Source: Plasmodiophora brassicae (taxonomy: Eukaryota). From it: DNA of 64,000 nucleotides. Below are positions 1-64,000 of the stretch, piece by piece; position 1 is the stretch's first letter; each line of letters begins with the position of its first letter. The notes beneath the pieces are model-generated. The model saw only the letters and a list, made by a program, of their open reading frames with translations. It did not search any database and was not told the DNA's origin. The DNA lies in contig CP145421.1 of NCBI GenBank assembly GCA_036867785.1, positions 992,001 to 1,056,000 on the forward strand, in the 5' to 3' direction. A program made the position numbers and the translations under genes.

Positions 1-2
1 AT

Positions 3-460
3 GACCGCCTTCGGAACAACCCGTCGATCTCGGCCCACTACTTCGACGGCATGACGCCGTACAACCACAGCGACGATGGCCTGCGAACGCAGCTCGCTGG
101 ATGCATCGCCGACTACCGCAACAGGAAGAACATTGTCGCGACCAAGGTCGCGTACAACGGTACGCACCTGTCCGTCTTCGTCGACCTGACCGAGACGGGC
201 GAGTACCGCAAGTGCCTGGTCGAGAAGCTGACCATGACGAACACGGCGCCGCTCTACCTGGGTGTGTCGGCTGAGACCGCTCCGGGTCCGTTCCAGGAGA
301 CGCAGGACGTCATCTCGATCGAGGTGACGGGCACGCCGGACTGGTCCCGTTCGACACCGCCCAAGGTCGCTCCCGGCTGGCAGCAGCAACAGCAACAGCA
401 GCAGCAGGATCAGGCGGCCGCCTGGCGCGCTGCCGCTCCTCCCCAGCAGGCGTCATGGCA

Positions 461-506
<46 letters not shown>

Positions 507-1097
507 CAGCAGTGGAAGGCGACACCCGAAGCGCCATCTGCCTGGTCGGGGTCGGACACGGAAGGGAGCGCTGTGCACGACAAACTGGACCAGTTGATGA
601 GGGCGGCGACGCACTCGCAGCTCGAGTCGCAGCAGGCCGGTGAGGTGCTGAAGGAACTCGAGCAGAACGTGATGCGCCATGTGTCTGGGGCGACCAAGGC
701 GATCCTGAACCGGCTGGCCCGGTTCGATTCGGTGGCGTCGACGCTGACGACGGTGCAGCAGCAGATGGAGTCGCTGTCGAAGGTGACCGACTCGACGAAG
801 GGCAGTGTTGACGCCGGTCGCGTCGACGCCGAACGACGGTACAACGACCTGAACGGCAAGCTGGACGCGGTCCTCTCCGAGGTGAAGACGATGAAGGAGA
901 TCGTGGAGCGGCAGTCGCGTACGACGCTGTCGCTGATGGAGCGCCGCATGCGCGAGATGTCCATGATATCGCAGGGCGCGGTCGCCAAGGGCAACGGGTG
1001 GGGCTTCTGGGTCATCCTCGTCATCTGCCAGGTCCTGTTCGTCATGTTCCTCGTGTACCGCCACTTCACCAACAAGAAGCTCGACAAACTCCTGTGA
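3..1097 (+). CDS. L-type lectin cargo receptor (ERGIC-53/VIP36 family), 5' truncated by window edge
   Basis: Frame is open from base 3. ISAHYFDGMTPYNHSDDGLRTQLAGCIADYRN matches the legume-like lectin domain of VIP36/ERGIC-53. It is followed by a polyQ linker, a coiled coil, a C-terminal TM helix (FWVILVICQVLFVMFLVY) and a short tail KKLDKLL. Confidence 0.8.
381..511 (+). repeat. (CAG/CAA)n polyglutamine tracts within the lectin CDS
   Basis: Two visible CAG runs encode the Q tracts. Confidence 0.95.
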
Positions 1098-1351
1098 TGA
1101 TCACCCGCCCTCCCCATTGCTAGACACCAACCGAACGCATCATACTGCAATACAGACGTCGTCGTATGTCGTTAGTCCTGGAATGTGCAGCGCGCGGCTC
1201 TGGAATGGCGCAAGTTCGAGCTGAGCGGCGCGAGTCGGAGTCGCGACAACCCCCAAAAAAACGCCGCCGCGGAATCGATCTTGTGGCGCGTTTTTGCGAC
1301 GTCGCCTCCGGACGACGACGACGACGACGAGCGGCGGCTGTCGTCGTGGCC

Positions 1352-3628
1352 ATGATGGGCGCCAGTGGCAGGCGGTCGTTGCGGTCCGTGCGGATGTGCG
1401 TGCAGGTCCTGCTGCTGGGCCGGCGATGGATGTCGGCGGTCGCCAGGCACGTCGCGCTGGGGCCGCTGTCGCCGCAGCACCAGCGGGTCGTCGATGCGGA
1501 GAAGCGGCTGCTGGACGACCTGGCCCGGGCCGTGCACCCGACGCTGGCGCCGGCGTCGGCCGACCTGTCCACTATTCGCGGCGCCGTCCGCCACCTGGAC
1601 GAACTGTTCTGCATGACCGTGATTGGCGAATTCAACAGCGGTTGGGCGCCCGTCGTCCCCTGGTTTCGCGTCTGCTGACGATGGCGCCCTCCAACCCCGG
1701 TCCTGCAGGGAAGTCGACGTTCATCAACGCGTTACTTGGCGAACGCGTATGCCAGGAGGGCGTGACGCCGACGACGAACGCGGTGACGACGGTTCGATAC
1801 GGGAGATCGGTGTCGTCGTCGCCCCTGTCGTCCCTGTCCGGCCATGTCGTCATGGCCAGGTCGCCGTGGCTGAAGGACAGCGTCATCGTGGACACGCCCG
1901 GCACCAACGCCATCGTTGCCGGGCACGAGGAGGTCACCGAGGAGATCATCCCGCGGTCCGACCTCGTCTTCTTCATCACGTCGGTCGACAGGCCGTTCTC
2001 CGAGTCGGAGCGCCAGTTCATGGAGAAGATTGTGCAATGGCGCCGGAACATTGTCATTGTCGTCAACAAGGTCGACGTGCTGGACCACGAGGGCGACCTG
2101 GACCTCGTCCTGCGATTCGTTCGGGACAACGTCCAGAAACTGCTTCACCTGACGCCCCCGATATTTGCCGTCAGCGGCAAGCTTGCCCTGAACGAGAAGG
2201 TCACCGGGCGGAAGGGCGCCGCGTTGCGTTCGTCCGGTTTCGACGCCCTGGAGGAGTTCATTCAGAACAGCCTGTCGGACAGGGACAAGATGCAGTTGAA
2301 GCTCGCGAATCCCCTCGGCGTCGCCGAGCGCCTCATGGACAAGTCAGCAACCGCCTTGCGCGCGCCGGCTCGGGTGTCGTCACTGATGCTCCGTCTTTGC
2401 AGGTACGAAGGCGTGCTCGAGTGTCGCGAGAAGCTGGCCCAAGTCGAGTCGGACACACTGGCCGGGGCGTTGCACCTGCTCGACACGCTCTCCCAGCAAA
2501 CACGCAGCACGTTCGGCCTGCACCAGCATCGCGTTGAGAACGTCCTACTTCGGCTGCTCGAGCGCATTGACGAGTTCCTCGATGCCAAGCTGCGGCTGAG
2601 CAACGTCCGGTCCCTGGTCAGCCAGGGCGCGCTGGCTGCCGCGTTCCAGAGTGAAGTCGTCGGGCAGTTCACGGAAGAGGTTGACGCCATCGTCCGGGAG
2701 GCGGCCGACTGGCTCGTCGAGCAGAACGTGTCGCGAGCGCAGGCTGTCGCCAGCTACCTTGACAACGCCGACAAGCGCAACGTCGTTGATTCGTCGCAGG
2801 TATTCTGTCAAACGCACTTCCACAGTCGTGGTGTTCTAACAGGCGGGTGAACTATGCCAGATCGGGTTGTCGTTGACACAAGGGCGGCAGGCATTGACCC
2901 GGGAGGTGCTCGATCAGGCGTCACAAACGCTGCAGCGCTACAACCGGCTACAGGTTTCCCAGGAGCTGGTTGGCACCGTCAGGAGCGCGCTACTGGCGAC
3001 TGCTGCGTTCGAGGTGGGGCTCCGTTCGTTGGCGCGTTGTAGACTGCCCTGACGTTTGCCCACTACGTACGTGCAGGCTTCCGCGTTTGGTGTCGGGGCC
3101 GTGGTCGCATCGGCGGCGAGCGTAGACGTGACCGGTTTGGCAGGCGCGGGCGCCCTTGCCGTCACCGGTCTCCTGGTGCTGCCTTACCGACGGCACGAGC
3201 TCCGACAGACCTTTCGGTCGCACCTGGCATCTGTCAAGAAGCAGCTGAACATGATCCTGGAACAGCATCTCGGCCAGGAGCTGGAACGCGGCGTCGGCAT
3301 GGTTCAGTCTGCGCTGCAACCCTTCCGAGCTCGGGTGGACACGGAACGGGCCCGCCTGCAACTGGCAGGCGAACGGTTACGGAACGCCCGGAAGGATCTG
3401 GATGCCATCCGTGAATCCATCCGACAGCTGTCGACCGATCAGGACGCCAAGGAAGCGTCCGTCGCCGAGCTACCAGACTCGCCCGCTGTGTCGCCACCGG
3501 AAGGCGGTCAGCCTGCAGCCGCAAGCAAGGCTGTACCGGTTCCTGCATCACCTGACACTGCGAACGAAACCCTGGTTGGCGTACGTGTCGATGGTGGCGA
3601 CAAGGCGGACGTAATGAAGCCCCAGTAA
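1352..3628 (+). CDS. Dynamin-like GTPase, FZO-like (FZL)/bacterial dynamin-like type; spliced
   Basis: G1 GEFNS|GKSTFINALLG is restored by removing intron 1641-1708. G2 GVTPTT, G3 VDTPG and G4 NKVD are present, with a hydrophobic paddle near the C-terminus (VDVTGLAGAGALAVTGLLVLPYRR). Further introns lie near 2343-2403, 2800-2860 and 3014-3076. Confidence 0.85.
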
Positions 3629-3900
3629 TTATGGTTATAGGCCGCTGGATCAGTGCGTCGTTTCCTTCTGAGCAGACGTTCTACGTTCGGTCGGGGTTGG
3701 GAAGTCCAGATGGATGGTGAACGAACAGGCCGGTTGCGGACTGGCGACCGCCAACCCCACCGGAGTCTGCCAACCACAGACGCGTCGGGAACGATCTGTC
3801 GCCTTATAATTGATTGCGAACCCTCGCAGCATAGCGTTCCTGCAGATGTGTATGAAGAAAACCATTCGCATGTACACATTGTAACGCCGCGCGCCCAGGT

Positions 3901-4839
3901 TCAGATAGCAGCAACGTTAACAACGTGGTTGTCGTTGTTCCGCTGTTGTTCTGCTCTGCCGTATTTGCACTGGCGTTGACGGACGTACGCAGAGGCCCAT
4001 AGCGCCATCGTGTGGACAACGATGACACCCAGGATGAACAGTTTCATGTTGGTCGGTCGTCCCCAGGGGTATCGTTTCCGGATGTGTGATTCACACTGGT
4101 ACATGTAGGCCGCCAGCGGACAGACGAGAATCGTTCGCAGTGCGACAAAGTCAACGCCCAGGCAGAGACTGTACGCGCCGATTGAGACCCGGTCCTTGAC
4201 GACGCCACCGGAACACGTTGAGAGCAGATGTGTGACGACAGCAACAGCCGCCGAGATTGCAGTCAGAGACATTGCCGTCGAGTAACGAGCGGCTTCCTCG
4301 GGAAGGTCCCGCAATTGGGATTCGTAGAACCAGACCCGCTCATCGCGTAGATGTCCCATGTAGGGATAGGTGCTCACTGCCACCACAGCGCCAGCGACGG
4401 CGACGGTGCCCACCATGAAGAACGCCACGCGATAGCACCAGCGATGGACACGAGCAGGCCGAATTAGGAGGAACGCGGGTGTTGCGAACAGCAGCATCAG
4501 GTAGAGCGGTTCGCGAAACGGGTAACGCTCGTCGTCCTCGGCAATCGTCAGCGAGACGCCAACGGCACCAACGGACAGCAGGAGCATGGCAGCACCGGCA
4601 ACCGAGGATGTCGTGGTGAACATCAGGACCATGGCAGGGATGACCACGGCGGCAGACAGGAACCCAGTGACAGCGAGCGTCGAGAACTGGCGGCTATCGA
4701 ATCCTTTGGCATACTGGGACGGGGTATGCTCGGCCGGCGTCAGTTGCGAGGCGGCGTAAAAGGCACATGCAGCGGCAAGCACACTGAGAACCAGCACACA
4801 TCCGACCAGGCACCGCTGCGGAACAGCTTTACCAGTCAT
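3901..4839 (-). CDS. Multi-pass membrane protein of unknown function
   Basis: Long ORF with about 7-8 hydrophobic segments; first ATG at 4839; no family recognised. Confidence 0.55.
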   Translation of the reverse strand: MTGKAVPQRCLVGCVLVLSVLAAACAFYAASQLTPAEHTPSQYAKGFDSRQFSTLAVTGFLSAAVVIPAMVLMFTTTSSVAGAAMLLLSVGAVGVSLTIAEDDERYPFREPLYLMLLFATPAFLLIRPARVHRWCYRVAFFMVGTVAVAGAVVAVSTYPYMGHLRDERVWFYESQLRDLPEEAARYSTAMSLTAISAAVAVVTHLLSTCSGGVVKDRVSIGAYSLCLGVDFVALRTILVCPLAAYMYQCESHIRKRYPWGRPTNMKLFILGVIVVHTMALWASAYVRQRQCKYGRAEQQRNNDNHVVNVAAI

Positions 4840-5207
4840 TAGGGGCAGGACGCCGTTCGCGAACAGGCCGACCGTCGACTCCCAAAGCAGGTTCGATTCA
4901 GGTCGCTGCAGTATCGGTCTCACGCCCCGTCCACCCGAATTTAGACTCTGCGGCAATCGGCCGACTGCTGCTCTGACCTGCCGCTCTCAACGTCGTGACA
5001 CGACAGACCCCGTCCTGGCCAGTGATCAATGATCACGACGGGTAATTCCAAATTTAGAATATGCTAAGTTGGGACGGGCGTCCATCAGCTCCATGATTTG
5101 AGAGACTGGGAGAACCCGATTACCCAAATGGGCCTTGGTAACCAGTGGAAAGAGGTACTACGTAGCACCGTCATTCAGTGGTGATTGATTGAGACTGGAG
5201 CTACTGT

Positions 5208-6160
5208 ATGATCTGCAGCTGGCCTCGTTCAGATCAGTCGTTTCTCGATGCAGAGGATCGGTATGGCTTGGCCATTCTTAACGAACCACTCAACCTGTTC
5301 GAGAGGACGGGCACCGGTGTGGAGAACACCAAGAGGGCGTACAGGGACTGGAAACGCTGGAGAGGCTTGTCGACGTTCTTTGCTGTCATTGGCGACTACG
5401 ACTCGATGCTGGTTCTGGATTCGCGTATCGCCAATGACGCCGCGTGCCCGTCGATGAAGCTGGACAGCATCCGGTTGTATATGGACTACAAGCTGCTCCC
5501 ACCGGGGACCCCGGTGCATCTGGACGAGCATTGCAAACGGCAACGGGCGAACAGCTGATCGCTGAGGGCGGGTGGAACGACCCCAAGATCTGCGAGCAAC
5601 TGGGCAGCGCCGTCTTCGCCATCCATGTCGAGCGTGGGCACACTGGCGACTACTCAGGGCCATGTTCGAACTGCGTCGCTCTATATGCTGACGATCGTTC
5701 GACGCCTGGCTGCGAACGCCATCAGTATTGTCGACGGATGTGGCGATCTGGCAATCCGCGTCGACATCCTGACATGGGCAAGGCGTTGCAGCGTCAGGCT
5801 CGAGCACATGCCGCTGGGAGCAGCTTGTAGTCCATATACAACCGGATGCCGTCCAGCTTCATCGACGGCGTCATTGGCGATACGCGGATCCAGAATCAGC
5901 ATCGAGTCGTAGTCGCCAATTAGAGCAAAGAACGTCGACAAGCCTCTCCAGTGTTTCCTGTACGCCCTCTTGGTGTTCTCCACACCGGCGCCCGTCCTCT
6001 CGAACAGGTTGAGTGGTTCGATAAGAAATGGCCAAGCCATACCGATTCATGGCGGGGAGGACACCGGATTCCGCGAGCGCGTTGATGGCCTCAACCTGGG
6101 ATGCCGGCAGCCGGTGACGTTTCGTGCGGGGACGGCGCCGATCGCGTTGCCGTGCCATGG
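5208..6160. pseudogene. Two decayed copies of one ORF arranged as an inverted repeat (probable transposon relic)
   Basis: 5257-5501 is the reverse complement of 5815-6046 with few substitutions and small indels. Both encode RYGLAI..EPLNLFERTG.GVENTKRAYR..WRGLSTFFA.IGDYDSML, with frameshifts. Confidence 0.7.
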
Positions 6161-6712
6161 CGAAGGCGTGCGAATCACGGCCGGCTCGAGCGACAGGCTG
6201 AGGGTTCCCAATCCGCCACGCACTCCGTGGGACTGCGCGGCCCATGCTTGCTTGCGTCGACGCCTCGAAGTCAGTGCCCGGCGGCGAACACATGTCGCGC
6301 CAAATCAATACGCGATCGGATGAAGCCAACGAATGTTCCCGGTTCGCATCTTACGTATATATGCGTTCTTGGGATGCCACCTCCGACGCCGATGTCTTGA
6401 CCGATCTGCTGACATCGTCATACGACGATGTACGTCAGTGTCGATGATGACGACATCGGCGATGACGACGATGCCATGCTTTTACGAACGAAACGTCTGC
6501 AAACCGTAATGGGCAACCCTTACGTGCCGCCTGTAAATATTTCCTTTACGTCCATTGTGCCGTGTCAATGCAGGCGATGACAGAGGACAGCCGACAGTTG
6601 AAGAGCAGCGCGCGCTCGCCGGATAGTTCCAAATTTAGGTCTGGGAGGCGAGCGGTCACCCCGAAAACGATGCAGACCCAAATCGAGAGGTGGTCGTGGG
6701 GCCAACGCCGTG

Positions 6713-6757
6713 CCTGATAAATCGGGCACCGTCCCTGATAAATCGGGCACCGTCCCT
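6713..6757 (+). repeat. 21-bp tandem duplication directly upstream of the protease start codon
   Basis: CCTGATAAATCGGGCACCGTC x2 plus CCT. Confidence 0.9.
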
Positions 6758-6768
6758 CATTGTGCCTC

Positions 6769-8496
6769 ATGGTATCCGCCCGAATGCTGCCAGTCGTCGT
6801 CCCTGTCGTGGCCTACGCCGTCGTGGTCGTCGTCGTGCAATCGCTGCCGGATGAGGCGTCGTTGAGCGAGGACCGATTCTTACCTGTTAGGCACCAGGGC
6901 GACCTCGGGACATGCACCTCATTTGCGATGGCGTCCTGTCTCGAGTATTACATGACGGCGCGCAACGAACGCCGCCACGTCTCCAGGGCGTTCCTGCACC
7001 AGATCGTGACCCACCACGCGGGCAACGCCCACGGTGAGCACGACGTCCTTCAACTGGGCGACACGGGCTCCAGCATCACGACCATGGTACGGGCCGTGCA
7101 ACGCTACGGGTTCGCCTTCGAGGACGACTATCCGTACAATCTCGCGGAACGCGTCGTCGCCGCCGGGCACGGCGTCCTGCCAATGCCCCCGGATGGCATC
7201 CTGAACAAGGCCCGCAAGTGGCGCCTCTCTGGGCACACGGATCTCTGCCCGGCCCGCGTCTGGACGTCGTCCTGCAACGACGACGGCACACTGGACAGGA
7301 TCCGCCGATCGATCGTCGATGGCAGGCCCGTGCTGGCCAGCGTCGACTGGCAGAAGCTCGGCGAATGCCAGCAGGAGGACGCGTACCATGCCGTTGTCAT
7401 CGTGGCATACAGGGGCGACCGGTTCCTGATACGCAACTCCCACGAGAGCAACGAAATGCTGTGGAAGACGTCAGCGGTCCTGAAGGAGGCGCTGGCGGGA
7501 GCCGCCTCGATCCATGGTGTCAGCGAGGAGACCCCGCTGCAGGCGCTGATCCAGTCGAACGCCTACAACCATGGCGTCGGCCAGTGGAACGGCAAAGCCG
7601 TCTGCATTCGCGACTGCCACGGTACGTACCTGAAGAACTGTGGCCCGGGTGAGGGACAGCACGTCCAGACGTCGAACGAGGTGCACCCGTACTGCATCGA
7701 GTTCTGCGACGACGGCACATGCGCGATCCGGTCCATGGTGCACGGCAACTACGTTCGGTGCCAGACCAAGAAGAGGCCATGGTACATGCCCGACGACACG
7801 TACAATCGCATCGACACGCAGACGTGGGCCGGGCCCTGGGAGAAGTTCAAGATCACGGGCTGCAACGGTAAGGTGGTCTTCCAGACCTGGGAGAACACGT
7901 TCCTGATGGCGCGTCCGGGATCGAAGACGGTCGAAGGGCAGACCGTCGTCGACGACTGGGAGAAGTTCACCATCGAGCCGTACTCGACGTTCGAGGACGA
8001 GTGGAAGGACCAGGAGGTCTACATTCGAGTGCCCAACACCAGCAAGTACCTGTGCGTCGCTGGGTCCGGCTTCGGACAGCCCCTCCAGACATCCGACCGG
8101 CCGTGCGCGTTCAAGTTCGAATTCCAGGACAACGGTAAGGTGGCTATTCGCTCCGTTACCCATGACAACTACGTCCGGTGCATGAACGGCGAGGTCAACA
8201 CGCAGACCTACGTCGATCGGTGCGAGCGGTTCACTCCACAGTTAATGGGCATCAACGGGGAGCGCCGCGTCGCATTCCAGGTGGAGCACGGCGGGTACCG
8301 CCTTCGCGCCAACCCGGATGGCGACGTCGTTGGCGCCGACAGCGCCGCGCCCGAAGAGTCCTTCCTGATCGAACGCAAATCAACGTCGCTCAGCAAGTTG
8401 GCGTTGATGGCGGGGATGGCTGGAACGGGATGGCTGGCATACACCGCCTGGGACAGGTTCCGGAAGAAGCCCGTACCACCCTCCAACGGGACGTGA
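6769..8496 (+). CDS. Secreted papain-like (C1A) cysteine peptidase fused to fascin-like beta-trefoil domains, with C-terminal hydrophobic anchor
   Basis: Hydrophobic N-terminus. Catalytic Gln/Cys in QGDLGTCTSFA, His in YHAVVIVAY, Asn in FLIRNS. Repeated GKVAIRS..GNYVRC..WEKF trefoil motifs. Intronless. Confidence 0.8.
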   Translation: MVSARMLPVVVPVVAYAVVVVVVQSLPDEASLSEDRFLPVRHQGDLGTCTSFAMASCLEYYMTARNERRHVSRAFLHQIVTHHAGNAHGEHDVLQLGDTGSSITTMVRAVQRYGFAFEDDYPYNLAERVVAAGHGVLPMPPDGILNKARKWRLSGHTDLCPARVWTSSCNDDGTLDRIRRSIVDGRPVLASVDWQKLGECQQEDAYHAVVIVAYRGDRFLIRNSHESNEMLWKTSAVLKEALAGAASIHGVSEETPLQALIQSNAYNHGVGQWNGKAVCIRDCHGTYLKNCGPGEGQHVQTSNEVHPYCIEFCDDGTCAIRSMVHGNYVRCQTKKRPWYMPDDTYNRIDTQTWAGPWEKFKITGCNGKVVFQTWENTFLMARPGSKTVEGQTVVDDWEKFTIEPYSTFEDEWKDQEVYIRVPNTSKYLCVAGSGFGQPLQTSDRPCAFKFEFQDNGKVAIRSVTHDNYVRCMNGEVNTQTYVDRCERFTPQLMGINGERRVAFQVEHGGYRLRANPDGDVVGADSAAPEESFLIERKSTSLSKLALMAGMAGTGWLAYTAWDRFRKKPVPPSNGT

Positions 8497-8615
8497 CTTC
8501 CATCATGTTCATTGTTGCGATCGCCGGATCGACATCTCGTCAGTCACATAAACGATTGCAGATGACGCCCGTACAGTCTGCTTCGATGTAGATTTGGGAC
8601 ACTGTATTCCTCCGG

Positions 8616-11561
8616 TCAGGACAGGAACGGGGTCGGGATTCGGAGCACCTGCAGGCCACATCCAACAATAGCAACGTCAAGGGAGCCACCGTGCTCGTAG
8701 ATACTCATCGCCGCCGCATCAGCGACGTCGACCTGTACGGAGCCGCGACACCGCTCCAGACGCAGACCGTCGATTCGCCAGCGATGCAGGTATCGGTCGG
8801 TGCCGACCGACAGCACATGCCGCCCCGCTCGATCGATGCCAACGGCCATGACGGGCGACGCATGCGCTCCTGGACGTCCTTCTCCCCGTACTGCAGTGCA
8901 TACGCGCCCGGTATCAATGGTTAACCTGGTTACTTGCAGGGAGTGGTCGTCGCCGCAGGTGATGATCAGAACGCCGGGTGCCTCGTCAAGCAAATGGCAT
9001 ACCATGCCGTTAATGCCGTTCTGGTGAACACCGGCGATGTCGGCCAACGGTGCCAGCTTGTCCGCGTTCGACGTCAGGTCCCATACCACAATCCGGCCCC
9101 GGGTGTCTCCTGTAATGGAAATGCCAAGAGCAGGCAGCGTTCGACAGACGAGCACCGGGTGGTGGCCGTGTCCAGTGCCCGGCGCCGATGCCGCTACTGA
9201 AACAATGGTACCATTCGACTTCAGCAAATACCTGGACACGCGCCCGATAGAATCGCCAGTAAGGATCGTTTCGTCGAACGCATCGACCGATGTGAAGCGC
9301 ACGTCTAGGTTGAGCTGGCGCTCGGCCTGCAGATCGCCAGGCGACTTTCGGAACCATTTGCCACGACGGGAGGCGAACCCGGACACAATGTCGTGGTACA
9401 CGACCTGCAACGCGTCCGACGACAAGGCTGACCGGCGACAGCAAAGCATCTGCTGTCGGGCACCGGCGGCGATGACAAGGTCACCGGTCTTGCTCAGGCA
9501 GCGTAACGGCGTCCGCTTGATGCCCGACGGTTCAACAACGCCAGCGCATTCGACGCTCAGATCGTCGTCCACGGAACAACAGCGGACGGTGCCATCCTCG
9601 CCCGTTGTGATCAGGCGATCGGGGGCAACCCACCGAACATCGCAGACTTGACGGGTGTGGAACGCGGTGAACGTCGTCCGGTTGACGGCAATACCGCATT
9701 CGGGCATAGAAACGCGGATGATGGCACGTTGGCGCCTGTCGACGTACATGAAGCGCAGGCCAGACGACAGGGATACGTCGTAGGCGGAGGTGCGCGCCTG
9801 GACGGGCACCAGCGCCAATATATGACGGCGCCCTAGTGTCACGGAGAACGCGTGCCGACGCGTGTCGAACGCGACCGTCACCAGCTCCGGGTCGACGGAT
9901 ACGACGCGATCGACCTGCACGGATGTCGAGCTGGCCATCATGTGCAATCGCGAGGCGTCGTGGTCGTATTGGAGTGTGCACGCGGACCCGTCGGCACCGA
10001 ATGTGATCACGGTCCTGTCGTCAACGACAGCGATCGCTTTGACGATGGATCGGCCATGAAGGCGAGGCAGACGCTGTACGATATCGATCGCGTCGGTTGA
10101 GTCATTGGAGACAAGAAGGTACGCGTTTCCGGTGACATCGCCAATGACGATCGTAGTGTTGTCGACGACACCGGTCGACGACACGTTGCCGCGAGCTTCG
10201 ACTTTGCTCCAGGTGCCCGACGGATGCTTCCAGTGCAGATGGGTGCCGTCATAGGCCAGCAGTCCACGGTTGGGCATTGACCACACCTTGAACACGCACG
10301 ACAAAGCAACCTGGTCGTGGACATCCTCGCCAGAGTGGCCATCGACGAAAAGCACGGCGTCGTTAGTCGCGACGGCAACGGTTTGCCGATCGTCAAGGAC
10401 GCACGACGTGCGGGTTTCGACATGAAGTCGTCGTACGACGTCAAACGTGTCGTCACTGCGATCGTCGGCAAACAGGATGTCCCCGTTCCTGCACACGGCA
10501 ACGACGCCGCCCGATACTGTCAGCAGGCCGATGACGAACGACGACGTCGGCAGCGGGTTCGAGACACGTGTCGTCATCATCCCAGCGCTGTCGGTCGACA
10601 GCGGCGCTTGACAATGCCAAACGCCGTCAGCAGATCCAGCAACGACTGTCCCTGAACCTTCATCGAGAGCGATGCTCCAGACGCTTCCCGACGATACGCG
10701 CCGGTCGTCGAGAAGGTCGCCGGTTCGCAGATCCCATCGGCAGATCAGGCCGTCTTCACCAGCGCTGATGACACAAGCCCGTCCGTTGTCGATTAGCGTC
10801 CGCCAGACGCGCGCGCCATGTCGACGTCCGACCCAAAGGCAATCGCCAGTGTCCTCCCAGCATCGAACCGTCCTGTCGTCCGACGACGACGTCAAACGGC
10901 GGCCGTCGTTGCTCCAAGCGACATTGAATATGACGCCTTTGTGTCCCCGGAGGCGCTGAACAGCATCATGTTCCGCGTCTCGAGCGGCATCATTGGAAAT
11001 GGCCCACAGAAGGATCTCGTTGAATACGGTGCCAGATGCGATGCGGAGGCGATGGGCGCCGGCAGCGTAGATGCGCATGGAGTAGAGCAGGCTGGTGTCC
11101 GTACAGCGATGACGGCAGGTACGAGACCAGGTTGCCGCTGACGATTCACGGCGGTACACATCGACGACGTTGTGTGCCATGCCGATTGCCACGCATTGAC
11201 GGTCGAGGACAACCAGGTCGAGAATGCAGTCGTCGGCAGGTGGGACAATGTCATCCAGCTGCGACAAGGAGTAGTCCGTTAACGACAGTGCCCACAGGCG
11301 ACAGTCGTGTAGGCCGTACACAGCAACGAGCACCACACCGGTCCTGTTTGGCATGGGTAGAGTTCGTATGCCATGCAGTTGGCAGCCGAGCGGGAGGGCC
11401 GCGTATCGATGCAAGCAGCGGCGTGTGGTGCGATCCTGGACCGTTAGAAACGATCCCGACCCGACTAGCACGACTCGGTCGACAGGTGCCAGGGCCGTGA
11501 CCGGGCCGAGAAACGATGCCGCTGGGCCCACGCCATGATCCTGCAGCACGCAGTCGCGCAT
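8616..11561 (-). CDS. WDR6: WD40-repeat protein 6 / Trm734, tRNA 2'-O-methyltransferase cofactor
   Basis: About 980-aa WD40 protein carrying the family signature LLYSM..RIASGTVFNEILLW..LRGHKGVIF..TSSSDDRTVRCW and a C-terminal HQNGIN..GDD motif. Confidence 0.8.
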   Translation of the reverse strand: MRDCVLQDHGVGPAASFLGPVTALAPVDRVVLVGSGSFLTVQDRTTRRCLHRYAALPLGCQLHGIRTLPMPNRTGVVLVAVYGLHDCRLWALSLTDYSLSQLDDIVPPADDCILDLVVLDRQCVAIGMAHNVVDVYRRESSAATWSRTCRHRCTDTSLLYSMRIYAAGAHRLRIASGTVFNEILLWAISNDAARDAEHDAVQRLRGHKGVIFNVAWSNDGRRLTSSSDDRTVRCWEDTGDCLWVGRRHGARVWRTLIDNGRACVISAGEDGLICRWDLRTGDLLDDRRVSSGSVWSIALDEGSGTVVAGSADGVWHCQAPLSTDSAGMMTTRVSNPLPTSSFVIGLLTVSGGVVAVCRNGDILFADDRSDDTFDVVRRLHVETRTSCVLDDRQTVAVATNDAVLFVDGHSGEDVHDQVALSCVFKVWSMPNRGLLAYDGTHLHWKHPSGTWSKVEARGNVSSTGVVDNTTIVIGDVTGNAYLLVSNDSTDAIDIVQRLPRLHGRSIVKAIAVVDDRTVITFGADGSACTLQYDHDASRLHMMASSTSVQVDRVVSVDPELVTVAFDTRRHAFSVTLGRRHILALVPVQARTSAYDVSLSSGLRFMYVDRRQRAIIRVSMPECGIAVNRTTFTAFHTRQVCDVRWVAPDRLITTGEDGTVRCCSVDDDLSVECAGVVEPSGIKRTPLRCLSKTGDLVIAAGARQQMLCCRRSALSSDALQVVYHDIVSGFASRRGKWFRKSPGDLQAERQLNLDVRFTSVDAFDETILTGDSIGRVSRYLLKSNGTIVSVAASAPGTGHGHHPVLVCRTLPALGISITGDTRGRIVVWDLTSNADKLAPLADIAGVHQNGINGMVCHLLDEAPGVLIITCGDDHSLQVTRLTIDTGRVCTAVRGEGRPGAHASPVMAVGIDRAGRHVLSVGTDRYLHRWRIDGLRLERCRGSVQVDVADAAAMSIYEHGGSLDVAIVGCGLQVLRIPTPFLS

Positions 11562-21589: not shown

Positions 21590-24382
21590 TCAACCACACG
21601 GATTGACCGACTGAGGTCGGTCCGCGCCGTGGACGTTTATTGTACCTAGTGCGCTACGAAGGAGCCCAATTTGGTGCCGGCTGAGTCGCCAACACGACTC
21701 AGTCGTGACATAATAATCCCCTTCTAGCCGCACCGGGAACGGGCTGCGGGCTTGTCTGGGTTGAAGCATTTGGTGAGGCCTAGCAAGAACTGCTTCATCA
21801 TTAGGCGACAGTGTGTACTCCAGTCGACGAGTCAGGGCGTCAGGTGTCCAATGAACGAAATCAACTTCGCTAAGGAATTGGGGTGAACGAATCTGTCGTC
21901 GATGTAGCTTGTGGGCAAACGCACGTGCGGCGGCGTCCAGAAACATGAGATCGTGGTTGAGAAACGCGATCGAGGTTGATGAGGCCTGGTCATCCTCTAA
22001 CGTAGCAAAAGGTGCAAAGAAGGACTCGGCGGGCGCATTCAAGGGCGGGGGCTCCGCAGAGGCGCTCGTACACAGCTGTGCTATTGGAAAATACGGCCAC
22101 CCAACTAGGATCCAGGCCAGGGCGACAAAGGTTGCGAACATCAGAAGATTGAGGCTGTGGCCGTCTCGGAAGCCATCATTGGAGGGGGGCGGCGGGAGAG
22201 ACCGTTTCACCCTTCGTCGAACGGGGCCCCAGTTCCGGAAGGAGGACATAAGGGGCGTGGACTCGGAGCCTGAACGGGGCAATGATAAGAGATCGGTGCG
22301 GCTGGTGGCAACAGTATCATTGAAGGCGGCGACCCCCGGGATACCATAATCGAAAGCGGAAGGACTCGGCCTGTCGTCGACGGCAGCAGTGGCAATGTGG
22401 CACTCCGGGTGGTCGTCATTAGCTACGGAAGCCAGCTTGCCGTCGACAAACACGGATGTAAGCGGCAACGTTTCGAGTGATTCAGCTGAAGGGATGGCAC
22501 ACGCAGGCGCAGGAACGCTTCGTGCAGGAGGTGAGACCCCAGCTGAGAGACTATCCTCGCGCTTTACTGTTGCAAATGGTCCCGCCGAAGAGACGAAGGA
22601 CCCAGACCCATGGACGTCTCCTGTTCCCGCCGAAGAGACGAAGGACCCAGACTCATGGACGTCTCCTGTACGGATCCCCACGAGGGTATCTCCGCGGCGC
22701 TGTAGGCGGCGCTGACGCCAATCGATATCTGGGTTTGTATCCGCCAACCAAGGCAGCCCAAGAATGACAGGGTGTTGAGGCGAGTGGATCATGTTCAGGA
22801 CGACGTCGCTGTCGAAACATCCGTCGACGGTAGCACGTAGCGGGACGGTTTCCTGAGTTACTGGAGACAGGTGTCGCCCGTCGATGACGCGAACAGGAAT
22901 GGCACGCGATTTAGAGCGAACCGGTATTTCGTGGTGACGACAGAACGACCAGTCGATGAAGTTGGAAGTCGCACCACAGTCTAACAGGGCGAATGTGTTG
23001 ACACGGCGTGAGCCGATAACGAGGCATACCGATACCAACAGATGCGGTATTGAGGGAGACGTCATAAGGAACAGATCAGTGACGTGGAGAGGGTTGCCGG
23101 TCCGCTCGGGACACAGCGATGAGCGGTGGCCAACCTTATGACAGTGCGGGCACGGTGGCCTCTTCGGGCAGGACGCAATAAAATGCCCAACTTCGCGACA
23201 ATAGTGGCAAGCCAGGGGTTGTGTCCTTGCATCACCGCCAGCGTTGATGGCGGCGATTGGGTATTTCGACTCAAGATGAGCCGCCATCTCGAGAATTTTG
23301 TCGTAGTCTCTGAAGTTGTACAAGAACAGCGCTTCGGAGAGCGCAGGGTTCAGCGAGAGGCGGAACTTTTCCGCCAAGCGGGCCGGATTGAGTCTGTACA
23401 ATGGGTCAAGTCGTTGAAGGTCCTTGTACAAGCGTTGGAATGCCAGTGCGTGGTGAGCGACACCTGCAGTCTGCTTCAGGTTGTCAAACTTCGCTTCAAC
23501 CTGCTTGAACGAAGGTCCCGGGAAGTCATGGAGCAGGACGGACGAAACGTCCGCCATAGACGCGTCCGCAGGCAAGTCGAGGTAAGTCTCAAGAGCCTGA
23601 CCTTGCAAGGCTGTCGTTAAGACACATTGCACTTCGCCGGATAGAGGACTTGTTGACGTTAACGACGTCTGGGTGATCCGAGAGAACGCAGTCAACCAGC
23701 GCGTCGTCGACAGACCATCGCTTCCCGAAAAACGCGGAATGTCTTGTGACTGGACAACAATAGACGTTAAGGGTGGGCCCGGAGACACCCGTGGCGCCGG
23801 CACCCGAGCCCCAACGAACGAAGCGCCAATATGCTGCGACGTTGGGGAGACAGGGTCATGCCGAGGCGCGCCGCCGGGGTCCTGCAGAGACGTCGAGGCG
23901 GCAGAAACGTGTAGGGACGATAAGGCAGGCGGGGAGTGACGGTCCGAAGAGGACAGAGAGTCGTCGGCCCAATCGGCAGCGGTACTAGTGAGCGAAGGCG
24001 GGGTGAGCGGTCGTGCAGGGAGATGATTCGCCAGTGGCCGAACACCCGCGCGAAGTGCAGCTGCGACAGGGGACCGAGAGCAAAATCCGACGCACCCGCA
24101 ACATCCGGATTCGCGGACGATGGGACGTCGTCGTCCGTCAATGACGGAATCGACCCATCGCCTCCTGCCATGAATGCAATACAATACCAACGATAGAAGC
24201 GGTACGGCACGATACGATACGGCACAATACGATACGATACGGCACAATACGATACGATAAGGCAAAATACGATTCGATACGGCACAATACGATACGATAC
24301 GGCACAAAACGATACGGTACGGCACAATACGATACGAGTCGAGACAAGACGATACGATACGGCACAAAACGAGTCGAGACAA
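21590..24382 (-). CDS. Gag (capsid + two CCHC knuckles) - aspartic protease polyprotein; no RT or integrase; start uncertain
   Basis: IPRFSG gag start; knuckles CHYCREVGHFIASC and CPHCHKVGHRSSLC; protease ALLDCGATSNFI..VILGLPWL..NPDIDW; RNase-H-tail-like remnant RRQIR..FLSEVDF..PDALTRR. Confidence 0.8.
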   Translation of the reverse strand: MSRLVLCRIVSSCLDSYRIVPYRIVLCRIVSYCAVSNRILPYRIVLCRIVSYCAVSYRAVPLLSLVLYCIHGRRRWVDSVIDGRRRPIVRESGCCGCVGFCSRSPVAAALRAGVRPLANHLPARPLTPPSLTSTAADWADDSLSSSDRHSPPALSSLHVSAASTSLQDPGGAPRHDPVSPTSQHIGASFVGARVPAPRVSPGPPLTSIVVQSQDIPRFSGSDGLSTTRWLTAFSRITQTSLTSTSPLSGEVQCVLTTALQGQALETYLDLPADASMADVSSVLLHDFPGPSFKQVEAKFDNLKQTAGVAHHALAFQRLYKDLQRLDPLYRLNPARLAEKFRLSLNPALSEALFLYNFRDYDKILEMAAHLESKYPIAAINAGGDARTQPLACHYCREVGHFIASCPKRPPCPHCHKVGHRSSLCPERTGNPLHVTDLFLMTSPSIPHLLVSVCLVIGSRRVNTFALLDCGATSNFIDWSFCRHHEIPVRSKSRAIPVRVIDGRHLSPVTQETVPLRATVDGCFDSDVVLNMIHSPQHPVILGLPWLADTNPDIDWRQRRLQRRGDTLVGIRTGDVHESGSFVSSAGTGDVHGSGSFVSSAGPFATVKREDSLSAGVSPPARSVPAPACAIPSAESLETLPLTSVFVDGKLASVANDDHPECHIATAAVDDRPSPSAFDYGIPGVAAFNDTVATSRTDLLSLPRSGSESTPLMSSFRNWGPVRRRVKRSLPPPPSNDGFRDGHSLNLLMFATFVALAWILVGWPYFPIAQLCTSASAEPPPLNAPAESFFAPFATLEDDQASSTSIAFLNHDLMFLDAAARAFAHKLHRRQIRSPQFLSEVDFVHWTPDALTRRLEYTLSPNDEAVLARPHQMLQPRQARSPFPVRLEGDYYVTTESCWRLSRHQIGLLRSALGTINVHGADRPQSVNPCG
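22580..22669. repeat. 45-bp in-frame tandem duplication in the LTR element ORF
   Basis: Encodes TGDVH(E/G)SGSFVSSAG twice. Confidence 0.9.
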
Positions 24383-24385
24383 GAC
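24199..24385. repeat. 20-bp minisatellite GGCACAATACGATACGATAC in the 5' leader of the LTR element
   Basis: About 9 tandem units built from GATAC pentamers. Confidence 0.9.
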
Positions 24386-24620
24386 GACGACAGAAGGTTA
24401 GTCGGTCAAAATGTGACGACCGAACACGATGAGTCAACCACACGGATTGACCGACTGAGGTCGGTCCGCGCCGTGGACGTTTATTGTACCTAGTGCGCTA
24501 CGAAGGAGCCCAATTTGGTGCCGGCTGAGTCGCCAACACGACTCAGTCGTGACAATCTGGCCCTGCTCATCAACGAAACTGCACTTCGAAGTGATTGTTT
24601 ACGGCAACATAGTAACAATG

Positions 24621-27600
24621 TTACGAGGGTTGCTGGGCGCGGCGAATGGCATCCAACAGAGTGGCCTTCGTCATCACGCTATAGTCGCCTGATATGCCGC
24701 AGTCCCTGGCAATTCGTCGCAAAGCCCGCAACGGCAGGCTGCCATAGTCGCGATGGGCAGGAACGACAAACGGCCACGCACTGCGAATGGTCTCCTCGTT
24801 GTATGGCCCTCGATCACAAGCGGCGCTCGGCTGCAGGGCCTCCTGCTCTTCTTCTTTCCCGCGCAGGAACGTCTCGTAGTTTGGACGACAGTCTAAAAGG
24901 ACGCGTAACGCATCGCGGACGTTGTCGGGCAGGCAGCGACTCCCCAACCCTTCGATGCGAAGTATGGGCTGACCATTCCGCAGTGTCGCGACCTCGGCGG
25001 ACGGTCTGACGTTGTCGACATTCATGAAGATGAGAATGGACTTGCGGTCTAGCTCCTGCAACAGCTCCGTGTCGAAACACCCGTTTAGGGCTGTGCTCGG
25101 CGTCATCTTATCCTTGACCGTTTTCGAAAACGCAGATCCAGAGCAGGCCTTCACTTGAATTCCAACCACACCAAACGAATCGGAAGGACTCGGCGCAGCT
25201 TCCATCTGTGGCTCGCCGCCCAGTGCACCACCTTGTGCGCCGCAAGACTCAGACGGCAGGAACGCGGGCCCAAACAGATCCCACCCGGGAAACGCTTCAG
25301 GCAGCGCGCAGAAACAGTGGCGTTCTGCAAGCTGGACATGCGTCCGCAGGTCCGGCTTGAACGCCAGGTTCACGAACTGGCCGCAACCGATCATGGCGCC
25401 GCGCATCTGAGGCGGGACGGCTTCCTCCGCCAACCTGACTGAGGAAGCCGACGGCAGCAACTGTACTAGCACGTCGACGACGTCGACGACCGATCCATAA
25501 CGTTTGCCTGCAGCAGTGCATGCTCGATCGCAGGCAAAAAGGAACAGAGTCTGAGCAATTACCTCGCCGATGAAGCCCTCGTTTAGAGCGCCAGACAGGA
25601 TAGAGTCATGCACCGCTGGAATTATTGCATCGGAGAACGTGCTACCGTCTTCTTCGTGCCACTTGTGTGCCGCTGCACGCGCTACCATGGCTTCGGGCAT
25701 AAACGATATGAGGCATTGTTCGCGATCGAGGTCGGTGTCAAGCAACGTGCCCATGAACCCGGCAACAAGTGCAGACGCGAACGGATGGCTTGGGTACACC
25801 ATTGCGGCAACGCGCGAGAGAAACAGCGCAAGATTAGCAAGACGACCGGCACCAGAGCCGCTCTTTGAAACCGAATTTCCACCGCCGGCGAGCTTGAGTT
25901 GCAGAAACTCGAGCGACTCTTGTTCCCGTAGGCGCCTCGCAATGCTTAAACCGGCGCGTCCCGTTTTCAGCCAATCATCAGAGATCCGTAGGCGGCTCCA
26001 GTCGACATGCTTGAGATCAGTCGACGCAGATGCGAAATGGACGTCGAACGACCCACGGAGGACAATGGGCTGGAAGAGCTCGGGTCCTTTGCAGGCGTCA
26101 CGAAACACACTAGATGGGCGTGCCGAGGGTTCCCGATGTTGAGCAGGGCTGAAGTTCTGAATTGGAGAAGACGTGTCGATGAACACAAGGAAAATAGAGA
26201 TGCGGATAGCGTTGTTCTTCAAGAAATCGTCACACAAGAGGGCCGCATGCCGGACGCACCGGAACAGATTGACGCCGGAGATGCTCTGGGTCAGCAGCTG
26301 ACGAGCTTCGTCCATTACGACCAGGACAATTTCCGGAGAGCTGTTTCGTAAGTCCTTGAGCTGATCGTCGCTGAGATGCGTTTCAGGCAGGTTACTGAAC
26401 ATAACTTCACTGATGCTCTGGCTAGGGAATTCTGCCTGATGTTGCAGATCGTCCCGGCGGTTGTTGCTTTGAGCAGGATCAGGCAGATGCTTCACGGCCC
26501 TGTAGACGAGCTGACCAAGCCTATAGGATAGGACTCTGGAAAATCTCTTCGGAGTGGAACCTTCCAACGAGTACCCTTTGAGAAGGGTGCCGATGGCCAT
26601 ATCCGTCCGGTCGGGATAGCCGGTCGATCCAGATTTGCGAAAACAGAAGTAGACTGTCCGGAAATGGTGGCGCGCCAGTTCGCGGAACGTGCGTGATTTG
26701 CCATTCAATGTCGATTGCACGCAGGAAGTATAAGGTGACATAAACGGACGATGTTGCGCGCGATACGCTGCCGAACACTGTCGAATATAAGTAGCAATTG
26801 AACTCAGGCAGTCGTGCGGATCCACGAACGGTGTGGTGAAATCGTCCGCAAGAACGTCTCTCTCCGGATACGCAGATGCAGCAGCAGTATTAGCGGACAC
26901 CGTTTGGGGATGGAGAGCGTGGTAGAGTGAACCGAGGAACTCCTCCGAAGGTCGCTTATTGAAAAGTACCTTGAGGCTGTGGGAGTCTAAACCAAGCAGG
27001 GTATCGCCATAGAATGGACGATCATTCAATGTTAAAGACTGATCGTGCGCGCGAATGAAACGATGCAAGTACCGCCGGACGGTATCAGGCGTTGACTGCT
27101 CAGTTATTGCCAACTCGTCATCGTCAGGGTGAAGAGCATCGTAGAGCGACTGGGTAATCGACTGAACGTGAGGGTCGTCACCCGGTCCGTTGAACAGAAC
27201 ACGAAGCTGGTCGCGTGACAACCGAAGCAAATCGAAGCCGTCATACTTCGAAGCACGCGCAGAGAGCGGCACCGGCACATCGGCCCTGGCAACGAATCGT
27301 TGCAGGAATTCGCTGACGGCAGCGGCTGTCGATTCGTCGGTGATAGTATACTCCTCCTGGTCGACCTCCATCGCCAACCTCGCAACGCGCAACGGACTGC
27401 CGACCGCACAATGTCCGTCAGCTGTACTGCAGCTGCTCAGTTCATACTGGGGAAACGCTCGGTCCGCCAGCTGGCTATGTACAGTATACGATTTTGTCGA
27501 ATCGATTTGGGCCTGGTATCGCAAGCCAAATATTAGCTGGTTCGTAAAGCGATTGCAACATGTTGACTTACCGATATCGACTCGCCCAAATGCAATACCA

Positions 27601-27635
27601 ATTCTGCGTGTACCTGGCAGGCTGTCAAGACCCAT
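24621..27635 (-). CDS. Crinkler (CRN/CR)-type protein: tandem SAM-like headers, P-loop NTPase, PD-(D/E)xK-like nuclease, C-terminal Rho-N/HEH-like motif
   Basis: Two repeats ITxxST..V..L.RF..G..LL.L..LY.ALHP. Walker A-like SPYTSCVQSTLNGKSR, Walker B VVMDEAR, nuclease-like FPGWDL..GIQVK, tail LRALRRIARDCGISGDYSVMTKATLLDAI. True start may be the ATG at 27371. Confidence 0.7.
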   Translation of the reverse strand: MGLDSLPGTRRIGIAFGRVDIGKSTCCNRFTNQLIFGLRYQAQIDSTKSYTVHSQLADRAFPQYELSSCSTADGHCAVGSPLRVARLAMEVDQEEYTITDESTAAAVSEFLQRFVARADVPVPLSARASKYDGFDLLRLSRDQLRVLFNGPGDDPHVQSITQSLYDALHPDDDELAITEQSTPDTVRRYLHRFIRAHDQSLTLNDRPFYGDTLLGLDSHSLKVLFNKRPSEEFLGSLYHALHPQTVSANTAAASAYPERDVLADDFTTPFVDPHDCLSSIATYIRQCSAAYRAQHRPFMSPYTSCVQSTLNGKSRTFRELARHHFRTVYFCFRKSGSTGYPDRTDMAIGTLLKGYSLEGSTPKRFSRVLSYRLGQLVYRAVKHLPDPAQSNNRRDDLQHQAEFPSQSISEVMFSNLPETHLSDDQLKDLRNSSPEIVLVVMDEARQLLTQSISGVNLFRCVRHAALLCDDFLKNNAIRISIFLVFIDTSSPIQNFSPAQHREPSARPSSVFRDACKGPELFQPIVLRGSFDVHFASASTDLKHVDWSRLRISDDWLKTGRAGLSIARRLREQESLEFLQLKLAGGGNSVSKSGSGAGRLANLALFLSRVAAMVYPSHPFASALVAGFMGTLLDTDLDREQCLISFMPEAMVARAAAHKWHEEDGSTFSDAIIPAVHDSILSGALNEGFIGEVIAQTLFLFACDRACTAAGKRYGSVVDVVDVLVQLLPSASSVRLAEEAVPPQMRGAMIGCGQFVNLAFKPDLRTHVQLAERHCFCALPEAFPGWDLFGPAFLPSESCGAQGGALGGEPQMEAAPSPSDSFGVVGIQVKACSGSAFSKTVKDKMTPSTALNGCFDTELLQELDRKSILIFMNVDNVRPSAEVATLRNGQPILRIEGLGSRCLPDNVRDALRVLLDCRPNYETFLRGKEEEQEALQPSAACDRGPYNEETIRSAWPFVVPAHRDYGSLPLRALRRIARDCGISGDYSVMTKATLLDAIRRAQQPS

Positions 27636-28065
27636 CTCAGTCTCAAATAATGATTGTACGACATTTGGATTGCTGCCTTCAACGGCCTGAGTTGAGAACT
27701 TGGCGTCCTAACGTGCTTTGCTGAGTAGTGCTCAGTGCACTACTCGAGGAGTGCTTTGACAATTTGAAGGTGCTCGATCCCGAGCACTTTCAAAAACGCA
27801 TTCTTTCGGGGGATCAAGAGCTGTGTCCACTAGTGTTGCCTCTTTTCGGACGACGTCGCGGTGAACGCTGGTTGCAAACTTAACCGTGTGAGTCGGACGT
27901 CGGGCAACCCGACTTTGCCGGACCAACGTCACAAGTCCGCGAGACCACTGATCCGGGTCCTTGGTGGGCGCGGCGAGTCCGACCCGGGTCGACTGGGAAA
28001 CTCCACGACTGGAACGAATCGGGTCGGGTCGACCCGATGCCATCTATCATCTACAGTACGTACTT

Positions 28066-30825
28066 CTGCCCGTCGGTGCAAAAAGGAAAGGTTTCGTCGA
28101 CATAGTCAATTTTGAGATAAGTATATCATCGGAAAGCTCTCGAACTGGCGAATCTGATGGTATAGTTTGTTTCGTTACGCTGGACATAGAAAGTGCTCAT
28201 ATTTGGTCGGAAACCCCTTGCCATAGTCAGTCCTCAGAGGACACCGTCACTAAATAAGGGCGGTCGCGGAGTGCGTGCTGGGACCGGCGGCGCTTCCTGG
28301 GCAGCAGGCGCGCAAAATGAACTTCTTGTGTGGCTGACAACGACTCCTGCATGACGGACGTCGGTAGCAAACGAGATCGTCGCAGCGACCTGGGGCGAGA
28401 TAACGATATGTCCTCCAACTCTGGCACTGTCCCTGACCCTATTGACTACGTTGATGCTGAAGAAGGTCAACCTGGTGCTGCCCGTGTCGACCTGGAGTCT
28501 ATCGCAACGTTAACGAGACCGAAGAAGCGCCAGGCGAACCCGTCGACATGGGTTCGAAACCAGAGACGTCGGAAAGCGTTCCCTGAGGTGACGTCTTGTG
28601 GATGCTCCCGAAAGTGTAGCGAGAGAATCGAACCTGGTCAGATTCAGTCGATGAGAGCAGCGTTCGGGTCGATGAATTGGCAGCAACAGCAGGAGTATCT
28701 CTGCGGACACATGACAAGGACCAGATCCTCCAAGGGCAAGCTACGTGTTCTGTACAACGTCGAACACACGATCGGCACAATCAACGTCTGTCGCAAAATG
28801 TTCATGATTGTGTTCAACATCTTCGATAAGCGGCTCGTATCGATACGTAAGCGCTTCACCGACCCCAACTTCTCCGGACAAATGAAACCCAGTACACGTG
28901 GCATGCATGGGAAGCAAAGGAAAGTCGACCCAATCGTTTTGGGAAAGATGCAAGCATTCATCGAAGGTGTTGTCCATTCAGAGTAATACCGTATTATTAC
29001 ATCTCAGTGCTTCGTGTGACACTGTTTCGTTAGAGGAACGCCAAGCCATTATTGCCGTGCCCATTGCAGTTCACCGGTCATTTACCTCCCATCTTCCGGC
29101 AGCGAGAGAGCGTTATATGATCGGTTTCTTCGACATGAATTCCCTGAGTGGTGGGCATATCAGTCCGCTCAGCAATCTGGATCTCCAAGCGATCAACCGG
29201 TCGTGCAGCTTCCCATGAAGCAGAAAACGTTCTTCGCACATTTCGCGAAACAGTTCGGCTACATTCGTTTCAGGAGGGCTAAGACGGACCAGTGTGAGAC
29301 ATGCGCTGTATTGGAAGAAGACCTGAACGATGCGAAAGCCAGGAATGACTTGGAGAACGTCGTTAAGCTGCAGAACACGTTGGAGAGCCATCGAGCTATC
29401 GCCGCGTTTGGTTATACTATGATGCGCCACGACCAGGAGATTTCCATGGAGCCGAATCCCGATTCCATGCAAACATGGACCACCATGACCTACGACTTCG
29501 AGCGGACGCTCTACGTGCCGAACCTGCCACTGAAGAAAGCCCGATTCGTTGATCAACTGGGAGTGTTCATTTTCGATATCCACTGCCCTTGGTGCCCAAC
29601 TTGCGATCATCATTGTTATGTGTGGAACGAGTGTGAAGGTTTGAGAGGACCTGATGAAGTGATCTCTACCCTCGAGAATGAGTTGTCTGCGGCGTTGCCT
29701 CCCAGTCGACGCGGCGGTGGCCTCATCCTGATCTCTGACAATTGCCGTGGACAGAATAAGAACCAATATGTAATGATGTGGGCTCACGAGCATACGTTAA
29801 GAGGCGGTCGCCACTACACTCATCGCCGAGTTGACCTCAAATTTCCAGTCGTTGGGCATACGTTCTTATCTTGTGACCGATTCTTCTCAAAAGTCGACGT
29901 GCAGTTCCGTAAACGCAAGGTGTATGTCCCAGAAGAAGTAGCAGAAGTCATTTCGGACGCCTTCACTGTGGGCCACAAGCCACGAGTCAGTAATGTTTCC
30001 TACCCGAACTTCTATACCTGGAAGGAGTACCTTGGACGGAAGTACACTGTCCTCAATCGCAAAGACATTGGAGCTTACCGTGGACAGCCGATCAAATTCG
30101 AGAAAGTTCGATGGTTCAGCTTCGGGGAAACCGATGGAGTATATCATCCAGGCGAACTGTGGTACCGGTATTCCTTCAGCAAGAACGAGCCATGGGGAAA
30201 GATACGGATAGACAAAGGGGAGGGTGAGTTGGGCATCCTGAAACGGAAATATGAAGGGCCCGTCATGCTTAATGCGATCAAAATGCAGTCCCTACATGAC
30301 TTGGCACGAGCGATTCCCTCGAAATATCGCCACAGGTTCCCCGCACCAGACACTGTGCTACTCCATGGCGCCAGAGCAGCAGTTGCCAGAAAGACCCAGG
30401 CGCGAAAGAACTTGCCAGCCTTGGCAACCTGAGTAAAAACACACCTTGTAGTCAGCTATATCGACTGAAACTGACGGCAACCATCACTGCATATGAGGAC
30501 TACCACACCGATACGTTGTTGACCACGAAGGCGCCGAGATGGAAAGGCGCCTGCCCAGCGATGACGGTGATGAGCATAGAGCAGCAGCATCGCCGATGTT
30601 CGCGATGAGAGAGTTGCCACAAGGAACGAGAACCTCGGGTCACACTGAATATCGCCTTTGCGTACGAAAGATCCTCACATCTTCGCTCGGTAACAGTTCC
30701 ATACCAGTCAGCTAAGGACGACGACAATCAGATTCCGCGATGGCCGAGCCCCGGGCAACCTTTGAACGCGATTTTCTCAAAATCGCCGTGGCGACGAAAC
30801 CTTTCCTTTTTGCACCGACAGGCAG
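28066..30825 (+). mobile_element. Sola (Sola1-like) DNA transposon, full length
   Basis: 34-bp TIR CTGCC(C/T)GTCGGTGCAAAAAGGAAAGGTTTCGTCG with one mismatch. 4-bp TSD ACTT (28062-28065, 30826-30829). Confidence 0.88.
28351..30432 (+). CDS. Sola transposase, two exons (intron 28983-29033)
   Basis: Splicing joins the two ORFs as FIEGVVHSEGTPSHYCR. Motifs KTDQCETC, YDFERTL, WNECEGLRGPDEV, SDNCRGQNKN, GHTFLSCDRFF. Confidence 0.85.
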
Positions 30826-30902
30826 ACTTATGAACACCTGGCAATCAATCAAAGTCCGCACGGAGTCCGTGTGACAGCCCTCGCGAAACCCGAAAGTGAA
30901 AC

Positions 30903-32260
30903 ATGTCATCAGACTCGTCTAGTTATGAACAGCAACCTCCGTTCATCGGACTGGCTAGCTGCAACTTGGCAGACAGCCCGCATCATCGTCTGCTAGTTGC
31001 TTCGTACGCTTGTTGCGATTATCTCTGACGTGGGTACTGATACGACCACTGGATAGTCATGACGGCGACCTGGCAACTGTCCGCCAATTACTGGACGATA
31101 CGCTAACGGCGCCAGTCGACCTCGCTGCCCATGATCAGCATGGCAGGACAGCCCTAGGTAGATGTGCTGTCTCCGGTATGCGCTCCTCAGGCATCTGATT
31201 GCTCCGTGTCTCTTCTAGCACTTGCTGCTTGGCAAGGACATCTGGAGATTGTGCGTCTTCTTCTCGACCGGGGAGCGGCTTGGCATTCTCAAGACAACGA
31301 TGGTGTAACTTGCGGCGAATGTATGTTATGGCCCGCAGCGAAGCGTTCGGTGTGTCCCCACTAATGGGCCCGGCTTGCTCACAGATGCCATCCTGTCGGG
31401 TCATCGTGAGATCTACGACGAAGTTCTAAACGCTGGTGTTCGCAGCGAGCTTGTGCTGCGGGCCCTGCGTGCAGGTGATGACCCGGAGCCTTCCGCCGAG
31501 TACCTGCGTGGACATACCAGATACACGCCTGATGCGGTCGTCGACGATAGCAGCAACGGCGTCATGATGGCTTGGGAAACGCCCCTGATGCAGGCGCACG
31601 CCGCCGCCATGCAGTGTACCGGCAAGGACGTCCTGAACGTCGGCTTCGGCATGGGCATCATCGACGAGGCAATCCAGCAACTTCGCCCGGCCACCCATAC
31701 CATCGGTGCAATGCCTTGCCGAATGGCGGTGCGTGTGTGATTCTAACGGTTCACCTGCAGTGGAAGCGCACCCGGACGTGTACGCCAGGATGATCTCACA
31801 AGGATGGGCGCAGCGCCCTGGAGTCCGGATCGTGTTTGGCAAGTGGCAGGACGCCCTCCCGCAGCTGGGCACCTACGACGCCATCATGTTCGACAGTACG
31901 TATGCACCCTGTGTGGGTCTATTTGGCAACCCGCCAACTCAACAGCGGCTAGCGTTCGCCGAATCGGACTACGACCTGGGTGCGTTCCACGAGCAGCTGT
32001 TGGATTTGCTGCGCCCCGATGGCGTCTACACGTTCTTCAACGGTCTGGCAGCTACGAATGCGTTCTTCCACGACGTGTGCCGCGAAGTGACGCGCCTGTC
32101 GCTGGCCGACCTGGGCCTATCGGTCACGTACAGACCGATGGCAGTGAACGCCGCCTGCCCCTCCTGGTCACAGGTCAAGGATCGGTACTGGACGCTGGAC
32201 ACGTACCACCTGCCCATCTGCAGGTTCGAGACGGTCGCCATGGACGAATCGGATTTCTGA
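30903..32260 (+). CDS. RMT2: Protein arginine N-methyltransferase 2 (ankyrin repeats + GAMT-like domain); spliced
   Basis: Ankyrin motifs LLVASHDGDLATVRQLL and HLAAWQGHLEIV. Methyltransferase motifs VMMAWETPLM, VLNVGFGMGIID, EAHPDV, FFNGL..NAFFHDV, RYW.LDTY.LP. Confidence 0.88.
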
Positions 32261-32302
32261 AGCACGATGACATGTATATGCGGGGTGAGGGCAGGAACAG
32301 GG

Positions 32303-32827
32303 TCAGCAGGCCTTCATGTTCATGAACTGGCGCTTGCTGAACGCCATCCAGAATTTGTTGGCCTGGCCGTTGCTGTCGTAGACCCGTTCGAGGATGCGCT
32401 GGGCGCACTCCTCGCGAAGCTGGCGGAAGTAGGCGCGGAACGTATCGGCCTCGGCTCGGTTGGCCGGGTGCGTGAAGAACCCGCCCAATGTGAACCCGGG
32501 CTCGCCCGGGATCGAGAACTCGGCCTTGGAGAACGTGAACAGGTGCTTCGACCCGGACGCTTTGTCGGTGAACCGGGACAGCTGGCGCAGGCACTCGCCA
32601 ATGTACACGGTCAGGTAGACTAGCACGCGATCAGCGCCGCCGTCGACTTCGAACGATCGGAACAGGACGTTGGCCCGGAAGAAATTGATGGCTTCGTCGA
32701 TGATGTCGACGTCATCGGCGCCGGCCGACGGCGCCGGACCTCGTATCATGGTCTTCAGCGGCAGGATCGATGCACCGCAGACGGTCGGCGCCTGCTCATT
32801 CGTCAGCGTGGAATGGTAGACCGGCAT
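32303..32827 (-). CDS. ARPC3: Arp2/3 complex subunit 3 (p21-Arc)
   Basis: MPVYHS..LPLKT..GPAP..DIIDEAINFFRANVLFRSFE..ADRVLVYLT..KFWMAFSKRQFMN. Confidence 0.95.
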   Translation of the reverse strand: MPVYHSTLTNEQAPTVCGASILPLKTMIRGPAPSAGADDVDIIDEAINFFRANVLFRSFEVDGGADRVLVYLTVYIGECLRQLSRFTDKASGSKHLFTFSKAEFSIPGEPGFTLGGFFTHPANRAEADTFRAYFRQLREECAQRILERVYDSNGQANKFWMAFSKRQFMNMKAC

Positions 32828-33071
32828 CGACGCGTCGCTCTATTGGTCCTGACCGCGCGACAACCGACGGGCTGAACCGTTTTGGATACGACGCCCTGTT
32901 GCCACCTAAAAATACGCACGGCCGACGCCCACCCCACCCGGACGCTATTTCGGGGACAGAACGAAGGTAGAGAGGGCTGCACGCCGAGCCTACCTACTGC
33001 TGCTGATCACTCACCGGGGGGCTACTGTTCGCACACTCGGGCAGCGGCGCGCAGTGCCCTGCGACCCCCTT

Positions 33072-34420
33072 TTACCAATGAAGCTGCCGATACCATGATC
33101 GAAGGTTGCACTTGAACAGGCTCCTTAGCCAGCTGGGCACAGGCGACAGCTGCGCGTGCTGCGCGTCGCGTGTTGACGCGTTCTGCAGCAATTGAAGAAC
33201 GTCGTCGTGGCCAAAGTGAGACGCGCATTGCAACGCTTCCATCTGGCTGATGCCGACTGCATCGACGATGACCCCGGGGGCGTCCAGCAGCAGCTCGACG
33301 ACGCGACGCCGTCCAGCGCAAGCCGCTTTGTGGAGCGGCGTCATACCGAATACGGTGCGCGCGTTTACATTGATACCGGGGGCAGCCAGAAGCAGCTGGA
33401 CGATCCGAATTTGCCCCCACTCCGACGCCCTGTGCAGTGCTGTCCACTGGCCCATTTCGCAAGCATTCACGTCCACGTCGGGGGCCTGTAGCAGCAACTC
33501 GACGGAGCGCTCGCAAAGGCTGGACACGGCAGAGTGCAGCGCCGTCCTTTGATAATTGTCGACCGCGTTAACGACAATGCCCGGGACCTTCAGCAACAAT
33601 TCCACAACGTTATAGTGCCTTCTGGTCGCCGCCCAGTTCAGCGGCGTCCTATGGCCGAGAGCGTCGCGGATATTGACATCAATGCCGGGTACATTCACGA
33701 GCAGATCGACGATCAGCTCCTCACCGCGCATGGCGGACCAGCACAGCAGACCCCACATGGGAACCCATCGTTCGACGTTGAGGAACGTGCCGTTGCCGCC
33801 GCCGACAAGGACATCGCGGACCCGGTTGACGATTGCCTTCTGCTCATCGGTTTTGGCGACCTGACCGAGTCGTACAATGCCGGGGACATTGTCCACGACG
33901 AACACATTCAGGTCCGAAGGCAGCTCGTCCCGCATGGAAGCGATATCACCCCAGGCCCGCTTCGACGATACGATGGCGGTCATCAGTGGCCGCATGTCGA
34001 GGAAATCGGCGGCAATCAGCAGTCGGCATTGGCCCTCAAGAGACGTCGTCCTCAGCCTCTCCCGGACCCATATTTGGGCAGCGCGGTTAACCTGTTGGTG
34101 AACACTCAGGAATCGTGGGCAGTACGTAAATCCCCATGCCGGCATACATCTGCGACTGCGGTTGTGTTGATGAAATCCACAACTGCCTCCAGCTCGGCTC
34201 TGGCAATATTGGACAGCGAAACGTTGCTGGCGTTGTCGCCAACGCAATCAACCAGGTCGCTCAGCAATCCGGAATGGGCAATGGCACGCGAAATCGGGAC
34301 AATGTGTACTGCACCGTCGCCGGAGCGAAGTGTCAGCATCCCTACACGACCGCCGGACAGGGCGCTGACGATGACGAACGACGCGAGTGCCACAAGACGA
34401 CCGCGATTGCCGATGAACAT
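33072..34420 (-). CDS. Secreted SKP1/BTB-POZ + ankyrin-repeat protein (candidate effector); intron 34092-34147
   Basis: Hydrophobic leader, then SKP1-like LTLRSGDG..HSGLL..LEAVVDF..LLIAADFLDM, then about five ankyrin repeats (TPLNWAA, TALHSAV, TALHRAS, TPLHKAA). Confidence 0.8.
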
Positions 34421-34828
34421 GTTGCCTGTCCTGTTGCCGCTCAACGTCGGACTGCGGACGAGGGCAGGTGCCGGTAGGTTATGGATAACAAATATCAATG
34501 AACTCCTGAGCGCCCCCAAACAGGCAGGAACAGAGCAGGGCGGGTTTCAGAACGTCTTGCCGGTGCGGCGGTTCGGCGCGTCGATGCGGTTCGCGGGTTG
34601 TTGGTTGTAGTTGTACGTTGCCGCCGTGTGTGTTGGGGGGTACACGATGTGAACGACGGACGGCCGCCCCCCTGTCTTCTGGCCTATGAGAACGATGCGC
34701 AGTAGAGTCAGGTTTTTGCTGCGCGCCGGGGCCTCACCACCGTTGACAGCGACACGCGGAGGGTTTGCGCCTGACCTGTATCCGCCCGGCGACGTGACGC
34801 TGCCAGGCAGACGAACGCCGTCGCCGTC

Positions 34829-37800
34829 ATGTCGTTCGCCGTGCGCATGGACTCGTTCAAGCGCCTGAACGTGCCCGTCGGCGGCGGCGACGAGGGCCCG
34901 GGTGAGTTCCTCGTGCGGCCGTGGATAGCGGCGCCGTCCGTCGGCCAGCACGTCTTCACATACGATGCCGACGACCTGCGCGCCATGACACGACGGGGCA
35001 ATCCGTCGCTGCTCGCCGAAATGGGTGGTGTACAGGTACGCCCTTTCCACGAACCTGTCTGTCTCACATGCCTAGACGTGCGCGTGTCACACAGGGTTTG
35101 GCAGCTGCCCTGCGATCCAACCTGAAAACAGGATTGCACAGTGACGAGTTCAGCACGCAGTTCGCCAAACGACGGTATCGCGTGCTCGTCACCCGTCTCG
35201 GTGAACGCCCCTCAGCGGCCGATTAGGGTGGCCTACGGGAGGAACGCCGTCGACAAGCCGCCATGCCCATCGTTCCTGAAACTGGCATGGCAAGCGCTCC
35301 ATGATCCGATGCTTGTCGCACTGTGCACGGCGGGGACGGTCTCGATGGGGATCGGACTGTATCGTGATCTGTCCAAAGGTGTCAAGGCAGTGGCGTCTCC
35401 ATTCGCAAATGTCCTGACTGCGATCCAGGATGGATTGAGGGTACTGCCATTCTTTTCGCAGTCGTTGCCGTTACCATTGTGGACGCGTGGAATAACTGGA
35501 GAAAGGTCCCCTGCCCTGCGCGTGAATCGATCGTGGCTGCGTGCTGATCTCATCATCGTCGTCATCGTACAGGAACGCCAGTTCCGGCAGATGGACGACG
35601 ACAAGGACAGGACATTCACGCTGGTGATGCGCAGTGGTGAGACCGTCCAAGTGGATAGCTCAGACGTTAACGTTGGGGACATTGTCATTCTTCGCAGCGG
35701 CTCGCTTGTGCCTGCAGACGGTAAACGCGCGCTGGGCATTTCGGTGCCCATACTATTCTGATGGTTCTGTAGCGGTCTTTGTGGCTGGTGATAATGTCAA
35801 ATGCAACGAGTCACAGTTGACAGGCGAGAACATCGCCGTCAAGAAGAATGCGCGGGTAACGACAACGTTGTAGCCATCGTCCATTCCACCTCTCACATCT
35901 GGCGCAGTCGCCCTTCGTGTTCGCTGGCACGGAAGTCGTTGACGGAGAAGGCCTCTTCATTGTGACCGCTGTCGGGATTCGTACCGAATGGGGACAGATT
36001 ATGGCGTCCGTGACGCAGGAGCGCCACCTGACGCCGCTGCAGATCAAGTTGGAGAAGTAGGTACGCAAGAAGCGCTCAGTGGGACGCATGCTTATGCGAT
36101 CGTACAGAATGGCGGCCAAGTTAGGGAAAGGCGGCCTCGCGGTTTCCCTGATTCTGTTCATCAGTCTGCTGTGCAAAGGTTTGCAATAGCGTGCAAGTGC
36201 TCATGAGCATTGTACTGACTGACACGGCATCGATCAATAGGTGCATACCAGCTGATTGGGGACGACTCCTATGACTTGTGGTCGGACATAACCAACGCTG
36301 TCATTATTGCAGTCACCATTCGTATGCGAGAATTGAGCACATGCGTAAATGCGGCGTTTGATTCGGCATGGTTACAGTCGTTGTGGCGATCCCTGAAGGC
36401 TTGCCTTTGGCGGTGACGGTCAGTCTGTCGTATTCGATGAAGGCCATGGTCAAGGACAATATATTTGTTCGTGTTTTATCGGCGTGCGAAACCATGGGCA
36501 ACGCGACCCAGATTTGCAGCGACAAGACAGGTACAAACCTTGGCCATATGCGGAAATCCTTCGTATCAAGCCACCCATGGACAGGAACCCTTACGCAAAA
36601 CCAGATGACGGTTGTTCGAGCGCTCGTTGTCGACCGCATATTCAATGTCCCAGGGCTGGAGCCGAACGTCTCTGCTGATGTCGCCCATCTAATCACGGAG
36701 GGCGTCGCTTTGAACTCAAAAGCACTCGTTGTATCTCAGGAGGTTACTTTCAGTTTCCACTGGCGCCTTTCGTTTGCTGAAACCGAGATTAGGGGCCCTT
36801 GTCCAAAATGGATGGTGGCAATCCAACCGAGTGTGCTCTCCTGCTCTGGGCTGTATCCGAGTTCCAGTGCGACTACGCCAGCTTGCGAGAACGCTTCCCT
36901 CTTGTAAAGGCATGGCCTTTCAATTCCATCGTGAAAAGGTCCGCGGTGCTGTTCCAGCCCAGCCCTCATGTCTGTCGGATTCATATTAAAGGTCAGCCAG
37001 GTACCTGTCAGGAAACGACATCGTGGATGAACCGTTGTGTTCTTAGGTGCTGCGGAGCAGGTCGTCGGCGCGTCACCTTTCGACAAAGACGCCTGTCGAA
37101 AAGTGCTATCCAGTGATGGGTCAGTATTGGAGCTGAGCGGATCGCTGCGGAGACGAGTTTTGGAACAGATCACGAGTATGACGCGAGAAGGTCTACGATG
37201 CATCGCCCTGGCCTACCAGGACGTGGAATGCCTTCCTGAAGAGCTAGCGGAAACAGATGATGTCAATGTGGACAATCTCGTGCTGATAGCCGTTTGCGGC
37301 ATGAAGGATCCCATTCGTCCAGAAGCGCCTATCTCTGTAGCCAGGTGCCAACGGGCAGGAGTGGTCGTCCGTATGGTGACCGGGGATCACGTTGATACCG
37401 CCACGTTCATTGCAAGGTGCGCAGTCGGGCTTCAACGGGAAGTAATTTGAACCAACCAACACCATTGCAGGGAATGCGGCATCGTCAGCAGCGCGAACGA
37501 TACGATCGTCACTGGTGACCAGTTCCGCTCCTGGACGGTGCGTGAAAAGTATTTAAACGTTCCGTCCATGCGGGTGTTAGCCAGATCTCGTCCTGATGAC
37601 AAAGAACAGCTTGTCCGTTTCTTGAGGGTATTTCCTTACCATTGTCGTGTTGACCAAAGCTGAGGGATCCCGTGCTGCCCTGCAGGAGCAGGGTGAAGTC
37701 GTTGCGGTGACCGGGGATGGCACTAACGACGCGCCTGCATTGGCGGCCGCTCATGTCGGGTTTTCGATGGGTCTGACGGGGTCCGACGTGGCCAAACGGG

Positions 37801-38901
37801 CTTCACACATTATCATCATGGACGACAACTTCGCATCAATTGTCAAAGCCATTATGTGGTACGCTGTCAATGTCAGATTTGTCTGTCTGCGCTTACGTTT
37901 TATGCACAGGGGCAGATCCTGCTTCGACAACATTCGGCGATTCGTCCAGTTTCAAACGACCGTTAACGTTGTTGCGGTCACGTTCGCCTTGATCGGGTCG
38001 TTCACCCAATTCGAAGTCCCGCTCAAGGCCGTTCAGCTTCTTTGGGTCAACCTTATCATGGACACGATGGCAGCCCTGGCCGTAAGTCTCGTTTTCGCTG
38101 GTCATTCTATATTCTAATTATCCTCGAAGCTTGGAACGGAAAAGCCGACTTTTGATCTTCTGAACCGCAGGTCGGGCGTACCTGCGTTGGCGGCTTGCGA
38201 TCGACCCTGACGTCATGTCGTGCAGGCCGTACCGGTTGAACGCCGCGCTTGTCAATTCGATCATGTGGAGGAACATCATATGCCAGTCCGTCTTTCAGCT
38301 CATCGTACTCGGATACCTGCTGCTGTACTTTGATCGAGGCGGTAGGATTCGCGTCCTACCCGGCGTGGTTGTCGTTCAACCGTTGCACAGACCGATCCGA
38401 GGCCGTAATGCTGACCATCGTATTCAACACATTCGTGTTTCTGCAAGTGTTCAACGAGCTGAATGCCCGGCTGGTCAACGTAGGCGGTATGCCGCTGCGG
38501 ATGTTGCATGACGGCTAAGGTGCCAAGTGACACATCGGCTTAGAGCATAATCCGTTTAGAGGCCTGTGCCGGAACCCAGTCTTTTTATCCGTCCTTGGCG
38601 GAACCGTCATTGTTCAGATCATTCTCGTGGAAGCCCTGAATGAGTTCGCGCAAACGGTTCCGTTGACATTATCGGACTGGGGCCTGTGCATCGGTCTCGG
38701 TGCACTGTCACTGCCAATCGGTACAGTCCGGTATGCGCGCGCATCTGCCGGCAAACCCGTTCACCTGTTTGTGCCGTCTGCTATCCAGGGTGTATCGTTT
38801 GCCGGTTGCCGGTTGCTGAGGACGAGAACGCGTTTCACCGGTCACTGGATCTGAACCCGGATTCCCCCGACTTTGACGATCTACACAAGACTACTGTATA
38901 A
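34829..38901 (+). CDS. P-type Ca2+-transporting ATPase (P2B, PMCA/ACA-like); many introns
   Basis: [79 protein letters not shown]. Confidence 0.92.
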
Positions 38902-39248
38902 CAAGCGACAGCGCCGAGTATATGCATAAAATATGCCCGCGTATGGTTCGCAGCTGCTGCTGCACTGTATCGGCAATGCACCAGTATGGCCCGACGAGGG
39001 TTCGCCGTTGGAGCCCCCGCATGACACCATGGCGATCGACCGGCGGTACTCGATCATGTCCTCGTGGTGCATCTATATCCGACAGTTGCTGGCTCCGGTG
39101 TAGGCAGTAGGCAGTACCTGGGGGACTGTCGACCACACCCAGCAAAGCGTTCCGCCGCCTCTGCCGCTATTGCGCGCGCAATCGACTGTTCGACGGCGAC
39201 ACCCGCGCAATCGCGTCCCGTGGCGTGTGAAGGCGCCAGCGCCATCCC

Positions 39249-40127
39249 ATGTCGGGCACCAGCGGCGACCTGGTTCGCGCGCAAGCCCTCGCCCGGGAAG
39301 CGGTCGCCCTGGACAGCAACGGGCAGTACACGCTGGCGGCCGTCAAGTACAGGGAGGCGGCTCTGCTGATGGCTGGAACGCCCAGGTGCGGCCTGTACCT
39401 GATCGACGCTTGTTGATTCGGTGGCGTCCCTAACGCACACGAGCCACAGCCTGAAAACGAAACGCGACACGTACGAGCGGCGGTCTCGCCTGCTGACGTC
39501 AATGTTCGTCAAGCGCGAGAGCCTGCCCGTCGTGGCCGCGCAGGGCATCGCCGTCATCAGCCAGGCGATCGCCCTCGACGACGCCGACCACCCGGAAAAC
39601 AGGCCGATCGCGCTCCAACTGTGTACGTCCACCAGCAGCATTGGCAGGGCCATGCTGCCCCGCTACGTGGCTCTGCTGACGGGCCGCCCCGGCAGACTTG
39701 AACGGCATCGACCTGTTGATCCAGGGCCTGCAGAGCGCATCGCTGCCGGCCAACTGCGTCTGCCGGCAAACGCTGGCGCAGCGCATCGACATCTACATGA
39801 AACGGGCCGAGATCGTGCGCTCCCTGATTGACCAGAGCGGCCAGCAGCGGGCCGCACCCGAGTCGCCGTCGGCGCCCCCTGCTGTCGGCACCGACATTGG
39901 CAGCATGCACATGTGCGTTGTCTGTCTCGACAGGGACATTGGTTCGTGGCACCGGAACGCTGTGTGTGTGTGTGTGTGTGACGCTTCGCTGATCAGACAC
40001 GGTGATGCTCGACTGCGGCCATTCGGCCCTGTGCTCCCGGTGCGCCGCCGACATCATGAAGCTGGACTCGCTCTGCGTCATATGCAGGCAGGGCATCAAG
40101 GAGATAAAGCGCATCTACATATCATAG
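39249..40127 (+). CDS. Tandem MIT-like domains + C-terminal RING-HC E3 ligase; spliced
   Basis: MIT-like helices AREAVALDSNGQY..KYREA and SQAIALDD..NGIDLL..IDIYMKRAE. RING CVVCLDR..DCGHSALCSRC..CVICR. Confidence 0.7.
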
Positions 40128-40200
40128 CATCTATCCCGTTGGCGTGTGACGACAACGCCGGCCCCCGGACGAGTGCCGACGCGACCGTCACGCCCGGCGT

Positions 40201-41797
40201 TCAAATCTGCTTCGACTTGTTCCTGGCCACGATTCTGGCGTAGACGGCGAACCCCATCACAAGGACGGTGACAATCAGGAACGCCCGGAAGCGGGGTGAC
40301 ATCTGTACACATAGTAGTAATGGTTAGCGACCTGGGCGACAGGCAGATGATGGACGTGCGGCACGTCGGTACCCAGCGTAGCAGGGCCGGCTTGGCGGCG
40401 ATGGAAATCGGTTCCACGGGCGCCATTGCCTGCCAGTCGCGCAGAACGAACGCCAGGATGCTGTCCTCGTCCACGGTCCCGTCAAACAGGAACGTGCGCC
40501 CATCTTTGACCCTGCACGCGGAACGGTTAGCATTCGGCCGGTCAAACCCGGGGCGCCTCCGTCGTCATATATACAGGAAGAACACGGGCACCGACGCGCG
40601 CCCGTACTTCGCCAGCAAGCCTGTCGCAGCAGTCAGGACGCATCAGCTCCATTCCAGGCAAGCACTGCAGCAACCTGGCGTCGATAGCATTTCGCCGAAG
40701 CGAACCTGTTGCCCATCGGCGCCGTCCAGCTTTGCCGTCAGGGACATCCACAACGGGATAACCTCCTGGCACGACGCCGCATAGGGCGAACACCTGACCG
40801 AGCTCAGTTGCCGTTCCGGTCTGAGAGCCCGACATTGTGTCGACGGGCACCGACATTTTAATGAGCCAGGTGCCCTGCGTCGTCAACTGGTCGACGTCGT
40901 CCTGCGTGAGCTGGATGGATTTCAGTGCCTTCTTTGCAATCTCGAACGAGCCCGCCATGTCTGCAGAGGCGTAAACGGCAAGGGCAACCCCGATCACCAA
41001 CACGTTGTACCTTGGCTACTGCTGCCGACAGCATTATCTTGCCGGACGACCGGCTATCAGGATTGCCGTTAGAACGAGCAGGGCACGGCGCCATCATGTA
41101 CAGTGGCTGACCTTGGCGTCCGCGTTGCCTGGCACGACGGGCTCGCGAGGCGCAAAGATGCCGCTGGACTCGCTGATGATGAAGGTGGGCACCCTCTGAC
41201 TCCACCCCGTTGCCGGGTTCGCCACGATGTGCGCCAGGAAGGCGTCCAGCGAGCGCTGGCCTTGATAATGCCAGACGCGACCCTGCTCGTAGCTGCGTTC
41301 GACGCCCCATAAGCACAACGCGACAAGGCACGGTGGCGGTGAGTTGCCCCCTACAAGACTAACGTCGGGTACCCTTGCACGCGGAACGCCGCCTGCAACT
41401 CTGAACCAACGAGGGAACCCGCGTCAGTACAGGGGGAAGGGGGCGACATGGACGCCTATTCATTCCCAAACGTACTCGGGTTCTTCGTGCAGTCAATCTC
41501 GCCGATGCGAACCTGGTGGGCGGGGTCGATCTCCTTGGCGAGCCGGTCCCAGGTGGGCGCCAGGTCCAGGCAGTGGCCGCACCAGGGCGCGTACAGCTTG
41601 ATGAACCACGCGTCGTCGCCGACGACCGCATGGAACGACCGGTCGTCGAGGACGACCGACGACCGGGCCCGGGCCCCGCGGAACACGTCCGCTGGCGTCT
41701 TCACGTCGGCGTCGGCGCTCGGCTCGACCATCGCACCGCCGCCACCGACGACATACATCAGCAGGGCAAGTACCGCTACGAAGACCGTCCAGCACAT
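40201..41797 (-). CDS. Membrane-anchored PDI/TMX-type protein with two thioredoxin domains; spliced
   Basis: Signal peptide; domain 1 YAPWCGHC..GYPT; domain 2 with degenerate site SPYAASC; C-terminal TM helix and KSKQI (KxKxx ER-retrieval) ending at TGA 40201. Confidence 0.75.
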
Positions 41798-42349
41798 GTC
41801 GGGGGGCGGGGACGTTCCGGTCACCTACGGTAAGTGACCCACCACTCCGCCAGCGGGGCCGAATTCGTTCCGCCGTTCGAAAAACGCCGGCGACGCGGGC
41901 GGGCAGCGGTCGCAGACCCACCCACCTGGCCCCCGCCCAACGGCACCGCGGGTCATCCGCGGCCGGCGAACTGCGTGCACCACCGGGCCGGCGTGTGCGG
42001 GCCCGGCCCCGCCAGCGTCGCTCCGGAGCTGCCGCCGTCGGAAGCCACGCAGTCCAGCTGCAGAACGGAGTGGAGGGCCGGCACCAACAGGGTACCCGGA
42101 CAGGTACTGCCTGTCACCGCATAGATTATCCAGGCCGGGTAGGTACGTACGACACGGCGCTGCCACCGCGAGAGGGGGGGCCCGTCGGCAGAGGCGGGAG
42201 GGGGCGGGCAGCGGCGGCGGCCATTCTAAATGTGGATCGACGGGCGCACGAAAATAGCACGCGCGCGTTTGAACTTGACAGAGACCCATCGGCCCTGGAT
42301 CGCGGGCCGCGACGACGCGCAGCGCATACCGATCAACGGGCGGGTGCTG

Positions 42350-45300
42350 ATGGCATCCAGCGCATGGTACTACACTGACGACGCAGGGCGGCAGTGCGGC
42401 CCGGTCTCGCAGGCCGACCTGCGCCGCCTGCTATCGTCGTCCGCCGCCCTCGCCAGGGACGCCCATGTCTGGGAGGCGTCCATGGCCGACTGGCAGCCCG
42501 CCTCCGCGATACCCGGCCTCGTACCTGCGCCACCGCCGCCGTCCGCACCGGCCAGAGGGCCACCCAGACGTGCCGGTGGGCCACCGTCGCGCGCAGCGCC
42601 ACCGTCCAGGTCGGCACCAACATCCAAGGCAGCAGGCGGGCCGCCGTCAAGGTCAGGACCGGCATCCGGGGCGGCACCGGCACCGGCCGCAGCAAACGGG
42701 CACTCGTCGAGGGCGGCACAACCAACCAGACCGGCTGTATCGGGGCGGACAGCGGCAGGAGCGCCCTTGAAAACCCAACCCAAGACGTCGTCGCCCGGGC
42801 CCGTTTGGCAATCCAAGGGCGCACCGGCGAAACCGTCGGGCCAGGTTGCCGCCCTGCTGAAGAAGTCGTCGTCGACGGCGAAGAAGGTGGCTACGAGCGC
42901 GCCGGTCCAGCAGATGCCTGCGCCATCGTCGCCCGGCTGGGTCGAGCGTCGCACTGTGGACGGCGCCGTCTACTTCCTGAACGAGGCAACGGGCCAGACG
43001 ACATGGGACCCGCCGCCCGGGTTCTCGTCGTCGGCCTCGTCGTCGTCGTCGTTCGCCCTGGTGGACGGCGAGACGTACTGGTGGGTGCCGGACGACGTCG
43101 AGGCGTTCGCCCCGGGTCGCCTGGTGCGAACGGCGTACAACGGGTCGCGTGATTTCGAGCTGCCCAACGGGCGCACGGTGACGGTCGGCAAGGGCGTCGA
43201 CCTGCACCCGGTCAACACGAACGCCTTCTCGCAGAACTACGACGACCTGGTGATGCTGCAGGAGGCGAACGAGCCCATGATCGTGCACTGCCTCGGGAAG
43301 CGGTTCCGCGACGACCAGATCTACACGAACGTCGGCACGATCCTGATCGCCGTCAACCCGTACCGGGACCTGGGGTTGTACTCGCCGATGAAGATCGAGC
43401 AGTACAAGAACCGCGGGCGGCAGGAGCTGCCCCCGCACGTGTTCGTCGTGGCCGACCAGGCGTACCGGGGCCTGCTGGAGAGCGGGCGCGACCAGTCGGT
43501 GATCATCAGCGGGGAGAGCGGCGCCGGCAAGACCGAGGCGACCAAGCAGTGCCTGCAGTACCTGGCCGAGTGCGCCGGCAGCAACAACGACGTCGAGCAG
43601 CGCATCCTGCTCGCCAACCCGATCCTCGAGGCGTTCGGCAACGCCAAGACGGTGCGGAACTCGAACAGCTCCCGGTTCGGCAAGGTGCGTTTGCGCGTTT
43701 GCTTGTGTTTGTGTGCCGCCCGTGCACGACCGGGGGACGCGCTGACTGTCCTCCGTTTCAGTACATTGAGGTGTTCTTCGGCACGTCGTCGCGCATCGTC
43801 GGGTCCAGCAACACGAACTACCTGCTGGAGAAGAGCCGCGTCGTGTCGCAGAGCGCCGGCGAGCGCAACTACCACGTGTTCTTCCAGCTGTGCCGGGGGG
43901 CGTCGCCCGCCCAGGCCGACCTGTTCGGCCTGCGCGACCCGTCCACGTTCGCGTACCTGAACCAGGTCCAGGACACGTACGTCGACAAGATCGACGACGC
44001 GGCCGACTTCGCCGCCGTCGAAGGTACGGTTCGCGCCGCAATGCTGACGCCACCTATGTGTGTACTAACGACGACGACTGCCCGGCAGGCGCCATGCAGC
44101 TGCTCGGCTTCACCGACGAGGAGGCGACGAGCGTGTTCGGCGTCGTGGCCGCCGTCCTGCACCTCGGCGACCTGCAGTTCGAGTCGGTCGGCGAGCGGCA
44201 GTCGGCGCTGGGCCCCGAGGCGGGCGCCGTGCGCCACGCCGCCCGCCTGCTGCAGGTGCCGACCGAGACGCTCGTGGCCGCGTTCACGACGCGCCTCATG
44301 CGGATCCGCGGCCAGGACACCACGACGGTACGCGTCGTCGTCGTCGTCGTCGTCGTCGTGCCACTGACGGGGGCGATGCGCTGGTCGCAGGTGACGTTGA
44401 GCCGGGACCAGGCCGGCAACATGCGACACGCGGCGGCCAAGTTCCTGTACGCGCGCCTGTTCGACTGGCTCGTCGCCCGCATCAACAGGTCGGTGGCGCC
44501 GGCCGACCGCGCCGCCGTCCGCTCGTCGATCGGCGTGCTGGACATCTTCGGGTTCGAGGTGTTCGCCACGAACTCGTTCGAGCAGCTCTGCATCAACTAC
44601 ACGGTAAGGAGGAGGGGGGCACCCCGCGTCTGTGCCGTGTGCGTCTCGACGCCTGACCCGCACTGTCTGCCCTGCAGAACGAGAAGCTCCAGCAGCACTT
44701 CAACCGGCACACGTTCCGCCTGGAGGAGGCCCTGTACGAATCGGAGGGGATCGCGTTCCAGCACGTGGCCTACATTGACAACCAGCCCGTCCTGGACCTG
44801 ATCGACGGGCGCCCGACCGGCCTGCTCCCCGCCCTGGACGAGGAGCTGCGCCTGCCGCGCACGACCGACGCCACGTACGTCGCCAAGTTGCACGCGTTGC
44901 ACGGCGGCGGCCGGCACCCGTCGTACGGGAGCGTCGTGCGGCACCCGGCGCGCTTCGTTGTGCGCCACTACGCCGGCCCGGTCGAGTACGCGTCGGACGG
45001 GTTCCTCGACAAGAACAACGACACGATGAGCGACGACCTGGTCGGCCTGTTCGCCGCGTCGCACTCGCCGTTCCTCAAGTCGCTGTTCCCCAGCCGCGAC
45101 GAGATGGCCCGGACGCGCAAGGTGACGCTCGGCGGGCAGTTCCAGGCGCAGCTCGCCGACCTGATGGTGTCGCTCGAGCGCACCCACCCGCATTACATCC
45201 GCTGCGTCAAGCCGAACGCCGACAAGCGCGCCGGCGCGTACACCGCCCCGATGGTCCACGAGCAGCTGCGGTACTCGGGCGTGTACGAGGCCGTCGCCAT

Positions 45301-48300
45301 CCGCAAGCGCGGGTACCCGTTCCGGTACGAGCATGGCGCGTTCGCCCAGCGGTACCTGTGCTCCGTGCCCGGCGCGCGCCTGGCCGCCCTGCGCCGCGCG
45401 TCGCCCGTCGACCAGTGCCGCGCCATCATCGGCGCCGTCCAACTCGACGACGACCTGCGCGAACACATTCAGGTGCGATGTCGTCGTCGTCGTCGTCGCC
45501 GGTATGTCGCTGACGGGGCGTTGCCCTCCACAGGTGGGGCGCACGCGCATCCTGTACCGCTCGCCGGTGCACCGCCGGCTGGAGCTGGAGCGCACCGTGG
45601 CCGTCGAGCGCCTGCTGGTGCGCCTGCAGGCGCACGTGCGGCGCTGGCAGGCGCAGGGGGCGGTGCGTCGGTGGCGGGTCGTGCTGCGCGACCCGATCCG
45701 CGCCGCCGTTCGCGCCCGGGACCTGCCGGCGCTGACCGCCGCCCTGGAGCCCGCCACCGCGCTCGCGCAGCGCTTCCCGTTCCGCGAGCTGATCGAGGCG
45801 CGTGCGGCGCGCGCCCGCCTCGTCGACCTGGCCGACCTGCACCGCGAGCTGGAACGCGTGCGGGCGCTGGACCCCGAGCGGCACTACGACGCGTACCTGG
45901 CCGCCTGCGAGTGGGCGGACCGCCTCGGCGAGCGCTCCGCCCCGTGCGACGCCGTTCGCCAGCGACTGGAGCAGGTGCGTCGGCGCGCTCGCCTGCCGTT
46001 CGTTCTTCCGAACACTGATCACGTGGCGCTCGACAGGTGCAGCGGCGTCGCGATTGCATGGCGCAGCTGGAGGCGGGCATGACGGCGCACGACATGGCCC
46101 TGCTGGACGAGGCGTTGTCACGGGCGCGCGACCTGAACGACGACGGGTGCGCGTGCGTGCCGGGCGACCTGGTGCGACGGGCGCAGGCGGCCCGCGACCG
46201 CCTGCGCCTGGAGAACGCCGCCTGCGACGCGATCCGGGCGGCGATGGGCGCCGGCGGGTGGCTGCGACCCGGCGACCTGCCCGACATCGACGGGATCGCG
46301 TCGGCGGTCGACGGCGCCGGGCGCCTCGGCCTGCACGTGGCCGGCGGCGCCGACCTGATCGCGCAGGGCGGCACGCTGCGCGACCTGCGCGCCGCCATGG
46401 CCCGGGCCGACGGGTCGAAGGACGCGGCCGTGTGGGCGCCCGTCGAGGCCATCGTGAAGAGCGCGGCCGGCGCCCTGGCCGACCACGACGAGGTGCGGGC
46501 GGCGCGCGCCCAGGTCGTCCAGTTCGCGCGCACCGGCCGCGTCGAGCGCGACCTGATCGGCGCTGTCGCCGCCCGCGACCTTGCCGCCATCGAGCACGGC
46601 CTCGACCAGGCCGCCGGCCTGCACATGAGCGACGACAAGTACCCGATCCTGGCGGACGGTAAGGCGCGCGTTGCCGTGTGCGTGTGCGTGTGGTGCGTCT
46701 GCGCGCTGACACCCCCCGTCCGTCTGTGCAGCGCGATGGTACCGGGAGGCGATCCGCGACGCGGAACGGGCCATGGCCGAGGCCGTGCGCGTCGTGTCCC
46801 GCGACCTGCTGGAGGACGCCGGGGCGCGCGCCGCCGCCATCCAGTACGAGGACGTCACCGACGACATGCGCGCCGGCATGGCGCTGCTCAACAAGGTACG
46901 TCGTGGGTGCCGACCGCCCGACCGCCCGCCGCGCTGACTCTGGTGGTGCGCCAGGTCCGGCGCCTGGCCGACGACGCCGCGTCGCTCGTCGTCACGCTGC
47001 TGCCGGACGCGATGCGGGCCTGCGTCGCCGACGCCGACGCGATCCGGTACGCGGAGAACGACGACATTGGGCGCCTGCGCGCCCTGCTGTTCGACACGTC
47101 GCCCGAGCGGTTCCTGCAGCTGCAGCTGAAGGCGGCCGTCGCCCTGAAGGATGCCGGGCGCGCCCGCGACGTCACCATCGCCCTGAAGGACGCGTTCTTC
47201 GCGCGGTCGGCCGCCATGTTCGCCTTCCGCCACTACCCGGGGCTCTGCGCTCCCGCCGAATGGGCGTCCCGGCGCCTGTTCGGCATGGCCGTCAACAAGG
47301 CCGCCCTGGCCGCCTCGTTCTACGCGCACACGTCCGCGCCGATCCACGCGGCGCTGACGCGCGACCTGGACCCGGCGCTGGAGAAGCTGGCGCGGACCGT
47401 CTTCCGCACGCTGCTCTGCTTCATGGGCGACCGGCAGAACAGCACGATGCCCGCCGTGCTCGTCCAGGAGGTCGTCGCGCTCGGCGCCCAGCACGCGGGC
47501 CTGCGCGCCGAGATCCTCGCCCAGGTCGTCAAGCAGCTGACGGGGAACCCGTCGCGCGACTCGTCCGAACGCGGCTGGCAGGCCCTGGCCCTGTGCATCC
47601 GGTCGTGGCCGGTCCCGGCCGACATCGAGAACTACCTCGAGTGCTGGATACGGACGTCGTCGTCGCAGGCGCCGACGACCAGCGACGGCGGCCTGTCCCC
47701 GCGCGCCCTGCGCTTCGTGACGCTGCTGCACGAGTCGGTGTTCGCCGGCGAGTGCCGACGGCCCGTGTCGCCCGTGGACGTCGACCAGGTCCTGCGCGGC
47801 AACGTGGACTGCCTGCTGGAGCGGGCGGTGGGCGCGCCCGCACCCGCACCCGCACCCGCCGGCCCGCGCCAGGCGCGCTTCAGAGTGTCCCGGTACGATG
47901 CGGCGCCGCCGTCGCGCCCGCCGCCGACCGCGCCGATGCGGGCCGCCGCGCCGCTGGGCGCCAATGATGTTCCGCCGCCGCCGGCCAAGGCCCCGCCCGC
48001 ACCGCCCGTCGTCGTCGTCGGCGCGACGCCGCGCGCCCTGCCCCCCGCACCCGGGCCCGTGCCGTCCGCCGCCGCGTGCCCGTTCCCCAGCGCGCCGGGC
48101 CGTCTGCTGCCGCCGCCGATCCTGTCGCCGCCGCCGCTGCCGCCCGCCGAGCGCCGCCTGTCGTCGTCGTCGTCCGCCGCCGGTGGCGGTGGTGCCGCCG
48201 TCGCCGTGCCCGTGCCGGCCTGGGCGGCGCGAACCGTCATGCCCTCGCCGCGCAAGTCCATGACGCTGCAGGACGCGCGGCAGCTGGTGCGCCCCGACGT

Positions 48301-48613
48301 CGTGCATCAGGCCAGCGCCGCCCTGCAGGCCATGCAGGCCAAGTCGCAGGCCGCCATGGCTGAGAACCGCGCCGCCCTCGATCGCAAGCAGCACGAGCTC
48401 AGCGCCGCACTGGAACGCCAACGACGCGGGCTGAATGCGGCGGCCGCCGCCGCGCGGCATCCAGAGCCCGGCCGCACGTCGCTGCCAAAGAAGGAGGCGG
48501 CGGCGGCGGCGTGGACGGCGCACGTGGACCCGTCGACCCAGGCGACGTACTACTACAATGCCAGCACGGGCGTCACGCAGTGGGATCGACCCGGCGACCC
48601 GGTATCGCCCTAG
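42350..48613 (+). CDS. Unconventional myosin with GYF_2 and WW N-terminus, MyTH4 and WW tail (class IV-like); spliced
   Basis: Motor motifs [34 protein letters not shown]-like [10 protein letters not shown]. MyTH4 [20 protein letters not shown] domains at both ends. Confidence 0.9.
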
Positions 48614-48831
48614 CTGGGGCGCGCCTGTGCGCGCAGCCGAATACACAAACACACACACACACATACACACACGAGCGCGCGCGACGACGCGAGTTGGTCG
48701 TCAGCTTGTTGCACAGCCGTGTGCGTGTTTATTGGCACAGGCGGCCGGACACAACCAATGGCGGATGTGACGGGGTTGAAGATGGCGACGATGCGGGTGG
48801 TGGCGCGGGCCCGGGCACAGGTAGGCGACCA

Positions 48832-51800
48832 TCACTTCTGGTTGGTGATCGGTGCACCCGCCGCGGGCTGCACGTTCGACCGGATGCGGGGGATGGCGCT
48901 GGTCGCGTCCAGCGGCGATCCGACGACGCCGGCGCCGCCGACCGCCTGGCTGTCCTCGTCGTCCTCGTTGTGGATGCGGTTCTGTCGCTGGAGGCGCTTG
49001 AACCCGCAAACGCCGCAGCAGATGCCGAACGTCATCAGAACGGCCTGCAGGAGCAGGGAGAAGGCGAACACGACGTAGCCGGCCTCGAACGACGAGCAGA
49101 GCAGGTCGCGGATGCCTGTGAACAGCGGTGTGATGTGCTGGCACTTGAGGAACGTCTGCGCCTCGGTCAGGATCGACGGGCCAATCCCGTTGATGTCGGC
49201 GATCAGCGACGTGAAGATCGACATGATGCTGGGGACGAACTTGACGGGCATGGCCCCGTTCTGCACCTGGTCGAGCATGCTGGTCAGGTTGACCTGCGCC
49301 TGCAGCTGCTCGGTGAAGGCGTCGGGCAGGTGCGCGATCAGGGCCGGGACGGGCTTCGACGCGTCGCACTCGAGGTAGTACTCGACCAGGTCGAGGACCG
49401 GGCCGTCCAGCGACGCCGGGATCGACACGGACCCGCCCGCCAGCGCCGATATGTTGCCGGACACCTGCGACCCGCCGAAGTGCACCGCGGCACCCTCGAC
49501 CTGTGGGGGGCGGGCACGTGCACGGTTCAGCCGACGAAGGGTCGTGACGCGGGCAACGACTTACGAGCACGTTGAAGTCGGCGCACGTGTCCGACAGGAA
49601 GACGGCCGGGACGATGAAGATCGAGGCGATCAGGTAGTAGACGAAGCTCATGTACATGAAGATCAGGGCCATGCACCTGTCCGACCAGCAGGGTCAGCGC
49701 TTGACGGCCCCCACACGCACACACGCCGGCCGCGCGTTGCCGCCGGCCGGCCCCAGAGGTACGCACATGGATCCGCACCCGCACCGGCAGACGACGCTGC
49801 AGACGGCCAGCAGCGAGACGAGCACGGGCAGCAGCAGCAGGACGGTCAGGCCACCCATGCGCAGGCCCTCGAACGACTGCGCCAACGCGTACGCGTTGTT
49901 GATGCTGGCCGCGTACGTGGCCTTGCCCGAGGCCAGCGACGTCGACATGTTGCGCACCATGCCGACGGCGTTCGTGATCATGCCCGACACCGACCCGATG
50001 TTGGCCTGCGACCGGATCGCGGCGATGTCGCCCAGGCGGCCCGAGATGGACGAGTCGATCGAGACGCCCGACACCTGCCCAAGCTGGCTGATCGTCGAGT
50101 TCAGGTTGGCGCCGTCGACCTGCTTCTTCACGTCCAGGACCTGCTGCTGCGTGCTCTTCATGTTGGGCAGGGCGACGACGGTCCTGTTCAGCGTGATCAG
50201 CTGCGACGATAGCGACCCGAAGTTGGGCTGGTTGTTCAGGCTCGTCTGCAGCGACGAGACCTTGCCCTGCAGGAGGCCCAGGTCCGGGAACGTCGTCAGC
50301 GACCGGTTCAGGTTGTTCAGCTGCGTCTGCGTCTGCGACAGGTCCGGCATGGTCGTGATCGTCGAGTTCAGCGACGCCAGGTTCGTCAGCAGCGACCCGC
50401 TGTTCGGCCTGGAATCCTTGGTCGACTGCAGCTGCTGCAGGCCGCTGACGAACGTCGTCTTGACGGCCGTCCAGCCGGCCGGCGCCGTGTACGGGTTCGT
50501 CTTGCCGGCCAGGTACCCGAGCATGGTCTGCAGCGGCGTCGAGATCGTGTTCAGCGTCGCGTTCAGCTGGACCATGTTGTCGACGAACGGCTGCAGGGCG
50601 GGCATCGTGTTCAGCTGCGACTGCATGCTGGTCAGGCTGCTGGTCGTCGACCCGAGGTTCGCGATCTGCATCGAGCTGTTCAGCTTGACCGTGTTGTTGA
50701 TGTACGTGTCCATGTCGGGGACGGCGTGCAGCGACGCGTTCAGGTCGGCGATCTGCTTGTACACGTTGGTCAGGTCGGGCATGTTGTGCTGCGACGAGTT
50801 CATCTTGCGGATGTTGCCGATGATCGCGTTGAAGTCGGGCAGGTTGCCCAGCGTGCTGTTCAGGCCCCGGATCGCCGTCACGCCCGACGACATGGACTGC
50901 TGCTGGCTGGTCAGGTTGGCGATCTGCGGCTGCAGGTCGTGCCAGACGGTGACGACGCTGCCGATCGACGCCGGCAGGATGACGAGCGTCGTGTTGATCC
51001 GCGTGATCATCCCGATGATGTCGCCGATGCAGTTGATGCGCGTCAGGCTGCTGTTGAACAGCTGGATGACGCCGATCAGCCCGGCAAAGTCCATGCTCTT
51101 GATCTTGGCCACGCTCGTGTTCATCGCCGTCATGTACGTCAGCAGGGTCAGCGACGACGGCTGGATCGCGATCGACAGGTTCGCCGCCTTCACCTATCGG
51201 GCGAGCACACGCGTGTGAGGCAACGGTCGGTGGCAGGGCGCTCCCCGATGTGCTTACGGCCGTCTGGATCTGCGGCAGGTGGAAGTCGGTGGCCAGGAAC
51301 GCCTTGAAGCCGCGCAGGGCGGTGACGATGCCGCCCAGGTTCGGGATGGCCTGCAGCGACCTGTTCAGCGACTGGATCTCGCCGATCAGCGCCGTCGTCG
51401 CCTGCAGGCTGTTCTTGGTCGTGTTCAGCGCCCGGATATTGGCAATGAACGCGCCGATGTTCGGCATGGCCTTGGTCGCGTTGTTCAACTGTGTCGGCGC
51501 GCGGCAGTCAGCTGGCCGGCCCCGGCGTCGTGGCGCCCGCACCCTACCTGGCTGAGCTCGTTGTAGGTGCGCACGACATCGCTGAACTGCTGGCCCGAGT
51601 TGATGTTGACGTCCAGCTGCAGCTGTGTGATGTTCGGGATGTTCGTCCAGAAGCTGTTGAACCCGTTCAGGTTGTTCGTCATGGTCGTCGTCGTGAACCC
51701 GTTCAGCGCGTTGCGGACCGCTGCGCGCGTGACACACAGATCAGACGACGCGGCCAGGACGTGTCGCGCCTCGTCCCTACATTGGATGTTGGCGACTACG

Positions 51801-52904
51801 GCGCCCAGCACGTTGAACGTTTTCAGCGTCGCGTTCAGCTTCGTCAGCGAGGTCTGGATCGGGGCCAGCGGCGGCATCGTCGCGATGGACGCGTTCAGGA
51901 CCAGGACGCGACTGGACAGGGCCATGCAGTCGGGCAGCGTCTTGATGCTGACGTCGAGCTGGCCCAGGGTCCGGTTCACGGCCAGCAGGTCGGGCAGGCC
52001 CATGACCGCCTGCGCGACCACGACAGGTTGGCCGTCAGGGACACCATCACCGATCAAGACAGGAGTGCGCCATGCCGCGTACCGAGTTCAGAACGGACAC
52101 CTGGCCCTGCGCTTTCTGGGCGTTGCTGGTCAGGCTGGTGATGTTGGCCAGGCAGGCCTGGTCGCTGGCGATCTCGGCCGACGACGGCAGCGCGCTGGTG
52201 ATGGCGTTGTTCAGCCGCTGGACGTCGGCGTAGATCGTGTTGTCGATGTAGGAGGCGGTGTCGTTCAGGAGCGTCGTGACCGAGTAGACGCGGTCCAGGG
52301 AGTCCAGGGCGTAGTGGCGCGCGTCGTCGACGGTGAAGTCGAGGCCGACGTTGCCGTTGTAGCCGACGACGGCGACGCCGGCGAGCAGGCCGGACAGGAT
52401 GAGCATGGAGACGCGCATGATCCAGACGATGTGGGCCGGGTAGACGCGCGTCCGCCGGCGCTTGCCGCAGCAGTTGCAGCAGAACCGGCAGATGCAGAAC
52501 AGGAGGGAGACGACCAGGCTGAGGACGGCGACGACCATGAAGATGATGGACAGAGAGCCGACGCCCTCGACGTAGGGCACGTCCGGGTTCGACTGCGCGT
52601 TCGCCACGTCGCCGGCCGTCATGTGCCGGGGCGCCGGCGCCCCCGACTTGGTGAACCGGGGCAGGCCCTGTGCGTTCGACCACCGTATCAGCACCACACC
52701 AGCCCAGGGTATGTACGCACTGAGACACAACACACCGACCTGCAGGATGCTGTTGTACAGGTTCGCCCAGGTCTGGACGCCGGACGGGGTCACCTTGATG
52801 GGCCCGCTGACGAACCCTTCCTTGTTCACCGCCTGGGGCAGGGCCGCGCCCATCAGGACGGCGGCCATGACCGCCAAGGTCGCGGCCGAATGACGACTAG
52901 TCAT
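48832..52904 (-). CDS. Prominin/tweety-like multi-pass membrane glycoprotein with a very long helical ectodomain; spliced
   Basis: Signal peptide, then TM1 followed by FCICRFCCNCCG, TM2, a long Leu/Asn-rich LPD repeat region, a TM pair around CRCGCG, SDTC and a final TM. Confidence 0.6.
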
Positions 52905-53296
52905 GGGAGGCGATGTGCTGTGCTGTTCCGCCCGACCGCCCGACAACAAGAACAACAAGGACCGACACCTATATTTGCGGATGGGGAGTTAGTCGATCGA
53001 ACGCGATCGACGTGCGTACCCAGCATGCCCTCGATCGTTGCTAGTGCCGATATCTTCCCCTCGCGCGGGGGTGGGGTGGGGGTAGGGGTGGGGGCAGCCC
53101 GTTCAGCGAGCGACCCGCCCCCGCTGACAATTGATGATTGATGGAATGATGGTACATATCTCGGTGCCCGTGGAAAAAGACGTAAACGACTCCAATCACG
53201 ATCAGGAAGGCGCCAGCCGACAGCGTTCCTGGCTCTTACCAATACGCACTGCCAGGATCCGATGGCATCCCTATCGTCATCTGCCGCCAGGCTTTC

Positions 53297-53940
53297 ATGA
53301 ACGTGTTCGGCATGGGCACTGTGAAGCTTACGAATGTCATTCAGAGCATGACGAACCAGTACGGCGTTCAGCAGGGTGCTGTTCCGTCGCTCGGCATGGA
53401 TGGCCGCGGCAAGAGCAACGTTGTTGTTCACAATCGTACACCACATAACGTGCTCGAGATCGCGCGCGCCTTTATCGTCTCGCAGCTCAAGCAGTTCGGC
53501 GAGGCTTTGCACTACTTGCAGGAAGAGCAAGCACAAGTGATTTATATGCCGGCTGACCAGAGCCCCAGTTCGCTGTGGCGTCAGCTTCTCAATGATCACG
53601 ATCGAGTCGCTTCGCAGCAGCTCCAAGAGGCGCTAGCGCTGCAAGTCGAACTTGCGGCGTCGTTCGAACCGATCATCACCGAGAGGCGCTTTATCGATCT
53701 GTTCGCTGCCGAGTTCGGCTACGTCAAGTTCTACAAGCCGAAGACAGACGAGTGCAAGAAGTGCCTCGTCTTTCGGGCTCAACTCGACGCGATGCTAAAC
53801 AGCAATCCGGCGAAGGCGTTCTTGCAGGCCGAGTTCGAAGCGCATCGCAGCGCCGCCTAGCTGGGCTACCGTATGATCGGGCACGACTGCGAGCAATCTC
53901 GACTGTCGCGCGTCCAATATCCTGATCAACCTGTGAAGTG
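53297..53940 (+). pseudogene. Decayed Sola transposase fragment
   Basis: FAAEFGYVKFYKPKTDECKKC..FEAHRSAA*LGYRMIGHD aligns to FAKQFGYIRFRRAKTDQCETC..LESHRAIAAFGYTMMRHD of the intact element. It has an internal stop and no catalytic core. Confidence 0.75.
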
Positions 53941-54067
53941 GGTCGACACGTTTGTCTTCGACCACCAGAAGAAGTTCGACGTGCCACACTACACGCCATC
54001 ATCACATACATAGGTAGGTGCTATAATAATACAAATGGGGTCGGTGACGACACGTGCGGCAGTCGGC

Positions 54068-64000: not shown

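Follow-up and report, generated by a model that had tools for sequence, protein, structure and literature searches.

How does an LTR retrotransposon begin reverse transcription when no tRNA primer site follows its 5' LTR? The question is raised by an element of Plasmodiophora brassicae, which occupies 21568-24554 (2987 bp) on the minus strand of the window, the whole 64-kb stretch of DNA that was analysed. A sequence-only reading had proposed that the element is Tf1-like and self-primes, using the first bases of its own RNA paired with the primer-binding site (PBS). We consider self-priming the most likely way in which this element begins reverse transcription, a prediction held with moderate confidence. 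All features of the element are given on the minus strand.

Structure of the element, its copies and its relatives

The 5' LTR (24412-24554) and the 3' LTR (21568-21710) are 143-bp direct repeats of the form TG...CA, and they are 100% identical (143 of 143 positions). A target-site duplication, CAGAT, was read from the sequence at 24555-24559 (upstream copy) and at 21563-21567 (downstream copy), and misplaced LTR borders were ruled out since this duplication fits exactly. The polypurine tract, AGAAGGGGA, lies at 21717-21725, with TTATTA (6 nt) between the tract and the 3' LTR. An open frame for gag and an aspartic protease extends over 21590-24382, with a CCHC knuckle at about 23162-23212 and the protease at about 22706-23050. 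The Pfam scan of this frame gave RVP_2 with an E of 1.6e-4 and zf-CCHC with an E of 5.8e-3, the latter below Pfam's cut-off. Thus, the element carries the features that define a Ty3/gypsy-like LTR retrotransposon, namely direct TG..CA LTRs, a target duplication, a polypurine tract, gag and a retropepsin.

No reverse transcriptase (RT), RNase H, integrase or chromodomain was found in the element copy by the Pfam scan, and its gag matched neither Retrotrans_gag nor DUF4939. A region of about 360 aa after the protease (window 21590-22670) stands in place of pol. It matched no Pfam family, and an ESM Atlas search with 326 aa of it gave no usable match; a hydrophobic stretch, LNLLMFATFVALAWILVGW, lies within it. 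The element is a non-autonomous LTR retrotransposon with gag and protease only, because it is without reverse transcriptase, RNase H and integrase. Additionally, it appears to have moved recently, since its LTRs are identical and its target duplication is intact.

The interval between the PBS and gag is filled with leader tandem repeats of a 10/20-nt period (24180-24394), whose GTGCCGTATCGTATCGTATT-like units extend over about 200 nt. The gag-protease frame is open from the leader, and its first ATG does not come before mid-gag (window 24382-23767). The ATG at 24171 is the only one upstream of the gag domain, and it is out of frame with the gag-protease frame. The gag of this copy may not be translatable as a single protein.

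Contigs of four public sequencing runs carry the same RT-less structure. One contig of run X4 (2458 nt) spans 21683-24187; it differs from the window in 27 letters, shows 4 gaps and is shorter by one 45-nt repeat unit. The contigs enter the LTRs by 30 nt from both flanks, one letter short of the bridging rule, and in two of the four runs they leave 24341-24507 without cover. Further copies are indicated by contigs with loose ends at 21568 and 21710, where the LTR runs on into other sequence. The 45-nt tandem repeat unit lies in the open frame (window 22579-22625) and is absent from the X2 and X4 contigs, a difference that we read as repeat copy-number polymorphism. The X1 and X11 contigs agree with about the first 35 nt of the LTR and with the internal side, and then run into unrelated sequence (21673-21676, LTR about 35-38). 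Such loose ends hint that the family has a variant whose LTR body differs, and this variant may be the autonomous partner.

When 1.84 billion representatives were scanned with HMMER, 2097 matches were obtained at E<=1e-3. They include relatives with 94%, 68%, 43% and 38% protein identity, which point to related gag families. The best match (94% identity, 232 aa) and another at 43% are both hypothetical proteins of Plasmodiophora brassicae. The best long protease matches, among the matches listed, are amphibian and fish Ty3/gypsy polyproteins with 30-45% identity over the protease. Seven long matches were chosen among the 150 listed, and the integrase-bearing ones (3/3) all carry SH3_Tf2-1 and Chromo. 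A chromovirus origin is compatible with these protease relatives and not proven by them. With RT, RNase H and integrase all missing from it, the copy is not placeable by an RT-RNase H-integrase phylogeny, and the chromodomain at the integrase C-terminus that serves to recognise Tf1/sushi elements is absent as well. The label 'Tf1-like' of the sequence-only reading therefore holds for the mechanism and does not extend to descent.

Other collections added little. A word-indexed protein search gave 1 weak match, and a PDB sequence search gave zinc-knuckle matches only. Viral contigs contained 0 protein relatives and 0 matches to the LTR-end 18-mer, and metagenome contigs contained just one distant protease-RT contig (L001; 32% over 92 residues), which has no LTR. 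The 13 matches to the LTR-end 18-mer in prokaryotic genome contigs were all of 18-21 nt and were rejected as chance.

The element lies beside an 846-aa ORF (18093-20633, minus strand) with weak matches to the MULE transposase and a ZSWIM RNaseH-like family. On its other side is a 1004-aa ORF (24621-27635, minus strand) with weak matches to AAA_22, SAM_3 and Rho_N; the matches of both ORFs are below Pfam's cut-offs. The surroundings of the element may be transposon-rich. In each of the four runs, about 180 bp at 21241-21421, 150 nt past the 3' LTR, are covered by contigs whose word depth is very high, with many variants and with loose ends on both sides. This segment is probably a repeat of high copy number that has no relation to the element.

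The putative primer-binding site and its complement in the LTR

The 5' LTR terminates with ...GTCGTCACA at 24412 and is followed by TT (24411-24410) and then by the 10-mer TTGACCGACT (24409-24400), the putative PBS at an offset of 2 nt from the LTR. A 2-nt spacer after the terminal CA is the classical LTR-PBS arrangement, and the TT spacer would be the dinucleotide trimmed by integrase. The perfect complement of the PBS, AGTCGGTCAA, lies inside the LTR at 24456-24447 (LTR positions 99-108). It is the putative self-primer, with which the transcript is predicted to begin. The match spans exactly 10 nt, with no extension possible on either side, and its polarity is correct, the 3' end of the LTR 10-mer abutting the LTR side of the PBS.

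No TGG tRNA site was found for 222 nt past the 5' LTR, the first TGG being at +223, and the element thus has no canonical tRNA 3'-end site. A canonical tRNA PBS was ruled out by the missing TGG after the LTR, and a PBS further downstream was likewise ruled out, as none lies within 222 nt. On all three points, the TT with its 10-mer, the missing TGG and the exact complement inside the LTR, the sequence-only reading had been correct to the base.

How often such a match arises by chance was estimated in three ways. Dinucleotide shuffling of the LTR gave a perfect complement of at least 10 nt, starting 0-5 nt past the LTR, in 91 of 20000 cases, and shuffling of the 31 nt downstream of the LTR gave one in 24 of 20000. 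Across the window outside the element, 17 of 121564 10-mers have their reverse complement in the LTR. The PBS-LTR match is real, and chance is an unlikely source of it, at about 0.001-0.005 as estimated from a single element, a figure that is not vanishingly small. The criterion for putative self-primers of Neumann et al. 2019 asks for a region of the 5' LTR that is the complement of 10 bp or more, beginning 0-5 bp past the LTR (PMC6317226). With 10 of 10 nt at an offset of 2, the element counts as a putative self-primer in this sense.

The primer could instead come from the host as an RNA such as a 5' tRNA fragment with a D-loop like the 10-mer, in which case the complement in the LTR would be merely a structural stem enclosing U5, like retroviral U5-leader stems. 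The LTR 10-mer does resemble a D-loop stretch of the Rfam tRNA consensus, and half-tRNA primers are known for copia-type elements. However, the known half-tRNA primers, to our knowledge, end in the anticodon arm and not in the D-loop. At E<=10, none of the Rfam families, that of tRNA among them, gave a match to 24150-24600, and the sole tRNA gene of the window (Gln) has no complement of at least 5 nt to the 31 nt after the LTR. The complement also stops at 10 nt both ways, and a host primer would require the perfect LTR complement to be a coincidence of the probability estimated above (0.001-0.005). We therefore regard a host-RNA primer as unlikely.

The predicted transcript start and RNA fold, and the proposed priming scheme

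Self-priming from the 10-mer requires that the RNA begins there. The LTR contains one AT-rich 8-mer tract, TACAATAAA (24480-24488), which can be taken for a TATA-like box or a poly(A) hexamer. It lies 23 nt before the LTR 10-mer, or at -32 to -24 when counted from the predicted start. The motif CTCAGTC (24453-24459) holds the only TCAGTY initiator-like motif of the LTR, and the A of this motif, at 24456, coincides exactly with the first base of the LTR complement; over both strands of the window, 128 kb in all, TCAGTY occurs 36 times. The TATA-like tract and the initiator-like context had both been pointed out in the sequence-only reading, and both were found at the positions claimed. We assume TCAGTY as the initiator consensus, together with the TATA pattern, although they may not be those of this protist, and the promoter motifs were matched post hoc. 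The transcript start at about 24456 is thus a prediction from motif likeness alone.

The LTR is packed with short palindromes around GACTC/GAGTC. They include CACGACT-G-AGTCGTG at LTR 4-18, CGACTCAG at LTR 23-30 and TGACTCA at LTR 119-125, the last of which equals what we take to be a bZIP (AP-1/GCN4) site.

The earlier reading had missed that the same part of the LTR also resembles a poly(A) site, with AATAAA (24485-24480), CA 23-24 nt on (24457-24456) and, starting at about 24443, a GT-rich run. If this array were used as a poly(A) site, the RNA would have its 3' end at the predicted start and no R would be left, so that the RNA would end near 24456. The 10-nt match would then have arisen by chance or for structural reasons and would play no part in priming. 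The hexamer is canonical, the CA and the GT-rich run follow it, and the GACTC/GTCGG palindromes in the LTR raise the number of chance matches (91/20000 shuffles versus about 1.4e-4 per 10-mer). However, AATAAA is nearly missing from the window, with 6 sites over both strands of 64 kb, 2 of which are the LTR copies. Within 300 nt after long ORFs it was found in 2 of 48 cases, one being the LTR's own copy. Due to this rarity, AATAAA is not evidently the poly(A) signal of the host. TATAAA occurs once across both strands of the 64 kb. From these counts, the host evidently does not rely on AATAAA or TATAAA hexamers near long ORFs. The poly(A) reading would also leave an element with identical LTRs and yet no primer site at all, and we judge it quite improbable. 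Self-priming, for its part, requires a poly(A) site within roughly the final 35 nt of the LTR, where no poly(A) signal was seen.

The RNA that starts at 24456 is predicted to fold into a 10-bp primer:PBS duplex that closes a U5 stem-loop (24411-24443), which is present in both the MFE and the centroid structures. The fold has an MFE of -24.1 kcal/mol and a z of -3.55, and 0 of 200 shuffles were as stable; the duplex itself is predicted at -15.0 kcal/mol. The pairing probability of the duplex depends on where the RNA begins. It was 0.89-1.0 with 5' ends at LTR 96-100, 0.08-0.55 with 5' ends at LTR 40, 60 or 76, and 0 with 5' ends at LTR 1 or 20. In the predicted folds, U3-containing RNAs therefore mostly fail to form the primer:PBS duplex.

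This dependence on the 5' end arises because the helices compete for the same bases. One 7-nt motif is present in four copies, as GACCGAC at LTR 89-95 and in the PBS, as GTCGGTC at LTR 100-106 and as TCGGTCG at LTR 132-138. The U3 copy of GACCGAC (LTR 89-95) is predicted to pair with GTCGGTC (LTR 100-106). The resulting hairpin, GACCGAC-CTCA-GTCGGTC (24449-24466, -11.7 kcal/mol), spans the predicted U3/R border and is possible only in U3-containing RNA. It is present in the centroid fold of the RNA with the whole LTR, in which the PBS is predicted to pair instead with the U5 bases TCGGTCG.

The folds also bear on fold-back priming from an internal site, in which transcription would start further upstream in the LTR, LTR 99-108 would pair with the PBS and be cut, and the primer would keep a 5' tail; this we hold to be very unlikely, for although the chemistry requires just a 3'-OH after base 108 and no 5'-terminal position, and the duplex probability is still about 0.5 for 5' ends at LTR 40 or 76, it is 0-0.09 for 5' ends at LTR 1, 20 or 60, strand transfer still demands an R that extends past base 108, the exact fit to the initiator-like motif is left unexplained, and we know of no precedent.

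Self-priming, the preferred reading, would proceed as follows. Transcription would start at A24456 within the 5' LTR, and the RNA would fold its first 10 nt, AGUCGGUCAA, back onto the PBS 2 nt past the LTR. The RNase H of an autonomous partner would then cut after nt 10, a cut that is needed in trans because the copy has no RNase H. The freed 3'-OH would be extended through TT and U5 to give minus-strand strong-stop DNA. Plus-strand synthesis would later copy the 10-nt RNA primer and thereby rewrite the PBS. By the established scheme of reverse transcription, the PBS and the start of R would stay complementary in each generation because plus-strand synthesis copies the primer.

Besides the poly(A)-like array, the D-loop resemblance and the alternative pairing of the PBS with U5, it counts against self-priming that the polypurine tract is 6 nt off the LTR and that the copy is without its own RNase H. 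The self-priming inferred in the sequence-only reading nevertheless stands, and it has gained the complement of at least 10 bp at 0-5 bp, the shuffles, the predicted fold and the dependence of this fold on the 5' end. Its premise, a start at about 24456, continues to be motif likeness. Judged by sequence, the level of evidence equals that of most published self-priming predictions of this kind.

A more specific proposal can be made, which we put forward tentatively and consider doubtful as a whole. The element would be an RT-less gag-protease element that brings its own primer, and the four copies of the motif would form mutually exclusive helices, so that only RNAs started at the initiator expose the primer. 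The primer sequence in 3' U3-R or read-through RNA would be locked in the hairpin. Self-priming, including the RNase H cut, would be carried out wholly in trans and gated by the start site, and it would be the first such case in Rhizaria.

Comparison with known self-priming elements

Self-priming is well established in fission yeast, and sequence-based predictions of it exist for fungi, vertebrates, mosses and some copia elements of plants. Our literature search gave no report of a self-priming retrotransposon in Plasmodiophora and, among the matches listed, none for protist groups. The mechanism is a known one, predicted here in a new host group, and it is no new kind of biology. A confirmed plasmodiophorid case would broaden the known host range of self-priming. 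If confirmed, it would also mean that an RT-less derivative can have its own primer cut by the RNase H of a partner. The identity of the LTR 10-mer with the PBS complement would then serve as a simple sequence marker by which active families could be followed in a crop pathogen, whose repeats are dominated by LTR elements that mark its variable regions, according to a preprint (bioRxiv 10.64898/2026.10.14.759018).

The closest models are Tf1 and Tf2 of Schizosaccharomyces pombe, which the pertinent passages of two papers describe as self-primed Ty3/gypsy chromoviruses without a tRNA site (PMC7175516, PMC5341516). In Tf1, by the same passages, the RNA's first 11 bases form the complement of the PBS adjoining the LTR, and RNase H cuts the duplex (PMC7175516, PMC5341516). 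In Tf2, the choice of start site decides priming competence, as one of these passages states (PMC5341516). Like Tf1 and Tf2, the element has no tRNA site and an LTR-adjacent PBS complementary to its predicted RNA start; as in Tf2, the choice of start site would govern its priming competence, going by its predicted folds. Tf1 is also said to have a U5 stem-loop, going by the title of a 1998 paper by Lin and Levin, and the element has a predicted U5 stem-loop beside the duplex. In contrast to Tf1 and Tf2, its complement is 10 nt, its LTR just 143 bp and its host a rhizarian. Furthermore, with RT, RNase H, integrase and chromodomain all missing from the copy, the cut would have to be made in trans, and the whole scheme is predicted here from sequence.

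Self-primers predicted from sequence include the plant Tcn1 (Ty3/gypsy) and TAR (Ty1/copia) lineages and Cryptococcus Tcn1. The Tcn1 and TAR lineages make up 12% of the plant elements surveyed. The evidence for them is of the same kind and level as ours, the 5' LTR containing 10 bp or more that are complementary to the region 0-5 bp past it (PMC6317226). The two cases differ in host kingdom, and the Tcn1/TAR calls cover many family members, whereas ours covers one copy.

Self-priming Tf1/sushi elements fall within the chromodomain-bearing group. The element resembles the vertebrate Tf1/sushi (V-clade) chromoviruses in that its integrase-bearing protease relatives carry SH3_Tf2-1 and Chromo. 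It differs from them in a protease identity of just 30-45% and in a gag without Retrotrans_gag or DUF4939.

TRIM, LARD and gag-only derivatives are classes of non-autonomous LTR elements. Like them, the element keeps its LTRs, PBS, polypurine tract and target duplication without pol and would be mobilised in trans. It differs from them in that it retains gag, protease and about 360 aa of its own, and its predicted primer comes from its own LTR and not from the host.

Skipper of Dictyostelium is likewise a protist Ty3/gypsy element without a TGG site. The dictyostelid Skipper is described as having a polypyrimidine stretch and no complementary region inside the left LTR (PMC5006619). The element studied here has a perfect LTR complement, unlike Skipper, and it is the more orthodox case of the two.
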